Part shown: positions 1-64,000 of the stretch, piece by piece
Layout: each line of letters starts with the position of its first letter
Position numbering within the stretch: the first letter of the stretch is position 1
DNA from: a virus
Direction: 5' to 3' (one strand)
DNA: 64,000 nt
Virus record (IMG/VR): IMGVR_UViG_3300049436_000052
Coordinates: 64,001 to 128,000 of that record
The notes under the pieces: model-generated
What the model saw: the letters and a program-made list of their open reading frames with translations, nothing else
Told to the model about the DNA's origin: nothing
Databases searched by the model: none
Program-made: the position numbers and the translations under genes

Positions 1-2
1 GT

Positions 3-2576
3 AAACAAAGCATAAAAAAATTATCAGAAGGAACATTACAATATCAATTACCTTATGTTGCAAATGCATATTTATCTGAATCAAATCAATTATGGGTAAC
101 TAGAGTATTGGGATTATCTGGATATAATGCAGGAAAAGCATGGGCAGTAACATTAAACGCAGGTGTTGATCTTTCAACTACCGGTGCAACTACATCTACA
201 TTAAATACAGGTGTGGCATTCGCAGACTTCTCATATCTAGGTGTAGCATTAGTCGATGTTAACGATACAGGTACTAGTTTTAGTGGATTTACTAAGGTTG
301 GTTCAACAGATTTTGAAGGCTATATGCATTCTTTTACCGCTACAACAGTAAACCCTGATGGTACTGGTACTGTGGATGATTTAGTTACATTAATTACTGG
401 TAGTTCATACGTTGAATATGAAAATATGGTATTGGCAATAATTAGAAGCAGAGGACGTGTTCAAGATAACGCAAATTTACCTTCAAGTACTTTATTTAAT
501 ACCACTTCGTTAACAATAACTGGTAATACTACTAATATTGACACAGGTGATTTATTTGGACAATTTACTTTAGTCGCAGCAAGTACTGCATCTACTGAAA
601 ACTATGTTGTTTCTTTAAATCCTAATTCAAGTAGTTTCTTATCTAACGTTGTTGGCTCAGAAGCTAAAGATAAAACAACCAAAATTTGGGTACAATCAAT
701 ATTCCCAGATCTAATCAAAAAATTAGATGCTGATGGTTTAGGATATGGAGTTAATACTACATTAATCGATTGTAATTCTAGCTACTTTACTGACTATAAA
801 ACACAATTTAAAACACCTGAAACCCCTTGGGTAGTATCTCAATTAAAAGGTAATGCTATTGATAGATTATTCAAATTTATTAGTATTTCCGATGGTGATG
901 CTGCTAATCAAGAAATAAAAATTAGTATTGTTAACGTTAATCCAATTACCTTGGAATTCGATGTTATAATTCGTGATTTTTATGATACAGATGATAAAGT
1001 ATCTATTTTGGAATCATTCACAAGATGTTCTTTAATACAAGGTACTACTAATTATATCGCACAACGTATCGGTACATCAGATGGCGAATATTCATTAAAA
1101 AGCAAATATGTTATGCTTGAAATGAGTGCAAGTATTAATGTTGAAGATTTTCCTGCTGGTTTTGAAGGTTATGCATTTAATAATTACGCTATTTCTGCAA
1201 CCTCAACAACTTCTGGCGAAGCTGGTGTAACACCAAAAGTTTTTTATAAAACTTCTTATAATGATGACGAAAAAATTAAAAAAGTATATCTTGGTGTTTC
1301 TGAAAAAGGTTATGATGGATCTGGTTTAATCGGAACTGGCATTAATCAAAATTTCTTTAACTTTACTGGTATAGGTGGTTTTGTTTATTCAAAAGGCTTC
1401 CACTTAGATTCTGGTGTAACTTCAACTTATAATGGTTTTGATTTTGAAGTTGGTGCTGGTGATTTCCAAACTGTTGATGATATCCTTGATGTAAATAACC
1501 CATATTATGATATTAATACAAGAAAATTTACCTTAGTTCCTAATGGTGGATTTGATGGATGGGATGTTAACAGAGGTGTTAATGGTGCTAGTCGTTCTTA
1601 TGGTGATTTATATCGTGCAAACGGTATTTATGATGGTGTTTCACCTAATACACCACCTTCAAACGACTTCCAAGCATGGGAAACCGCAATAAACACTTTC
1701 TCAAATCCTGAAGAAGTAACTATCAATATATTTGCCACTCCTGGTATTAATTGGAGTGATCAAAACATATTGGTTAAAGAAGCTATCGACATGATAGAAA
1801 CTGAAAGAACTGATACTCTTTATGTAATCGATTCTCCAGATGTTAATATCGCAATGACAATTGGTGATGGTGGAAAAGCTGATGTTATCGCTTCTCAAGA
1901 TATCGTGGATTTAATGGACACTGCCGAAATCGATAGTAATTATGCTTGTACATATTTCCCTTGGATTCAAATTAGAGATAATGTTAACAACGTCAATATT
2001 TACATTCCACCAACTGGTGAAGTATTAAAAGCTATGGCATTTACCGATAATAATAAATTTCCTTGGTTCGCACCAGCAGGTCTTAGTCGTGGTGTTACTG
2101 ATGCAATAAAATCCAAATATAAATTGTCGTTAGATGCTCGTGATGTATTATATGAAGGAAGAATCAACCCAATAGCAGATTTTGCTGATGTTGGAACTGC
2201 AATTTTTGGTCAAAAGACATTGCAAGTTAGAGATAGTTTACTAACCAAAATTAATGTTCGTAGATTGTTACTTCAAGTTAAAGTTCTTATTTCTAATATC
2301 GCTGTTAGATTATTGTTTGAACAAAACGATCAAACAACAATAGACCAGTTTCTACAGAAGACTACACCGCTTCTTGACAGCATAAAAAGAGAACGAGGTC
2401 TAATTGACTTCAGAGTTTCTATGGGACTTGATAGTGATGGGAATAGCCCTGAGAGCCGAGATCGAGGGGAATTGTACGGAAATATAAGGCTAAAGCCCTC
2501 AGTTTCACTGGAATATGTAGGTTTAACTTTTACAATTACACCTTCTGGTGCTTCTTTTGAAGATGTGGGTGCTTAA
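3..2576 (+). CDS. Tail sheath protein (T4 gp18-like), 5' truncated by window edge
   Basis: Frame open from base 3 (KQSIKKL...WVTRVLGLSGY). C-terminal sheath motifs PPTGEV, PWFAPAGLSRG, RDVLYEGRINPI, FGQKTLQ, INVRRLL, FEQND. Confidence 0.95.
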   Translation, partial: KQSIKKLSEGTLQYQLPYVANAYLSESNQLWVTRVLGLSGYNAGKAWAVTLNAGVDLSTTGATTSTLNTGVAFADFSYLGVALVDVNDTGTSFSGFTKVGSTDFEGYMHSFTATTVNPDGTGTVDDLVTLITGSSYVEYENMVLAIIRSRGRVQDNANLPSSTLFNTTSLTITGNTTNIDTGDLFGQFTLVAASTASTENYVVSLNPNSSSFLSNVVGSEAKDKTTKIWVQSIFPDLIKKLDADGLGYGVNTTLIDCNSSYFTDYKTQFKTPETPWVVSQLKGNAIDRLFKFISISDGDAANQEIKISIVNVNPITLEFDVIIRDFYDTDDKVSILESFTRCSLIQGTTNYIAQRIGTSDGEYSLKSKYVMLEMSASINVEDFPAGFEGYAFNNYAISATSTTSGEAGVTPKVFYKTSYNDDEKIKKVYLGVSEKGYDGSGLIGTGINQNFFNFTGIGGFVYSKGFHLDSGVTSTYNGFDFEVGAGDFQTVDDILDVNNPYYDINTRKFTLVPNGGFDGWDVNRGVNGASRSYGDLYRANGIYDGVSPNTPPSNDFQAWETAINTFSNPEEVTINIFATPGINWSDQNILVKEAIDMIETERTDTLYVIDSPDVNIAMTIGDGGKADVIASQDIVDLMDTAEIDSNYACTYFPWIQIRDNVNNVNIYIPPTGEVLKAMAFTDNNKFPWFAPAGLSRGVTDAIKSKYKLSLDARDVLYEGRINPIADFADVGTAIFGQKTLQVRDSLLTKINVRRLLLQVKVLISNIAVRLLFEQNDQTTIDQFLQKTTPLLDSIKRERGLIDFRVSMGLDSDGNSPESRDRGELYGNIRLKPSVSLEYVGLTFTITPSGASFEDVGA

Positions 2577-2600
2577 TAATTTATATTATTCTATATATGA

Positions 2601-2627
2601 AAAAAACCACCTAATTGGTGGTTTTTT
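2601..2627. terminator. Bidirectional intrinsic terminator between convergent genes
   Basis: aaaaaaccacc-taatt-ggtggtttttt, perfect stem with A and T tails. Confidence 0.8.
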
Positions 2628-4761
2628 GTTTTATTACATCTAATTCAAATTTTAATAAACCACAGTCATAAATTCTTGGAAATTTTCGTTCTATTAATAG
2701 TTCATGTTTTGTTTTATTTATATCGGATTCTGTTAATATTAAATCCTTTTTATTATATTCATATGAAAATTTTCTATGTTTATGTCTTGCATACCAAAAA
2801 TTTGGTGTTATTACTTTTGTTTTAACAAAACCCAAATTTTCAAATAAAATTTCGTTTGAATATCTTCTATCAAGATATATTATTATTTTATTTGATTGAT
2901 AGTTATTTATAAAATAATCAAGCAAAACATTTTCTCCATTAATTATATTTGTATTTAATTTATTACAAATTCTAACAATTTCAAATTTATTTGAATTATT
3001 TTTATATTGTTTTAAACAAATAACTGAAACCAATTCATTTTTAATTTCTAAACCAATATTAATTGTATTTAAAACATTACCAAGTATATGATTTTTTTCA
3101 AGAAATTCTTTTAATATTATATTACTTTTAATTTCGTTTATTTGACAATCATTTCCGTAAATAGTTTCTTTAAATATATTTAATCTATTGGAAATCATTA
3201 ATTTTACAATATCAAAATTTTTAATAATTTCATCTTCAAAAAATTGAAATAATGTATAATTTTGATCAAGACATAAATTCAATTTATTAAGATGATAATC
3301 TTTTTTTAGAAAAAATTCAGAATGCCAATAAATACCATTGGTTTCAATACCTAAATTATATTTTTTTATGAAAATATCAATTTCAAACCCCTTTATTATA
3401 TTTCTACGATTTTTTTTATATTCAATTCCAATTTCATCTAAAAATTTACATATTTTTATTTCTAATGATGATCTTAATTTATATTTGGGTAATAAAACTG
3501 TTGACAATTCAATGCCTTTGTATAATCTACCTAATATAAGTGATTTTGTATTTTCAAAAATATGACCATCTGGATGCTTTATTATTAAAATTCCATTTTT
3601 GTTATACTCTAAAAGCTCATATCCTAGCTTATTAAAACTTTCCATATGTTTTTTCATCGCCTTTTTTCTTTTTCCTTCACCAGCACATTTATATGAACAA
3701 TATTTTAACTTTTCTTTCTTTTTTGATTTAAAAACTTTTCCACAAATAGGACATTCTTTTTCAATATAATAAATTTCATCGTGTTTACTTCTTTTATCTT
3801 TATTACAATTTGGACAAGTACATCCCTTAAGATGATTTGCAGGCGATTGAGTAAATTCTCCATGTAATGGGCATATTATCACAATTTTAGTTTTTTTATT
3901 TAAATATTCAATTTTTGAATAATCAAATTTATTATTGTGTTTTTTATTTGCTTGTTCAATAAATTCTTCTTTAGTTATTATATATTTACCATTACATTTT
4001 GAACACCCATCACCATTTAAATGTTTATTTGGTTTTTGAAAGAATTCATGACCTTGAGAACAAATTATACAAACATTTGTTTTACTATTAATATAATCAA
4101 CTTTAGAATAGTCATATTCATTTCCATGAATATTTATTGCTTTTTCAATAAATTCTTGAGTATTGGATCTTTTACTATCACCAATTTTTTCTAAATTACA
4201 TTTTGGACAACCATTTCCTTTGAGAAAATCAAGAGGATATATAAAAATTTCACCATGTTTAGAGCATATTATATTAACTTTAGTATCTGAATTAACATAT
4301 TTTGTTTGAGATAAATCAAATTTGTCGCCATAAACGTTTTTAGCTCTAGTTATAAATTCTTCTGTTGTTATTTTTTTATTACCACCACATATTGGGCATC
4401 CATGACCACTGAGATGGGATTGTGGAATTTGAGTAAATATATGACCTTCTAAACATTTTATTTTAATTTTTGTTGTATTATTTACATATTCAACCAACGA
4501 ATAATCATATGCATCTCCATGAACCTCTTTTGCTTTTCTTATAAATTCTTCAGTTGTTACATTTTTATTTGCACATTTGGAACAACCGCTTCCATGTAAA
4601 TGAATATTAGGCTTTTGTAAAAACTCTCCATGTCCAAATTTTTTACAAATAATGATAACCTTTTTTTTACTATTAATATATTCAACTTTAGTATAATCAA
4701 AATCATCACCATGTATTGATTTAGCTTTTTCAAGAAATTCTTTTTGTGTTAATTTTCTCAT
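2611..4761 (-). CDS. Free-standing homing endonuclease: ~5 DUF723-like Cys/His repeats, PD-(D/E)XK domain, Hef-like C-terminus
   Basis: Repeats of FIxKAxxxHGxxYDYSxVxY...C..HGEF.Q.P..HL.G.GC..C; EIDIFI...LGIETNGIYWHSE; FLEKNHILG, DRRYS, RIYDCG. Confidence 0.8.
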   Translation of the reverse strand: MRKLTQKEFLEKAKSIHGDDFDYTKVEYINSKKKVIIICKKFGHGEFLQKPNIHLHGSGCSKCANKNVTTEEFIRKAKEVHGDAYDYSLVEYVNNTTKIKIKCLEGHIFTQIPQSHLSGHGCPICGGNKKITTEEFITRAKNVYGDKFDLSQTKYVNSDTKVNIICSKHGEIFIYPLDFLKGNGCPKCNLEKIGDSKRSNTQEFIEKAINIHGNEYDYSKVDYINSKTNVCIICSQGHEFFQKPNKHLNGDGCSKCNGKYIITKEEFIEQANKKHNNKFDYSKIEYLNKKTKIVIICPLHGEFTQSPANHLKGCTCPNCNKDKRSKHDEIYYIEKECPICGKVFKSKKKEKLKYCSYKCAGEGKRKKAMKKHMESFNKLGYELLEYNKNGILIIKHPDGHIFENTKSLILGRLYKGIELSTVLLPKYKLRSSLEIKICKFLDEIGIEYKKNRRNIIKGFEIDIFIKKYNLGIETNGIYWHSEFFLKKDYHLNKLNLCLDQNYTLFQFFEDEIIKNFDIVKLMISNRLNIFKETIYGNDCQINEIKSNIILKEFLEKNHILGNVLNTINIGLEIKNELVSVICLKQYKNNSNKFEIVRICNKLNTNIINGENVLLDYFINNYQSNKIIIYLDRRYSNEILFENLGFVKTKVITPNFWYARHKHRKFSYEYNKKDLILTESDINKTKHELLIERKFPRIYDCGLLKFELDVIKQKTTN

Positions 4762-4806
4762 ATAAAAATTTTACAAAATTAATTTCTTTTTTTCACATAA
4801 AAAACT

Positions 4807-4836
4807 ATTTAACTTTATTTAACTTTATTTAACTAT
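4807..4836. repeat. Three tandem 10-bp units in a divergent intergenic region
   Basis: atttaacttt atttaacttt atttaactat. Confidence 0.5.
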
Positions 4837-4889
4837 TTTATCTAAATTCAATTAATCGTCTCATTTCTTATATTTTTTGTTTTATGTAG

Positions 4890-4896
4890 TATTTAT
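4890..4896 (+). promoter_or_regulatory. Putative late promoter TATTTAT
   Basis: Same 7-mer lies 5-50 bp upstream of 11 late-type genes (see findings). Confidence 0.6.
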
Positions 4897-4939
4897 TATT
4901 AAAATAATAATAAAAACAACATAAAAAACATAAAACACT

Positions 4940-5428
4940 ATGGCTGAGATGATTAGGAGCGTGCCATTTGAGTACGAAGTTAAGAGAGTTAATCGATTCG
5001 TTGCAGAATTTGCAGATGAATTAGGAATTGAATCTTGGAAAGTTCAAAAATTCAAAAGGCCGTCAATGAAAATAAATCCGGTTGAAATACCTTATATGAA
5101 TGAAATGAACTATGTAGCAGGACGTTACACGTGGAATTCGATCCAAATTGAATTTATCGATCCAATTGGCCCATCGACTTCACAACAATTAATGGAGTGG
5201 GTACGCCTTCATGCTGAATCTCTCACTGGGAGAATGGGATTTGCTGCGGGTTACAAGAAGAACATACTTTTAAAGGAACTTGATCCAACTGGAGTCGAAG
5301 TTGCAAAATTTTTCCTTGAACAATGTATGATAACATCAATTGATTTTGGAGATAATGATCATGGAAGTGATGAATTAACTAAAATAACATTAGAGTTGCA
5401 ACCATATCGCTGCATTCTAAATTTATAG
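4940..5428 (+). CDS. Tail tube protein (T4 gp19-like)
   Basis: 162 aa, follows sheath; NRFV, RPSM...EIPYMNE..YVAGRYTW, GYKKNILL..LDPTG, DFGD. Confidence 0.9.
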   Translation: MAEMIRSVPFEYEVKRVNRFVAEFADELGIESWKVQKFKRPSMKINPVEIPYMNEMNYVAGRYTWNSIQIEFIDPIGPSTSQQLMEWVRLHAESLTGRMGFAAGYKKNILLKELDPTGVEVAKFFLEQCMITSIDFGDNDHGSDELTKITLELQPYRCILNL

Positions 5429-5448
5429 TTAATTTAATAAAAATTTAT

Positions 5449-5492
5449 AAAAAAATGAATTTTGAGTATTTATATTCATAATTCATTTTTTT
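5449..5492 (+). promoter_or_regulatory. Hairpin masking the GIY-YIG initiation region, with TATTTAT (5467-5473) in its loop
   Basis: aaaaaaatgaatt ... aattcattttttt arms ending just before ATG 5494. Confidence 0.6.
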
Positions 5493-5493
5493 T

Positions 5494-6120
5494 ATGAAAA
5501 ATTGTGGAATTTATTCGATTGTTAATAAAATAAATAAAAAAATATATATTGGTAGTAGTATTGATATAAAAAAGAGATGGCGTGATCATAAATGGTATTT
5601 AAGGCACAATATTCATCATAATAATCATTTACAATGTGCATGGAATAAATACGGATCTGATTGTTTTGAATTTTCAATTATTTTGGAATGTAGCGTTTCA
5701 GATCTGATTAATAACGAAATTAAATATATTAATATTTATAATTCTAACAATAAAAAATTGGGTTATAATAAAAGCGATCCTGAACATAAAACATTTAGTT
5801 GGCAACATAGTGAAGAAACTAAACAAATTTTATCACAACAAAAATTAGGAGAAAAAAATCCAATGTGGGGTTTAAAGGGTAATAAACATCATAATTATCA
5901 AAAAGAAATCTCAATCGATGTTAGAAAAAAAATGTCATTAAGTCATTTAGGAATACCAACAAATAGAAGGAATAATGCTAAACTAAGTATGGAATTGGCC
6001 AATGAAATTCGAAATATTTATAATACTGAAAAAATTACAATACGTAATTTAGGAAAAAGATTTAATGTAAGTTATACTACAGTTAATAGAATTATTCATA
6101 ATATTTCGTGGAAAGCTTGA
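5494..6120 (+). CDS. GIY-YIG homing endonuclease with NUMOD3 and C-terminal HTH
   Basis: GIYSIVN..NKKIYIGSS, RW..H, HLQ.AWNKYG, GYN, HSEETKQILS, GEKNPMWG. Confidence 0.92.
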   Translation: MKNCGIYSIVNKINKKIYIGSSIDIKKRWRDHKWYLRHNIHHNNHLQCAWNKYGSDCFEFSIILECSVSDLINNEIKYINIYNSNNKKLGYNKSDPEHKTFSWQHSEETKQILSQQKLGEKNPMWGLKGNKHHNYQKEISIDVRKKMSLSHLGIPTNRRNNAKLSMELANEIRNIYNTEKITIRNLGKRFNVSYTTVNRIIHNISWKA

Positions 6121-6125
6121 GACAA

Positions 6126-7016
6126 CTAATTTATAACAATATTTTTCTGTAAAATTGCCTCAAAGTTAATTTTTTCAAGATCATTAATTATATCATTTTT
6201 ATCGGCAACTGTATTTGAGTAGCCATGAAGATGTTGAAGTATTGCTTTTCTAATTACATTAAAAGCTTCTACGACAAGATCTCCTCTTGGGATTGGGTGA
6301 GATTTTTCGAATATTTCATTTCTATTTTCGGGTGTTAATTTGGTTGTTTTAAATTTTGGGATACCGTCATGAGAGATTAGGGCAATTTTATCGCCAGTTA
6401 TAATGTTATTACTATAATAATTTCCGTCATCGGGTTTTGGTTCAAAGTTTAATAAAACTTGTGCTGGGTTTTTAGTATTAAGTTTTAGAACGTTATCGTT
6501 TTCGTGTTTACCTGCTCTAATAACAACTCTATTTTCTTTTAAAATAATATCAGTGTTTATTCTTCCGATGATAGCAATATCTTTTTTATCAGGATAAACG
6601 TCAACAGCATCTGGGTATTTTGATATTGCGGCTTCTGGATTAAGTATTCCTTGTTGTGTTGTTGATAAAGCAGTTAATTTTGAATCGTATTTTATTTTTT
6701 GTAATTGTGAAATAATACTTCCTACCCAAAATCTGTTTCTTTGTGGATATTTAACGTCTTCTATTAAAATTCTAACCATTTCACCAATTTGTGGATAGAT
6801 ATGAAAATATTTAGGGGTTAGAGGAAAACACCAAGGAAGATCGTCAACAATTGAAGTTCTGTTATCTAAATCATTTATTTTAACTTTAATTCTTCCACCA
6901 TCGGTAGGATCATCAATTGAAACTACTTCACCATAGTATATAGTTCTAGTGATAGTATTATTACTATGTTCTGGTTTATAGGGATTAGTTTTATTTATAT
7001 ATGGTTTATCGAACAT
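6126..7016 (-). CDS. Baseplate hub/spike protein with gp5/VgrG OB-fold
   Basis: GEVVSIDDPTDGGRIKVKI, LPWCFPL, PQIGEMVRI; C-terminal HLH. Confidence 0.8.
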   Translation of the reverse strand: MFDKPYINKTNPYKPEHSNNTITRTIYYGEVVSIDDPTDGGRIKVKINDLDNRTSIVDDLPWCFPLTPKYFHIYPQIGEMVRILIEDVKYPQRNRFWVGSIISQLQKIKYDSKLTALSTTQQGILNPEAAISKYPDAVDVYPDKKDIAIIGRINTDIILKENRVVIRAGKHENDNVLKLNTKNPAQVLLNFEPKPDDGNYYSNNIITGDKIALISHDGIPKFKTTKLTPENRNEIFEKSHPIPRGDLVVEAFNVIRKAILQHLHGYSNTVADKNDIINDLEKINFEAILQKNIVIN

Positions 7017-7061
7017 TTATTAAATGATTATTTTTATTTAAAGTTTTATATTTTATATTAT

Positions 7062-7289
7062 TTATCTATTTGAATATTCGTCAACTAGAATAACATAATT
7101 ATCTTCAATTTCTTTTAGTTCTATTAATTTTTGGTTTATTAATTCTAATTTTTGATTTATAGTATTTTTCATATCTTCGACTTCAATAGATGTATTTATC
7201 ATGTCGTTTTTTAAATTATTATGTTTTACTTCAAGATCGCTAATAAATTTAACTAGTTCGATTGTTGTATATTTTGATAATTCGTTCAT
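7062..7289 (-). CDS. Hypothetical coiled-coil protein
   Basis: 75 aa ORF packed in operon, heptad pattern. Confidence 0.6.
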   Translation of the reverse strand: MNELSKYTTIELVKFISDLEVKHNNLKNDMINTSIEVEDMKNTINQKLELINQKLIELKEIEDNYVILVDEYSNR

Positions 7290-7295
7290 AATTTT

Positions 7296-7703
7296 TTATT
7301 GTATTACTGCATAACCTTTAGAATATGTTGTTGTTGAGCCTACTACGTTGACAGGGCCTGATGGTGAAGTTCCTGCTGCTGTCAATGATATTCCAGGAGG
7401 GATTACAACTGTAATGATTCCATTTTCTTGAATTTCTTTAATAATTTCTTCAACGGCAATTCTCCACATGACTTCTTCTGGATTGATACTTCCTGATGGC
7501 AATACTCCAACTGGTAAACCTGCCTCACTTTTTCTACTTATAATTCTTGTAGCAATTCGTGTTGGGGATATTCCAGATCTTTTCGGTACACCTGTTAATA
7601 TTAGTGGTGCAGGAATTGGTGGAGGTGTTCCAACAGATGATAAATTTAAGATTTTTCCAAAACCTTCAATAATTGAATCAATATTAGTATAATCTACTGC
7701 CAT
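7296..7703 (-). CDS. Putative baseplate-associated virion protein
   Basis: 135 aa, Pro/Gly-rich, in the late minus-strand operon. Confidence 0.5.
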   Translation of the reverse strand: MAVDYTNIDSIIEGFGKILNLSSVGTPPPIPAPLILTGVPKRSGISPTRIATRIISRKSEAGLPVGVLPSGSINPEEVMWRIAVEEIIKEIQENGIITVVIPPGISLTAAGTSPSGPVNVVGSTTTYSKGYAVIQ

Positions 7704-7705
7704 TT

Positions 7706-9010
7706 TTATCCAGTTTTACTTGTTGTTAAGCTTTTGATAATTCTTTTAAATTGATTTGTTTTTTCTTTAATAATTTTTTTTATAACGGGTTTAGTTAATT
7801 CGACTAGGTATGATATAACTAATTTATAAATAAATTCAACAACAAGTTTTATTAAATCGTTTATAATACATTTTATTAATACTTTAAATTTTTCTAAATC
7901 TTTTTTTGCGGTTTCAAGAACAACAGTTCCATTATTTTGTATTGCACTAGTAACACCCAATAACATCCTAATTTGTGGTGAAGTTGTTGTTGCTTGTACA
8001 ATTTTATTAATAAATATTTTAATAATTTTCTGAAAAAAATTATCTTTAATAGTTTGTTGATTTTCGTCATTTAGATCGTTATTTGTTGATGAATCGTTAA
8101 TTGAGTTTTCAATAGCATTTGCAGTATTAAAGTCATCATTTGAATTAGCGATATCTAAAACTGTTGAATTGAAATCATTAAAAGATAGTTTTGATTCCAT
8201 AATTCCGCAACCAAGATCGTAATTAACAATTCCGTTTGCTAGTTCTTTGGCTTTGTTTTCTAATTCTTCTAACAAATCATTCGAAATTTCAAAAGAATCG
8301 TCATTATTAATTAGTTGATCTATCAATTGATCTACTTCAAGTTCTTCTTTAATGTTTTCGATAGATTTATTTTGAGTACTGGTAATGTTGCCATATATTT
8401 TATCCATTACCAATGTTGTTAATTCTTTTTTGTTTAAAATTTCAGTATCATCAATATAACTTGTAACCCAAGTATTAATTGAAGTATTTCCATTATCTGG
8501 TTTAAATTTAAAACTATCAGTATTTGAATCATAATTTATAACAAGGTTATTAAATGTCGTATCACTACCTTCATTAGTTATTGCTTGATATGCTTTTGAA
8601 TCAAAATTTGCTTTAGAATTATCATATAAAAGACTGCCTTGAGATGTATTAGGATCTGTTTTTAATTTTGATTTACTATCAATTGATTTTACAGGGATAT
8701 CAATACCATTTTTAAAAGAATCTGGTAAATTATCATCTGAATTATATTGAACAAATTGTTTTTTTAATGTTACTTTTAATTTTGGTTCAATATCACTAAT
8801 AAATTTAGTAAACATCCTCCCTGTTAATTGTTTTAGTGCTTCAGTTCCTGCGACTGTTTTAAGAACATCTAATAGATATGGTACTATTTCATTTTTGTTA
8901 TTGACAGATAGAAATGAGTCGTTTTGATTGGGTACTTTTCCTTCTTGTTTTAGAGAAGTAAACGCACCAATTGTAGTTAAAACGGATTTTTTATCATCTT
9001 TCAGACTCAT
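7706..9010 (-). CDS. Hypothetical protein (probable virion/baseplate)
   Basis: 434 aa ORF in the same operon. Confidence 0.5.
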   Translation of the reverse strand: MSLKDDKKSVLTTIGAFTSLKQEGKVPNQNDSFLSVNNKNEIVPYLLDVLKTVAGTEALKQLTGRMFTKFISDIEPKLKVTLKKQFVQYNSDDNLPDSFKNGIDIPVKSIDSKSKLKTDPNTSQGSLLYDNSKANFDSKAYQAITNEGSDTTFNNLVINYDSNTDSFKFKPDNGNTSINTWVTSYIDDTEILNKKELTTLVMDKIYGNITSTQNKSIENIKEELEVDQLIDQLINNDDSFEISNDLLEELENKAKELANGIVNYDLGCGIMESKLSFNDFNSTVLDIANSNDDFNTANAIENSINDSSTNNDLNDENQQTIKDNFFQKIIKIFINKIVQATTTSPQIRMLLGVTSAIQNNGTVVLETAKKDLEKFKVLIKCIINDLIKLVVEFIYKLVISYLVELTKPVIKKIIKEKTNQFKRIIKSLTTSKTG

Positions 9011-9012
9011 GA

Positions 9013-9405
9013 TTATTTTTTATTTTTCTTTTCAAGATTTTTTCTATCAATTTCTTTTTTTACCATTTCGATAAGATCGTTTCTATTTTCACTGGTAATT
9101 GCACCATCTTCAACAGGTTCATCTTTATCAGGTTTTTTTCCAAAATTTTTAATATCAAAAACAATTTCTTTCAAATATTTTAAAAGCATTATTTTTTGAT
9201 CTTGGTTTTTAGCTTCAACTCCTAACAATTTAATTATTTGATCACCAATTGCAGCAATTTCACCACCTTCTTTAACCTTTTGTTCCCATTTACTAAAAAG
9301 TCTAACGGTTTTTGCTCTTACAATATGAACATCGTTATATACTTCTTGAAGTAGTTTATTAAGACTATCTTCATCAAATTTTAATTTATATCTTGTTGCC
9401 CTCAT
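9013..9405 (-). CDS. Hypothetical helical protein
   Basis: 130 aa; TATTTAT motif at 9427-9433 on the minus strand. Confidence 0.55.
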   Translation of the reverse strand: MRATRYKLKFDEDSLNKLLQEVYNDVHIVRAKTVRLFSKWEQKVKEGGEIAAIGDQIIKLLGVEAKNQDQKIMLLKYLKEIVFDIKNFGKKPDKDEPVEDGAITSENRNDLIEMVKKEIDRKNLEKKNKK

Positions 9406-9455
9406 TTTATTTAGTTTTAGTTATTAATAAATAGTTTTAGATGAGAAATTATTTA

Positions 9456-10322
9456 TTAATCGATAGATAAGTTTTTTTCGATAAAATATAGATCTTTAAA
9501 TGGTTTAATTCCAATTCTAATTTCTTTGGTTGTTAAATCGGTTTGTTCTTTTAGAAAAAGTAGTATTTTATTTTTTGCAAATTTATTTGTTACTTTTTTA
9601 TTATATTTGCCTACTGGTGTTTCTTCCATGAATAGAACATTCCAATTTTTTAAAATATTTATAATAGCAGTACCAACATTACTTTCAATTTTCTTTAATA
9701 ATGGATCATTATTAATTCTTAATTCAATTTTTCCAATAACGCCATTGATTAACTCATTCATACGATTCTGAGATTCATTTTCAATCTCATAAAGAAATTC
9801 TCTATTTTCAATAAATTCATCAACATAATCATCAAACGATAAATTTGTCTTTTTTTCAAGATAACTATGTTTACTATGATCTTTGTAATAATTTCTTACA
9901 ATTGTTTGACAATAACTAAATGCCTTTGAATTGAATATTCTATATTTATTATCATTTATTCCAATTAATGATTTCAATTTTTCGTTGGCTCTTTCGGCAT
10001 AAAAAAATCTATATTCTTCTTCTTTTAGTTTTATCCATTTTTCAGAACAACCATTGTTGTATTCAATGATGAATGGTCTATATTTAACCATATGTTCAAC
10101 TAAATGAGTTAATGCATTTGATTCAACTTCTTTCATATCATAATTTCCAATATGGATTGGGTATCTTCTTAAAATGGATTCAATCATTTTTCGAAATGGT
10201 TCAATCAAAATTTCATTATAGATTCTATTTTTTTCTTCTAATGAATTGGAATTTATGTAATCAATAACTGCTTGTTCTTCTTTTTCGGCAAAATAATGCG
10301 TACTAGTTTTTTCATCTGTCAT
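9456..10322 (-). CDS. Phage late sigma factor (T4 gp55-like)
   Basis: HYF.EKEEQAVIDY, RIYNEIL..PFRKMIESIL, KAFSYCQTIVRNY resemble sigma region 2 of gp55-like proteins. Confidence 0.65.
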   Translation of the reverse strand: MTDEKTSTHYFAEKEEQAVIDYINSNSLEEKNRIYNEILIEPFRKMIESILRRYPIHIGNYDMKEVESNALTHLVEHMVKYRPFIIEYNNGCSEKWIKLKEEEYRFFYAERANEKLKSLIGINDNKYRIFNSKAFSYCQTIVRNYYKDHSKHSYLEKKTNLSFDDYVDEFIENREFLYEIENESQNRMNELINGVIGKIELRINNDPLLKKIESNVGTAIINILKNWNVLFMEETPVGKYNKKVTNKFAKNKILLFLKEQTDLTTKEIRIGIKPFKDLYFIEKNLSID

Positions 10323-10348
10323 AATTTAAATTAAACAACTTCTAATTC

Positions 10349-10573
10349 TTATTTTTCATTAACATATTGGCCTAAAAATCCAAATATATTTCTATTCAGT
10401 TTAAAATGTTTTTTATTTAAAGTTAAATTTCTATCAAGATTATTTACTTTTTCTATTTTTTTACCACAAATATTACATTTGTAGAAGGTATAGTAATTGT
10501 TTTCATCTTCAGTGAAATCAGCAATTGGTTCATGAATATTTAAAAAACATTTTAAACGTTTGAAAATTTTCAT
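10349..10573 (-). CDS. Small Cys/His zinc-ribbon protein (DUF1660-like)
   Basis: LKCFLNIH...YKCNICGK; same pattern as 41054..41236. Confidence 0.5.
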   Translation of the reverse strand: MKIFKRLKCFLNIHEPIADFTEDENNYYTFYKCNICGKKIEKVNNLDRNLTLNKKHFKLNRNIFGFLGQYVNEK

Positions 10574-10575
10574 TG

Positions 10576-11391
10576 TTAAACAATTTTAGTTATTTTACTT
10601 GTGTCAATAATCCTATCGTTTGTAAAATTTGATTCTTTGTGTGCGGTTTCAAACCAAAATTTTCTTTCTGGCATTGGCATAGATTTTAAATATCCGTCAA
10701 ATAAACTACCACTCCTATTCATAATATGTTTATAACCCAACTTAGGAATTGTAAATATTTTACAACCATTATTAACTGCTCTTAATAAAAATTCATACAT
10801 AAATGTTAGTAGAATATTTGATTTATAACCACCAATATTAAGGAATTCTGATTTTTTAATAACAGCACCAGATAATTTGAAATCACTATACTGTTTTAAA
10901 ACATTTATATTTAGATAACCAATTTCACCATTTTCTCCAACAAATTGCTGTGCCCAGACCGTTTCGTTTGCAAATTTCATTGCTTCATTTTTCTCATTAC
11001 TTTCAATGATAATAGTTAAAAACACATCAATATCTTTATATGTTTTTATGTATTGTTCGACATTTTTAAAATATGAGATAGCATATTCATCATCAAATTC
11101 AAGAACTGAAAAATAATCTACTTCAATAGATTTAACTGCTAAGTTAACTTGGGATTGATAATCAGTTTTACCTTCGTTTTTTAATAAAGTTATGTCTAAT
11201 TTATCTCCAAATTTTAGTGAATCTTTATAATTTATAATATTTTCTTCAATAGCTTCAGCATATACAATTACTATTTTAGGTAATTCGTTAATTTTTTCTT
11301 GCTTAATGATAGATTCAATTGCTTTATCTAAATACTTAGATATGTCTTCATTAAATTCATGTATTGGTATTATTACACTTATATTACTCAT
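10576..11391 (-). CDS. Glycosyltransferase family 2
   Basis: ISVIIPIH, AIESIIKQ, LEFDDEY, IGGY, YEFLLRA. Confidence 0.85.
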   Translation of the reverse strand: MSNISVIIPIHEFNEDISKYLDKAIESIIKQEKINELPKIVIVYAEAIEENIINYKDSLKFGDKLDITLLKNEGKTDYQSQVNLAVKSIEVDYFSVLEFDDEYAISYFKNVEQYIKTYKDIDVFLTIIIESNEKNEAMKFANETVWAQQFVGENGEIGYLNINVLKQYSDFKLSGAVIKKSEFLNIGGYKSNILLTFMYEFLLRAVNNGCKIFTIPKLGYKHIMNRSGSLFDGYLKSMPMPERKFWFETAHKESNFTNDRIIDTSKITKIV

Positions 11392-11421
11392 TTGATTTTA
11401 TATTTTATTTTCAATTAAAAA

Positions 11422-12552
11422 TTATTTTGGAATTGCATTTTCAAAAAATGTTATTCTTTCATTAATAAATTCAGTATATACTTTAACTATACTTTCTTCT
11501 GAATTTTCCATGTTATATGACGATGATACTTGTTTCATTGCATCATAGATTGATTCTGATAAATTATCATCTAAAAATTTAACGATTATTTCACCAATTA
11601 ACAGTGGTAAATCATAAAAATTTTCTGTCCAAACGCCTGCTTCATTATTAACTTTTGTAACAACATTTTCTTCATTTCTTTCAACCATATATTCTGGCAT
11701 GATATCAGGTTTTAAACAAATTGGAATTACACCAGATTTCATACATTCAAGAGGAAACGTTCCAAATGAAGCAATTCTATCAACCCAAACAGCAGCAAAA
11801 TTATTTTTCAACCTATTTGCAAAGTCAATTCTTCTCATTGTTTGAGGTGGTTTGCTTTTTGTTAGCATTGGATCGAAACTAACCCATCCGTATTGAGGAT
11901 ATTTAGCATAAAATAGTTTAACCAATTTAGAAATTTCATTAGGATTTCTTCCAACAATTGAAATTACTGGTTTTTGTGGTTCATTAGATGGTTTAAAATA
12001 ATCGGGAATTCCGATTTTATATGATTTGACGTTAAATTTATTTCCATAGAATTGTCTAACAATTTCGTTCATCATTTCGGATGTGGTAATTACATTATTA
12101 ACTCCAAATGATTTCCAATCCATCCCTGGTATCAGACTATTAATCATATAATCTATTGATTGTAATAATCCAATTCTTAGACATGGCAGATCTTTTGTTT
12201 GTTCCATAATATTTGAATAAACATCTGGAATAATCATTATTGTATCTGGTGCTATTGTTAATTTTGGATCAGACATTGGCATATGTTTATGCTCTGTTAA
12301 ATTACTATCAATCCAACTTGGTATAACATATTCTGCCTTTTCAACTAGCATTATTACTTCAAATCCCATTTTCTTTATTACTGTTGCATGAAAATATACT
12401 TCATAAACAGATGCTGCTGGATTTTGTGATTCTGGAACAAAAAATAAAAATTTAGATTTTTTATTTTTCAAATTTTCAACTGCAATTTTTATTTTTTCAA
12501 TTTTATCGTTTTCAAATTGCTGAACTTCTGTGTTCATTATTTCTTCACTCAT
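11422..12552 (-). CDS. Divergent GT-B fold glycosyltransferase
   Basis: FANRL..NFAAVWVDRIASFGTFPLECMKSGVIPI resembles the GT4 EgFGlpplEAMacG motif. Confidence 0.65.
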   Translation of the reverse strand: MSEEIMNTEVQQFENDKIEKIKIAVENLKNKKSKFLFFVPESQNPAASVYEVYFHATVIKKMGFEVIMLVEKAEYVIPSWIDSNLTEHKHMPMSDPKLTIAPDTIMIIPDVYSNIMEQTKDLPCLRIGLLQSIDYMINSLIPGMDWKSFGVNNVITTSEMMNEIVRQFYGNKFNVKSYKIGIPDYFKPSNEPQKPVISIVGRNPNEISKLVKLFYAKYPQYGWVSFDPMLTKSKPPQTMRRIDFANRLKNNFAAVWVDRIASFGTFPLECMKSGVIPICLKPDIMPEYMVERNEENVVTKVNNEAGVWTENFYDLPLLIGEIIVKFLDDNLSESIYDAMKQVSSSYNMENSEESIVKVYTEFINERITFFENAIPK

Positions 12553-12556
12553 TTTC

Positions 12557-13330
12557 TTATTTATTATTTGTTTCTTTATAATTTATTAATTTTTCGAATT
12601 CTTTATTACCATTAAGATCGTTTAATTGTAATACTTCTAAACATTTGTTTTTAATATCAACATTATATGGTCTTTTTACTTTAATTACTTTTTTTCCAAA
12701 AGGAATTTTATCGTTTAGAATTTCTGGATTAGTTGTTATTAAAATATCAACATCTTTCCACATTTCTTTTGAATTTTCAACAAATTTATAATTTCTAAAT
12801 CTGGAACAATTTGTCCTTCCTAAAAAATATAATGTTGGGGGTATTGATAGTTTATTTTCAATAGATAAAATAGTGATATCAATATAATTTTCATATTTTT
12901 GAATAAACTTATTCATATGTACATCCAATCCTTTATAGATCAAAGGCGCTAGACCACTAATTTCAAGAAGATAGTCTTCATACATAAATTTATTATAAAC
13001 TTCTTTTGGGGTTAAATTTATTTTTTCTGACTTCTTGAATAAGAATGCATCTGCTGGTACAACACCTTCATCATCAGGCTGATAATCTATTGGATTAATA
13101 AATTCTGGACAATCTTCTGGTTCTTTAAGTTCTTTAATTATTTCTGTTTTGGCTTCCCATTTATATTCTTTAAAAAAATCAAACACATATGGTTGTTCTG
13201 GAATACCAGATTCATCAAAATCTTGACAATAATATCGATCCGCTTGCAAACATTTTGATCTTAAAATTTCATCAATCTCAATACCTATCCTAATTTTTCT
13301 TTTTTTAAATAACTTATTTAGTATTTTCAT
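12557..13330 (-). CDS. HAD/5'(3')-nucleotidase-like protein with altered motif I
   Basis: RIGIEIDEILRS; DILITTNP; KVIKVKRPYN. Confidence 0.55.
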   Translation of the reverse strand: MKILNKLFKKRKIRIGIEIDEILRSKCLQADRYYCQDFDESGIPEQPYVFDFFKEYKWEAKTEIIKELKEPEDCPEFINPIDYQPDDEGVVPADAFLFKKSEKINLTPKEVYNKFMYEDYLLEISGLAPLIYKGLDVHMNKFIQKYENYIDITILSIENKLSIPPTLYFLGRTNCSRFRNYKFVENSKEMWKDVDILITTNPEILNDKIPFGKKVIKVKRPYNVDIKNKCLEVLQLNDLNGNKEFEKLINYKETNNK

Positions 13331-13619
13331 ATTTTTTTAATTTCTTGTTGATTTTCTTATTTATTTTTTTAATCATTTTAGTATGTTTCTTTATCAATGT
13401 TTTATCACTAATATATTCTGGATTAATACATTCGATTCTGGTATTAACACTTGTTTTATCTGGAATAACAATAAATTCACCTTTAACTGTTGAAGGAAGA
13501 ATTTTTTCAATAACTTTCTTAACATATTCATCAACATCATTGATGTCGTTTATTCCAACATAAACAACAAATATTTTTTCTTCAAAATAATTAAATGTGT
13601 TTGTAGTTGCTGTGATCAT
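13314..13619 (-). CDS. Hypothetical protein
   Basis: 101 aa, first gene of minus-strand operon. Confidence 0.55.
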   Translation of the reverse strand: MITATTNTFNYFEEKIFVVYVGINDINDVDEYVKKVIEKILPSTVKGEFIVIPDKTSVNTRIECINPEYISDKTLIKKHTKMIKKINKKINKKLKKYENTK

Positions 13620-13771
13620 TTTTTTGTTTTTTATTGTAATTTTATTTTATTATCATCTTTCATTTTACTAATACGTAAATTTTTTAAAAATCTTGAATTT
13701 TTTTGAAAAAAAATATTTTTTTAACTATTTATCATAAAACAATAATTATTTATAAAAAAATATAAAAATTT

Positions 13772-14692
13772 ATGAACGAAGAAAAAATACCACAAAGAGA
13801 AAATATCACAGAAGTTTTAAAGAAATATAAAGAAGTTAAAACACAATTAGAAAATAAAGGTGCTTCAATTGAAACTAATATTGAAAATCAACCAATTGGT
13901 AAAACAAATAATTTTCAGGATTATGAGAAATTAATGACAAAAGAAACTGATCCCGATTTAATGATGTCTTATGAAATTGTTCAATTACCATCAAAAGGTA
14001 TTTTTTATCAAAATAGAATTTCAGAATTAAATGTTGAATATATGACATCTAAGGATGAAGATCTAATTACAACTCCCTCAATAATTGATAGTGGCAATGC
14101 ACTTGATTTACTTCTAAAAAGAAAAATAAAAACTCCAAATGTTAGTCCAGAAGATCTTTTAGGTGGTGATAGAAATGCAGTTATTCTATATTTAAGAACT
14201 TCTAGTTATGGAACTGATTATAACGTCAATGTAACAGATCCTAGAGATGGTTCAACTTTTAAATATAAAATTAATTTATTAAAATTAAAATACAAAGAAC
14301 TGACTGAAATTCCTGACGATAATGGTCATTTCAATGTTGATATTCCAATGCGTAAAAAAAATGTTGTATTTAGATTATTAACTTCTGGTCAAGATAACGA
14401 AATATTTAAAAAAGCAGAAGCAATGAAAGTAGAATTTAATGAGGAATTTAGTCAATATAATACTTTAAAATTAAAAGCTTCTATTATTTCAATTGGTGGT
14501 AATTTAGATAGAACATATATTAACAGATTTGTTGATGCTATGCCAAGTCTTGACGCATTCACTATTCGTAAAAAAATATTAGAAGTATCGCCTGATGTTG
14601 ATATGACATATGAATTTACTTCACCTAAAGATGAATATAAATTTAATGCACAATTATCAATAGGTCTGGATTTTTTTTTCCCTCAAATTTAG
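13772..14692 (+). CDS. Baseplate hub/tail assembly chaperone (T4 gp26-like)
   Basis: VQLPSKGIFY, YMTSKDEDL, GDRNAVILYLRTSSYG, C-terminal DFFFP. Confidence 0.8.
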   Translation: MNEEKIPQRENITEVLKKYKEVKTQLENKGASIETNIENQPIGKTNNFQDYEKLMTKETDPDLMMSYEIVQLPSKGIFYQNRISELNVEYMTSKDEDLITTPSIIDSGNALDLLLKRKIKTPNVSPEDLLGGDRNAVILYLRTSSYGTDYNVNVTDPRDGSTFKYKINLLKLKYKELTEIPDDNGHFNVDIPMRKKNVVFRLLTSGQDNEIFKKAEAMKVEFNEEFSQYNTLKLKASIISIGGNLDRTYINRFVDAMPSLDAFTIRKKILEVSPDVDMTYEFTSPKDEYKFNAQLSIGLDFFFPQI

Positions 14693-14883
14693 CGGGATCT
14701 TATAAGAAGTTGTTGAATGAAGAAATTTTTATTTTAACAAAACACGCTAAATTTCAGGCTGATTACGTAGAAAAACTTCCTGTGTATCGGAGAAGATACT
14801 ATCTTCATTTATTACAAAAGGAAAATGAAGAAATTGAAAAAATTCAAGAGAAGGAAATGAATAGAGCCAGGTCAAGAAGATAA
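14671..14883 (+). CDS. gp51-like extension reached by -1 frameshift (absent from ORF track)
   Basis: -1 frame reads FFFPSNLAGSYKKLLNEEIFILTKHAKFQADYVEKLPVYRRRYYLHLLQKENEE...SRR*; no ATG at its start; begins at T9C run. Confidence 0.75.
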   Translation, partial: FFFPSNLAGSYKKLLNEEIFILTKHAKFQADYVEKLPVYRRRYYLHLLQKENEEIEKIQEKEMNRARSRR

Positions 14884-14888
14884 ATTTT

Positions 14889-15077
14889 TTATAAATCAAT
14901 ATCAAAATAAAGATCAGTTATAAGTTCTTTCCATAATTCATTTATCATAAGTTTATGATAAATTTCTGAATCAAGATTGTCATTTAGTGTTTGCGTTCTT
15001 AATTTGTTGTTTGTTGATTCAATAACACTTAACTTATAAGCAATAGCGTCTCTAAATATATTATAATCTATAAACAT
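14889..15077 (-). CDS. Hypothetical protein
   Basis: 62 aa island ORF. Confidence 0.5.
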   Translation of the reverse strand: MFIDYNIFRDAIAYKLSVIESTNNKLRTQTLNDNLDSEIYHKLMINELWKELITDLYFDIDL

Positions 15078-15080
15078 TTT

Positions 15081-15632
15081 CTAAATCAAATATTCGTTAG
15101 AATCTTTCACTTTACGTTTTAATAAACTTAAACCGCTTAATATATCTATTTTTCTTGGTCTTTTTTCAACTTCCGAAATTAAGTTTAATAGATTATCATT
15201 ATTTTCAATTCTTTTCTTGTTATTGTAATCAAAAATATTATGTATCTTCTTATTAAGGACATTATTGATATTTTGAACAAAATCATCTAAAGTAATATTT
15301 TTATTGTCAAAATTTTTAACTAAAGTAGTTATCTCTGAATTAATATCGTTACGAAGAATAATATCACTAATACTATTTACATATTTTTTTATATTTGGAA
15401 TATTGTTTCTTATTTTTAGTGCATGATTTAGTGTAGAATGATCACGATTTACTTTACTTGTAATCATACTATTGCTTGCTTTTGTAAAATCTCGTGCAAC
15501 TATCATATACGCATGTCGAACTTCAGTAATCTTTCTTTTTCTTGTTTTGCTTTTTAATTCATTATAAGAAATCCCAGAAGCTAAAATAGTTACATTTAAA
15601 ACTAAATCCAAACTAATTTCATTATTGTTCAT
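15081..15632 (-). CDS. DnaA C-terminal (domain IV) HTH protein
   Basis: ELKSKTRKRKITEVRHAYM..AR.FT..S...I...VNRDHSTLNHA. Confidence 0.8.
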   Translation of the reverse strand: MNNNEISLDLVLNVTILASGISYNELKSKTRKRKITEVRHAYMIVARDFTKASNSMITSKVNRDHSTLNHALKIRNNIPNIKKYVNSISDIILRNDINSEITTLVKNFDNKNITLDDFVQNINNVLNKKIHNIFDYNNKKRIENNDNLLNLISEVEKRPRKIDILSGLSLLKRKVKDSNEYLI

Positions 15633-15652
15633 AGAAACATTATTATTTAAAT

Positions 15653-15689
15653 TTATTTGGAAAGTTTATTATGATACTTTCCAAATAAC
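15653..15689. repeat. Perfect 13-bp inverted repeat (possible empty mini-cassette or terminator)
   Basis: ttatttggaaagt-N10-actttccaaataa(c); minus strand begins GTTATTT. Confidence 0.6.
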
Positions 15690-15743
15690 ATATTTTATTG
15701 ATATGATTAGTAGCGTTTTATAAATATTTTGTATATATAATAA

Positions 15744-16034
15744 TTATAAAACAACTTGTGATCTAAAATCGTCTTTAAGTTTCTGCCTACATTCATTACA
15801 CATTGTTATTACATCGGTACATGGTTTTTTGCAAGCCGATTTTATAACATCAGGTATATTTAATTTTTTAACCTCACCTTTGATCATTGGAATAAGCCCG
15901 TCCAAAATTTTAACTACAGATTCTCGCTTGATTTCATACCAACCATTGTCGTTTTCTGGTACACTATCAAAAACGATATTTTTATCAATTTTATCCTTTA
16001 GCCATGTTATTATAATTTCTCTGTCTTTATTCAT
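15744..16034 (-). CDS. Hypothetical protein spanning an attC-like crossover (LNIPDVIKS)
   Basis: 96 aa; starts within loop of element 15842-16088. Confidence 0.6.
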   Translation of the reverse strand: MNKDREIIITWLKDKIDKNIVFDSVPENDNGWYEIKRESVVKILDGLIPMIKGEVKKLNIPDVIKSACKKPCTDVITMCNECRQKLKDDFRSQVVL

Positions 16035-16088
16035 ATTGTTGGTTTTAAACGGTAAAAAAAACTAAAACATACCTATCGACTGTTAGTG
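15842..16088 (-). mobile_element. attC-like imperfect palindrome A
   Basis: Minus strand CACTAAC-agtcgat-aggtatgttt ... aaatatacct-gat-GTTATAA. Confidence 0.5.
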
Positions 16089-16430
16089 ATTAGCTTTCGA
16101 CCACCACTGCAAAAACACGACAACTGAATTGAATAGTATTTTAATATCAACATCCATTAAAGCTGACATTACTGACTTCTTTTTTGTAAAATCATCAATA
16201 GGTAGTTGTTGTATTTTTTTTACTACTGGCATTAATTCGTCCCAACTTTCGTCATAACTGAAATTACTTAGATGTTTACCTCCTTTTAAGTCTTTTAAAT
16301 ATACCTTATTTGGAGTATTATCGTAAGGCGAATCAATCCATCCCATGAAATTAGCAATAAGCCGAACCGCTAACAATGTATTTACGCCATTAGCGGTTAT
16401 GTTCTCGCTTAATAATTCTTCAGTTTTCAT
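16083..16430 (-). CDS. Hypothetical protein; N-terminus encoded by attC-like arm
   Basis: 115 aa; LIANFMGW...YDESWDELMPVVKKI; stop codon lies within CACTAAC. Confidence 0.65.
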   Translation of the reverse strand: MKTEELLSENITANGVNTLLAVRLIANFMGWIDSPYDNTPNKVYLKDLKGGKHLSNFSYDESWDELMPVVKKIQQLPIDDFTKKKSVMSALMDVDIKILFNSVVVFLQWWSKANH

Positions 16431-16498
16431 ATATTTGTTTTTACGTGTTAAATTCGTAGTTAATAATCGCCAACAGGCGCAAATATTAAACGTTAAGT
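16368..16498 (-). mobile_element. attC-like imperfect palindrome B (best conserved, 131 bp)
   Basis: Minus strand ACTTAAC-gtttaa-tatttgcgcc-tg-ttggcgattat ... ataaccgctaa-t-ggcgtaaata-catt-GTTAGCG. Confidence 0.7.
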
Positions 16499-16502
16499 TA
16501 CA

Positions 16503-16991
16503 TTAAACATTCTCAATGAGATAGTGTTCTAAATTTTCAAGAGAATCTAATAACAATTTAACTCTTTTAATTTTATCTGATTTTGTATAAAAGCATGGTT
16601 TTTCGGTTTCTTTATCAAATCTTTCAAGGTCGGATGACAAACGCAACTTAATATCTGCTATAACATCATTTTTATTTATTATATCTGAGGTTGCTGCAAG
16701 TTCTAACATTTTAGAGGCAAACCATTCTACTATCTCATTTGCATCCAAAGGCTGCGATTGAGAGTAGTACCATAAACAGAAGTCTTTTCGCTTTTCCTCC
16801 AACTGTTCGCTTCGCCCGCTAACAACAGGTAAATCCAATTTTTTTAACGCTTCGATTAACTCCAAAAAGGCATTTGTTATATCCATATAAAATGCCATAG
16901 CACCAGTTGTAAGTGTTTCCGCTTTTTGATATTTTTCGTAAGCAGATGCCTTTTTTTCTTCGGCTTTTGAGATTAATTCATTTAATTTCAT
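16503..16991 (-). CDS. Hypothetical mosaic protein crossing two attC-like junctions
   Basis: 162 aa; LDLPVVSGRSEQL and NDVIADIKLRL coincide with GTT/ATT junctions. Confidence 0.6.
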   Translation of the reverse strand: MKLNELISKAEEKKASAYEKYQKAETLTTGAMAFYMDITNAFLELIEALKKLDLPVVSGRSEQLEEKRKDFCLWYYSQSQPLDANEIVEWFASKMLELAATSDIINKNDVIADIKLRLSSDLERFDKETEKPCFYTKSDKIKRVKLLLDSLENLEHYLIENV

Positions 16992-17040
16992 TTTCTATGT
17001 ATTTTAAGTAAAAAACTGTATTTACTAACAACCGTTATAC
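16817..17040 (-). mobile_element. attC-like imperfect palindrome C
   Basis: Minus strand GTATAAC-ggttgtt-agtaaatacagtttttt ... aaaaaattggatttacc-tgtt-GTTAGCG. Confidence 0.55.
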
Positions 17041-17146
17041 TTAACTTAAAACAAGATGCGTTCTATTTTGAGCATAATACCAGTTTTGTAATTTTGAAGC
17101 ATATCTATTGGCAACCGCTTCATATTGTCATACTATTAGCACAATA

Positions 17147-17344
17147 CTACGAAAGTGCTTCGATTTCAGTTTTTACATCATTCCAATAAAGTAATAAATC
17201 AGAATGAAAATCTAAGTTATAATTAAATTCTACATCAACTAATTCTTTGATTATTTCATCAACACAACTGATTGAATGTTCTTTTCGCCATCCACCGACA
17301 GCAAATTTTTCTAATAATTCTTGTGCTTTTTCTTTTGGTGTCAT
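17147..17344 (-). CDS. Hypothetical protein, paralog of 56458..56733
   Basis: MTPKEKAQEL..KF...KEHS...VDEII...YW..VK. Confidence 0.65.
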   Translation of the reverse strand: MTPKEKAQELLEKFAVGGWRKEHSISCVDEIIKELVDVEFNYNLDFHSDLLLYWNDVKTEIEALS

Positions 17345-17364
17345 AAATTTTCTTGTTATTTTAT

Positions 17365-17733
17365 TTAATATCCAAGTTCCTTTTTCAAACGAGCAAACTC
17401 TTTTTGTTTTTCTTCTAATTTTGCTTTATCTACATCATTCTTTCGCTTCTCTTTCTTATCCAAAGTTTGTTTTGTAATATCTTCAATAAATTTATTCCAT
17501 TGCATATCACTCATTTCAAGTTGTTCTAACTTCATTTCTATTGAAAAGTGTTCTGGACAATAGTATGATGTTTTTTCTTCAAATTCGAATATGATTTGAT
17601 TTTCCTCAAATTCAATTCTATTTACAAAAACATCACATTCACAACCTTCTCCTATAAGCAATTCCTCTGCTCTTTTAGAAGCAAAAGATTGAAATTCTGT
17701 TACACTTTTTAAAAACTCTTTTATATTTTCCAT
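17365..17733 (-). CDS. Hypothetical protein
   Basis: 122 aa island ORF. Confidence 0.6.
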   Translation of the reverse strand: MENIKEFLKSVTEFQSFASKRAEELLIGEGCECDVFVNRIEFEENQIIFEFEEKTSYYCPEHFSIEMKLEQLEMSDMQWNKFIEDITKQTLDKKEKRKNDVDKAKLEEKQKEFARLKKELGY

Positions 17734-17753
17734 ATTGATTAATTTTATTATAA

Positions 17754-18206
17754 TTAAATATTTTCTAACGCACTTTCGGGTTGGTAATCGTATTCATGTC
17801 CTATATTCTTTATTCTATATTCCCAAATATAACCAGTCCATCTAATTGAGATTATTGTAGGATTTTTTATTGTTTTTCCGTTAAATTTTATTTGAAATGG
17901 TTGTTCGTTATTAAATTTTGGGAACGATGTTGGTTTAGCAAGTTCTTTAGTTATCATACCTTTTAACAATTCTTCGTCTGATAAATTTCTATATTCTTTT
18001 AATGAATATGAATTTAGGTCATGTATCATTTTAATGAAAAATTTATCCCTCTTATCATTATCATATTTTAAATCAAAATCAGACGTTCCTGTAAATACAA
18101 GAATATTATTAAAATAATACTCTCGATTGCAATAAAAAAATTTAACTATTTCCATCTCAAAATTTTTATTATTAATAATATTCCCAAATTCTTTTAAAAA
18201 CTTCAT
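17754..18206 (-). CDS. Hypothetical protein
   Basis: 150 aa island ORF. Confidence 0.55.
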   Translation of the reverse strand: MKFLKEFGNIINNKNFEMEIVKFFYCNREYYFNNILVFTGTSDFDLKYDNDKRDKFFIKMIHDLNSYSLKEYRNLSDEELLKGMITKELAKPTSFPKFNNEQPFQIKFNGKTIKNPTIISIRWTGYIWEYRIKNIGHEYDYQPESALENI

Positions 18207-18318
18207 TATAAACTTCCTCCAATTCTTTTATTTTTTTAAATGTTTTGGGGTTTCTTGCTTTTTCTGAAATTAATTTTTCGTACAATTCCAAAAGTTCTAT
18301 TGCTGACAAATCTTTCAT
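18172..18318 (-). CDS. Small hypothetical protein (48 aa, below track cutoff)
   Basis: MKDLSAIELLELYEKLISEK...WEYY*; fills gap in operon. Confidence 0.45.
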   Translation of the reverse strand: MKDLSAIELLELYEKLISEKARNPKTFKKIKELEEVYNEVFKRIWEYY

Positions 18319-18323
18319 AACTA

Positions 18324-18608
18324 TTATAATAGATCAAATTCCTTTTCAAGTTTTTCCTTTTCTTCCAATAAATATGATTTTATTATATTTATTAAATCAT
18401 TATTTAATATTATTGGAACTTCTGTTTGAGTATTTCCATCATATTCTTCATTAAGATGCTCAATTATTAGTTTTGGTTTTAAATTAACAACTTCAATTAA
18501 TTTACCATCTATATCTAATTCTTCACGTTCAAACGAACTAAGTGCTTTGTTAATTTTACTTATTTTTCTTAAAATAAGATTTCCTTTTTCTATTATTTCT
18601 ATTTTCAT
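18324..18608 (-). CDS. Hypothetical protein
   Basis: 94 aa island ORF. Confidence 0.6.
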   Translation of the reverse strand: MKIEIIEKGNLILRKISKINKALSSFEREELDIDGKLIEVVNLKPKLIIEHLNEEYDGNTQTEVPIILNNDLINIIKSYLLEEKEKLEKEFDLL

Positions 18609-18632
18609 AATTATTAAAATTATATGTAGATT

Positions 18633-18839
18633 TTAAAAATGACTAATTATTTCAAGCAAACAATCTTTACAAAGTATTATCACATCACCATGATGTTTAT
18701 CTGTCGATATTCCTTGTATTGATGCACATTCTTTCATTTCATCACAACCATCACATAGTTTATTATCACCATCAACATAAAGTAATCTAACTTTACCTAT
18801 TTTTTTACCATCTTTTTCAAGATATTCATCACTTATCAT
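18633..18839 (-). CDS. Small zinc-finger protein
   Basis: CDGC...LCKDC. Confidence 0.6.
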   Translation of the reverse strand: MISDEYLEKDGKKIGKVRLLYVDGDNKLCDGCDEMKECASIQGISTDKHHGDVIILCKDCLLEIISHF

Positions 18840-18889
18840 AAGTTTAGATAGTTTAATAAAAAAAATATAAAGATGTTATTTAACACTTT

Positions 18890-19075
18890 TTAAAGTTTTC
18901 GTTTCAATTTTAACAATTCTACTGCAATCTCATGAACTTCATCAATATAACCTTCTTTAAAATCATTATGTCCCCAAGTCTCTTCATCGAGAACTATTAA
19001 TAATTCTTTATAAGCATTAGATATAAGTTCTTTTGCATTTCTGATTTTTTCATCTGCTGTTGTTGTTACGCTCAT
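18890..19075 (-). CDS. Hypothetical protein
   Basis: 61 aa island ORF. Confidence 0.55.
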   Translation of the reverse strand: MSVTTTADEKIRNAKELISNAYKELLIVLDEETWGHNDFKEGYIDEVHEIAVELLKLKRKL

Positions 19076-19121
19076 CTTATTTATTTTTTAAGAATTTCAT
19101 CTAATTACAAGATAATTAGTA

Positions 19122-19358
19122 TTAATCTGCTCTAGCATCATCAGTAGTTCTATAAAATTGATGGATTTTAACAAAAACGTTATCCATTTCACCAAGCTGG
19201 TTTATAAGTTCTTCTTTTGCCAATCTTTGTGCTTCCTCTTTACCTTCTTTCTTATTTTTAGCTTGTATTATAAAACTATATCCTTCACTACCATTCCAAG
19301 GTAAGTCTTCTGAGTTGTCAGTAAAACTAACTTCACAATCTGCATAATAAGTATTCAT
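19122..19358 (-). CDS. Hypothetical protein
   Basis: 78 aa island ORF. Confidence 0.55.
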   Translation of the reverse strand: MNTYYADCEVSFTDNSEDLPWNGSEGYSFIIQAKNKKEGKEEAQRLAKEELINQLGEMDNVFVKIHQFYRTTDDARAD

Positions 19359-19436
19359 ATTATAATCTATTTAAATAAAATTATTTTTTTGTCATTCCAT
19401 TATAATTTAGTGTTAAAATTTAGTTATATATTGTCA

Positions 19437-19811
19437 TTATATTTTATTAATGTTAACAGCTAAACCCTTTTCAATAAGATTGAAATAATCAAAATGCCAT
19501 TCTAGGTAATTTTCAGAAATAATTCTTGGAAGAAAATCTATTGGTATATTTATTTTTTTACAAAAAGAATCTAAAGACTCATGAGGTCCTCCATACATAG
19601 AATGAAGTTTTTCAATAGGAACGAACTTTTTACCATCAAATTCAATTTGCTTAAATAAATCTGATAATGGTCTTAAAATTGGCTTCCATTTTTTTTCTAA
19701 AATAGTAGTTAATTCGGTTGGAGTCAATACCATGTCATAAAAATATCCTTCTGTATCAATTTTTAAGCTATATGGCAAATATGCTGCTAAATGTTTTAAT
19801 TTTAATTCCAT
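19437..19811 (-). CDS. Hypothetical phage protein
   Basis: LKHLAAYLPYSLK...KPILRPLSDL...WHFDYFNLIEKGLAV, a pattern I associate with Bacteroidetes phages. Confidence 0.65.
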   Translation of the reverse strand: MELKLKHLAAYLPYSLKIDTEGYFYDMVLTPTELTTILEKKWKPILRPLSDLFKQIEFDGKKFVPIEKLHSMYGGPHESLDSFCKKINIPIDFLPRIISENYLEWHFDYFNLIEKGLAVNINKI

Positions 19812-19828
19812 ATTTTCTATATTTTTCG

Positions 19829-20116
19829 TTAAACTTTCTCAATCAAATCCTTTTCAGGTATGTTAAATGAATTATCTTTATTTCCAGTTCTAATGCTAGA
19901 AAAAAAAGACCAATAATCCCAATGTTTACCATTAAACTCATGTCTTTCATTAACTATTTTAGGTTTTTTTCTATCAACACTATCGCCCCAATAAATACCA
20001 TTCCAACCATCACGATAATTATTACCTGTATTATCTATTAAAGGTTCAACACCCTTGGTAATTTTAAGTATTCTGCCATTTCGATTTCTATATTTTTTTC
20101 CAATTTCTAGTTTCAT
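19829..20116 (-). CDS. Hypothetical protein
   Basis: MKLEIGKKYRNRNG...DLIE. Confidence 0.6.
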   Translation of the reverse strand: MKLEIGKKYRNRNGRILKITKGVEPLIDNTGNNYRDGWNGIYWGDSVDRKKPKIVNERHEFNGKHWDYWSFFSSIRTGNKDNSFNIPEKDLIEKV

Positions 20117-20122
20117 AAAAAA

Positions 20123-20365
20123 TTAATTACATTCTTCTATATTCATATGTTCATTAATCCAATACCAATCACCAGATTGATGATCTTCACATTTACTTGG
20201 ATATAAATGATGTTTCAATATACATTTGTTTGTATCTAAATTCAAAAAATTAAAACCGCATCTAGTAGGTTGTATGAATTTACACATCATCTTATTTTTA
20301 TATCCAAACCAAATGACATAGTGTTTTCCAAGTTTTAATTTTCTAGGGAATCTTCTTATATCCAT
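20123..20365 (-). CDS. Hypothetical protein
   Basis: 80 aa island ORF. Confidence 0.55.
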   Translation of the reverse strand: MDIRRFPRKLKLGKHYVIWFGYKNKMMCKFIQPTRCGFNFLNLDTNKCILKHHLYPSKCEDHQSGDWYWINEHMNIEECN

Positions 20366-20369
20366 AACT

Positions 20370-20567
20370 TTAATAATTAAAATCAGAATACCACTTATTT
20401 AATGTTTCTATTGTTTCACCACTTTTTTCAGATGCCATTCCTAAAATAATATCCGTTAAATTAAATTTAGAATTTTGTATATGACTTTTTAATTCATCAC
20501 TCTCAATACCAATGAATGCTAAGAATTTAATTAGTTTATTTTTATTCATTCCCATAATTTTACTCAT
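20370..20567 (-). CDS. Hypothetical protein
   Basis: 65 aa island ORF. Confidence 0.5.
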   Translation of the reverse strand: MSKIMGMNKNKLIKFLAFIGIESDELKSHIQNSKFNLTDIILGMASEKSGETIETLNKWYSDFNY

Positions 20568-20748
20568 ATTTACTCAAAACTTCCTCATACCACCATAAAT
20601 GAAACTTATGATGATAATCAATTTTAAATCTACTTATTAAACTTAATAACATACATGGAAAAAATATTAGTGCTGAAATTATAAAACTAATTATAACTAT
20701 TAAAATTAATTTTAATATTTTCACGTTTTCTTTCAATTCTTTATCCAT
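20560..20748 (-). CDS. Small membrane protein
   Basis: Hydrophobic ILKLILIVIISFIISALIFFPCMLLSLI. Confidence 0.5.
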   Translation of the reverse strand: MDKELKENVKILKLILIVIISFIISALIFFPCMLLSLISRFKIDYHHKFHLWWYEEVLSKYE

Positions 20749-20754
20749 AATTAT

Positions 20755-20895
20755 TTAATTTTTAGGAATTTTAATTTGCAATAAATAAATACCAATTAAC
20801 AATCCATAATACCATTCCAATTTAGATGTCAACATCAATATACCAATTCCTAGTATACAAATTAAATTACTAATTTTCAATCCTTTTAAATTCAT
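20755..20895 (-). CDS. Small membrane protein (46 aa, below cutoff)
   Basis: MNLKGLKISNLICILGIGILMLTSKLEWYYGLLIGIYLLQIKIPKN*. Confidence 0.45.
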   Translation of the reverse strand: MNLKGLKISNLICILGIGILMLTSKLEWYYGLLIGIYLLQIKIPKN

Positions 20896-20955
20896 AATTT
20901 CAAATATTTAATTAAATTATATCCTATTATACGAAAAATTTTAAAAAATGTTTTG

Positions 20956-20963
20956 CAAAATTA
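20956..20963 (-). promoter_or_regulatory. Bacteroidetes-type -7 promoter element for the small-ORF island
   Basis: TAATTTTG on minus strand (TAnnTTTG consensus). Confidence 0.5.
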
Positions 20964-21022
20964 CAAAAAAAATTTAAAATTAACAATTATTGTATTTATA
21001 ATAAATAAAATATTAGTTTATC

Positions 21023-23539
21023 ATGGCTGAAAATCAAGATCATTTAAAAAATATAAAAAATATTGGTGAGGCAAATAAATTGCTTCAAGAACAAATAAAT
21101 ATGTCAATTGCGCTAAAAGATTTAGAAAAAGCAAGGGCATTAAATGAAGAAATGATTGCCAATAATATTTTATTGCAAAATGAAAGAAATCAATTAAATA
21201 ATGAACTACACACTGGTAATTTAAAATTAACTAAAGAAGAGAAAAAGGAACTTGATAATATTGAAAAATCTCAAAAAAATATCAATTCTCAATTACAAAG
21301 TGAAGGAAATTGGAGAAGAAAAATAGTTGATTTTGTAAAACTTCAGAATAATCATTTAAAAATTGGATGGCAATTTCTTCAACAATCGGATAAAACCATA
21401 AAGAGTACAATATTAAGTCTTGGAATGTCTGGTGCTAAAGCAGAAATGATGAGAAGTTCTTTTGAAAGTTCTGCTGTTTATGTTGCCAAATTAGGTGGGA
21501 CTCTTGAAGATATTCAAGGGGTAATGCAGGGTTATGCAGATGAAACAGGAAGAGCAAGAGCATTATCTGCCGAAATGGTTAAAGATGTTGTAGCCATTGG
21601 AAAAGGAACTGGTTTAGGAATTGAACAGGCAACAAGATTATCAGCACAATTTGAAATGATGGGATATAATGCTCAATCAACAATGGACTATGTTCAAGGA
21701 GTTGTTGATACAAGTGAAAGAATGGGTGTTAATACAACAAAAGTCTTAAAAAATATTTCAGATAATTTTAAAAGATTAAACACATATACTTTTCAACAAG
21801 GTGTTAAAGGAATTGCTCAAATGGCAATGTATGCAGAGAAATTTCACATGGATATTAACCAAGCACTTAATGCCGCAGATGTTTCAAGAACACTTGAAGG
21901 AGCTATTGATTTAACTTCCCAACTTCAAATAATGGGTGGCGAATTTGCTAAAACAGATCCTTTTGAAATGTTATTCTTATCTCGTAATGATCCTGCTAAA
22001 TTTACTGAGAAAATTGCTGATATGACTAAAGGAATTGTTTCATTTAGAAAAATGGCAGATGGATCGTTTGAAAAATTCATTAGTCCTGCTGATAGAGATA
22101 GATTAGCTTCTGTTGCAAAATCTTTGGGGATGGAAAGTTCTGAATTAACAAAAATTGCTGAAAGACAATCTGAAATTCAAAGAATACGTCAACAAATGCA
22201 AGGAATGGGTTTATCTCCAGAACAAAAGGAGTTAATAGAAGGTGCTGCTGTTTTTAATACTAAAACAGGAAAATTTGAAGCAATGGTTGCTGGTCAAATG
22301 CGAGATGTTACAAAATTAACACAAACACAAGCAGAAGGTTTTGTTAAAGAAAGAAAAACTTTAGAACAAAGAGCAAAAGAATCACAAAGTTTTGATGAAG
22401 CATTTCAAGCAACAATTAATGAATTAAAATCTGCTTTATTACCAATATTACAAGGTGTTAATAAAGTTTTGACATATGTTCGACCAATTGTAGAAAGTTT
22501 TACAAGGTTATTTACCGAAGGAAAGGGTGCATGGTTAAAAACTGCTGGTTTGTTAATTGTTGGTGCAACTGCATGGAAAGTAGCTAGTAGTGCATTTAAT
22601 AAAGCAATTGATAAATTTGTTGAAAGAGGTGTTGGTGGAATGTTTGGAGGTGGAGGTGCTAAAACTACTTCTACAGTTTCTACTCAAAGTACCACAACAT
22701 CTAAAACTAGTGGTGTAGCTTCCAAAACTGGTAGTGCTGGAGGAGGTGGAAAAGCATTTGGAAAAGGTGCTGGTATTGGTGCTGCTGCTTTGGGAATCGG
22801 TGCAGGTGTTGGATTAGCTGCTGTTGGTATTAGTAAATTAGCTGATTCTATGAGTAAATTATCTCCAGAACAAGCAGACTCTTTAAAATCGATTGCTATG
22901 ACATTAGCAATAACATTTCCTGCTGCTGCTATTGGAATTGCTTTGGTTGGTCAAACTGCACAAGCTGGTGCTCTTGGTTTGATGGCATTAGGTGCTGCAT
23001 TTGCATTAGTTGGTACTGGAGTATATTTGGCCGCAACAGGTATTGGAAATATGGCAGAGGGATTGACAAAATTAGTTACTGCTGGTAAAGGTGCTGGTGA
23101 TGATATGTTAAAATTAAGTGCTGGCATTGGTGCTTTATCATTATCAATGTTAGGATTTACTGCTGGTGCATTTGGATTAGCTGTTTTTGCTGGTTTAATG
23201 CATACTATTGCAAAAAATGCTCCTGCTATTACTGCTGTTGGTGACGCATTTAAACAAATAAACACAGTCATGAGTGGAAGTAAAGAAGATTTTATGGCCG
23301 TTGAAAATGCTGTTGCTTCTATTTCAAATATGAATACCAAAGGTGGTGGAATGTTTAAGGAATTAAGTAATTTAATTAAAAATGGAATAAAAGTTGAATT
23401 TGCTGATAAACAAGTTGCTTTAGTTAATAACATAACATTGGATATCGATGGTAATAAATTTATGGAAAAAACTTATAATGTTAATGCTGCAATTCAAAAA
23501 CATGAAGCAATTCGTCAAGGAAAAGGTGGTAATTCATAA
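21023..23539 (+). CDS. Tape measure protein
   Basis: 838 aa; coiled-coil N-half, Ala/Gly-rich hydrophobic repeats, C-terminal ITLDIDG; TATTTAT at 20993. Confidence 0.85.
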   Translation: MAENQDHLKNIKNIGEANKLLQEQINMSIALKDLEKARALNEEMIANNILLQNERNQLNNELHTGNLKLTKEEKKELDNIEKSQKNINSQLQSEGNWRRKIVDFVKLQNNHLKIGWQFLQQSDKTIKSTILSLGMSGAKAEMMRSSFESSAVYVAKLGGTLEDIQGVMQGYADETGRARALSAEMVKDVVAIGKGTGLGIEQATRLSAQFEMMGYNAQSTMDYVQGVVDTSERMGVNTTKVLKNISDNFKRLNTYTFQQGVKGIAQMAMYAEKFHMDINQALNAADVSRTLEGAIDLTSQLQIMGGEFAKTDPFEMLFLSRNDPAKFTEKIADMTKGIVSFRKMADGSFEKFISPADRDRLASVAKSLGMESSELTKIAERQSEIQRIRQQMQGMGLSPEQKELIEGAAVFNTKTGKFEAMVAGQMRDVTKLTQTQAEGFVKERKTLEQRAKESQSFDEAFQATINELKSALLPILQGVNKVLTYVRPIVESFTRLFTEGKGAWLKTAGLLIVGATAWKVASSAFNKAIDKFVERGVGGMFGGGGAKTTSTVSTQSTTTSKTSGVASKTGSAGGGGKAFGKGAGIGAAALGIGAGVGLAAVGISKLADSMSKLSPEQADSLKSIAMTLAITFPAAAIGIALVGQTAQAGALGLMALGAAFALVGTGVYLAATGIGNMAEGLTKLVTAGKGAGDDMLKLSAGIGALSLSMLGFTAGAFGLAVFAGLMHTIAKNAPAITAVGDAFKQINTVMSGSKEDFMAVENAVASISNMNTKGGGMFKELSNLIKNGIKVEFADKQVALVNNITLDIDGNKFMEKTYNVNAAIQKHEAIRQGKGGNS

Positions 23540-23546
23540 TTTTATT

Positions 23547-23576
23547 TTTGTATTTCAAAAAAATTAATTAACTTTG
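23547..23576 (+). promoter_or_regulatory. Bacteroidetes-type promoter
   Basis: TTTG (23547) + 18 bp + TAACTTTG (23569). Confidence 0.6.
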
Positions 23577-23604
23577 CAAAGTTAATTAAAACCACATAAC
23601 TTAA

Positions 23605-23793
23605 ATGGATAGTTTAACCAAAGATAATCATTTATTTAATAAACAAGAAGTTATAGAATATCTTCAAAATCTTTATAGTGAATTAAATTATTCTGAAAAC
23701 GATAAAATGAAATTTAAATTAAATGATTTGGATGAACTCGAAGATGGTTTTTATCTAATAAATGAAAATGGAATTAAATATTTAGGGGAATGA
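23605..23793 (+). CDS. Hypothetical acidic protein
   Basis: 62 aa directly behind the promoter. Confidence 0.55.
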   Translation: MDSLTKDNHLFNKQEVIEYLQNLYSELNYSENDKMKFKLNDLDELEDGFYLINENGIKYLGE

Positions 23794-23881
23794 TAAACAA
23801 TATGATGAAAAATAATTCCTTTGATTATCAATAAGTTAATGTTTTTAGTTAAAAAAAGTTAAAAAATAATTCTTAAAATCC

Positions 23882-23912
23882 TTGCTTATTAACTAAATAA
23901 TTAGTAACTTTG
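23882..23912 (+). promoter_or_regulatory. Bacteroidetes-type promoter facing non-coding DNA
   Basis: TTG (23882) + 20 bp + TAACTTTG (23905); no ORF follows before the repeat array. Confidence 0.55.
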
Positions 23913-24135
23913 CCAAGTCTTTAAGTAACAACAACTTACAAACAAAAAAAGAAAAACAAACATAATACAAAGCTCAAAGACAAATAAAAAGAAAGACTTT
24001 TTTATTTTTCAAATAAACAAACTTACTAAGTTAGTTTTCTTTCTTTCTTTAACAATAAAAAAAGAAAAAACTTGTCTGGCACGGGGCATAATATTCTTTA
24101 TTGGTTAATTTTTTCTTTTCTTGAAATTTGTAAAA

Positions 24136-24239
24136 TTTTCCTAATTACTTTTCCTAATTACTTTTCCTAATTACTTTTCCTAATTACTTTTCCTAATTAC
24201 TTTTCCTAATTACTTTTCCTAATTACTTTTCCTAATTAC
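24136..24239. repeat. 8 perfect tandem copies of TTTTCCTAATTAC (candidate origin iterons)
   Basis: Direct count; lies within ~600 bp non-coding region 23794-24389. Confidence 0.95.
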
Positions 24240-24389
24240 TTTGATATATTTTTATATCACATACCCCAACTTAATTTTGGAAAAAAGTAAATATTGACAC
24301 TTCGATTGGAAAGAAATGGGTAAGATTTTGGCACGATAAAAGTAGATCAAATAATTTATTCTTACAAGTATTTATTAAAAAAAGTTTTA

Positions 24390-27300
24390 ATGGCAAATAA
24401 AGATAGTAAATATGAGCCTATTTCAATATTTGGAAATATTAGTAATAATGGTGTTGTTGAAGAAGATTCGAGATTATCAAGAATAAGTAATAATTTAAGA
24501 AATACATTACAAACAAGAAATCTATATACTCCAAATGTTGAATATCCAAATAATAGTACAAATACTGCAAGTAAGATTGTAAATGCTGTTGATAGTTTAA
24601 TTGGTATAGTTGCACCATTTAAATCATTTTCATTGAAAAATAATTATTTTGCCAGAATAACAAATCCAACTCCATTAACAGAAATTGGAACTGTTATGTT
24701 AGCAAAACAAATGGCTTATAATTCATCTTCTCATATATCTCAACAAAATTTACCAACTTTAAATCTTTCTAATTTATTTGATGGAAATAAGGATACTAAA
24801 CTTTTTGAAAAAAATATTAATTTAAAAATTACAAAAAAAGAAGATACTACATTTCAAGATAAATTTAATAATTTTATTGACAAGATAGTATTTGATGGAA
24901 ACACAACAAGTGATAGTCCATTTAGTAAAAGTTCAACAAATGCCGATTATATTAGGAATACTGGAGACGGACAATTAAATTTTCTTTATCAATCAATTAA
25001 TAATAATCTTTATAAACAAGATGATTCGACATTAATTGAATTTGGTTTAAAAATAAAAAAACCACTTCAACCAAGAAAAAATATGGTCAATACTCAAAGT
25101 GGTGGAATTGTAACTAGTAATTCATATAAACCATTTTTTAATTTTTCGAATATTGCAAAAAATCCATATTTAAATATTAGTACAACGTTTTTTGCTGAAG
25201 TTATTGCAAATAAAGCAATGGCAAATTCGTATTTGGTTAGTAATGAAATTCAAGAATATGCTCCAACCAGAGATTTTATAAAAACTTATTTTGGAAAAAC
25301 ATTATTAGCAGAACCAATTAGTTTAAATGATGGATTATCTAATTCATGGATTGATGAAAATGTTGAATTTAAAAATGATTTGATTGGTAATAAGTTAGTT
25401 TGGGGTAGAGATGGAATATCGACTGAAGCAAATACAAATATTGATCCATTAAGAGGAGATAAAGATCAAGTTGATAATGATTATTCAGATCAGATTAATG
25501 ATCCAACAATTCGTGAATTTAATTATAATAAATTTAATATCAAATCTGGGTTATTAGAATATACAAGAAATTTAATTAATGCAACAAATGGTAATGTTGG
25601 AGATTTAACAAGAAAAGCATTTAATGAGGGTGATGGTAAATATGGTTTTAACGGTTCTGGATTATGGAAATCAAATAATAGTATATACGCTCAAAAAGCA
25701 GAAATAGCAGGAAAAAAAGGTGTTCGTCAACATTCTCAATTAGATCAGTACGATAGGTTTACAAAAGCAATTAGATTTAATGGAAGCGAGGTATATAATG
25801 GTAATGTAGATTCTGTTACTTATAAAACGGTTATTCCTCGAATACATCCAACATTACCACTAACTAATGGAGTTCCAAATAATAAAAATTTAATGTTTTC
25901 AATTGAAAATTTGGCTGTTGGTGTTATTAGTAAAGGAACTAAGGGAATAATTGATGATGAATTTGGAAGTGAAATACCAATTTGTGAAGTAGGTCCTTTC
26001 TATGGAAGAATTATGTGGTTTCCTCCATATGGTTTAGAATTAAATGAGGTTGCAAGTGCAAAATATGAATCTACTGTTATGGTTGGTAGAAATGAACCAA
26101 TGTATAATTATCAAAATTCAGAAAGAACTGCAACATTATCATTTATCATGTTAATGGATTATCCAAGTCATTTAAAACAATTCCATAATACACAAAATAA
26201 GCAAAAGGAAATGGCAGAATTCTTTGCATTTGGAGGAGATCCATATACACCAAAGAAACCACCTGTCAATAATCCCGAAGAAAAAATTAAACAACTTCAA
26301 AACGAAATTGAAAAAATTGTAAATAAACCAGATGTAGAAGATCCAAATACTGCAAAACCTAATCCAATTAAAGTAGTATTTCCAAATGATGTTCCTTTTG
26401 TAAGTGATAATTTAAATACTATTATTGATAAAATGTATACTAAATATCGTTATGAAATTATTGATGGATTACCTTCAAATGGAACTTACGGTGATGTTAG
26501 TAGTTTTGGATATAATAGATTTATCTATGTTGCAAATGATGATACTGGTGTAAAAGCTGGTGGAACATTCGGAAAATATTATTTAGATAGTGGTGTTACA
26601 TCACAAGTTGGATTTACACAATATACCCAAACAGGTGATTGCGATCTAAATAAAATTCTTAAAGATTTTTATTCTAATGAAAGTAATAGACAATTATATA
26701 ATATATCAGTATTTGGAGGTGCATCAAAATTATATACCGAAAAAAATAAATTTGATATAAAGGAAGAAGAAGATTATAATAAATCATTGGGTTTAAGAAG
26801 AGCAAAAGCAGTAATTACTTTTATAAAAAGACGTTTAGCTGCAATTTTTGAAAAAGATTTTGATGATCTTGGTATTAATGTAATACTTGGTGGTGGAACT
26901 GGTGGTGGTACTGTTGGTAGTCAATTCTCAAGTCAAACAAATGCAACAGAGGTAGCAATTCCATTAGCGTCAACAAAATTAGAAAGATTCGCTTTAATTG
27001 AAATTACACGAAATGAAAATACTACATCTTCAAAACAAAAGAAATTAACACAAGAAGAAACTGAAATAATTAGAAAAAAACAAGAAGAAATCCAAGAACT
27101 TGAAAAAGATCTTGTTAAAGGAAATGAAGCATATGATTGTGTTTATAATGAAAAAAATAGTAAAAATGGTATATTACATGGGTTTCAAGCAATAAGTGGT
27201 AATTATTTTTCACCAGTATTTCATTCACAAACACCCGAAGATTTTCATAGACGACTAACATTTCTTCAACAATGTGTAAGACAAGGTGCAGCAAAAAGAT

Positions 27301-27725
27301 ATAATGTAGTTGAAGAAAATGGATTAATGAGAGCTAAAAATTCTGTGTTTGGCAGACAACCCGTTTGTATATTGCGTTTAGGAGATTTCTTTTATACAAA
27401 AGTTGTTATTGATAACGTTACATTTGACTACACGGATGCACCCTGGGATACCAATAGTGAGAATTTTGGGACACAATTTATGTTTGCTAAAATCACAATA
27501 CAGATGAAGGTTATAGGAGGTCAGTCTTTGAAAGGGCCAATTGACGCACTTCAAAATGCTGTATCGTTTAATTACTATGCAAATTCAACATTTTCAAGAC
27601 AAGGAATGTATAAACTTCCTTCTGATGTTGCAGATAATCAAGAAGCGTATATTAATGGGATCTTGGTTGAGAAATATAAAGATCTAAGCAACGCTTTTGA
27701 TAACAATGTTAATAAAATAAAATAA
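24390..27725 (+). CDS. Large baseplate/tube-initiator protein with inserted OmpA-like domain
   Basis: WFPPY...GRNEPMYNYQNSERTATLSF and PVCILRLGDFF...PWD flank YNKSLGLRRAKAV. Confidence 0.65.
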   Translation: MANKDSKYEPISIFGNISNNGVVEEDSRLSRISNNLRNTLQTRNLYTPNVEYPNNSTNTASKIVNAVDSLIGIVAPFKSFSLKNNYFARITNPTPLTEIGTVMLAKQMAYNSSSHISQQNLPTLNLSNLFDGNKDTKLFEKNINLKITKKEDTTFQDKFNNFIDKIVFDGNTTSDSPFSKSSTNADYIRNTGDGQLNFLYQSINNNLYKQDDSTLIEFGLKIKKPLQPRKNMVNTQSGGIVTSNSYKPFFNFSNIAKNPYLNISTTFFAEVIANKAMANSYLVSNEIQEYAPTRDFIKTYFGKTLLAEPISLNDGLSNSWIDENVEFKNDLIGNKLVWGRDGISTEANTNIDPLRGDKDQVDNDYSDQINDPTIREFNYNKFNIKSGLLEYTRNLINATNGNVGDLTRKAFNEGDGKYGFNGSGLWKSNNSIYAQKAEIAGKKGVRQHSQLDQYDRFTKAIRFNGSEVYNGNVDSVTYKTVIPRIHPTLPLTNGVPNNKNLMFSIENLAVGVISKGTKGIIDDEFGSEIPICEVGPFYGRIMWFPPYGLELNEVASAKYESTVMVGRNEPMYNYQNSERTATLSFIMLMDYPSHLKQFHNTQNKQKEMAEFFAFGGDPYTPKKPPVNNPEEKIKQLQNEIEKIVNKPDVEDPNTAKPNPIKVVFPNDVPFVSDNLNTIIDKMYTKYRYEIIDGLPSNGTYGDVSSFGYNRFIYVANDDTGVKAGGTFGKYYLDSGVTSQVGFTQYTQTGDCDLNKILKDFYSNESNRQLYNISVFGGASKLYTEKNKFDIKEEEDYNKSLGLRRAKAVITFIKRRLAAIFEKDFDDLGINVILGGGTGGGTVGSQFSSQTNATEVAIPLASTKLERFALIEITRNENTTSSKQKKLTQEETEIIRKKQEEIQELEKDLVKGNEAYDCVYNEKNSKNGILHGFQAISGNYFSPVFHSQTPEDFHRRLTFLQQCVRQGAAKRYNVVEENGLMRAKNSVFGRQPVCILRLGDFFYTKVVIDNVTFDYTDAPWDTNSENFGTQFMFAKITIQMKVIGGQSLKGPIDALQNAVSFNYYANSTFSRQGMYKLPSDVADNQEAYINGILVEKYKDLSNAFDNNVNKIK

Positions 27726-27727
27726 TT

Positions 27728-28039
27728 ATGCAAAAAGATTATGATAGATATGCTATTTTAAAAAATAGCGATGGAACAATAGATACAATGCCATTAGTTA
27801 AATTGCCACAAAATGCTAGTGATAAATTTGAATATTGGAAAGAAGGATTTAGTAGATTAGATAAAATATCTGTAAAATACTATGGTTCACCATATTATGA
27901 TTTTCTAATACTTTTAGCAAATCCTTCATTTTCGAGTGAATGGGATATTCCAGATGGAACGTTAATTCGTATTCCGTTTAGTTTAAATAAAATAAAAGCA
28001 GATTATGAAGCAGCATTAATGGCATATAAAAAAAGATGA
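27728..28039 (+). CDS. LysM-type baseplate wedge protein (gp53/gpX-like)
   Basis: RLDKISVKYYGSP....ILLANP....IPDGTLIRIP. Confidence 0.8.
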   Translation: MQKDYDRYAILKNSDGTIDTMPLVKLPQNASDKFEYWKEGFSRLDKISVKYYGSPYYDFLILLANPSFSSEWDIPDGTLIRIPFSLNKIKADYEAALMAYKKR

Positions 28040-28070
28040 AAAATTATTTTAACTTTCCAATTTTTATTTA

Positions 28071-28099
28071 TAATTTTGTCCTTTAAATTTAAAGGACAA
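28071..28099 (+). promoter_or_regulatory. TAATTTTG promoter element overlapped by perfect 24-bp palindrome
   Basis: ttgtcctttaaa|tttaaaggacaa at 28076-28099. Confidence 0.55.
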
Positions 28100-28104
28100 G
28101 AAAA

Positions 28105-28692
28105 ATGACAATAATCTTAACGATTTTAAAGAAATACTGGAAGCTAATATTAATTATAGTATTTGCTTTATTAGTTTATTTATTTTTTAATCAAATTCAA
28201 AGTCTAAAAAAAGATAATGATAGGTTATTAAATAACGTTGAACAATTAATGAGCGATAATAATACAAAGGTTCTTGAAATGACAAAACAAGAATTTTTGA
28301 AAAATTATTATGATAAAGATTCTCTACTTAGAAAAATAGTTGATAGCATTAATATAAGGTATAAAAATATCGAAAGAACTATTAACTATAAATATTATCA
28401 TATATACGATACCACAGTATTTCTGATAGAAACTAAAGATTCAACTATAAAGAAATTTAAACATGAGTTTGATAAATGCGTTTCTGTTTCTGGTGAAATA
28501 AATTGGTACAAATCTACAATCACATTTGATTCACTTAAATTAAGTCTAAATACCACAACACTATATTATTGGCAACGTCCACACAAATTTTGGTTTATCA
28601 AATACGGCAAAAAGCAATTAAAAGCTGCTACATTAAATAATTGTAGTAGTAAAACAGTAGTTAATGATATTACAATAAGTAAGAAGAAATAA
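28105..28692 (+). CDS. Membrane-anchored coiled-coil protein (i-spanin-like)
   Basis: N-terminal TM helix, coiled coil, C-terminal KFWFIKYGKK. Confidence 0.55.
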   Translation: MTIILTILKKYWKLILIIVFALLVYLFFNQIQSLKKDNDRLLNNVEQLMSDNNTKVLEMTKQEFLKNYYDKDSLLRKIVDSINIRYKNIERTINYKYYHIYDTTVFLIETKDSTIKKFKHEFDKCVSVSGEINWYKSTITFDSLKLSLNTTTLYYWQRPHKFWFIKYGKKQLKAATLNNCSSKTVVNDITISKKK

Positions 28693-29586
28693 ATGAAATA
28701 CATAAAATTTAATAACTATAAAGATGTTTCTAGTTTCTATCATAGAAACAAATCTGAAGATTCTGAATATTTTTTAGATCTAGGCATTAGAATTCCAATA
28801 ATGAATGGTTTATTTTTCAAACAAAAAAATGCAATTAAAGAAATTAAGTTTTATGATGAAGAAAATGGAATTTGTAAAATGATTCTTAATAAAAAATACA
28901 TTGATAGATTTCATCCCTTAAAAATCAATAATCAAAAATTTTGGAAAGAATTTAAAATAAAATTTCCATTAGTTTCTGTTTGTGGGGGTGAAAGCCAATC
29001 AATTGAGCATTGTAATGAAAATAATACTTTACTTAGTAAACAACACGGTTTTATTGATTTTATAGATAAAATTATTGGAGAAAACGTTAATAATAAAATT
29101 AATTTTTTTGAAATAGGTTATGGTCATGGTAATATTTTTAATTATTATAATGATAATGTAAATTATATTGGCGTTGATTATTATAAAAATCAAAATTTAA
29201 ATAAATTCAATAATCTTTTAATAATAAAAGAAAGTGGCATTCCTAAATCTATAAAAAATAATAGTCAGGATATTATATATTGTTGTAATGTTTTACAACA
29301 TTGTTGTAAACATGATAGATTTGAATATTTTAGGCAATCGTTTAAAAAATTAAAAACAGGTGGTTATTTTTTAGGATCGCTTTTTTTAGAAACACTAGAA
29401 AATAAAGATGAATATTATTGGGGAATGGAGGATACCAAGGGTAGGAAATATTGCTGTTTTTTTAATCAATTAACTGAAGTTGATACGAAAGAAGAATTTC
29501 TTGAGGAAATAAATAATATTGGTTTTAGTTTAATTAAATTAGATAATATATATAATAATAATTTTTCCTTTATTTTAAAAAAATAA
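28693..29586 (+). CDS. Class I SAM methyltransferase
   Basis: FEIGYGHG, YIGVD, DIIYCCNVLQH, LKTGG. Confidence 0.8.
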   Translation: MKYIKFNNYKDVSSFYHRNKSEDSEYFLDLGIRIPIMNGLFFKQKNAIKEIKFYDEENGICKMILNKKYIDRFHPLKINNQKFWKEFKIKFPLVSVCGGESQSIEHCNENNTLLSKQHGFIDFIDKIIGENVNNKINFFEIGYGHGNIFNYYNDNVNYIGVDYYKNQNLNKFNNLLIIKESGIPKSIKNNSQDIIYCCNVLQHCCKHDRFEYFRQSFKKLKTGGYFLGSLFLETLENKDEYYWGMEDTKGRKYCCFFNQLTEVDTKEEFLEEINNIGFSLIKLDNIYNNNFSFILKK

Positions 29587-29607
29587 TAATGACACAAGAA
29601 GAAATAA

Positions 29608-29973
29608 ATGAACGAAATATTAAAATGTGATTTTTGTGAAACAAACGATTCTATTGGAGTGTACGCTACAGATCATGGTCCCTTTTCATTATCATATTGT
29701 GAAGAATGTTTTAAGCACTATAATCTTAGAACAATAGGTAATGCGTTATCTAAATGGGGTAGATTTGGAGATGATGCTTTTGAAGAATATAAAGAAATAA
29801 ATGGATGTGAACCACAAGTTTATTTTAATAATAATTATATTTCACTAAGAAATTTAGTTGAAATTATAGATATTAGTGATGTTGATAAAATTTTTAGTGA
29901 TATTGATTTTTTAAGAAATTTAATAATAGATAGATTGAATGAAAAACACAATAAACGAAATATTAAATTTTGA
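29608..29973 (+). CDS. Hypothetical zinc-binding protein
   Basis: CDFC...GPFSLSYCEEC. Confidence 0.6.
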   Translation: MNEILKCDFCETNDSIGVYATDHGPFSLSYCEECFKHYNLRTIGNALSKWGRFGDDAFEEYKEINGCEPQVYFNNNYISLRNLVEIIDISDVDKIFSDIDFLRNLIIDRLNEKHNKRNIKF

Positions 29974-30145
29974 TGAAAAACTTTACAATTTTTTAGTTAA
30001 AAACCTAGATTTTGAATTAAGTAAGATTTATTTAAAACAAAATTTTAGTTTAATTGGTGCATTATCATTTAAAAAAACAAATGATAATATTGAATATGAT
30101 TTATTAGATGATTTATTTGTAATAACTTATTTGTATGAACTTTAA
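29939..30145 (+). CDS. Hypothetical protein
   Basis: 68 aa, coupled to neighbours. Confidence 0.4.
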   Translation: MKNTINEILNFDEKLYNFLVKNLDFELSKIYLKQNFSLIGALSFKKTNDNIEYDLLDDLFVITYLYEL

Positions 30146-30317
30146 ATATACTTTAACTAATAAATTAATTGCTTTTGGTTTAAATGAATTTAATGAATTG
30201 GAAGAAATACATACAAAATTATGGGATTGGTTAATAATAGAAGATAATTTTATTACAACCTACAACGGAATATCTAGAATTAATTTAATAGATGTTATAT
30301 ATAAAATTTTGGATTAA
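30135..30317 (+). CDS. Hypothetical protein
   Basis: 60 aa, coupled to neighbours. Confidence 0.4.
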   Translation: MNFKYTLTNKLIAFGLNEFNELEEIHTKLWDWLIIEDNFITTYNGISRINLIDVIYKILD

Positions 30318-30467
30318 ATGGAAAACGAAAAATTTTTAGACACGATTAATCAAAAAGATAGGGAATATTTTATTTCCTTTTACAATAGTTTTGGAAATAA
30401 TTTTTGGAATTTATTTTCAAATTATAAATTAGATTTGTTGAATTTGCAAGATCAGTTTAATATATGA
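30318..30467 (+). CDS. Small hypothetical protein (49 aa)
   Basis: ATG immediately after upstream TAA; MENEKFLDTINQKDREY... Confidence 0.35.
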   Translation: MENEKFLDTINQKDREYFISFYNSFGNNFWNLFSNYKLDLLNLQDQFNI

Positions 30468-30502
30468 TGAAAGAAGTTACATTAGAAAAAAAAAACAAAT
30501 AA

Positions 30503-32146
30503 ATGAAAAATAAAATAATAGTAATATTTTCTTCACATTTAGGTAATGAAGAAAATAATAAATTTATTAAACATATTCATGACACCATTGGTATTAAACA
30601 TGAAATTTATTGTTATGAGAATTACAACCAATATTCATTATCTGAAATTTATAATAAAGCGATAGATGAACACTATACTAAAGATTCGATAATAGTATTG
30701 ATTCACAATGATTTAATAATTAAAACAAATCAATGGGGTAAGATTCTATTAAAACATTTTAATAACAGTGATTATGGTATAATTGGTTTAGCTGGCACTA
30801 CCTATCTTGATAAAGATAGTGGGGTTTGGTGGTCAGACAAATCAAAAATGGTGGGGCAGGTAAGTCATACGAATGGCATTAGTGAATGGGTTTCTGAATA
30901 TTCTAATCCTATAAAGGGTATTCAACCAGTAGTAAATGTTGATGGGGTTTTTATTGCTGTTGATTGTGATAAAATTGTTCATAAATTCGATGAGAACTAT
31001 GGTAAATTTCATTTTTACGATTTGTCGTTTTCTGTAAAAAATTTTTTACAAAATGTAAATGTTGGAGTAATTAGTGACATACATATTTTACATAAATCTG
31101 TTGGTCGTACAAATGAGGAATGGGAATTAAACAGACAAAAGTTTGCTGAAGAATATAAGGATGAGTTACCAATAAGATATGTTCCAGAAAATGGAAAATT
31201 AAGAATATTAATTTGTTGTCAATTTTTTTGTAATTATACTGGTTCAGAAATGAGTGTTTTTGAAACGGCAAAAGAATTGGTTAAAATGGGAAATGAAGTA
31301 ACAATTATTTCAGTAGTTGTTGGAGAACCATTACTATCTAAAGCAAAAAAATGTGGGATAGATGTTTATTCTATAAATAATCCACCAAATTTTATTTTAA
31401 ACGAAAATAAAGAATTTCAATTCATAAAAAACGAAAAAGAATTTGACATAATACATATCAATCATAAGCCCATCGGAGATCTTGTGCTTCAATTATATAT
31501 TAACACCCCTGCTGTTATGCATGTACGAAGTGAAGTTATCCCAGTTTATGAAGAACCGATAATTCATCTAAATATTTTAAGATATATATCAATTAGAGAA
31601 TCAATTACAGAGTATATAAAATCTTTTGGAATCGAAGAAGAAAAAATTGTTTTAATAGATAATCCATTTGATGTTAATCGTTTCAATACCAATAATAATA
31701 TTTCTTTATATAAGCAAGGAAAAAATCCTAAAGAAATTGTTTTATTTATTGGAACATTAGATCATTTGAGAAAAAATATTTTACATGATTTGAATAGCAT
31801 GACATTTGAAAATAATCAGGAATTATGGATAATAGGTGCAGATAATAATGATTATGTTAAAGAATTTACATCAAAATCGCATATAAAATATTTAGGTATT
31901 AAATCCAATGTTGAAGAATTTATTAAAAAATGTGATTATACGGCAGGTATATTTAAAGGTAGAACAACTATTGAAGGTTTTCTTTGTGGCAAATCTGGAT
32001 GGATATATACTGTTGATAAACAAGGGAATATATTAAATAAAGAACTTCAAAAAGTTCCGACAGATTTAGAAAAATATTATAGTAGTTTTTCAACAAAGAA
32101 ACTATTTAACTTATATAATGAAATTATTGATGAAAAATGGCTATAA
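30503..32146 (+). CDS. Two-domain glycosyltransferase (GT2-like + GT4-like)
   Basis: SLSEIYN, IHNDL, VDGVFIAV, FHFYDL; then YTGSEMSVFETAKEL, GRTTIEGFLCGK. Confidence 0.85.
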   Translation: MKNKIIVIFSSHLGNEENNKFIKHIHDTIGIKHEIYCYENYNQYSLSEIYNKAIDEHYTKDSIIVLIHNDLIIKTNQWGKILLKHFNNSDYGIIGLAGTTYLDKDSGVWWSDKSKMVGQVSHTNGISEWVSEYSNPIKGIQPVVNVDGVFIAVDCDKIVHKFDENYGKFHFYDLSFSVKNFLQNVNVGVISDIHILHKSVGRTNEEWELNRQKFAEEYKDELPIRYVPENGKLRILICCQFFCNYTGSEMSVFETAKELVKMGNEVTIISVVVGEPLLSKAKKCGIDVYSINNPPNFILNENKEFQFIKNEKEFDIIHINHKPIGDLVLQLYINTPAVMHVRSEVIPVYEEPIIHLNILRYISIRESITEYIKSFGIEEEKIVLIDNPFDVNRFNTNNNISLYKQGKNPKEIVLFIGTLDHLRKNILHDLNSMTFENNQELWIIGADNNDYVKEFTSKSHIKYLGIKSNVEEFIKKCDYTAGIFKGRTTIEGFLCGKSGWIYTVDKQGNILNKELQKVPTDLEKYYSSFSTKKLFNLYNEIIDEKWL

Positions 32147-33825
32147 AACGACAACGAACTGACATAAAGAAAGTTATAAAAAAAAGAATAGAAGATCGTC
32201 ATAATAAATATATCTATATTGATAAAAGAAAAATGGATGAAAGAACAAAACTGAGAATCTATGGCAAAGATAGAATAGCTGAATTTGATAAAGAACGAAT
32301 AGTTAGTAATATTAAGCCAGAACTTACAACACAATCAGAAACAACACGTAAAGAAAAAAGAACTGGAATAAAAATTATTACCAAAGAATTAACTTTAAAC
32401 TATAATAGATATGTTGTTAAATCTATTGGTGTTATAATTGTTAACTATAATCAATTAAAATTAACTAAAGATTGTATCAATAGTTTAAAAAAACAAATAA
32501 ATCTTAATTTTAAAATATATTTATTTGATCAAAATTCTAGTGAACAAGGAACTTTTGAATATTTGGAAGAATGTGAAAAGAATAATATATTTGTTTATAG
32601 AAATAGTACAAACATACCGCTAAACTATATTTGGAATGATTTTAAAAAAATATGTGATTTAGAATATTTGTGTTTTTTAAATAATGATACCGTTCTTTCA
32701 AATATGTTTATTGATGATAATATTAAAATTTTTGAAAAAGAACCTGCTGTTGGTGCAATAATACATGCAACAAACAACTCAAATTATTTAAAATCAAAAG
32801 ATGTTTTAGAATACATTGTTTTTAAAAATTCTTTATATCAAGGATGGGATTATTGTGTAAGAAGAGAAATAATGCCAGATATTCCAAGTGAATTAAAAAT
32901 TTTTGGTGGGGATGACTATATTTTTGCTAAAATTAATTCTTTAGGACATAAAGTTGCAATTGCATTTAGTTCTCCAATAATTCATTATAAAGAAAAAACA
33001 AGAGAAACAGTTTCAAATATTGCTGAAATACAAAGAGAAGATGGTAAGAATTTTAGAGATATTCTTAATAGAGAAAAGCTATCACAAATAGATATAACAA
33101 TTAGTTATGGATATTGCAACAAATTCCCATTACCTAATATGAAATTAACTCAAAACAAAAATTGTGTTTTTACTGCAATTATTGGTGATTATGATTCCAT
33201 AAATCCAACACATTTTCAAAAATTAAATGATTGGGATTATATTTGTTTTACAGATAATGTAAATATGAAATCAGATTTTTGGCGTGTTATTTATGTCGAA
33301 AATTGTGGAACTACTTTATTGGATAATGTTAAATTAGCAAGATATTTTAAAACTAATTTTCATAAACATTTATCATCCTATGAGAACTTATTGTGGATTG
33401 ATGCAAGGATTACACTTATTGGAAATATAAATGAATATGTAAAAAAACTTCAAAAAAATGATATTGTTTTTCTAAAACATCCAGATGCTCCATCAATTAA
33501 ACAAGAATTTGATAGAGTATTGTCAGGGAATATTGAAACCAAAGAAATGGTGATGAAAATTAAAAAAAGATATGAAGAATTTGGTTATAAATATAATAAT
33601 GGTTTAATTTCATCAGGAGTTTTATTATTTAAAAATAATGAATTAACAATTAAATTTTTCAAAGATTGGTGGCATGAAATTGAAAATTATTCACACAGAG
33701 ATCAATTGTCCGCTAATTTTGCTTTATGGAGAAACAATAAAATTAGATACGAAATTATAGGTGGATTAATTAACGTGTATTTTAAACAATTACCAAGAAA
33801 CACAAAACCATTTAGATATGAATGA
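32137..33825 (+). CDS. GT2 + DUF616 (TOD1/MUCI70-like) glycosyltransferase fusion
   Basis: VIIVNYN, FLNNDT; VFTAIIGDYD, YICFTD, WIDA, RDQLSANFALW. Confidence 0.85.
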   Translation: MAIKRQRTDIKKVIKKRIEDRHNKYIYIDKRKMDERTKLRIYGKDRIAEFDKERIVSNIKPELTTQSETTRKEKRTGIKIITKELTLNYNRYVVKSIGVIIVNYNQLKLTKDCINSLKKQINLNFKIYLFDQNSSEQGTFEYLEECEKNNIFVYRNSTNIPLNYIWNDFKKICDLEYLCFLNNDTVLSNMFIDDNIKIFEKEPAVGAIIHATNNSNYLKSKDVLEYIVFKNSLYQGWDYCVRREIMPDIPSELKIFGGDDYIFAKINSLGHKVAIAFSSPIIHYKEKTRETVSNIAEIQREDGKNFRDILNREKLSQIDITISYGYCNKFPLPNMKLTQNKNCVFTAIIGDYDSINPTHFQKLNDWDYICFTDNVNMKSDFWRVIYVENCGTTLLDNVKLARYFKTNFHKHLSSYENLLWIDARITLIGNINEYVKKLQKNDIVFLKHPDAPSIKQEFDRVLSGNIETKEMVMKIKKRYEEFGYKYNNGLISSGVLLFKNNELTIKFFKDWWHEIENYSHRDQLSANFALWRNNKIRYEIIGGLINVYFKQLPRNTKPFRYE

Positions 33826-33897
33826 TAGTTTTATTAATTTTGTGGATATAAATTTTAAATTTGAATATTTATATATAGATTAAAAATATTTAAAATT

Positions 33898-34392
33898 ATG
33901 AAATTAAAAGAAATTATAAAAATGACAATATCTGAATATTTAAATGAAAATATTAATCGTGATAAATCAAGAAAAGCATTATTTAAAGATGAATATGGTA
34001 AGAATATTGTTTATGATGATGGTAATTATAGAATTGCAGTTGATGATGAAAATGATGCTCGCTATATAACTTTATGGCATAAAGAAATTGTTAAGGGTAA
34101 AGAATATTGGGCTAAACGTGGATATTTAGATGCTTGGGTTAGTAATATGAATTTTAAAAATAGGAATGGAAAATATTTATCTATTCGTTCAATTGAAATA
34201 GAACTAAAACATAGGAATATGGGTTATGGTAGTAAAATGTATAAGGCGTTGTTTGATTTTTCAGCAAACGATATAAATGGAGTTTATTCATTTTTACCAA
34301 ATAGAGTTAATAAAAAACAAGTTCCAAAAATTTATAATAAATTGGGTGCTGTTATTGAAGACGATTATCAATTTATTGAATTTAATAATTAG
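33898..34392 (+). CDS. GNAT-like acetyltransferase with TISEYLNE leader
   Basis: IRSIEIELKHRNMGYGSKMYKAL (GNAT motif A), IYNKLG; TATTTAT at 33866. Confidence 0.65.
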   Translation: MKLKEIIKMTISEYLNENINRDKSRKALFKDEYGKNIVYDDGNYRIAVDDENDARYITLWHKEIVKGKEYWAKRGYLDAWVSNMNFKNRNGKYLSIRSIEIELKHRNMGYGSKMYKALFDFSANDINGVYSFLPNRVNKKQVPKIYNKLGAVIEDDYQFIEFNN

Positions 34393-34419
34393 TGGGTAGA
34401 AAATAAAATAATAAACAAA

Positions 34420-35154
34420 ATGAATAACTTATTTTTTAAAAAAGAATTTGATTATTTTCACAATAAAATTAAAAATAATGAACATTTTAAATATTCACGA
34501 TTTAACGATGGTGAATTAATTGCTATTAGTGGTAATAATCCAAATGGTTCTAATTGTGATGGTCATAAATATTTTCCAGACATGTCAATAGAATTAAAAA
34601 ATATTTTATTGAACTATAAATATTCGGAAAATTATTTATTAGAATCGTTTGATCATTGGTATAATACATCACTAATCACTAAAAATGTTTTAGATAATTT
34701 GAAACAATTAAATCCCGAATTAACGTTTTTACATACAGATTGGATTAGAATATCACATGAACAAGAATCTAGTAAATTTTTTAATTTATTAGATCTGTTA
34801 AAAACAAAGAATTTAGTAATAATTGGAGCAGACTACTTATTAAATTTAAAAAAGTTTTTTAATTTTACGTTTATTGAAATACCATTAAAAAATTGCTATC
34901 TTCAAAAAAATCAAGTGATTGATCAGATTAAAAGGAATAATGAAACATTAAATAATAATTATTATCTATTTTCAGCTTCAATGCCAACAAAAATAATGAT
35001 AGATACATTTAAAGAAGATAATGAGAATACGTATCTTGATTGGGGAAGTGTCTGGGATAGCTTTTTTGTTTCTCCACAATTTAGTTTTATTCGAAAAAGA
35101 TCAACATCAAACAAAGATATTTATAAGCAAATATATAAAAATTATTTAATTTAA
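34420..35154 (+). CDS. GT-D fold (DUF1792-like) glycosyltransferase
   Basis: YSRFNDGEL, LVIIG, IEIPLKNCY, LDWGSVWD. Confidence 0.65.
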   Translation: MNNLFFKKEFDYFHNKIKNNEHFKYSRFNDGELIAISGNNPNGSNCDGHKYFPDMSIELKNILLNYKYSENYLLESFDHWYNTSLITKNVLDNLKQLNPELTFLHTDWIRISHEQESSKFFNLLDLLKTKNLVIIGADYLLNLKKFFNFTFIEIPLKNCYLQKNQVIDQIKRNNETLNNNYYLFSASMPTKIMIDTFKEDNENTYLDWGSVWDSFFVSPQFSFIRKRSTSNKDIYKQIYKNYLI

Positions 35155-35157
35155 TTT

Positions 35158-35949
35158 ATGTCAAACTACAAAAAATATATTGAATATAGCATGGATACTA
35201 ATCCAGATTGGAAATTATTAGAGGATATGTTTTCTAATAATTATGAAAACAATGCACATGCAGATAAAGTAGATATTATACCAAAAAAGATTCATCAGTT
35301 TTGGATTGGTGGAACAAAACTTCCAGATAAATATAAAAGACTTTCTGAAAGTTGGATTAAATGTAATCCAGATTGGGAATATAGATTATGGGTTGATGAT
35401 GATGTTGAAGGTCTAAATATGATTAATAAAACATTGTATGATAAAGCGCATAATGTTGGGATTAAATCAGATATACTAAGATACGAAATTTTATATAAAT
35501 TTGGTGGAATTTCAGCAGATACGGATTTCGAATGTTTAAAGTCATTTAATGATTTAAGATATTTGGATTTATTTGCAGGAAATGGATACTCAACATTTCC
35601 TCATGTTTATTGTGGACTAATTGGAATAAAACCACAACATGAATTAATGTTAAGGATATTGCAAGGTTTGAAAGCTAAAGAAAATATGAATGTTAATGTT
35701 GATTTTGGGGAAATCTTGAAATTGTCAGGGCCTGATTATTTTAGTGATCTATTTTTTAAATATTTACATGAAAACGAGGAGAATAGAAAGAATTGTGTTA
35801 TATTTCCTCAAAAATATTTTTATGCTTTGTCTCCAGGTTTAAGGCATGAATTAAACGGATTAACTAACGATAACATAAATAAAGCACATACATTTATTTG
35901 TGATGTTTCATATGCGTTGCATTATTGGTGTACAAGTTGGCAAAAATAA
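35158..35949 (+). CDS. GT32 (Och1-like DXD) glycosyltransferase
   Basis: IPKKIHQFWIG, SW...NPDWEYRLW, KSDILRYEILYKFGGISADTD. Confidence 0.9.
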   Translation: MSNYKKYIEYSMDTNPDWKLLEDMFSNNYENNAHADKVDIIPKKIHQFWIGGTKLPDKYKRLSESWIKCNPDWEYRLWVDDDVEGLNMINKTLYDKAHNVGIKSDILRYEILYKFGGISADTDFECLKSFNDLRYLDLFAGNGYSTFPHVYCGLIGIKPQHELMLRILQGLKAKENMNVNVDFGEILKLSGPDYFSDLFFKYLHENEENRKNCVIFPQKYFYALSPGLRHELNGLTNDNINKAHTFICDVSYALHYWCTSWQK

Positions 35950-35954
35950 AAAAC

Positions 35955-36794
35955 ATGATCAATTACATTCAAGGAGAGAAATTTTATCAAGTTGCAGATT
36001 TTTTATATTCACCAAATATAAAACCAGAGTTTGATGATTATAATATAATTCAAAATACTTATAATAAAAATAAATTAAGTGGTAATTTAGATATAATTTA
36101 TACTCATACATTATATGTTAAGCATTTGTTTAATGAAATTAAAGATCTAAAACAAAAATTTATAATTGTTACACATAATAGTGATATTAACATAGACAGC
36201 AGTTTTATTATTCCAGATAATGTTATTAAATGGTATGCTCAGAATGTTGATGTAATTAATGATAAGATTGAATCAATTCCAATTGGACATCCAAATAATA
36301 GATGGTTTCCACATATGAGAAAATTAGAAAAATTAAGAAATAAATTAAATGAAATAAAAAAACATAAAAATCTATTATATTTAAATCATACAATAAAAAC
36401 AAATCCTAAAGAAAGAAAAGAACCATATGATCTACTTCAAAATAAATCATGGGTTAGTTTAATATATGGAACAAATGGTGTAGATTATGATAGATATATT
36501 GATGATATATATAATCATAAATTTGTTTTATGTCCAGCAGGAAATGGAATTGATACACATAGATTATGGGAAGTTTTAGATTTAAAATCAATTCCTGTTG
36601 TAAAAAAACATATCAATAATTTATATTATAAAGATTTACCAATTTGTTTTGTTGATAGTTGGAATGATATAACTGAAGAATTTCTTGAAAAAGAATATGA
36701 TAGAATTAATAAAATTGAATGGGATTTAAGCAAATTGAATTTTGATTATTGGAAAAATAAGATAACAAATGTTAACACAAAAAGAATACGTTAA
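35955..36794 (+). CDS. Exostosin/GT47-like glycosyltransferase
   Basis: THNSD, SIPIG, HKFVLCPAGNGIDTHRLWEVL...IPVV; ATG 35955 preferred over TTG 35925. Confidence 0.75.
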   Translation: MINYIQGEKFYQVADFLYSPNIKPEFDDYNIIQNTYNKNKLSGNLDIIYTHTLYVKHLFNEIKDLKQKFIIVTHNSDINIDSSFIIPDNVIKWYAQNVDVINDKIESIPIGHPNNRWFPHMRKLEKLRNKLNEIKKHKNLLYLNHTIKTNPKERKEPYDLLQNKSWVSLIYGTNGVDYDRYIDDIYNHKFVLCPAGNGIDTHRLWEVLDLKSIPVVKKHINNLYYKDLPICFVDSWNDITEEFLEKEYDRINKIEWDLSKLNFDYWKNKITNVNTKRIR

Positions 36795-36957
36795 AGCATT
36801 ACAGATAGTTCAACAATATGAAAAACAATTGAACATATCTGACATTAATTGGCAATATGAACAAATAGTTTGTCCCAATTGTGGTTCTTATGCCATAGAT
36901 TCAATAAATAATAAGCAACATGATTGTTTTGATTGTGGTGAAAGTTGGATAATATAA
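36769..36957 (+). CDS. Small zinc-ribbon protein
   Basis: CPNCGS...CFDCGESW. Confidence 0.55.
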   Translation: MLTQKEYVKALQIVQQYEKQLNISDINWQYEQIVCPNCGSYAIDSINNKQHDCFDCGESWII

Positions 36958-37006
36958 AGATTTTATTTAAATTTTTAGTAATTATTGCTTTAAAATAAAT
37001 TATTAA

Positions 37007-37216
37007 ATGAGAAATGCTGAAGAAATTTATGAAGAAACTAGATCAGAATGTATTAAAGATAATTGTCAATCTTTGAATGTTGTGACTATACTTTCTATTG
37101 AAAAAGCACAAAAAGAAATGTTTTATTATTTATATCAATTAGCAGAAGAAAATGAAAAACTATCTTTGGTTGAATTTTTTGATAAGGTAGAAAAAGAAAT
37201 ATCATTTAAATTATAA
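37007..37216 (+). CDS. Hypothetical protein
   Basis: 69 aa. Confidence 0.5.
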   Translation: MRNAEEIYEETRSECIKDNCQSLNVVTILSIEKAQKEMFYYLYQLAEENEKLSLVEFFDKVEKEISFKL

Positions 37217-37220
37217 TAAT

Positions 37221-37850
37221 ATGGCAAACGGAGTTTATAAAATAACTGAAGAATTTGAAAATAAGGTTGCCGAATATACTGGAGCAAAATATGTTGTTGC
37301 GGTAGATAATCAGAGTAATGCTTTATTTTTGGCTTTATATTATGAAGATATAAAAGGAAAAGAAATCGAAATACCTGCAAGAACATATCCTTCTGTTCCT
37401 TGTGAAATAATTCATGCTGGTGGAAAAGTTAAATTTGTTCCAGTTGAAGGAGAAACGTTAACAGGTGCTTATCAATTAAAACCAACAAAAGTATATGATA
37501 GTGCATTAAGATTTACATCAGATATGTACATTCCAAATACTCATATGTGTGTTTCATTTACAGGCCCTTACAAACACTTGAAACTTTCAAAAGGTGGTGC
37601 AATATTAACAGATGATTATAAAGCCTATCTTTGGTTTAAAAGAGCAAGATTTAGTGGTAGACGTGAAACTTCATACCATGACGATAATTTCGATATGATT
37701 GGATGGAACTACTATATGATGCCTGAAATAGCAACTAGAGGATTATTAATGATGACACAATTCTATAATTTAGATGGAACAAAAAAACATAATGAGGATT
37801 TAACTTTGCCGTATCCTGATTTGTCAAAATTTGATATTTATAAACAATAA
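37221..37850 (+). CDS. Short DegT/DnrJ-family sugar aminotransferase
   Basis: FENKVAEYTGAKYVVAVDN.SNALFLAL, PARTY, DSA, SF...K....GGAILTDD, GWNYYM. Confidence 0.85.
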   Translation: MANGVYKITEEFENKVAEYTGAKYVVAVDNQSNALFLALYYEDIKGKEIEIPARTYPSVPCEIIHAGGKVKFVPVEGETLTGAYQLKPTKVYDSALRFTSDMYIPNTHMCVSFTGPYKHLKLSKGGAILTDDYKAYLWFKRARFSGRRETSYHDDNFDMIGWNYYMMPEIATRGLLMMTQFYNLDGTKKHNEDLTLPYPDLSKFDIYKQ

Positions 37851-37855
37851 TAAAA

Positions 37856-38413
37856 ATGTTTTACAACGAAAGTCAATTATATAGAATGGGTTTTAAATCA
37901 TTAGGTAATAATGTTTTAATATCTGATAAATCATCAATTTATGGAGCAGAAAATATTTCAATTGGAAATAATGTTCGTATTGATGATTTTGCAATTTTAT
38001 CAATAACAGGGGAACTAATTATTGGTGATTATATACATATTGGTTGTTATAGTTCAATAATTGGTAAAGGAAATATTAATATTGATGATTTTGTTGGAAT
38101 TTCTGGTAGAGTTTCTATATATTCAAGTAATGACGATTATACAGGAATAGGAATGCATAATCCAATGATACCTGAAAAATATAGAAGAGTTACTAATGGC
38201 AATATTCATATCATGAAACATTCAATTATTGGATGTGGATGTGTAATATTACCTAATGTTGTTATTGGTGAAGGATGTTCAATAGATTCGTTAAGTTTAG
38301 TTAAAAACGATTGTGAAGAATTTTCATTTTATTCTGGAAATCCTGCAAAAAAAATAAAAAGCAAGTTTAAAAAATTTTTAAAATATGAAGAATTTGTTAG
38401 AAATAATCAATAA
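37856..38413 (+). CDS. Hexapeptide-repeat acyltransferase (VioB-like)
   Basis: GFKSLGNNVLISDKSSIYG..NISIGNNVRIDDF, DDYTG, GNPAKKIK. Confidence 0.85.
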   Translation: MFYNESQLYRMGFKSLGNNVLISDKSSIYGAENISIGNNVRIDDFAILSITGELIIGDYIHIGCYSSIIGKGNINIDDFVGISGRVSIYSSNDDYTGIGMHNPMIPEKYRRVTNGNIHIMKHSIIGCGCVILPNVVIGEGCSIDSLSLVKNDCEEFSFYSGNPAKKIKSKFKKFLKYEEFVRNNQ

Positions 38414-38606
38414 TATTTTAATTGAAAACAATATTCAACCAATAAATGAAATTAACGATGAAACCGATTTAAGAGATGATATTGGTTTTGATAGTTTTAT
38501 GTTGGCTAAATTAACGGTAGATATTGAAGACGAATACGGTGTTGATGTTTTTGAAAATGGTATAATTAGAAAAATTAGAGAAATAAAAAAATATTTGAAT
38601 GAGTGA
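38385..38606 (+). CDS. Acyl carrier protein
   Basis: 73 aa acidic; LRDDIGFDSFMLAKL..IEDEYGV. Confidence 0.9.
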   Translation: MKNLLEIINNILIENNIQPINEINDETDLRDDIGFDSFMLAKLTVDIEDEYGVDVFENGIIRKIREIKKYLNE

Positions 38607-39687
38607 TTTGTTTTTATGTGATAAAAATTATTTATCATATGATGATTTACTTAATTACATTAATGATGAAAATGATTTGGATTTAAGTGTTATTGAAGAA
38701 CATATTTTCAATACGTTAAAAAATATTGTTGATGAAAAATGTGATGATGTAGATGATCTTATTGATAAGATATTAAATTCAAAAAAAACAATTACCTTTA
38801 GCACATCTGGTACAACTGGAAAACTTAAAAAAATTAAACAAAAAGTAAAACATTTAATTCGAAATGTAAAAATCGATAATAACCATAGAAACGATATTTG
38901 GGGATTAACATATAATCCAGAAAAGATTGCCTCATATCATGTGTTGTTTCAAGCAATTTTAAACAAAAACAAAATTATTGTTTTGTGGGATAAGGAAAAA
39001 AAAGTAATTGAAGATAAATTAAAAGAAATTACACACATATCTGCAACTCCAACGTTTTATAGTTTATTGATAAATAATGAAATCGTTTATCCAAACATTA
39101 AACAAATAACTGTTGGTGGAGAAATATCAAATAATATTCTTTTTGAAAAAATAAAAAAAATATTTCCAAATTCTAAATTAACAAACGTATATGCCTCAAC
39201 AGAATGTGGTTCATTATTATCAACACATGGAGAATATTTTAAAATTCCTGAAAAATATATCAATTTAATTAAAATTGATAATTCAGAATTACTAATTCAT
39301 AAATCATTAACTGGTAATTTGAATAAAAAAAAATATGATAACGATTGGTATAGAACTGGTGATATTGTTGAATACATTAATGAAACAGAGTTTAAAATAG
39401 TTAATAGGAAATCTGATATTATTAATGTTGGTGGATTTAAAGTAAATCCAATAAAAATAGAAAATATTGTTAATAAATTTGATTATGTAATATTATCTAA
39501 AGTATATGGAAGAAAAAATTCAATATTGGGAAGTATAGTCTGTATGGATGTTGTGTTAAAATATGAAGTTTCAATAGAAAAAATAAAAAAAGATTTATTA
39601 ATGAAAATAAATAAATATGAATTACCTTTGAAAATTTATATTGTGAATAATATTGAAACGTTAAACAATAAAATAGTTAGAAATTGA
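38599..39687 (+). CDS. AMP-forming acyl-ACP ligase (ANL family, compact)
   Basis: FSTSGTTG.LK, YASTECG, WYRTGD, R.SDIINVGG.KVNP. Confidence 0.88.
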   Translation: MSDLFLCDKNYLSYDDLLNYINDENDLDLSVIEEHIFNTLKNIVDEKCDDVDDLIDKILNSKKTITFSTSGTTGKLKKIKQKVKHLIRNVKIDNNHRNDIWGLTYNPEKIASYHVLFQAILNKNKIIVLWDKEKKVIEDKLKEITHISATPTFYSLLINNEIVYPNIKQITVGGEISNNILFEKIKKIFPNSKLTNVYASTECGSLLSTHGEYFKIPEKYINLIKIDNSELLIHKSLTGNLNKKKYDNDWYRTGDIVEYINETEFKIVNRKSDIINVGGFKVNPIKIENIVNKFDYVILSKVYGRKNSILGSIVCMDVVLKYEVSIEKIKKDLLMKINKYELPLKIYIVNNIETLNNKIVRN

Positions 39688-40409
39688 AAAATTTAATAAT
39701 TACAGGTATATCAAGTGGTCTTGGACTACAAATGTGTAAGAAATTTCTTAGTGAGAATTATTACGTTTATGGAATAAGTAGAACAACAAACATAGAGATT
39801 GAATCTTTGAAAGATATATATGAATCAAATTTTAACCATAAAATATTTGATTTATCAAATACAAAAAACATAAAAAAAGAAGTTATTGATGATTTTTTAT
39901 CAGAAAAAAAAGAGATACATGGATTGATTAATAATGCAGCAATTGCTTATGACGATCTTGTAACCAATATTGATGTTGAAAAATTACATGAGATGTATGA
40001 AATAAATGTGATTTCTCCGATGATTTTAAGTAAGTATGTTATAAGAAATTTTATATTAAATAACGTATCAGGTTCTTTGGTTCATATTTCAAGTATATCT
40101 GTTCACACTGGTTATAAAGGATTGGCAATGTATGCTTCAACAAAAGGTGCAATTGAGGCATTTTCAAAAAATGTTGCCAGAGAATGGGGTAAGTTTGGAA
40201 TAAGATCAAATTGTGTTGTTTCAGGGTTTATGGATACAAAAATGACAAATACTTTAGATCCTACACAAAAAGATAAAATTTATAATAGAACATCATTAAA
40301 AAAACCTACAAACATTGATTCAGTAGTTAATACAGTAGAATTTTTAATTTCAGAAAAATCAAATTCAATTACAGGACAAAATATTTTTGTAGATTCAGGA
40401 ACTATTTAA
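39684..40409 (+). CDS. SDR oxidoreductase (FabG-like)
   Basis: ITGISSGLG, LINNA, YASTK, ITGQNIFVDSG. Confidence 0.92.
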   Translation: MKNLIITGISSGLGLQMCKKFLSENYYVYGISRTTNIEIESLKDIYESNFNHKIFDLSNTKNIKKEVIDDFLSEKKEIHGLINNAAIAYDDLVTNIDVEKLHEMYEINVISPMILSKYVIRNFILNNVSGSLVHISSISVHTGYKGLAMYASTKGAIEAFSKNVAREWGKFGIRSNCVVSGFMDTKMTNTLDPTQKDKIYNRTSLKKPTNIDSVVNTVEFLISEKSNSITGQNIFVDSGTI

Positions 40410-40423
40410 AATAAATATTTGAA

Positions 40424-41047
40424 ATGAAAATATTACCATCAATAGAATCTTTGGAATTAACTAAAAGGATTAGCGATTCAATAAATAATCAAACATTTCA
40501 TCATCATTATCATATATTGTACGATATTGCTAAAGTTTTTGAAAATGAAATTAATTATGTTGAAATTGGTTGTTATGCAGGTGGAAGTGCATGTTTATTG
40601 CTACAAAGACCCAAAACAAATGCAATTTCAATAGATTGTGGGCATCCTATTAGTCAAAGTGTTGTAGTAAATAATGTAAAAAATCTTAATATCTATAATA
40701 ATTGTTATAATTATATTCAGGGTTATTCACAACAATCACATGTAAAAACTGAATTGAAGAATATTTTAAAGAATAATTTAATCGATATTCTTTTTATTGA
40801 TGGTGGTCATAAATATGATGAAGTTATTGATGATTTCAATTTATATAATGAACTAGTTAATCACAATGGTTATATTGTTTTTGATGATTATAATGATGAA
40901 AAATATTGCCCAGAAGTTAAACTTGCTGTTGATGAAATTATAAGTAAGTTAAGTGACTATGAAATTATTGGAACATTTAAAAACGATTTGAAAGCTAGAC
41001 CTGAAGAATTGCTTGAAGGAAATTGCTTTATTATAAAAAAAATATAA
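40424..41047 (+). CDS. Methyltransferase (Methyltransf_24-like)
   Basis: YVEIGCYAGGS, DILFIDGGH.Y, GYIVFDDY. Confidence 0.88.
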   Translation: MKILPSIESLELTKRISDSINNQTFHHHYHILYDIAKVFENEINYVEIGCYAGGSACLLLQRPKTNAISIDCGHPISQSVVVNNVKNLNIYNNCYNYIQGYSQQSHVKTELKNILKNNLIDILFIDGGHKYDEVIDDFNLYNELVNHNGYIVFDDYNDEKYCPEVKLAVDEIISKLSDYEIIGTFKNDLKARPEELLEGNCFIIKKI

Positions 41048-41053
41048 AATAAA

Positions 41054-41236
41054 ATGAAAAAATATTGGTATTCTTTAATATGTTCAATTTTAGGACATGA
41101 TAAATGTTTAAAAGATTGGTATCCATTAGATCCAATTACAAAAATTTGTTGTTTAAGATGTAATAAATTATTAGAAAAATATAAAAATCCTATATATAAT
41201 GAAGCTAGCAATAGTAATACCAACATATCAACGTAA
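41054..41236 (+). CDS. Small Cys/His zinc-ribbon protein (DUF1660-like)
   Basis: LICSILGH...CLRCNK. Confidence 0.5.
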   Translation: MKKYWYSLICSILGHDKCLKDWYPLDPITKICCLRCNKLLEKYKNPIYNEASNSNTNIST

Positions 41237-41903
41237 TGATGGAAAAAGTTTTCAATTCCTTAAGAAATGTTTAACTTCCATAAAAAATCAAACATATAAA
41301 GATTATTGTGTTTATTTGATTGGTGATAAATATGAAGATAATGAAGAATTTGAGTCAATTGCAAATTCAATAATTGATAAAGATAAAATTAAATATATAA
41401 ATTTACCACATGCCGTTGAAAGAAAAAAATATTCTATTAATAGTAAGGAATTGGCTTTTTCTGGAGGGGTTAATAGTACAAATGTTGGAATTTCAATGGC
41501 CTTAGAAAATGGTTTAAATTTAATCTGTCACCTAGATCACGATGATTTCTGGGAAAATAATCATTTATTTGAAATAAATGAAGTTATTAATAGATTCGAT
41601 AATTGTGCATTTATTACAACAACAGCAAAAAGACTGAATACAAATATTGTTGCACCAATTGAAGGTGAAGGGATTCATTATCCATATCCTGGAAGTGTTT
41701 ATCATTCAGCAACTTGTGTTGATTTTAAAAGAATTCCTTTGAGATATAAGGATGTTTTTATGGAAGAAGGGAGATTAATGGCTGCTGATGCCAATCTTTG
41801 GGTAAGAATTACAGAATATATGAAAAAAAATAATTTGATTGGTTATCATACAAATAAAATAACTTGCTATCATACTAATCATCATTACGATATTATAAAA
41901 TAA
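41199..41903 (+). CDS. Glycosyltransferase family 2
   Basis: IVIPTYQR, SIKNQTY, HLDHDD.W, DANLWVRI. Confidence 0.88.
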   Translation: MKLAIVIPTYQRNDGKSFQFLKKCLTSIKNQTYKDYCVYLIGDKYEDNEEFESIANSIIDKDKIKYINLPHAVERKKYSINSKELAFSGGVNSTNVGISMALENGLNLICHLDHDDFWENNHLFEINEVINRFDNCAFITTTAKRLNTNIVAPIEGEGIHYPYPGSVYHSATCVDFKRIPLRYKDVFMEEGRLMAADANLWVRITEYMKKNNLIGYHTNKITCYHTNHHYDIIK

Positions 41904-41911
41904 TAAATAAC

Positions 41912-42520
41912 ATGGCAGAACATTATATTGAAAATTTAATAAAAAACATAGATATTCCACATAACGGATTTTTTATTGAAGCTGGTGCAAATAATGGAAT
42001 TACTCAGAGCTATACCTATGAATTAGAAAAATTGGGTTGGAGAGGATTATTAGTAGAACCATCAATAAAATCGTTTGAAGAATGTTTTAAAAATAGATCA
42101 GTAGATAACGTTTTCTATAATTGTGCATTAGTTGATAATGATAATATTAAAACAATTAAAGGAGATTTCAATGGCTCGTTAATGAGTAGTATTAATGGAC
42201 AAAGATTATCAAAAAATGAATTAGTTGTGGTTGAAGCAAAAACGATAACTAAAATATTGGATGAAAATAATATTAAAGATATTGATTTATTCTCATTGGA
42301 TGTCGAAGGATTTGAATTAACAGTATTAAAAGGATTAGATTTTAGTAAATACAAACCAAAATATTTTGTTATAGAAGTTTATACAAAAGAATTTTATGAG
42401 ATTGTAAATTTATTGCTAAATAATGGTTATATTTTGAAAGATAATTTAACTGGTTACAATCATAAAGATTGGCCACATTGGGACGGACAACACAATGATT
42501 ATTTGTTTCAATTAAAATAA
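41912..42520 (+). CDS. FkbM-family methyltransferase
   Basis: GFFIEAGANNG, GWRGLLVEP, IDLFSLDVEGFELTVLKG. Confidence 0.92.
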   Translation: MAEHYIENLIKNIDIPHNGFFIEAGANNGITQSYTYELEKLGWRGLLVEPSIKSFEECFKNRSVDNVFYNCALVDNDNIKTIKGDFNGSLMSSINGQRLSKNELVVVEAKTITKILDENNIKDIDLFSLDVEGFELTVLKGLDFSKYKPKYFVIEVYTKEFYEIVNLLLNNGYILKDNLTGYNHKDWPHWDGQHNDYLFQLK

Positions 42521-42526
42521 ATTGAC

Positions 42527-43390
42527 ATGGTAACGTTTTTAAGAATTGGTGAATTCGGAAGATTAGGAAATCAATTATTTCAATATGCAATTTTATTGGC
42601 AGTTGCATATTTAAACAAATATGTTGTCAAATTACCCAATTTTAACGATAGAGAATGGCATGGACAAAAATGTTTATTAAATAATTTCAATATTAGTGCT
42701 GGTTATCTAAACAATAGTGATAAAATCGAACATCAATATTTTGAAGATCAGTCAACTTATTTCAAATATAATCCAAATGTTTTTAATATTCCTAAAAACA
42801 GTAATTTACATGGATATTTCCAAAATTATCAATATTATAAACAGTGTGAAGATTTAATAATCGAAGAATTAACACCAAAAAAAGAAATAGTTGAATACAA
42901 TGAAGAAGTTTTTAAAAAAATAAAAGAAAAATACAAAGGTTATGAAATTATTTCACTACATATAAGAAGAGGTGATACAGATTTAAAAATGTATGGAGAA
43001 ACGCCAAGTTTTTTAGATAAAAATTCAAGATATTATATATATTTGACTAACGCAAAAAAACATTTTGAAGGTAGAAAAGTAAAATTTATAATATTTACAG
43101 GTGGAAATAGAATTGATGACAATCCTTCATCTGATTATGTTTGGTGTAAAACTAATTTTACGCAAGAAGAATATATATTTTCAGATCATAACAATACAAC
43201 GATAAATGATTTTACCTTAATGTATTTATGTGATTCACATATATTATCACCAATATCATCATTAAGTTGGTGGGTTGGATTTTTAAATAAAAGAAATATA
43301 AATAAATTAACTATTGCACCAAAAAAATATTATTTTTTAAATAAAGAAATGGATGGTGGCTTTTATCCAGATAATTTTATATTAGTTTAG
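42527..43390 (+). CDS. GT11 alpha-1,2-fucosyltransferase-like
   Basis: GRLGNQLFQYA, GYFQ, LHIRRGD, SSLSWW. Confidence 0.9.
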   Translation: MVTFLRIGEFGRLGNQLFQYAILLAVAYLNKYVVKLPNFNDREWHGQKCLLNNFNISAGYLNNSDKIEHQYFEDQSTYFKYNPNVFNIPKNSNLHGYFQNYQYYKQCEDLIIEELTPKKEIVEYNEEVFKKIKEKYKGYEIISLHIRRGDTDLKMYGETPSFLDKNSRYYIYLTNAKKHFEGRKVKFIIFTGGNRIDDNPSSDYVWCKTNFTQEEYIFSDHNNTTINDFTLMYLCDSHILSPISSLSWWVGFLNKRNINKLTIAPKKYYFLNKEMDGGFYPDNFILV

Positions 43391-43394
43391 TGAA

Positions 43395-44018
43395 ATGAGT
43401 GAATTTAAATTTGAAACAATATTGTGTGAATTGTTTTAGAAATATGGATCTGATAAATGTTCACAAATTTATCATTCATATTCAAAAAAATATTTTGAAT
43501 TGTTAAATAATAATAGATTGAATGCTAAAAATATTATTGAAATTGGAATTGGAACAAACCAATTAATGAAATCAATAGTAGGTGATAGATATGAAGTTGG
43601 AGCAAGTATAAAAGCGTGGAGAGATTTTTTTCCAAATGCAGGAATATTTGGATTGGATATTGAAAAAGATGTTTTATTTGAAGAAGATAGAATAAAATGT
43701 TTTTATAGTGATCAATCTAAATCTAGTGTTTTAGTTGAAACAATAAATGAGATTAGAAAATATAAAAATGATGAAAATTTATTGTTTGATATGATTCTTG
43801 ATGATGGTAGTCATATTCTTGAACATCAAATACTAACATATAAAACATTATTCAACTATTTAAATATAAATGGCATTTACATAATTGAAGATATTCAAAG
43901 AACTAACATAAATAGTATAGTAAAAGCAATAGGAACAGAAGGAAAAGTAATTGAAATTCATCAAGGACTTCCAACATTAAATGGTGATGTTTTCATTACA
44001 ATTAAAAAAGAAAAATAA
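43395..44018 (+). pseudogene. Sugar O-methyltransferase interrupted by in-frame TAG at codon 15
   Basis: MSEFKFETILCELF*KYGSDK...HSY...IIEIGIG, ASIKAWRDFFPNA, DQS, ILDDGSH, GIYIIED. Confidence 0.7.
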
Positions 44019-44019
44019 T

Positions 44020-45423
44020 ATGGTAACAAGAACAGATATTATAAATAAAATAATTACAAAATATGGTTTTAAATCGTATCTTGAAATTGGAGTAAGAGTT
44101 CCATCTGAAAATTTTGATAAAATTAATGTGGAATTTAAAGAAAGTGTTGATCCGAACCCTAAAGGAAATTGTAATTATATTATGACAAGTGATGAATTTT
44201 TCGAAAAACATGTTGGTGATAAAAAATATGATATCGTATTTGTAGACGGATTACATACAGCAGAACAATCATATAAAGATGTTCATAATGTAATGAAACA
44301 TTTAACAGAAGGTGGATTTATTGTGATGCATGATTGTGATCCCCCTAGTGAATTTCATATCAGACCATATGAGGATTATGCAAAAACTGGAGGTCAGTGG
44401 AATGGTGATGTATTTAAAGCATTTATAACTTTGAAAAATGAATTAAAAGATTGGTCTTGTTTTGTTATTGGTGAAGATTGGGGATGTGGTATTTTAACTA
44501 AAAGAAAAATATTAGAAAATAAAGGAATTGGCGTATTACCGAAAAATTTTATATGGAATGATTTTAATGAAAAAAGAAAAGAATATCTTCAATTAACAAA
44601 ATATTATGAATTTACAGAATATTTGGGTTATCCACAATATATCATAACAACCCAAATGACAGAACATTATTATGAAATTTCAAAACCATTGTTTAAGTCA
44701 TTAAAAAATAATTGGAATTATCGTTTTATTATTGGTTTTATTGATTTTGAACCAAAAAATTACGATGGCGAATATTATTTAATGAAAAAATCTGATGTTA
44801 AAACATATCGAACAAATTTTCCTGAAAATAGAATAAACTATGTTTGTCCACAAGCGGGTGAGTTTATAGACTACATTCCTAATATAAGTGATAATACTAT
44901 TGTCATACAAATAGATTCTGATACATTAATGCAAAGATCGTTCACCGAAAATGAATTAAGTGAAATAATACCAAAAGATGATCAAATATTATCAGTATAT
45001 GGCGCAAATCCACCAACAAATCTATATGATGTTGCAAAACATAATCTTTCTTTTAAAGATCCTGATAAATATATTGAATTAAATAAATATCCAGAATTTA
45101 CAGCTAGTATTATTATAGCAAATAAAAAAACCTTTATTAAATTAAGAGATTTTTATATTAATGAATTTGATGAACTAATATCACAATGTCAACATCATGC
45201 TGGAGGTCAGTGGTTGATAAATAAAATTGCATATAGAGAATTTGATGTTAAAATATTAAATTCTAAATTTCAATGTGCCGAATGGTATCGTACTTTTAAT
45301 ACTATTAAAACTGTTGATAAAAAATTACTTTTAGAGGATGAAGTTGTAATATTTAATCATACAAAGTATTTAGATGAACCAGAGTTCAAACAATTTCAAG
45401 AAACGCACATAAAAAGTAAATAA
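44020..45423 (+). CDS. Methyltransferase + GT-A-like fusion
   Basis: YLEIGV, DIVFVDGLH, GGFIVMHD; C-terminal QIDSD, QWLIN, FNH. Confidence 0.75.
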   Translation: MVTRTDIINKIITKYGFKSYLEIGVRVPSENFDKINVEFKESVDPNPKGNCNYIMTSDEFFEKHVGDKKYDIVFVDGLHTAEQSYKDVHNVMKHLTEGGFIVMHDCDPPSEFHIRPYEDYAKTGGQWNGDVFKAFITLKNELKDWSCFVIGEDWGCGILTKRKILENKGIGVLPKNFIWNDFNEKRKEYLQLTKYYEFTEYLGYPQYIITTQMTEHYYEISKPLFKSLKNNWNYRFIIGFIDFEPKNYDGEYYLMKKSDVKTYRTNFPENRINYVCPQAGEFIDYIPNISDNTIVIQIDSDTLMQRSFTENELSEIIPKDDQILSVYGANPPTNLYDVAKHNLSFKDPDKYIELNKYPEFTASIIIANKKTFIKLRDFYINEFDELISQCQHHAGGQWLINKIAYREFDVKILNSKFQCAEWYRTFNTIKTVDKKLLLEDEVVIFNHTKYLDEPEFKQFQETHIKSK

Positions 45424-45455
45424 AAGGAAATTATGATTGAAAACTATTTATAGTT

Positions 45456-45893
45456 ATGGAATTAAAAAGTTTTATATTGAAAACAATATCTGAATATTTG
45501 AATGAGAGTATTAATAAAAACAATGAATTAATAGCATATCATGGAACAACAGATAAAGGATATGGAACACATAGTTATAAATATTATACAACTGACTATG
45601 ATTATGCTAAAGAATATTCTGAAGATAGTGGTAGAGTAGAAAAGGTAAAAATTAATTATAATAATCCATTTATTATAAATGCAAAATATATGGGTTATGG
45701 TGAAATAATTTTAAATGATGAAATTATTGGATTTTATAGAGATTTAAAAAAAGATGCCGTTGAAAAATTAAAAAACGCTGGTTATGATATAATAATTGTA
45801 AACTATCCAGAAAAAAATAAAAATGGTTTTGAAATAATTCCTTTTGATAAAGAACAAGTAATAGTTTTAGATAGAAATTATATAAAGTTATGA
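45456..45893 (+). CDS. ADP-ribosyltransferase-fold protein with TISEYLNE leader
   Basis: AYHGT, YYTTD.DYAKEY, NNPF, GYD.II, EIIPFDKEQV; TATTTAT at 45445. Confidence 0.6.
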   Translation: MELKSFILKTISEYLNESINKNNELIAYHGTTDKGYGTHSYKYYTTDYDYAKEYSEDSGRVEKVKINYNNPFIINAKYMGYGEIILNDEIIGFYRDLKKDAVEKLKNAGYDIIIVNYPEKNKNGFEIIPFDKEQVIVLDRNYIKL

Positions 45894-46522
45894 AAATAGG
45901 TAATATCATACACAATAGTGAATTAATTAACCATACTAAGGTTGATTATATTAATTATTATAATGAAATAATCTCATATGATAGTATCAATCAAACATTA
46001 CCAACATTATATGTAGGCTGGCAATTTTTTAAAAAATCTAATCACAATTCTAGTTTTATTGGTAGGGTTGATATTCTAAATAAAGTAATTTCTGATAATC
46101 TCAAATGGGAATTTAGCTTTGAAGAAAATAAATCTTCACATGTTAAAGGTGTTGAAGAATTTGTAACTGAATTACCATATCAATATTTCTCACCAAAACA
46201 CACCTATATTAATTTAGATCCTGTTTTCTTTCAATTAAAAGATTTACAGGATTTAATAGATGTCCTACCTAAAAAAATAGATAAACTTTATATTTTTAAA
46301 GATGAAATGATTTATTATTTAGTAGATAATAAGATTGCTGGAATTGATTTAAAAATGTTTAATTTTTTCAAATTTAATATAACTGACATAAAAACAAATT
46401 TAATAAATAGAAGTAGTGAAATTTATGATGATATTGATGGTGAAATATATAAAAAATATTATAATATCTTTCCAAATTTTACTTTGTTAAAAAGATATGT
46501 TGTTACGATGTTGAAAAAATGA
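45890..46522 (+). CDS. Hypothetical protein
   Basis: 210 aa; LPTLYVGW. Confidence 0.6.
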   Translation: MKIGNIIHNSELINHTKVDYINYYNEIISYDSINQTLPTLYVGWQFFKKSNHNSSFIGRVDILNKVISDNLKWEFSFEENKSSHVKGVEEFVTELPYQYFSPKHTYINLDPVFFQLKDLQDLIDVLPKKIDKLYIFKDEMIYYLVDNKIAGIDLKMFNFFKFNITDIKTNLINRSSEIYDDIDGEIYKKYYNIFPNFTLLKRYVVTMLKK

Positions 46523-46558
46523 TAACTATTAAGTATTTATATTAAAAATATAATAAAA

Positions 46559-46735
46559 ATGGAAAATAAAGTTGAAAAAGCAATCGATAATTTCATTGAT
46601 AATGAAGGTGGTTCTACAGAAGGTATCAGACAACAAAAGAAAAAAGTTGTAAAAAAGAATGATAATTCAATAAAAGAAAGAATCGATTATGAATTGATAG
46701 TTGATGATAAAGGTCGTCAATTACTTAGTGAATAA
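46559..46735 (+). CDS. Small late protein (58 aa, missed by track)
   Basis: MENKVEKAIDNF...DDKGRQLLSE*; TATTTAT at 46534. Confidence 0.65.
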   Translation: MENKVEKAIDNFIDNEGGSTEGIRQQKKKVVKKNDNSIKERIDYELIVDDKGRQLLSE

Positions 46736-46757
46736 TACTAAAAACATTCTACAAACT

Positions 46758-47450
46758 ATGAAAAAAAATATAAATGCTGATCTTTCAAACGAACAAATAC
46801 GAAAGATTAAACATCGTTTTGATTATAAAATAAATGAATCGGTAAAATATCGTCAATTGGTTAATACTGATGAAGAATTTGATCAAATACCAACAAATGA
46901 GGCTGATGAAGAACCAGCAGAAGATCAACCAAAAGATACAAAATCAGTAGGTCTTGATGCTCCAGTTCCAGAATTTGAAAAAAATGCTGAAAACCCTGAA
47001 GAAATGCCAACAGATAATGTTGAAGCAACTCCAAATCAAGAAATTGTAAATACTGAAGCAACCGATGATAATAATGTAGATAGAATTCAAAACGATATTA
47101 TTAAACATAATATTGAAGCGATGAAAAGCATTTATAGTAAATTGGAAAATCTTAATTCTTCAATTGATAATTTAAATAATAAAGTAGATAATCTAAATCT
47201 TGATGTTGAAGAAGTTCGTGAACCATCAAATGTTGAAAAATTAATAAACAAGAAAAATGTTTCATATCCTTACTATTTTAATCTAAACGATCTGTGGTCA
47301 AAAAATTGGTTTAGTGAAAAATATAATAATAGTGATGAAGTCGAAAATGGTATAAAAAGATTACCAGACGGAACATATGTCGCAGACTTTGATGATATTA
47401 GTCAAACATCTAATTTTGATGTGAAAAAAAGCTTTAATGATTACCAATAA
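46758..47450 (+). CDS. Acidic coiled-coil protein, probable prohead core/scaffold
   Basis: FDYKINE leader, D/E/P-rich linker, coiled coil, SYPY..NL; ATG 46758 preferred. Confidence 0.55.
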   Translation: MKKNINADLSNEQIRKIKHRFDYKINESVKYRQLVNTDEEFDQIPTNEADEEPAEDQPKDTKSVGLDAPVPEFEKNAENPEEMPTDNVEATPNQEIVNTEATDDNNVDRIQNDIIKHNIEAMKSIYSKLENLNSSIDNLNNKVDNLNLDVEEVREPSNVEKLINKKNVSYPYYFNLNDLWSKNWFSEKYNNSDEVENGIKRLPDGTYVADFDDISQTSNFDVKKSFNDYQ

Positions 47451-47900
47451 ATGATTTTAAACAATTCACATAATAGTAAAAAAAGATTATTTGAAGTTTT
47501 TCAAAAAGTAAATGGTGTTAAAATAAATGAAACCATTCTTCCAAAAGAAAAAAAAGAAGAACTTTTAAACGAACTTGTTATATATGTTGCAGAAAAATTG
47601 GGTTTAAACGAACTTCCAAAGATAAATTTATCTTATGAAGAAAATAAAGCATCTGAAAATAAATCATTTGGTGGGTATAATCCAACACACAAATCTATTT
47701 TATTGATAATGACCAATAGAAACTTAGCAGATGCTGGCAGAACATTGGCTCATGAATTAAAACATTATGAACAAGATTTAAAAGGTTTATTGAATAACGA
47801 ATCTGGTATAACTGGAAGTGAAGAAGAAAATGAAGCAAATACGTTTGCAGGAATAATAATGAGAGAATTTGGGAAGTTGTATCCTGAAATTTTCGAATAA
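47451..47900 (+). CDS. Zincin-like metallopeptidase with KINE leader
   Basis: SFGGY, RTLAHELKHYEQ, ENEAN..AG. Confidence 0.75.
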   Translation: MILNNSHNSKKRLFEVFQKVNGVKINETILPKEKKEELLNELVIYVAEKLGLNELPKINLSYEENKASENKSFGGYNPTHKSILLIMTNRNLADAGRTLAHELKHYEQDLKGLLNNESGITGSEEENEANTFAGIIMREFGKLYPEIFE

Positions 47901-47914
47901 ATAAAAAATATATC

Positions 47915-48346
47915 ATGGAAAAAATTAGAGAACTATTAAATAAACTAGAAAATGGTGAAAATTTGGATATTGTAGATAGATTTGAATTAGCACAAGGTTT
48001 TAGAGAATTAATTCATTTTAAAGATGCATATACTGGTTTATATTGTATGGATTGCCATCCGTCTGAATTATTGGAAAAACTAAACAATAGTCAATCTGAT
48101 GCACATTCACTTCCTATTGAAGATTTAGAAGACTTAAATAAAGATTGGATTAAATTTGTTAATAATGAAAATTTTAAAAAAAGCCCATTTATTCAATTAG
48201 ATGGGGAGTTAAATGAATTAAATTATTTAGAAATTATTAATGATTTGTGTATTCAATCATTACCACCAGATTTATATGAAAATTGGGTTGATATAAAAGA
48301 ATCTTTAATCAAAAATAGAAGAAAATTAAAAATTAATACTAAATAA
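47915..48346 (+). CDS. Hypothetical protein
   Basis: 143 aa. Confidence 0.55.
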   Translation: MEKIRELLNKLENGENLDIVDRFELAQGFRELIHFKDAYTGLYCMDCHPSELLEKLNNSQSDAHSLPIEDLEDLNKDWIKFVNNENFKKSPFIQLDGELNELNYLEIINDLCIQSLPPDLYENWVDIKESLIKNRRKLKINTK

Positions 48347-48354
48347 TAAAAACA

Positions 48355-49494
48355 ATGAAAGTATATACTCCAATAGGAAGCAAAGAAAGATTAGTCGAAA
48401 TGTTTCAAAACGTTAATAAAATAAAAATTAATGAAATGTTTGATCAGAGCAATATATTAATTCAATCTTTTGAAAAACTAAAAAACAATCAAATTGACAC
48501 AAGTAACGTTAAAACACAAGTAGAAGGAAATAATACTTTTGTTGAAATTGATGGTGTTGATGAAAATCAAAACAATCTTTTGTTCGTTTTTGAAACAATT
48601 GCTGAAGAATCGGATCAAGATAATGTTTTAGAAATCAAAGAAGTAAAATTAAATCAATTTGTTTTAAAATCAAACAATGATGAACTTATTATTGAAATGG
48701 ATGAAAACGAATTAGCTAGTTTTAATTCACAACATGCAGAAGAATTGATTGATTTAATAAAAGAATATGTTGATGTTGAATCTGATATTGAAAATCAAAT
48801 GTATGAAGAAGTTATAAAAAAAATTGATAGCTATCCATTTGGCGGAGGATCTGAAAGATTTCAAACAGGAAAACAATATGCAGATGAAAAACCAACAAAT
48901 CCTGAACTTAGAGTTAAAAGTGACGAATTAGATAAGTTTGTTGATGAAACAATAGAAGATATTAACGATGTCCAAGTTGGTGATATATATGTTGAAAATT
49001 CCAGCAACATTCCTTATGAAATTGAAAATATTGATTTAAATATAAATAAGGCAAGTATAATAAATAAAAAAAGTGGTGATAAATATCAAGTTTCTATAAA
49101 ATATTTAATAAATAACTTTAATAAAGTCGAAGAACCAGAATTTAGTGTTGATGAAAATCAAACAGAAGTAGAACCAGATATTGAACAAATTGAAAAGGAA
49201 AGAGAAGAAAATGGTGATATGATTCAAGGTGGTTTGGGTGATGATAAATCTCCAGAAGATTTTGATCCAGAACAAATAAGTATGGGTATTAAAGTGGAAA
49301 TGGAACACACAAACGATCCACGAATTGCATTAGATATAACGATCGACCATCTTTCTGAAAATCCCCTCTATTATTCATATTTAGACAAAATGGAAAAAGA
49401 AATGAATAACGATGAAGAAAATAATCCAGATGAAGATTTAGAAGATGAATTACTTGGATTTAAACCGCTAAATGTTGGTGATAATATGAATTAA
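48355..49494 (+). CDS. Acidic protein with KINE leader and DUF5661-like domain
   Basis: GGLGD, QISMGIKVEMEHT.D...A..I..DHL.ENP.YYS.L. Confidence 0.7.
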   Translation: MKVYTPIGSKERLVEMFQNVNKIKINEMFDQSNILIQSFEKLKNNQIDTSNVKTQVEGNNTFVEIDGVDENQNNLLFVFETIAEESDQDNVLEIKEVKLNQFVLKSNNDELIIEMDENELASFNSQHAEELIDLIKEYVDVESDIENQMYEEVIKKIDSYPFGGGSERFQTGKQYADEKPTNPELRVKSDELDKFVDETIEDINDVQVGDIYVENSSNIPYEIENIDLNINKASIINKKSGDKYQVSIKYLINNFNKVEEPEFSVDENQTEVEPDIEQIEKEREENGDMIQGGLGDDKSPEDFDPEQISMGIKVEMEHTNDPRIALDITIDHLSENPLYYSYLDKMEKEMNNDEENNPDEDLEDELLGFKPLNVGDNMN

Positions 49495-49521
49495 TAATAA
49501 AATAAATATAAAATAATTTTC

Positions 49522-49551
49522 AAGGCTGTCAGTTACGTGATGGCCTTTTTT
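49522..49551 (+). terminator. Intrinsic terminator
   Basis: aaggctgtca-gttacg-tgatggcctt-tttt. Confidence 0.75.
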
Positions 49552-49614
49552 ATTTCAACAAAAAATGATTATTGTATTTTTCAGTATTTATATTAAAAAT
49601 TAAACTATAAAGAG

Positions 49615-51024
49615 ATGTCAATATTTAGAAATTACTTTAGTAAGAACAATGGCTTAATTGATAATAATCTTACAAACAATTCGCAAAATCCGGTTCATGA
49701 GACGAGTTATGGAACTTATAATCAACAAGTTAGTAGATTTATATTCGACATTGATTTAGAAAATTTAAAAGATAAAATTGATTCAGGTTTAATAAATCCA
49801 AATAAAATAGTTAGTCATAAATTACATATGACAAATACTATAAGTAATGCACAAGAATATCTAGGAAAGAAATCATACATATCAACAATTGAAAGAGCAA
49901 CAAGTTTTACCTTAGATTTATTTAATGTTGATGAAGAATGGGATGAAGGAAGTGGTTATGAATTTGTCTATAATGATGAATTATATCCAGATATTCCACA
50001 GCAAGCATCAAATTGGTTTTATAAAAAAACAAATGAATTGTGGAACAATGAAGGAGCTTATAATTCGGGAACTACTTTCATAATTGGAAATCAAAGATTC
50101 GAAAAAGGTTGCGAAGATATCGAAATAGATGTTACTGATTATATTAATCAAAAATTATTTACAAGTGGATATACAGGAACATCAACTTTTACAGGTACTT
50201 CATATGGATTGGGATTAAAATTTACAGACGAACTTGAAAGTTTAGAAACAGAATTTAGAGAAGCAGTTGCATTTCACACAAAACATACAAATACTTGGTA
50301 TGAACCCTATATTGAAACTATTATTGATGATACAATAACCGATGACAGAAATTATTTTTATTTGGATAAGGATAATGATCTTTATTTATATGTAAATATT
50401 GGAAATTTCCCACAAAATATAATCGTTAATCAAGTTAATATATACGATTATGAAGATAATATGATATTAACTTTTAGTGGTAATACTGTCGAAAATGTAA
50501 CAAAAGGCATATATAAAATAACTTTAAATATTGATTCTATTACATATCCAGATGCAGTATTATTTAGAGACGAATGGATTTTAACTATAAACGATAGAGA
50601 AGTTAAGTATAATGGAGACTTTTATCTAATTTCCCAAGACAAATATTATTCGTTCGATAATAGCAATCAAATAAATTTTAATAACTATCATTTCAATTTT
50701 TGGGGAATTAGTGAAAAAGAAAACATTAGAAGAGGAATAACTAAAAAAATAAAATTGAGCATCAAAGAATTATATCCTATTCAAGATAACTTTATACCAC
50801 TTCAAATTGAATATAGACTATTTACAACTGTTGGTAAAAAATATGAAATTGATGTAATACCATTTACTAATGTAAATCGAACAAATACTGGTTATGAATT
50901 TAATCTTGATACTTCGTGGCTAATACCACAAGATTATTACCTGCAAATAAGAATGAGAGATGGAAATTATTATGAGAATAAAGAAACACTTTCATTCACA
51001 ATTGTTTCAGATGGGGTTATATGA
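49615..51024 (+). CDS. Virion structural protein (beta-rich, Ig-like C-terminus)
   Basis: SRFIFDID, WDEGSG, IEIDVTDYI, FHTKHTNT.YEPYIE; TATTTAT at 49585. Confidence 0.6.
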   Translation: MSIFRNYFSKNNGLIDNNLTNNSQNPVHETSYGTYNQQVSRFIFDIDLENLKDKIDSGLINPNKIVSHKLHMTNTISNAQEYLGKKSYISTIERATSFTLDLFNVDEEWDEGSGYEFVYNDELYPDIPQQASNWFYKKTNELWNNEGAYNSGTTFIIGNQRFEKGCEDIEIDVTDYINQKLFTSGYTGTSTFTGTSYGLGLKFTDELESLETEFREAVAFHTKHTNTWYEPYIETIIDDTITDDRNYFYLDKDNDLYLYVNIGNFPQNIIVNQVNIYDYEDNMILTFSGNTVENVTKGIYKITLNIDSITYPDAVLFRDEWILTINDREVKYNGDFYLISQDKYYSFDNSNQINFNNYHFNFWGISEKENIRRGITKKIKLSIKELYPIQDNFIPLQIEYRLFTTVGKKYEIDVIPFTNVNRTNTGYEFNLDTSWLIPQDYYLQIRMRDGNYYENKETLSFTIVSDGVI

Positions 51025-51082
51025 TTTCAAAAATTTATTTAACATTTTTTGTATTTTATTAACAAATGACATATTTTTTTTA

Positions 51083-51090
51083 TAATTTTG
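51083..51090 (+). promoter_or_regulatory. Bacteroidetes-type -7 element for the replication operon
   Basis: TAATTTTG upstream of SSB. Confidence 0.5.
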
Positions 51091-51192
51091 TAAACTATTA
51101 TATTTAAGAATTAACAACTTTTAATTTAATTACGTTAAAGTTAGTTAATTCGAAACAATTACTTATTATTATATATTTTAAATTAATTTATT

Positions 51193-52425
51193 ATGGAAAA
51201 TCAAAATTTGAATGGTAATGCAGCCGAAATTGCAGCTTTAAAAGAAAAAATGAGAAAAATTCAGGAAGAACAAGCAAAGAAAAATGTTTCTCCTAAAAGA
51301 AAAGGAGAAGAACTATTAAAAAAGTTTTTTATCCCAAAGAATCCAACTGAAATGTTTAGAATTCTTCCTCCAAAACAAGGAAGAGATTTTTATGAAACTG
51401 CTTTCTTCCACGAAGTAATGGTTAACACTCCTAGTGGATATAAAAAGAAAAGTAGTATCTATTGTCCTAGACACAACAATCCTAAAGTTCCTAGATTAGA
51501 TGTTAATGGTAATCCAATTTTAGACGGAAATGGTAAACCAATAATGGATTACGCACCATGTCCACTTTGCGATAAATATGACAGTATCATATCTACTCAA
51601 GATCCATCTGTTAAATTTATCAAAAAAGATAATATGAATGATTATCAAAAGAAAATTTTGGCTAATAATACCGAAATTCTAAAAAAAGCAAATGAATGGA
51701 AAGCCAGAAAATTCTTTATATTAAAAGGTATCGACAAAGGTCAGGAAAAAGATGGAATCAAATTCTGGAGATTCAAAGAAACTTTTGATGGACAAGGTGT
51801 TTGGGATAAATTATTTCCAATCACTTATTTATATGTAAATCAAAAAAATAAAGATTTTACAAACGAAAAAGAGGGTTGCGATCTAATCATCCTTTCTCTT
51901 GAAAAAGAAAACAAAAGAACCAGAAAAATGTATCCTGCTGTTAGCGTAATTACTGCAAGCGAATCATGTCCATTACACGGAGATCCACACGTAATTCAAC
52001 AATGGCTTAGTGATACAATGACTTGGCGTGAAGTTTTTAAACCAAAATCTGCACCAAACATCACCCCTTACGAATACATGCAAATGATCGTTAATGGTGT
52101 TGATCCATATTGGAATGATGTTGATGCAAACAACAAACATTGGGTATTTCCAAATAACCCAGAATTGCAAAGTAAAGCAAATACCCGTACTCAAAATCTT
52201 GACTCTGGTGCTGGCGATAAATTTGAATCTGCATCTGATGTTAGTTATGATTATGTGCCACCAGTTACTATCTCAAATGTAACACCAAACAATGTTGGTA
52301 CTTTCAAAGACAATTCGCTTAACGTTGGTGCTGAAGTTATGAATAATCATACTGAAGTTTCAAATGAAGGTGAAGTGTCAGGTAATGAATCTGATGACTA
52401 CGATGATTCAGAACTTCCTTTTTAA
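51193..52425 (+). CDS. Single-stranded DNA-binding protein (T4 gp32-like)
   Basis: FRILPP, FFH, CP...CPLC, GIKFWRF, acidic tail DDSELPF. Confidence 0.85.
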   Translation: MENQNLNGNAAEIAALKEKMRKIQEEQAKKNVSPKRKGEELLKKFFIPKNPTEMFRILPPKQGRDFYETAFFHEVMVNTPSGYKKKSSIYCPRHNNPKVPRLDVNGNPILDGNGKPIMDYAPCPLCDKYDSIISTQDPSVKFIKKDNMNDYQKKILANNTEILKKANEWKARKFFILKGIDKGQEKDGIKFWRFKETFDGQGVWDKLFPITYLYVNQKNKDFTNEKEGCDLIILSLEKENKRTRKMYPAVSVITASESCPLHGDPHVIQQWLSDTMTWREVFKPKSAPNITPYEYMQMIVNGVDPYWNDVDANNKHWVFPNNPELQSKANTRTQNLDSGAGDKFESASDVSYDYVPPVTISNVTPNNVGTFKDNSLNVGAEVMNNHTEVSNEGEVSGNESDDYDDSELPF

Positions 52426-52442
52426 TGTTTTTTCACATAAAA

Positions 52443-52946
52443 ATGAAAAAATGTATCTGTTGTAGTATTGAGAAAGAATTATTAGAATTCTATGTCCATC
52501 CCAAAATGAGGGATGGACATCTCAATAAATGTAAAGAATGTTGTAAAAAACAAGCTGATTTACGAGAAAAAAAGTTACGAAAAGATCCTGAATGGTGTGA
52601 AAATGAACGAATAAGAAGTAAAGAAAAATATTATCGTTTAAATTATAGAGAAACACAATTTTATCAAAATAAATTAAAGGTTTATAAAAACTCTAAATAT
52701 AAGGGTTTATCTAAAAAATTAAAATTATCATCCAATGAGAATGTACATCATTGGAATTATCATTTGATTGAAGATGTGATTATTTTAGATAGAATGTTTC
52801 ATAGATTTGTTCATAGATATTTAACATTAGATAAAGAATTGTTAATTTTCACAAGCAAAGAAGGTGATTTGTTAGATTCTAAAGAAAAACATTTAGAATA
52901 TATTAAAAAATTAAATTTATTATTTAATAAGGATAAAAAGTTATGA
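52443..52946 (+). CDS. HNH-type homing endonuclease, possibly degenerate
   Basis: CICC..EK.L.EFY.H..M.DGHLNKCKEC; VHHWNY....DVIIL....HRFVH. Confidence 0.65.
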   Translation: MKKCICCSIEKELLEFYVHPKMRDGHLNKCKECCKKQADLREKKLRKDPEWCENERIRSKEKYYRLNYRETQFYQNKLKVYKNSKYKGLSKKLKLSSNENVHHWNYHLIEDVIILDRMFHRFVHRYLTLDKELLIFTSKEGDLLDSKEKHLEYIKKLNLLFNKDKKL

Positions 52947-54070
52947 CAAAAAAAATAGAAAATGAAGTACCCTTAAATGATAAGGTTAGAAAACCTACCC
53001 CTAAAAAAACATTTAATTTGGAGGATTATAAAAAGAATGTTGGTGCAGACGATGTTCCAGATAAACCATTAGAATGGATTAAAATTGATGATGCATTAGA
53101 AGAGGTTACAGGTATGCCAGGTTTCCCAAAGGGTTATGTATCAAGCTGTTTGGGATTTTCTAATTCAGGAAAATCTACAGGAATTGAACTTGGAATTGTT
53201 AATGGTCAAAAAATGGGTTTACTACCAATAATCATAGATACTGAAAACAATATGGGTAAATATAGATTATCATTAATGGGGTTTGATTGGGGAGGAAATT
53301 ACATTTCAATTGATAATGAATTTTTACTTGAAAAATTTGGAAGACCTAAAGACAAAAACAGAACTCGTGCATCTATTGAAGATTTAGCAAGTTGTGTAAG
53401 ATTTTTTTTACGTGAACAAGAAAGTGGAAAATTACCTTTTGAATTATTATTTGCTATTGATTCTATAGGTGTTATGGATTGTAATCAAGTAATTGAAGCA
53501 ACAGATAATGATGAAAAGACAAATAATCTATGGAATGCTGGTAGTTATGAGCGTGAATTTAAATCGTTATTCAATGAAATTATCCCTAACAGTAGGAAAA
53601 TCAACAAGTTATATACAAATACCGTGATTTTAGTTCAAAAGATTGGTTATGATGCAATGAATAATGCAATAACCATGAAAGGCGGCAAAATGTGGGAATA
53701 TGTGCCCAGGTTACAATTCTTCTTCGGCAATGTGCTTACAAAGGGCGTTAAGAAAATAACTGCGGTTTCAAAAAAAAGGGACGTTTCATACGGAATTTCT
53801 TGTCGAGTACAAGTACTTAAGAATCAGATAGATAGTCCATTAGGAGGAATTTCTATGGAAGGCCCAATAATATCTACACCACATGGTTATGTTGTTCCTG
53901 ATAAGTTGGATGAATATAAGAAAAAAAATATACTATATTTTCGTAATCTATTTGGAGAAAATTTAAATGTTGATGATATTGAAGATGGTGAAAGAATTGA
54001 AACTGAAGAAGGGAAATTAATAAGTAGTGGTAAGTTAAACATAAATAATGATGAGACTGAAATAAAATAA
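52943..54070 (+). CDS. uvsX: UvsX/RecA-like recombinase
   Basis: GFPKG, GFSNSGKST, IIIDTE, FAIDSIG, KGG, VLKNQI. Confidence 0.88.
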   Translation: MTKKIENEVPLNDKVRKPTPKKTFNLEDYKKNVGADDVPDKPLEWIKIDDALEEVTGMPGFPKGYVSSCLGFSNSGKSTGIELGIVNGQKMGLLPIIIDTENNMGKYRLSLMGFDWGGNYISIDNEFLLEKFGRPKDKNRTRASIEDLASCVRFFLREQESGKLPFELLFAIDSIGVMDCNQVIEATDNDEKTNNLWNAGSYEREFKSLFNEIIPNSRKINKLYTNTVILVQKIGYDAMNNAITMKGGKMWEYVPRLQFFFGNVLTKGVKKITAVSKKRDVSYGISCRVQVLKNQIDSPLGGISMEGPIISTPHGYVVPDKLDEYKKKNILYFRNLFGENLNVDDIEDGERIETEEGKLISSGKLNINNDETEIK

Positions 54071-54076
54071 TTATTT

Positions 54077-54100
54077 AATGGGTGATATATTCACCCATTT
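54077..54100 (+). terminator. Hairpin/terminator after uvsX
   Basis: aatgggtga-tatat-tcacccatt. Confidence 0.55.
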
Positions 54101-54137
54101 CTTATTTTTAAATATAGAATGAAAAAACTCTAAAATC

Positions 54138-55184
54138 ATGAAAACACGTACATTATTAATTGATGGATCATATTTACTAAAACGTTCATTCAACGGAGCA
54201 AAAGATTTATATACTAACAAATTCGGCCATATTGGATGTTTGTATCAAACAATTACCATGTTACGTCTTCTCATTAGTAAATATCAAATCAACAAATGCA
54301 TTTTTTTTGTTGATGGATCTATGAGTGGTAAAGAACGTTATCAATTAGATCATGCTTATAAAGCAAATAGGAAAAATAAATCATGGTATGGTGGAATTGA
54401 ATTAAGTGAATCTGAAATAAAAATAGAAAAAGAGAAAGAAGTTTCATATTTATTACAAATGAAACGAGTTCAAAGTTATCTTGAGGAACTATTTATTAGA
54501 CAAATACAAATCGAAGAAGTCGAATCCGATGATTTAATAGCATCCTATGTCTTATCCCACAACAATCTTGAAGAAATGTATATTTACAGTGCAGATCGCG
54601 ATTATGCCCAGCTTTTAAATCTAAACATAAAAATTATTTTTCCTAATATTGATAAACCTGTTGATAATTTAAATTACTCATTATATTTCAAACATCATTA
54701 TACAAATGCATTGCCAATAAAAATTATTTGTGGGGATACTTCAGATAATATAAAAGGTATTGAGGGGATAAAAGAAACGACATTATTAAAACATATTCCT
54801 GAGTTAAAATTTAAGACACATACGGTTAACGATATTTGTAAAAAAGCAAAGGAGATAAATGAAGAACGTGTTGCAAATAAGATGAAGCCGTTAAAATGTT
54901 TTGAAAATTTAATAAAAGGTTATGATCGATTAAGGTTGAATTACAAGTTAATGAATTTAAAAGAACCAATGTTAAGTGAAGAGGCAATTGAAGAATTAAA
55001 GCAACTTGAAATGCCATTATCTCCAGATGATCGTGGAAGTGAAAATTTAATTAAGATGATGATGGAAGATGAATTTTTAACAATATATAAAGGAACATTC
55101 ATTGATTATGTCAAACCTTTTTATACAGTTATTATGAATGAGAAACAGATGTTAAATGAATATTATAAAAATAGGAAAAAATGA
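54138..55184 (+). CDS. 5'-3' exonuclease/flap endonuclease (T4 RNase H-like)
   Basis: LLIDGS, YKANR, ESDDLIA, SADRDYAQL, GDTSDNIKGIEGI. Confidence 0.92.
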   Translation: MKTRTLLIDGSYLLKRSFNGAKDLYTNKFGHIGCLYQTITMLRLLISKYQINKCIFFVDGSMSGKERYQLDHAYKANRKNKSWYGGIELSESEIKIEKEKEVSYLLQMKRVQSYLEELFIRQIQIEEVESDDLIASYVLSHNNLEEMYIYSADRDYAQLLNLNIKIIFPNIDKPVDNLNYSLYFKHHYTNALPIKIICGDTSDNIKGIEGIKETTLLKHIPELKFKTHTVNDICKKAKEINEERVANKMKPLKCFENLIKGYDRLRLNYKLMNLKEPMLSEEAIEELKQLEMPLSPDDRGSENLIKMMMEDEFLTIYKGTFIDYVKPFYTVIMNEKQMLNEYYKNRKK

Positions 55185-55510
55185 TTGAATTTTTTGAAGG
55201 TTTAGAAATTATAAATAAATATTCGGAAATATTTATTGTTGTTAAAAAACATAAACCATTTAGTGGTATTGTAAATATACAAGAACCATTAATGTATGTA
55301 TATGATTATTCAGAAGAAAGAGAAAGATATGTAAACTACTGTGAATATAGAAAAAATAAACCTAATTTTAACGTAATTTCAAAAGGTTATTTTGTTAAAC
55401 AATGCTTATGTGAAGAAGATAAACCCAGATTTGACATTAAAAATAAAAAAACTAATGAAATTATAAAAAAATGTTATTTGTATAATGGATCATGGAATAC
55501 ATTAAATTAA
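55181..55510 (+). CDS. Hypothetical protein
   Basis: 109 aa, coupled. Confidence 0.5.
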   Translation: MIEFFEGLEIINKYSEIFIVVKKHKPFSGIVNIQEPLMYVYDYSEERERYVNYCEYRKNKPNFNVISKGYFVKQCLCEEDKPRFDIKNKKTNEIIKKCYLYNGSWNTLN

Positions 55511-56442
55511 ATAGGAAAAAAATGATTGATTTAGATAAAATTGTTTCGAATAGTTGGGATTTTAGAAACTTTAATGATAATATTTTAATTAAAGGAGATT
55601 GTTTTGATATTTTTAAATTTATTGAAGATAATAGTGTAAATGCAATAATTGCTGATTTACCATATGGTAGAACCAACTGTAAATGGGATAGTGTATTACC
55701 TTTAAATGAACATGTGTTACTAAAAAATAGATATTTGGAAAGAGATGAATACTATTTACTAAATTTTAATTGTGGATTATCAAAGAATGAAATTGATATT
55801 TTATGGAACACAAATAAACAACATGGTTTATGGTATCATTATAAAAGAATTCTTAAAAATAATGGTATTATAGTCTTATTTGCACAAACACCATTTGACA
55901 AAGTACTTGGTTGTTCCAATTTGGAATGGTTAAAATATGAGTGGATTTGGGAAAAAACACAAGCCACTGGTTATTTTAATGCAAAGAAAATGCCAATGAA
56001 TGCTCATGAAAATATTTTAGTGTTTTATAAAAATAAACCAACGTATAATCCACAGAAAACAGAGGGTCATAAACCTGTAAACACATATACAAAAAGTGTT
56101 GAAGTTTCTAATAAAACACAAATTTATGGTAAAGTAAAGAAGGATATAAGTGGTGGTGGTAAAACAGATAGATACCCAAGAACTGTACAGGTATTTGCAT
56201 CAGATAAACAAAAAAATAAATTAAATGGAACAATACATCCAACACAAAAACCGCTTGCATTGTTAGAATATTTGGTCAAAACATATACCAACGAAGGTGA
56301 TTTAATTTTGGACAATACAATGGGTTCAGGAACAACAAATTTGGCTTCTTTAAAATTAAATCGTAGATCAATTGGTATTGAGAAAGAAGAGGTATGGTAT
56401 AATGTTGCAGTTAAAAGATGTTATGAATTTTATAATAAATAA
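55492..56442 (+). CDS. Orphan N6A/N4C DNA methyltransferase (beta class)
   Basis: GDC, ADLPYG, WIWEK, HENILVF, HPTQKP, DNTMGSGTT, IGIE. Confidence 0.92.
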   Translation: MEYIKLNRKKMIDLDKIVSNSWDFRNFNDNILIKGDCFDIFKFIEDNSVNAIIADLPYGRTNCKWDSVLPLNEHVLLKNRYLERDEYYLLNFNCGLSKNEIDILWNTNKQHGLWYHYKRILKNNGIIVLFAQTPFDKVLGCSNLEWLKYEWIWEKTQATGYFNAKKMPMNAHENILVFYKNKPTYNPQKTEGHKPVNTYTKSVEVSNKTQIYGKVKKDISGGGKTDRYPRTVQVFASDKQKNKLNGTIHPTQKPLALLEYLVKTYTNEGDLILDNTMGSGTTNLASLKLNRRSIGIEKEEVWYNVAVKRCYEFYNK

Positions 56443-56457
56443 ATTTAAAAAATAATT

Positions 56458-56733
56458 ATGACACCACAAGAAAAAGCAAAAGAAATTTATTCAAAGTTTT
56501 TCAGAACAACACCTCAACCATATTATAATGAAAAACATGATGAATTAAATTTTGAAATTTGGGATAAAGATTGGACAACTAAAATGGCTAAAGAACATTC
56601 ATTAATAGCTATTGATGAGATTATTTCACAATGGGAGTATATAAACACATATTTGGCAGATTTAGGTGGAGAATTAAATCCTAATTTAAAGTATTGGTAT
56701 GAAGTGAAAAAGTTTTTAAATGAAATTAATTAA
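56458..56733 (+). CDS. Hypothetical protein, paralog of 17147..17344
   Basis: MTPQEKAKEIYSKF...AKEHSLIAIDEII...YWYEVK. Confidence 0.65.
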   Translation: MTPQEKAKEIYSKFFRTTPQPYYNEKHDELNFEIWDKDWTTKMAKEHSLIAIDEIISQWEYINTYLADLGGELNPNLKYWYEVKKFLNEIN

Positions 56734-57544
56734 ATATGAAACTATGGAAATAATAAAAAATGCATTTGTAAATAGAAATGGTTCATATTATGAATCTGGT
56801 GGAATTGTAGATGGTACACAGAGAATACTAACAAATCATCAAACTAAATATTGGCAACAAGGTAATGTTGAAAATATGTTGGCTATTGATGTTAATAATA
56901 TAATTAATTTAATTGAGATTAAAGAAGCAATATATGTAGGAAGAATACCAATGCATTTTGGTCATTTTATTATGGAAGGAATGGCAAGACTTTGTGATGT
57001 TGTAAATTTAGATAAACCTATTATTGGATATATAACAATGGGATATTTACCTGATGGTATTAAATCAACACCAGAAAAAGAAATTAGATGGTTTATTTCA
57101 TGTGCAACAGATCAATATTTTTATGAAGTAAATGATGACGAAACTTACTTTGTTAAAAATTTATTTGTACCAAAATTACCATATCATTTATCTCAAAGTT
57201 GTTCAGAGCCTTGGAGAATGACAAACTTAATAAAAAAAATCGTATTTGATTGTAGATTAAAACATTCAGATATTAATGAAATAGATGTTTTATATTTAAA
57301 AAGAAATGAAGAAGAAGTTTTTTATAAAGAATGTGTTATATCAGATCCTAATTCTGAATTATCTAAACAAATTGCAATGGTTTCAAAAGCAAATAAATTA
57401 ATTGGAAAATGTGGTAGCAATACACATCTATCAATCTTTGCTAAAAATAATTGTTTTACTGAGTGGACACAAAGGGGTAATTTTAACGAATGTGATAGAA
57501 ATCAACTGATTTGTGATTTAATAAAAACATATAATTATTTTTAA
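56720..57544 (+). CDS. GT61 (DUF563)-like glycosyltransferase
   Basis: HFGHFIMEGMARL, LYLKR, QIAMVSKANKLIGKCGSNTHLSIF. Confidence 0.7.
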   Translation: MKLIKYETMEIIKNAFVNRNGSYYESGGIVDGTQRILTNHQTKYWQQGNVENMLAIDVNNIINLIEIKEAIYVGRIPMHFGHFIMEGMARLCDVVNLDKPIIGYITMGYLPDGIKSTPEKEIRWFISCATDQYFYEVNDDETYFVKNLFVPKLPYHLSQSCSEPWRMTNLIKKIVFDCRLKHSDINEIDVLYLKRNEEEVFYKECVISDPNSELSKQIAMVSKANKLIGKCGSNTHLSIFAKNNCFTEWTQRGNFNECDRNQLICDLIKTYNYF

Positions 57545-57603
57545 ACCAATTGTTGTTGAAAAATAAATTTTAAAGAAATAATTGAAATGTTAAAAAATGT
57601 TAA

Positions 57604-57611
57604 TATATTTG
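57604..57611 (+). promoter_or_regulatory. Bacteroidetes-type -7 element
   Basis: TATATTTG upstream of 57658. Confidence 0.45.
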
Positions 57612-57657
57612 TATAATAAATATTGATATAAAAATTATAACTATAATACTTATTTTT

Positions 57658-58293
57658 ATGGCTGAAAAAGAAGGCAATACGTTCAGGTTCACATTAATGC
57701 AAGAGAATGTTCTTTTATGTGAAAAAATAATTGATGCAGATCAATTTAATCCGATAACTCGATATTCAATAAATATTAGAGAAATTTTACCAAAAGCAAT
57801 AACTAAACTACAGAAAATTCTTTCTAAGAAGAATTATGATGTTATTGTTGAAGTAGGAAGAAAGGACATTTCGATTATTGATTCTGAAAATTATGATTAT
57901 GATCTTTGGGAATATTATATGGAGATGATTGATAAATATCCTAAAAGGTATCAAGAGGGGATGTATTATAGTCCACAACCAGTTGTTCAACAGATTGAAG
58001 AACGGACAATAAGAGGTGTTGAGTGTAAAATTGGATTCTATATTAACAATAAGACAATTGTTGAGCGACAATTTTATGTAGATGGGTTTAATCCTATGGC
58101 TAGATTTTCGGTTGATTTAACAGAAACTGTTGTTGATATTACAGATGCAATTTTTAATCAAATTAAGAAAGATGATGTAAAAAATATGTGGGATGATTAT
58201 TATCTTATAAATAACAAAGGTTATAGTATAACACAGATAAGAGAATTTACACCTCAAAAAAGAAACGAAATATTAAGATCTATAAAAAATTAA
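57658..58293 (+). CDS. Hypothetical protein with internal duplication
   Basis: EKIIDADQFNPITRYSINI resembles ERQFYVDGFNPMARFSVDL. Confidence 0.6.
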   Translation: MAEKEGNTFRFTLMQENVLLCEKIIDADQFNPITRYSINIREILPKAITKLQKILSKKNYDVIVEVGRKDISIIDSENYDYDLWEYYMEMIDKYPKRYQEGMYYSPQPVVQQIEERTIRGVECKIGFYINNKTIVERQFYVDGFNPMARFSVDLTETVVDITDAIFNQIKKDDVKNMWDDYYLINNKGYSITQIREFTPQKRNEILRSIKN

Positions 58294-58331
58294 TTAAAAT
58301 GTTGTTATTTCATCATTCAATATCTTCTAAC

Positions 58332-58451
58332 ATGAATAGAAATGAATCACCATATCCTAAACAGATAAGTTATAAACATCGTATCTTATTGATTATTTGG
58401 ATAATAATGGTAACTATATGTGGAGTTGTTTTAACAATTTCTTTAATGTAA
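58332..58451 (+). CDS. Small single-TM peptide (39 aa; alternative start 58299)
   Basis: MNRNESPYPKQISYKHRILLIIWIIMVTICGVVLTISLM*. Confidence 0.45.
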   Translation: MNRNESPYPKQISYKHRILLIIWIIMVTICGVVLTISLM

Positions 58452-58458
58452 ATAAAAT

Positions 58459-58740
58459 ATGGAATCAAATAAAAATACTTATACAAATAAAACAAATACT
58501 GGTGATTTAGGAACAGTATGTAAAAAATGTTATAAACCGTTTGTATATATTGGTGATGTACCTATGGATGGTTGGTTAGAAGGGTGTGAACCCTATTGTA
58601 CTTGTAATCAGAAAAAACAAACAACTGGACTTCAAGGTTGGATATGTCCAGTATGTGGTGCTGGTTTAAGTCCATATACAACAATGTGTCCATGTAAAAA
58701 CATGAATAGTTTTACAATTACATCTAAAACTGTTTTATAA
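58459..58740 (+). CDS. Cys-rich zinc-finger protein
   Basis: CKKC, YCTC, GWICPVCG..LSP....CPC. Confidence 0.65.
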   Translation: MESNKNTYTNKTNTGDLGTVCKKCYKPFVYIGDVPMDGWLEGCEPYCTCNQKKQTTGLQGWICPVCGAGLSPYTTMCPCKNMNSFTITSKTVL

Positions 58741-58754
58741 TAAATTTAAAAGTA

Positions 58755-59201
58755 ATGACTAAGAAAAAATCATTAAAACCAAAACCATTATCAGATTTGG
58801 AATGGGACACTTGTTTTATGTCTTTACGATATGCCATGAATCGTCAAACAATCTCTTCAGCAACATTACCAATTCAATTAGTTAGAGCATATTGGAATAG
58901 ATGGACAGATCCACAAAAAAAGATGATTGCAAGGGATTTGAAAAACAATGAAGAAATGTGTATTGAAATGGAGACGACTGCATTTGGTAATCCTAGTATT
59001 GATAGACCAACATGGTTAAAATTTTGGAAAGCTTGTGATATTGATAATCATTATAAAGTTAAATTAGTTAATGGTGATGAAGATATTGTTTTTGAAGCTA
59101 ATGATAAAATATATCCGTTAAATAAATATGTGGAAAACCCGTATTTAGAAATTTATTACCCTAAAGAAAGTATATTAGAAAAAGATTATTTAATAAAATA
59201 A
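58755..59201 (+). CDS. Hypothetical protein
   Basis: SLRYAMNRQT motif, 148 aa. Confidence 0.6.
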   Translation: MTKKKSLKPKPLSDLEWDTCFMSLRYAMNRQTISSATLPIQLVRAYWNRWTDPQKKMIARDLKNNEEMCIEMETTAFGNPSIDRPTWLKFWKACDIDNHYKVKLVNGDEDIVFEANDKIYPLNKYVENPYLEIYYPKESILEKDYLIK

Positions 59202-59205
59202 ATTT

Positions 59206-59436
59206 ATGGAAAGTTTAACAACTATAGTAAAAGAAACAACTGCAAAATTAACACATGTTTGTTATGGCAAAGTATTTTACATGATTGAAACAAAAGATCA
59301 TAAATATCAGTTAGAAATTGATTCTATGGATGAAGAGTTTAAAACCACATATCTTTTATTAGAATTTAAATCGATTACACTTATGAGATGGATTCGTAAA
59401 GGAATTAAAAACGGAACATTTATTTTATTATCTTAA
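59206..59436 (+). CDS. Hypothetical protein
   Basis: 76 aa; KSITLMRWIRK. Confidence 0.6.
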   Translation: MESLTTIVKETTAKLTHVCYGKVFYMIETKDHKYQLEIDSMDEEFKTTYLLLEFKSITLMRWIRKGIKNGTFILLS

Positions 59437-59485
59437 TTACTTTTCATAAAATTTTTTTAATTTAAACCAAATAATATTTAGTTAA

Positions 59486-61078
59486 ATGAGTGAAGGTTTA
59501 GAAAACACGTTAAGTGCCTATTTGGGACATGAATTTCAATTGCGGTTAATGTGGCAATTATTAGTAGAACCAGAATTTGCTGAAAAAACGATACCAAATC
59601 TAGCAATAGAGTATTTTGATGATCCGAATATGAAACGGATGTTTGTTATAATGCTCGAATTCCATAAAGAATATGAAAAAGTTCCAAATCTTCAAAATCA
59701 AACAATTCATCAAGCAATAAACAGATTTAAAACTCCTAATAATTATATTGAAGAAGAAACTTTATTCTCAACGCTAAGAAGAATTGAAAATTGGAATGAA
59801 AGGGTTATTAATGAACAAATGTTGTATGATGGTGATGTAATCCAAAAAGCAACAATAGAATTTATAAAACAACAAGAATATCGTAAACTTGGTGAATTTA
59901 TTCTTGATAAAGTCAAGAGTGGTGAGATGAAAAATAAATTTATCTTAAATAACATAGAAGATAAATTTTTAAAGATTTCGGAAATTGGTAATGAAGACAA
60001 TACATCTGAAGAAGTTATTGAAAACCCTGAAAAAGCACTTAGAAAAGAATTTAGAGAAACAATACCAACAGGTATTGAAGCTATTGATACGCTAACAGGC
60101 GGAGGATTAGCCAAATGCGAGAGAGGTATAATTTTGGCCTCACCTGGAACGGGAAAGACGACTTTGCTAACTAAAATAGCAAACACGGGTTATGAAGTAG
60201 GTAAAAATGTGGCTCAAATAATTATTGAAGATAATATTGACGATATTAAGAGAAAACATTATGCTATTTGGTCTAAAGTTCCTTTATCTAAATTAAGTGA
60301 TGATGATGAAAATAAAGTTGCTATTGATCGTGTTAAGAAAAAAATTGAAATGATCAAAGGTAAAGGTAGATTGGTAATTCAAAAGTTTTCAGAAGAAGGA
60401 ACAACAATGATTGATATCAGAAATTGGATTATTTCTTACCAAAAAAAGCATGGAATGAAATTTGATTTATTAATATTAGATTATTTGGATTGTATTGAAT
60501 CTCATAAAAGAACAGCAGATAAGAACGAAGCAGAATTTAATGTAATTAAATCTTTTGGTGCATTAGGAACAGATTTGAACATCCCTGCATGGACATCGAT
60601 CCAAGGAAATCGTGGAAGTTTTAATGTAGAATTAGTTGAAGCGTTCCAAATGGGTGGTAGTGTTAAGCGATATGAAAAAGCACATTTTTTCATGAGTATT
60701 GGAAAAACGCCTGATCAAAAAGAAGCAAGTTTAGCAAATATTCGAATAATAAAAGCAAGATTTGCAAAAGATGGTCAAACGTTTAAAGATTGTATATTTA
60801 ATAATGATACGCTAGATATTAGAATTGAAGATCAAAGATATAAAAATGGTGGAATTATAAATGGAGTTAAAAGGTATGATGAAAAGGATTTAAATGAATT
60901 AGAAGAACAAAGAAAAAGAATAGTGGAAAAGTCTTCAGATCTAAATATACATAATCATATTAATTTACACTTAGACGATCAAAAAGTAAATAATAATACT
61001 AGTATATTAAGTGAAATTGAGAATAATAATGAATTAATGGATTATATTAAAACTGCTCGTAATGAAATAAAGGATTAG
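59486..61078 (+). CDS. Replicative DnaB-like helicase (T4 gp41-like)
   Basis: IPTGIEAID.LTGGGL, ASPGTGKT, LILDYLD, WTSIQGNR, IIKARF. Confidence 0.92.
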   Translation: MSEGLENTLSAYLGHEFQLRLMWQLLVEPEFAEKTIPNLAIEYFDDPNMKRMFVIMLEFHKEYEKVPNLQNQTIHQAINRFKTPNNYIEEETLFSTLRRIENWNERVINEQMLYDGDVIQKATIEFIKQQEYRKLGEFILDKVKSGEMKNKFILNNIEDKFLKISEIGNEDNTSEEVIENPEKALRKEFRETIPTGIEAIDTLTGGGLAKCERGIILASPGTGKTTLLTKIANTGYEVGKNVAQIIIEDNIDDIKRKHYAIWSKVPLSKLSDDDENKVAIDRVKKKIEMIKGKGRLVIQKFSEEGTTMIDIRNWIISYQKKHGMKFDLLILDYLDCIESHKRTADKNEAEFNVIKSFGALGTDLNIPAWTSIQGNRGSFNVELVEAFQMGGSVKRYEKAHFFMSIGKTPDQKEASLANIRIIKARFAKDGQTFKDCIFNNDTLDIRIEDQRYKNGGIINGVKRYDEKDLNELEEQRKRIVEKSSDLNIHNHINLHLDDQKVNNNTSILSEIENNNELMDYIKTARNEIKD

Positions 61079-61104
61079 TTTTTTTTCTATATGTTTCGTT
61101 TTTT

Positions 61105-61137
61105 AACCTTGTGAGATTATTCTTACAAGGTTTTTTT
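61105..61137 (+). terminator. Intrinsic terminator
   Basis: aaccttgtgaga-ttat-tcttacaagg-ttttttt. Confidence 0.8.
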
Positions 61138-61212
61138 ATTTTTAAATGGTTGTTAATTAAAATTTTTTGTATTTATATTAAAAATAATTACATAAGGTAT
61201 AATTAACAACAC

Positions 61213-62250
61213 ATGTTTTTTGCACGTCCAAGATTATCAAATATATTTTTTAAACAAAATCCTGATGACATTTTTACAATATCTGGTCAAACAAATATTG
61301 CAACAACATCAGGTTTAACATTATCGGATGGAATTGGTGGTAATGTAATAATAACTGCAAGTGGTGCTTCACTATCAACAGTTGGTCAGGTAATGACTTA
61401 TGATGGTAGTAGAATTAGATTAATGCAATCTAGTTTAAGTGGTGATACAAATTTTGCTTGTGGAACAACAGATATAAGAAGATCACCATACACTGGTTTA
61501 AATATGAATGCAACTACTGTTGGTACTTTTCTTGAAAAATTTTTCTTTCCAGATGCACCACCAACATCAAATATATGTTTCACAACTGGTTTATTAGCCA
61601 GACAATTTGGAGATACTAGTTTTATTGGAACAACTAATTTGTGCTGGTCGGTTACAAAATGTACAAATAATATTTGTTTAATTTGCGCAAGTACTGGAGG
61701 TACTGGTTCTTATGATGGTATAATTACTGCAACTGGTGGAAGTCAAAATGGATTATTAAAACATACATATACCCCATCATTAACAGCATGTCCAACAGTT
61801 TCAACAGGATCTACATTAGCAACATATAGAATATTTGCAGAAACAATTTCAGGAGAAACAACAACAGGTACAACATCAATAAATTGGAAGAATAAAGTTT
61901 ATTGGGGTGGAAGTTCAATTAATTATATTGGTGCGTCTAGTGGAGCAACTAATGTTGGTGTTAACTCACTAACTTGTTCAGAATTGGCATCAACTGGAAT
62001 AAAATGTTTCTGTAATTTTTGTGTTGGTAGTGGAAATTTCTTTTATTATACTTATCCAGCAATATTTGGTGTTCCAACTCAAGTAACAGTTAATGGTTTA
62101 CCAAATAATTCTTGGGGTTGCGCATCATTAGGAACGTTGAGTTGTTATAGAAGATGTAATTCAAATGGATATTGTCAGGATTTTATTATAATGAGATCTG
62201 ATAATCAAATAAGTGGTAGTTTTAATATTAATATTACAACAACAATTTAA
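61213..62250 (+). CDS. Thr/Gly/Cys-rich virion protein (fibre/decoration)
   Basis: TATTTAT at 61170; YWG, FYYTYPAIFG; about 15 Cys. Confidence 0.65.
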   Translation: MFFARPRLSNIFFKQNPDDIFTISGQTNIATTSGLTLSDGIGGNVIITASGASLSTVGQVMTYDGSRIRLMQSSLSGDTNFACGTTDIRRSPYTGLNMNATTVGTFLEKFFFPDAPPTSNICFTTGLLARQFGDTSFIGTTNLCWSVTKCTNNICLICASTGGTGSYDGIITATGGSQNGLLKHTYTPSLTACPTVSTGSTLATYRIFAETISGETTTGTTSINWKNKVYWGGSSINYIGASSGATNVGVNSLTCSELASTGIKCFCNFCVGSGNFFYYTYPAIFGVPTQVTVNGLPNNSWGCASLGTLSCYRRCNSNGYCQDFIIMRSDNQISGSFNINITTTI

Positions 62251-62263
62251 AAATATAATATAA

Positions 62264-64000
62264 ATGGCTGAATTTTTTAAAGGAACGGTTTTAGCATCTC
62301 CAATTGTTAATAGTTCATCAGGTGATACATATGGGACACATCATTCTGTATTGGGTGTTGGTGGCTACATGGAGGTTAAAACAACTAATGAACGTGATTC
62401 AATTCCGATGGATTCAATATTTCCAACAATTTATTTTGATGGTATTTCAAGTGGTAGAAGAAGATTAGGAATGCTTGTTCATGTATTGGAAGATGATATA
62501 ATTTATCAATTACATCCAAAAGTTGGTGGTAATTATGTTACTTATAGTACTTGGACAGGATATACAGATACTCAAAAATATACGGCATTATCTGGAAATA
62601 GTGGTTGGTATCCTTTATTTATAACTGGAACTGGATCTACAAATAATGTAGAACAAATTAGTAAAGGATATACCCAAACAACACATGGTTTTGTTAAGGG
62701 CGATGTGGTTGGTTATGATGGTAGTGATTTATTAAAAGTTTCGTCTTTATCAGCAGCAACAATTGAACCAATTGGTTTGGTTAGTGTTAGTGATTATAAT
62801 GGAACTGGTGGGACAAACACAAATATTACTATAACTTATGCTGGTAATATAAACACTAGTGGTATTCTTGATTATAGTGGAGGAACTTTAGTAAATGGAA
62901 GTTTATATTATTTAGCAAGTTCAGGATACACAGGAAAATTAACAACACTCGTACCAACAACACTTAATGAAATTTCAAAACCAATTTTATTGAAATTAAG
63001 CGGAAATACTGGTATCGTATTACAATATAGAGGTACGAGTAAAGCAGATCAAGGCTTAACAATTGGTGAATTTAATCAATATACTGGCAACACTCAATTA
63101 TTTTTAGATAAAACAGTTACAGGTGCAACTAATATTGGATACTTTAGTGGACAAACAGGACTTCAAACTATAACAATATTAACATCAAATACATTATATA
63201 ATGGCGATTATAATTCTCTATATAATTACTATTACAGAGATTCGGGTGGTATTATTAGAATAGGTTCTCCAGATTATCATGGAATTTTAAGACGTGGTTA
63301 TTTGAGTACATTTACACCTAGAAGATCTTGGTTATATAATACATATACTGGTTCAAGTAATCAAATTGGTTGGATATTGGTAGATGGTGATATTAGTCAA
63401 AATGTCGGAAATTTTTTGACTGCAAATAATATTGCTGCAAACGCTGGAACACCTGTTTTTAGTGAAACTGAATGGTGGTATACAGGTGGTACAATGAATG
63501 ATGGATATTACAGTAATAGTGCGGTATCGTTAGATGTTAATGGTAATACATACACAGGAACAACATATGATATTGGTGGACCTGTTTATCGTGATAAAGT
63601 TTTTAAGGAATTAAGATTCAGAACAATTGTTTCAAATAGTCCATCAACAATCAAAGTAACATATAATGATGATTTTATTTTTATTTCTGGTTCAACAAGT
63701 GGGAGTACAGTAAGTGGTGGAACAATAACTGGTGTAACAGGAATAACAAATCTTGGAACAGGATTTGGAATTTACGAAACTATTTCAGATAACACCGTTC
63801 AATTAAACAGTATTATAGGTAGTGGTCAAACAACAATTCAAAAGGTTAATAACACATTAATTGTATATAGTAGTGGTGCTACGGACACTGTGACAGGTGT
63901 TACTAATGTTGGTAATGGTTATGGTATTTTTACTGGTATCACATCAAATAATTTACAATTAAAAACCATTAATGTTAGTGGTTCGTCATTAAGTATAGTT
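62264..64000 (+). CDS. Large Thr/Gly-rich fibre-like virion protein, 3' truncated (not in ORF track)
   Basis: ATG 62264, open to window end; RRRLGMLVHV, QTTHGFVKGDVV...GSLYYL...SKPI, repeated TN(L/V)G.G.GI...N.(V/L)QL units. Confidence 0.8.
   Translation, partial: MAEFFKGTVLASPIVNSSSGDTYGTHHSVLGVGGYMEVKTTNERDSIPMDSIFPTIYFDGISSGRRRLGMLVHVLEDDIIYQLHPKVGGNYVTYSTWTGYTDTQKYTALSGNSGWYPLFITGTGSTNNVEQISKGYTQTTHGFVKGDVVGYDGSDLLKVSSLSAATIEPIGLVSVSDYNGTGGTNTNITITYAGNINTSGILDYSGGTLVNGSLYYLASSGYTGKLTTLVPTTLNEISKPILLKLSGNTGIVLQYRGTSKADQGLTIGEFNQYTGNTQLFLDKTVTGATNIGYFSGQTGLQTITILTSNTLYNGDYNSLYNYYYRDSGGIIRIGSPDYHGILRRGYLSTFTPRRSWLYNTYTGSSNQIGWILVDGDISQNVGNFLTANNIAANAGTPVFSETEWWYTGGTMNDGYYSNSAVSLDVNGNTYTGTTYDIGGPVYRDKVFKELRFRTIVSNSPSTIKVTYNDDFIFISGSTSGSTVSGGTITGVTGITNLGTGFGIYETISDNTVQLNSIIGSGQTTIQKVNNTLIVYSSGATDTVTGVTNVGNGYGIFTGITSNNLQLKTINVSGSSLSIV

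Follow-up and report, generated by a model that had tools for sequence, protein, structure and literature searches.

Why should two unrelated enzymes of a giant phage begin with the same short peptide? The window studied here is a stretch of 64,000 nt, positions 64,001-128,000 of the IMG/VR record IMGVR_UViG_3300049436_000052, in a 334,326-bp (334-kb) genome with 25% GC. Judged by its predicted genes the phage is T4-like, since the genome encodes a gp23-type capsid protein and an S77 prohead protease. The answer we prefer, and consider probable though well short of certain, is that the shared leader is a T4-type capsid-targeting sequence, removed by the prohead protease, that marks packaged and injected effectors. 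The two genes, ORF A and ORF B, have the following features in window coordinates:

33836..33897, + strand: upstream cassette of ORF A, conserved block TTTTGTGG..AAATTTGAATATTTATATATAGA..AAATATTTAAAATT, nhmmer match
33898..34392, + strand: ORF A, 164 aa; cargo, a GNAT-fold acetyltransferase
33898..33948, + strand: leader of ORF A, 17 codons (MKLKEIIKMTISEYLNE) with an L-N-E end; PSSM score 17.7 bits
45441..45455, + strand: proximal UTR element of the cassette ahead of ORF B, AAAACTATTTATAGTT, nhmmer match
45456..45893, + strand: ORF B, 145 aa; cargo, an ADP-ribosyltransferase of the ART-PolyVal family
45456..45506, + strand: leader of ORF B, 17 codons (MELKSFILKTISEYLNE) with an L-N-E end; PSSM score 23.0 bits

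The first-pass annotation described two ORFs in which a common leader is joined to unrelated GNAT and ART domains, and this was confirmed by the ORF read-out, a 17-mer search, a PSSM, Pfam, and Foldseek. Both leaders end in TISEYLNE, and the whole 334,326-bp genome contains just two exact copies of the 17-mer ACAATATCTGAATATTT, at window positions 33925-33941 and 45483-45499. The PSSM was built from the leaders of relatives alone. By this measure ORF A and ORF B are the only two genes in the genome with the leader; the next-best N-terminus reached 9.0 bits, and the maximum across 82,408 internal windows was 11.9 bits. A third leader candidate (MEENKVTISLSEYLKD, genome position 280089 on the minus strand) scored at chance level and was rejected. 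Beyond the leader, the two proteins are unrelated.

The GNAT assignment of ORF A comes from several sources. Its match to PF00583 (17.8 bits, E 0.004) is below the 20.7-bit cut-off, its PHROG match is the acetyltransferase family phrog_21214, and Foldseek places the model with KacT, AtaT, and Naa50 (E ~1e-4), a set of GNAT toxins and N-terminal acetyltransferases. ORF A and its 21 homologues, 22 sequences in all, share an invariant R106 and G109 within HRNMGYG, and G111, present in ORF A itself, completes an R-x-x-G-x-G motif. ORF A carries the acetyl-CoA motif R/Q-x-x-G-x-G/A of GNAT enzymes.

ORF B matches PF18760 (ART-PolyVal) with 29.4 bits and E 1.6e-6, against a cut-off of 31.2 bits, and 11 homologues are labelled PF18760. 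H29, Y41, and E126 are invariant among these, in agreement with the conserved His, Tyr, and Glu residues that mark the diphtheria/PARP-like clade. The top Foldseek matches for the model are the catalytic domains of tankyrase and PARP, a PARP-like fold. ORF B does not show the marks of the T4 Alt/VIP2 clade: BLASTP against T4 Alt found no significant similarity (E 0.098) and the conserved residues are His/Tyr/Glu rather than R-S-E. A tblastn search with ORF B against cultured phages gave no match.

ORF A lies inside a sugar-modification cluster, between same-strand glycosyltransferases, and ORF B directly follows the cluster. The flanking Pfam families (GT2, Gly_transf_sug, DegT, Hexapep, AMP-binding, SDR, FkbM, GT11, and Methyltransf_24) agree with the earlier description of one gene within a glycan cluster and the other at its end. 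This position counts against capsid targeting, because the GNAT could serve metabolism. ORF A would then be an acetyltransferase of the surrounding sugar pathway, and its leader would be a relic of the cassette that delivered it. Although the neighboring glycosyltransferases fit this idea, we find it improbable. The cluster already contains a hexapeptide acyltransferase, the ORF A orthologue P0007 sits in a two-gene leader array with sugar genes absent nearby, and most of the 21 homologues retain the aliphatic-x-Glu end of the leader.

In relatives, the leader is accompanied by ~60 conserved upstream bases that consist of a promoter-like TATTTATATATA and a UTR. An nhmmer profile built from 53 such cassettes on other viral contigs finds the whole cassette at ORF A (genome 97836-97950, window 33836-33950; model positions 12-125; E 1.3e-10), whereas at ORF B it finds the UTR and leader alone (match confined to genome 109441-109507; model positions 58-124; E 5.9e-6). 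Each gene had been credited with its own TATTTAT. Both do have a copy, but the copies are not equivalent: the promoter-like core TATTTATA of ORF A, at 33866-33873, ends 24 nt from the ATG, which is the usual promoter distance in this genome, whereas the ORF B copy, which ends 3 nt before the start codon, is the counterpart of the cassette's UTR element. Upstream of ORF B, where the preceding gene stops 32 nt away, the distal promoter block is missing. Since the promoter part of the cassette is absent at ORF B, the two genes do not have a common late promoter in the sense first claimed. That ORF B lacks a promoter of its own at the normal distance counts against capsid targeting, as does the presence of only two leader copies in this genome. 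The cassette itself, with its promoter-like TATTTATA, is probably late, not early.

The leader was then compared across IMG/VR, where its consensus is M(E/K)LRKFIATTIREYLNE. A strict 13-residue pattern is found at 76 loci, and 95 of 99 leader motif matches are N-terminal. The leader ORFs encode 83 distinct proteins, whose cargo falls into 42 unrelated clusters, and they are often arrayed in tandem, for example with four leader ORFs in 4 kb. The earlier idea of a portable unit is thus well supported, as the leader, together with ~60 conserved bases upstream, stands before these diverse proteins and recurs in tandem arrays. Scanning the genome and its relatives, as the first-pass annotation had suggested, gave diverse cargo in the relatives and just two copies here. 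However, the cargo is not "arbitrary", as had been proposed. It is mostly ART-PolyVal, GNAT, or without a Pfam family, and the recurrent known types are ART-PolyVal (10/68) and GNAT (about 6-8/68).

Could the unit be selected as DNA or RNA, with the peptide as a by-product? It would then be a mobile regulatory cassette (promoter, UTR, and translation start region) similar to the PeSL elements. The upstream 60 to 190 bases are conserved as strongly as the leader, with a covarying hairpin in some copies, and T-even internal-protein loci are flanked by PeSL-like elements (PMC2839356). An Rfam search of three cassette-rich loci gave no match. Within the leader, however, synonymous sites vary freely while the residues are fixed: Arg is encoded by AGA, CGT, or CGA, Leu by TTG, TTA, CTG, CTT, or CTA, and Thr by all four of its codons. 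Diverged leaders, reached via cargo homology, keep the aliphatic-x-Glu end when the remainder has changed, and ORF B retains the leader without the promoter block. A regulatory cassette accounts for the movement of the unit and not for retention of the peptide; we regard it as very unlikely to be the reason for the leader, and it is compatible with capsid targeting.

The PeSL elements are mobile regulatory cassettes of T4-type phages, in which a promoter-plus-hairpin block stands beside variable genes (PMC2839356, PMC4122927). Our cassette is alike in having a conserved block of this kind next to variable genes, whose shuffling it probably mediates. It differs in that it is unrelated in sequence, is probably late instead of early, and continues past the start codon to encode a leader peptide.

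Cultured leader-bearing relatives were not found, which is a point against capsid targeting. The leader alone had no tblastn match among cultured phages, its pattern was not found in Flavobacterium phage immuto or Rhodothermus phage RM378, and the single pattern match in LR756508 is not leader-like. When one genome per prokaryote species was scanned, the leader appeared only on short contigs, in 16 MAG stretches assigned to unrelated taxa (Methanolobus, Bacillota, Bacteroidales, and others). These stretches are probably mis-binned phage DNA, to which no host can be assigned.

Does the phage have a head into which tagged proteins could be loaded? Matches to PF03420 and PF07068 in the genome identify a prohead protease of the gp21 type (S77) and a capsid protein of the gp23 type (Gp23 match, E 8.5e-63). 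The protease has DHP and GISSRG catalytic motifs, and these catalytic His and Ser motifs align with those of T4 gp21. An intein interrupts the protease gene. The N-terminal part of the capsid protein contains ...SY(M/L)INE, then a variable stretch, ~18 residues ahead of a conserved PVIRRV block. This (M/L)INE motif, the predicted propeptide boundary, is kept in three phages, with the Glu at position 60, compared with Glu65 at the boundary of T4 gp23 (...FLTE/AEIGG). An S77 protease was found in all three complete leader-bearing genomes and in 13 of the 23 leader records searched, which comprise 22 contigs of at least 109 kb and one 29-kb fragment (G004); the records that lack it are fragments, 16-74% complete. 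No NCLDV capsid was matched in the genome in a search run without a positive control, and no radical-SAM gene was found there with a control that matched in 14/14 genomes.

Several lines of evidence favor capsid targeting. The leader is N-terminal and common to otherwise unrelated proteins. Its LNE end matches the predicted (M/L)INE boundary of the capsid protein, in a phage with genes for a T4-type S77 protease and gp23. The genome also has a second leader family, of 6 ORFs, likewise with an (L/I)NE end; this, the synonymous codon variation, and the tandem arrays speak for the same reading. By analogy, the recurrence of ART-PolyVal and GNAT as cargo is suggestive, since the two are neighbors in polyvalent proteins that are predicted to be delivered from the virion (PMC5512222). 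In AlphaFold models the leader is predicted to be a lone, detached helix of low confidence in both ORFs (residues 3-19 of ORF A, pLDDT 59-66, with a core of >90; residues 2-18 of ORF B, pLDDT 44-47). On the other side, N-terminal regions across the genome show no significant excess of (L/I)NE (ratio 1.31, p 0.14), so that by itself the motif is weak evidence at 25% GC. Nor does the leader stand out in hydrophobic moment (0.34-0.38 vs 0.48 for the genome's 95th percentile). A complex prediction with a relative's intein-free protease and leader residues 1-36 scored 0.00 and weighs neither way.

From sequence, we infer docking, cleavage, packaging, injection, and targets as follows. Recombination would put the leader and its upstream promoter/UTR cassette before different genes. 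The tagged enzymes would be produced late in infection, and the leader helix would dock them on the scaffolding core while the prohead assembles. Cleavage by the S77 prohead protease would follow, behind the final Glu of L-N-E, as at the (M/L)INE boundary of the capsid protein. The mature GNAT and ADP-ribosyltransferase would remain in the head, enter the host with the DNA, and modify their host targets at an early stage of infection.

A detached helix that is conserved across unrelated cargo would suit any common binding partner. The leader could thus be a docking or recognition peptide for something other than the capsid: a modifying enzyme, a chaperone or inhibitor that silences toxic ART and GNAT proteins in the producing cell, an oligomerization helix, or a helix that localizes the protein to a membrane or compartment. 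The nearest folds of the ORF A GNAT are toxins restrained by antitoxin peptides (KacT, AtaT, TacT), which lends this some weight. We judge it unlikely, though less so than the sugar-pathway or regulatory explanations. It leaves unexplained the aliphatic-x-Glu end, the matching capsid boundary, and the S77 protease in every complete genome. The absence of a radical-SAM gene from this genome also speaks against it, and in the arrays examined the cassette is not accompanied by any gene for a candidate partner.

How does capsid targeting by this leader compare with known systems? Mullaney and Black, in 1996, and Repoila et al., in 1994, are reportedly the sources for the T4 capsid targeting sequence and the T-even internal-protein loci. 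The principle of one leader with unrelated cargo is already known from these loci. The capsid targeting sequence of IPI, IPII, and IPIII and the variable T-even loci are covered, with these citations, in PMC3012670, PMC12373910, and PMC2839356. In the T4 record, IPII and IPIII begin MKTYQEFIAE/A, IPI begins MKTFKEFTSTTTPVSTITE/A, and Alt begins MELITE (slash, cleavage boundary). MKTYQEFIAE and TTIREYLNE have T-x-x-E-aromatic-aliphatic-x-E in common, in peptides too short for statistics. In both systems unrelated proteins share nothing but a short N-terminal leader with an aliphatic-x-Glu end, which is the motif of the prohead protease, and the genes occupy variable loci, preceded by conserved regulatory sequences, in phages with gp21- and gp23-type genes. 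Unlike in T4, the leader here has 17 residues instead of 10, and homology is not demonstrable; the known cargo consists of enzymes (ART, GNAT) and not of small proteins that inhibit restriction; the genes occur scattered and also in arrays, with ORF A within the glycan cluster; and a promoter-like TATTTATA takes the place of T4's TATAAATA, in a system predicted from sequence.

If the leader is a capsid tag, ORF B would resemble T4 Alt in being an ART loaded into a T4-type head via a cleaved N-terminal propeptide and acting at host entry. Alt, an enzyme of 682 aa, belongs to the R-S-E Alt/VIP2 clade (PMC5512222), whereas ORF B is a 145-aa ART-PolyVal protein with His, Tyr, and Glu. In the polyvalent proteins of phages and conjugative elements, ART and GNAT domains adjoin and are predicted to be delivered together with DNA (Iyer et al. 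2017, PMC5512222). The effector domains are the same, a polyvalent-type ART and GNAT, but here they are separate small leader-bearing proteins and are not joined with a virion domain in one multidomain polypeptide.

A broader proposal, which we put forward only tentatively, is that in an uncultured T4-like giant-phage lineage, probably of Bacteroidota, one mobile cassette of at most ~250 bases (hairpin, conserved non-coding block, late promoter, UTR, and 17-codon address tag) makes any downstream gene a capsid-packaged, injected effector. If the tag is a capsid address, the injected effectors of uncultured giant phages could be listed from their genomes alone. More than 40 protein families, most of which have no known domain, would then be catalogued as candidates for modifying the host or countering its defences early in infection. 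The arrangement of the T4 internal proteins, in which one leader serves interchangeable cargo beside a mobile regulatory flank, would also be old and widespread beyond the enterobacterial T-evens, and the tag could help to load foreign proteins into such capsids.

As part of this proposal, gene conversion would appear to keep leaders alike within one genome: only the two copies in this genome have Ser at leader position 12 and the 17 identical bases.

A leader-plus-promoter cassette carried on interchangeable cargo is real and widespread in a T4-like lineage. Two genes in the window open with the same 17-residue leader, which terminates in L-N-E:

33898-34392, ORF A, 164 aa, GNAT fold
45456-45893, ORF B, 145 aa, ART-PolyVal

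The first-pass annotation had read both N-termini correctly. The shared 17-nt stretch that it described was found exactly twice in the whole genome, at ORF A and ORF B, and past the leader the two proteins are indeed unrelated. With a leader scoring matrix built solely from homologues' leaders in other samples, ORF B scored 23.0 bits and ORF A 17.7 bits. The next-best N-terminus scored 9.0 bits and the maximum among 82,408 internal windows was 11.9 bits, so the genome has exactly two leader copies. Both have Ser at position 12 with its surrounding bases in common, a combination seen in none of 32 homologues. The two leaders may thus have undergone gene conversion with each other or have adapted jointly to a single partner.

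Pfam matches ORF A weakly to GNAT, and its R-x-x-G-x-G motif contains R106 and G109, both invariant across 22 sequences. Its predicted fold is GNAT, nearest to the KacT/AtaT toxins and Naa50. ORF B matches ART-PolyVal with invariant His29, Tyr41, and Glu126, and its predicted fold resembles the catalytic domains of PARP and tankyrase. T4 Alt was considered as a relative of ORF B and rejected, as comparison found no relationship. The genes neighboring ORF A and ORF B form a sugar-modification cluster. In a relative, the ORF A orthologue (P0007) comes second in an array of two leader genes, and sugar genes are absent from its vicinity; therefore, the position of ORF A within the glycan cluster is an insertion and not a conserved context.

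Homologues of both enzymes were retrieved via their catalytic parts, and most bear the leader M..(K/R)KFIxTTIxE(Y/F)LNE, while a few are without it. IMG/VR was searched with a degenerate DNA pattern and with a stricter 13-residue scan (76 loci, full count), and the results were pooled. The motif was N-terminal in 95 of 99 matches, giving 83 distinct leader proteins; BLAST sorted the 77 cargos that had 40 or more residues into 42 clusters. Among 68 complete proteins, 10 were ART-PolyVal, about 6-8 were GNATs of several lineages, and a Zn-ribbon, a DpnI-C-like HTH, and Nmad2 occurred once each; the remainder had no Pfam family. Complete or large relatives carry 2-4 strict leader copies, often adjoining, and on one fragment four lie within 4 kb. 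Scanning with the pattern reversed, as a control, gave zero matches, and the leader was absent from the cultured phages searched.

In one ORF of ~375 aa (L027, - strand), a perfect leader-like IATTINEYLNE lies ~204 residues in and not at the start; two cassettes may have fused here, or the stretch may serve as a protease site within the protein. The MAGs into which short leader-bearing contigs (L202-L217, genome_contigs) were binned belong to unrelated taxa (Methanolobus, Bacillota, Mollicutes, Gammaproteobacteria, Bacteroidales, and Flavobacteriaceae); the contigs are probably phage DNA mis-binned through low GC content.

About 60 bases 5' of the leader are conserved, in the order TTTTGTGGGTGG, AAATTTGAATATTTATATATAGAAT, AAACTATTTATTATT, ATG. 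A profile of 53 cassettes matched the genome only twice, at ORF A (full cassette) and ORF B (proximal UTR and leader only). Across the whole genome, TATTTATA at most 60 nt upstream of a start occurred 56 times on the same strand versus 9 times in the opposite orientation. The promoter-like motif, (A/T)GTATTTATA(A/T)AAAA, usually lies 12-25 nt before the ATG. Examples in the window are as follows:

33866, promoter-like motif
37836, promoter-like motif
46535, promoter-like motif
49586, promoter-like motif

Since the motif precedes genes including those for the large terminase, the portal, and a scaffold-like protein before the capsid gene, TATTTATA is probably the late promoter; it differs from T4's motif, TATAAATA. 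The late promoter said to be shared by the two genes held for ORF A, with the motif 24 nt from the ATG. It did not hold for ORF B, whose copy, at 3 nt, is the UTR element; transcription of this gene therefore probably starts upstream.

Selection of the cassette purely at the nucleotide level is argued against by ORF B, which retains the leader without the promoter, and by the leader codons. The codons of fixed residues differ synonymously (Arg AGA/CGT/CGA, five codons for Leu, four for Thr), so selection acts on the leader peptide.

In many relatives, the conserved non-coding block reaches a length of ~190 nt, upstream of many cassettes:

L097:858-1027 (-), conserved block
L104:742-911 (+), conserved block
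L038, four copies
about 20 other loci

In some blocks there is a long hairpin (-36 to -41 kcal/mol); its arms keep their pairing despite sequence differences. Rfam gave zero matches for the block, which may be a terminator or a recombination element like PeSL.

The virus record (334,326 bp, 25% GC, rated complete), of which the window covers bases 64001-128000, encodes a gp23-type major capsid protein (PF07068, E 8.5e-63) and an S77 prohead protease (PF03420). The nearest relatives of the capsid protein are from uncultured huge phages (34% identity), Rhodothermus phage RM378, and Flavobacterium phage immuto. On these grounds, the virus is a deep-branching T4-like jumbo phage. An NCLDV capsid was sought in the genome without a positive control, and none was found.

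The predicted function of the leader is most likely like that of T4's capsid-targeting sequence, a principle that is already known. Published work on T-even internal proteins states that their own leader is the sole part they have in common and that it directs packaging into the scaffolding core. In the T4 record, MKTYQEFIAE starts IPII and IPIII, MKTFKEFTSTTTPVSTITE starts IPI, and MELITE starts Alt; the likeness to our leader is a visible residue pattern, too short for statistics. The capsid protein has SY(M/L)INE, then a variable stretch, directly before its conserved core, an arrangement kept in three phages; its Glu is at residue 60, compared to residue 65 in T4 gp23. In this AT-rich proteome (L/I)NE occurs commonly, and N-terminal regions show no enrichment of it. 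The protease was present in all three complete leader-bearing genomes and in 13 of 23 records searched (22 contigs of at least 109 kb and one 29-kb fragment), those without it all being incomplete. In the AlphaFold models, the leader is a solitary helix of low confidence, separate from the well-defined domain and not an integral part of the enzyme fold, in keeping with the portable unit first proposed; its amphipathicity is only moderate. Polyvalent proteins predicted to be delivered by the virion have ART and GNAT as neighboring domains (PMC5512222), and head-packaging contexts are described for many phage ARTs (PMC9503650). Another possible explanation is that the leader serves a binding partner other than the capsid. 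Against one version of this, a radical-SAM recognition tag, no radical-SAM enzyme was found in the genome.

A ~350-residue intein (Intein_splicing E 2.2e-10), part of which is LAGLIDADG-like, splits the protease gene (genome 29026-30813, + strand, outside the window; the same as L006:160-1947) directly N-terminal to the catalytic His. Two relatives (G001 and G002) have protease genes without the intein (230 and 247 aa), and four others have frames of 600-676 aa. The large terminase (1153 aa; genome 11417-14878, +) and portal (1173 aa; genome 18212-21733, +), also outside the window, are both ~2x the usual length. Further inteins or insertions are possible in them because each matches its own family over only part of its length.

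A second N-terminal leader, M..KKRLFE(V/I)M.K(V/L)(D/N)...(L/I)NE, ends in the same (L/I)NE motif, a further point in favor of the capsid-targeting reading, and starts six ORFs with unrelated remainders:

window 47451-47900 (+), second-leader ORF
window 48355-49494 (+), second-leader ORF
genome 6583, second-leader ORF
genome 52779, second-leader ORF
genome 208141 (-), second-leader ORF
genome 329575 (-), second-leader ORF

One remainder is weakly M78-peptidase-like and one has DUF5661. Other viral contigs (L191, L197, and L198) yielded three N-terminal copies of this leader.
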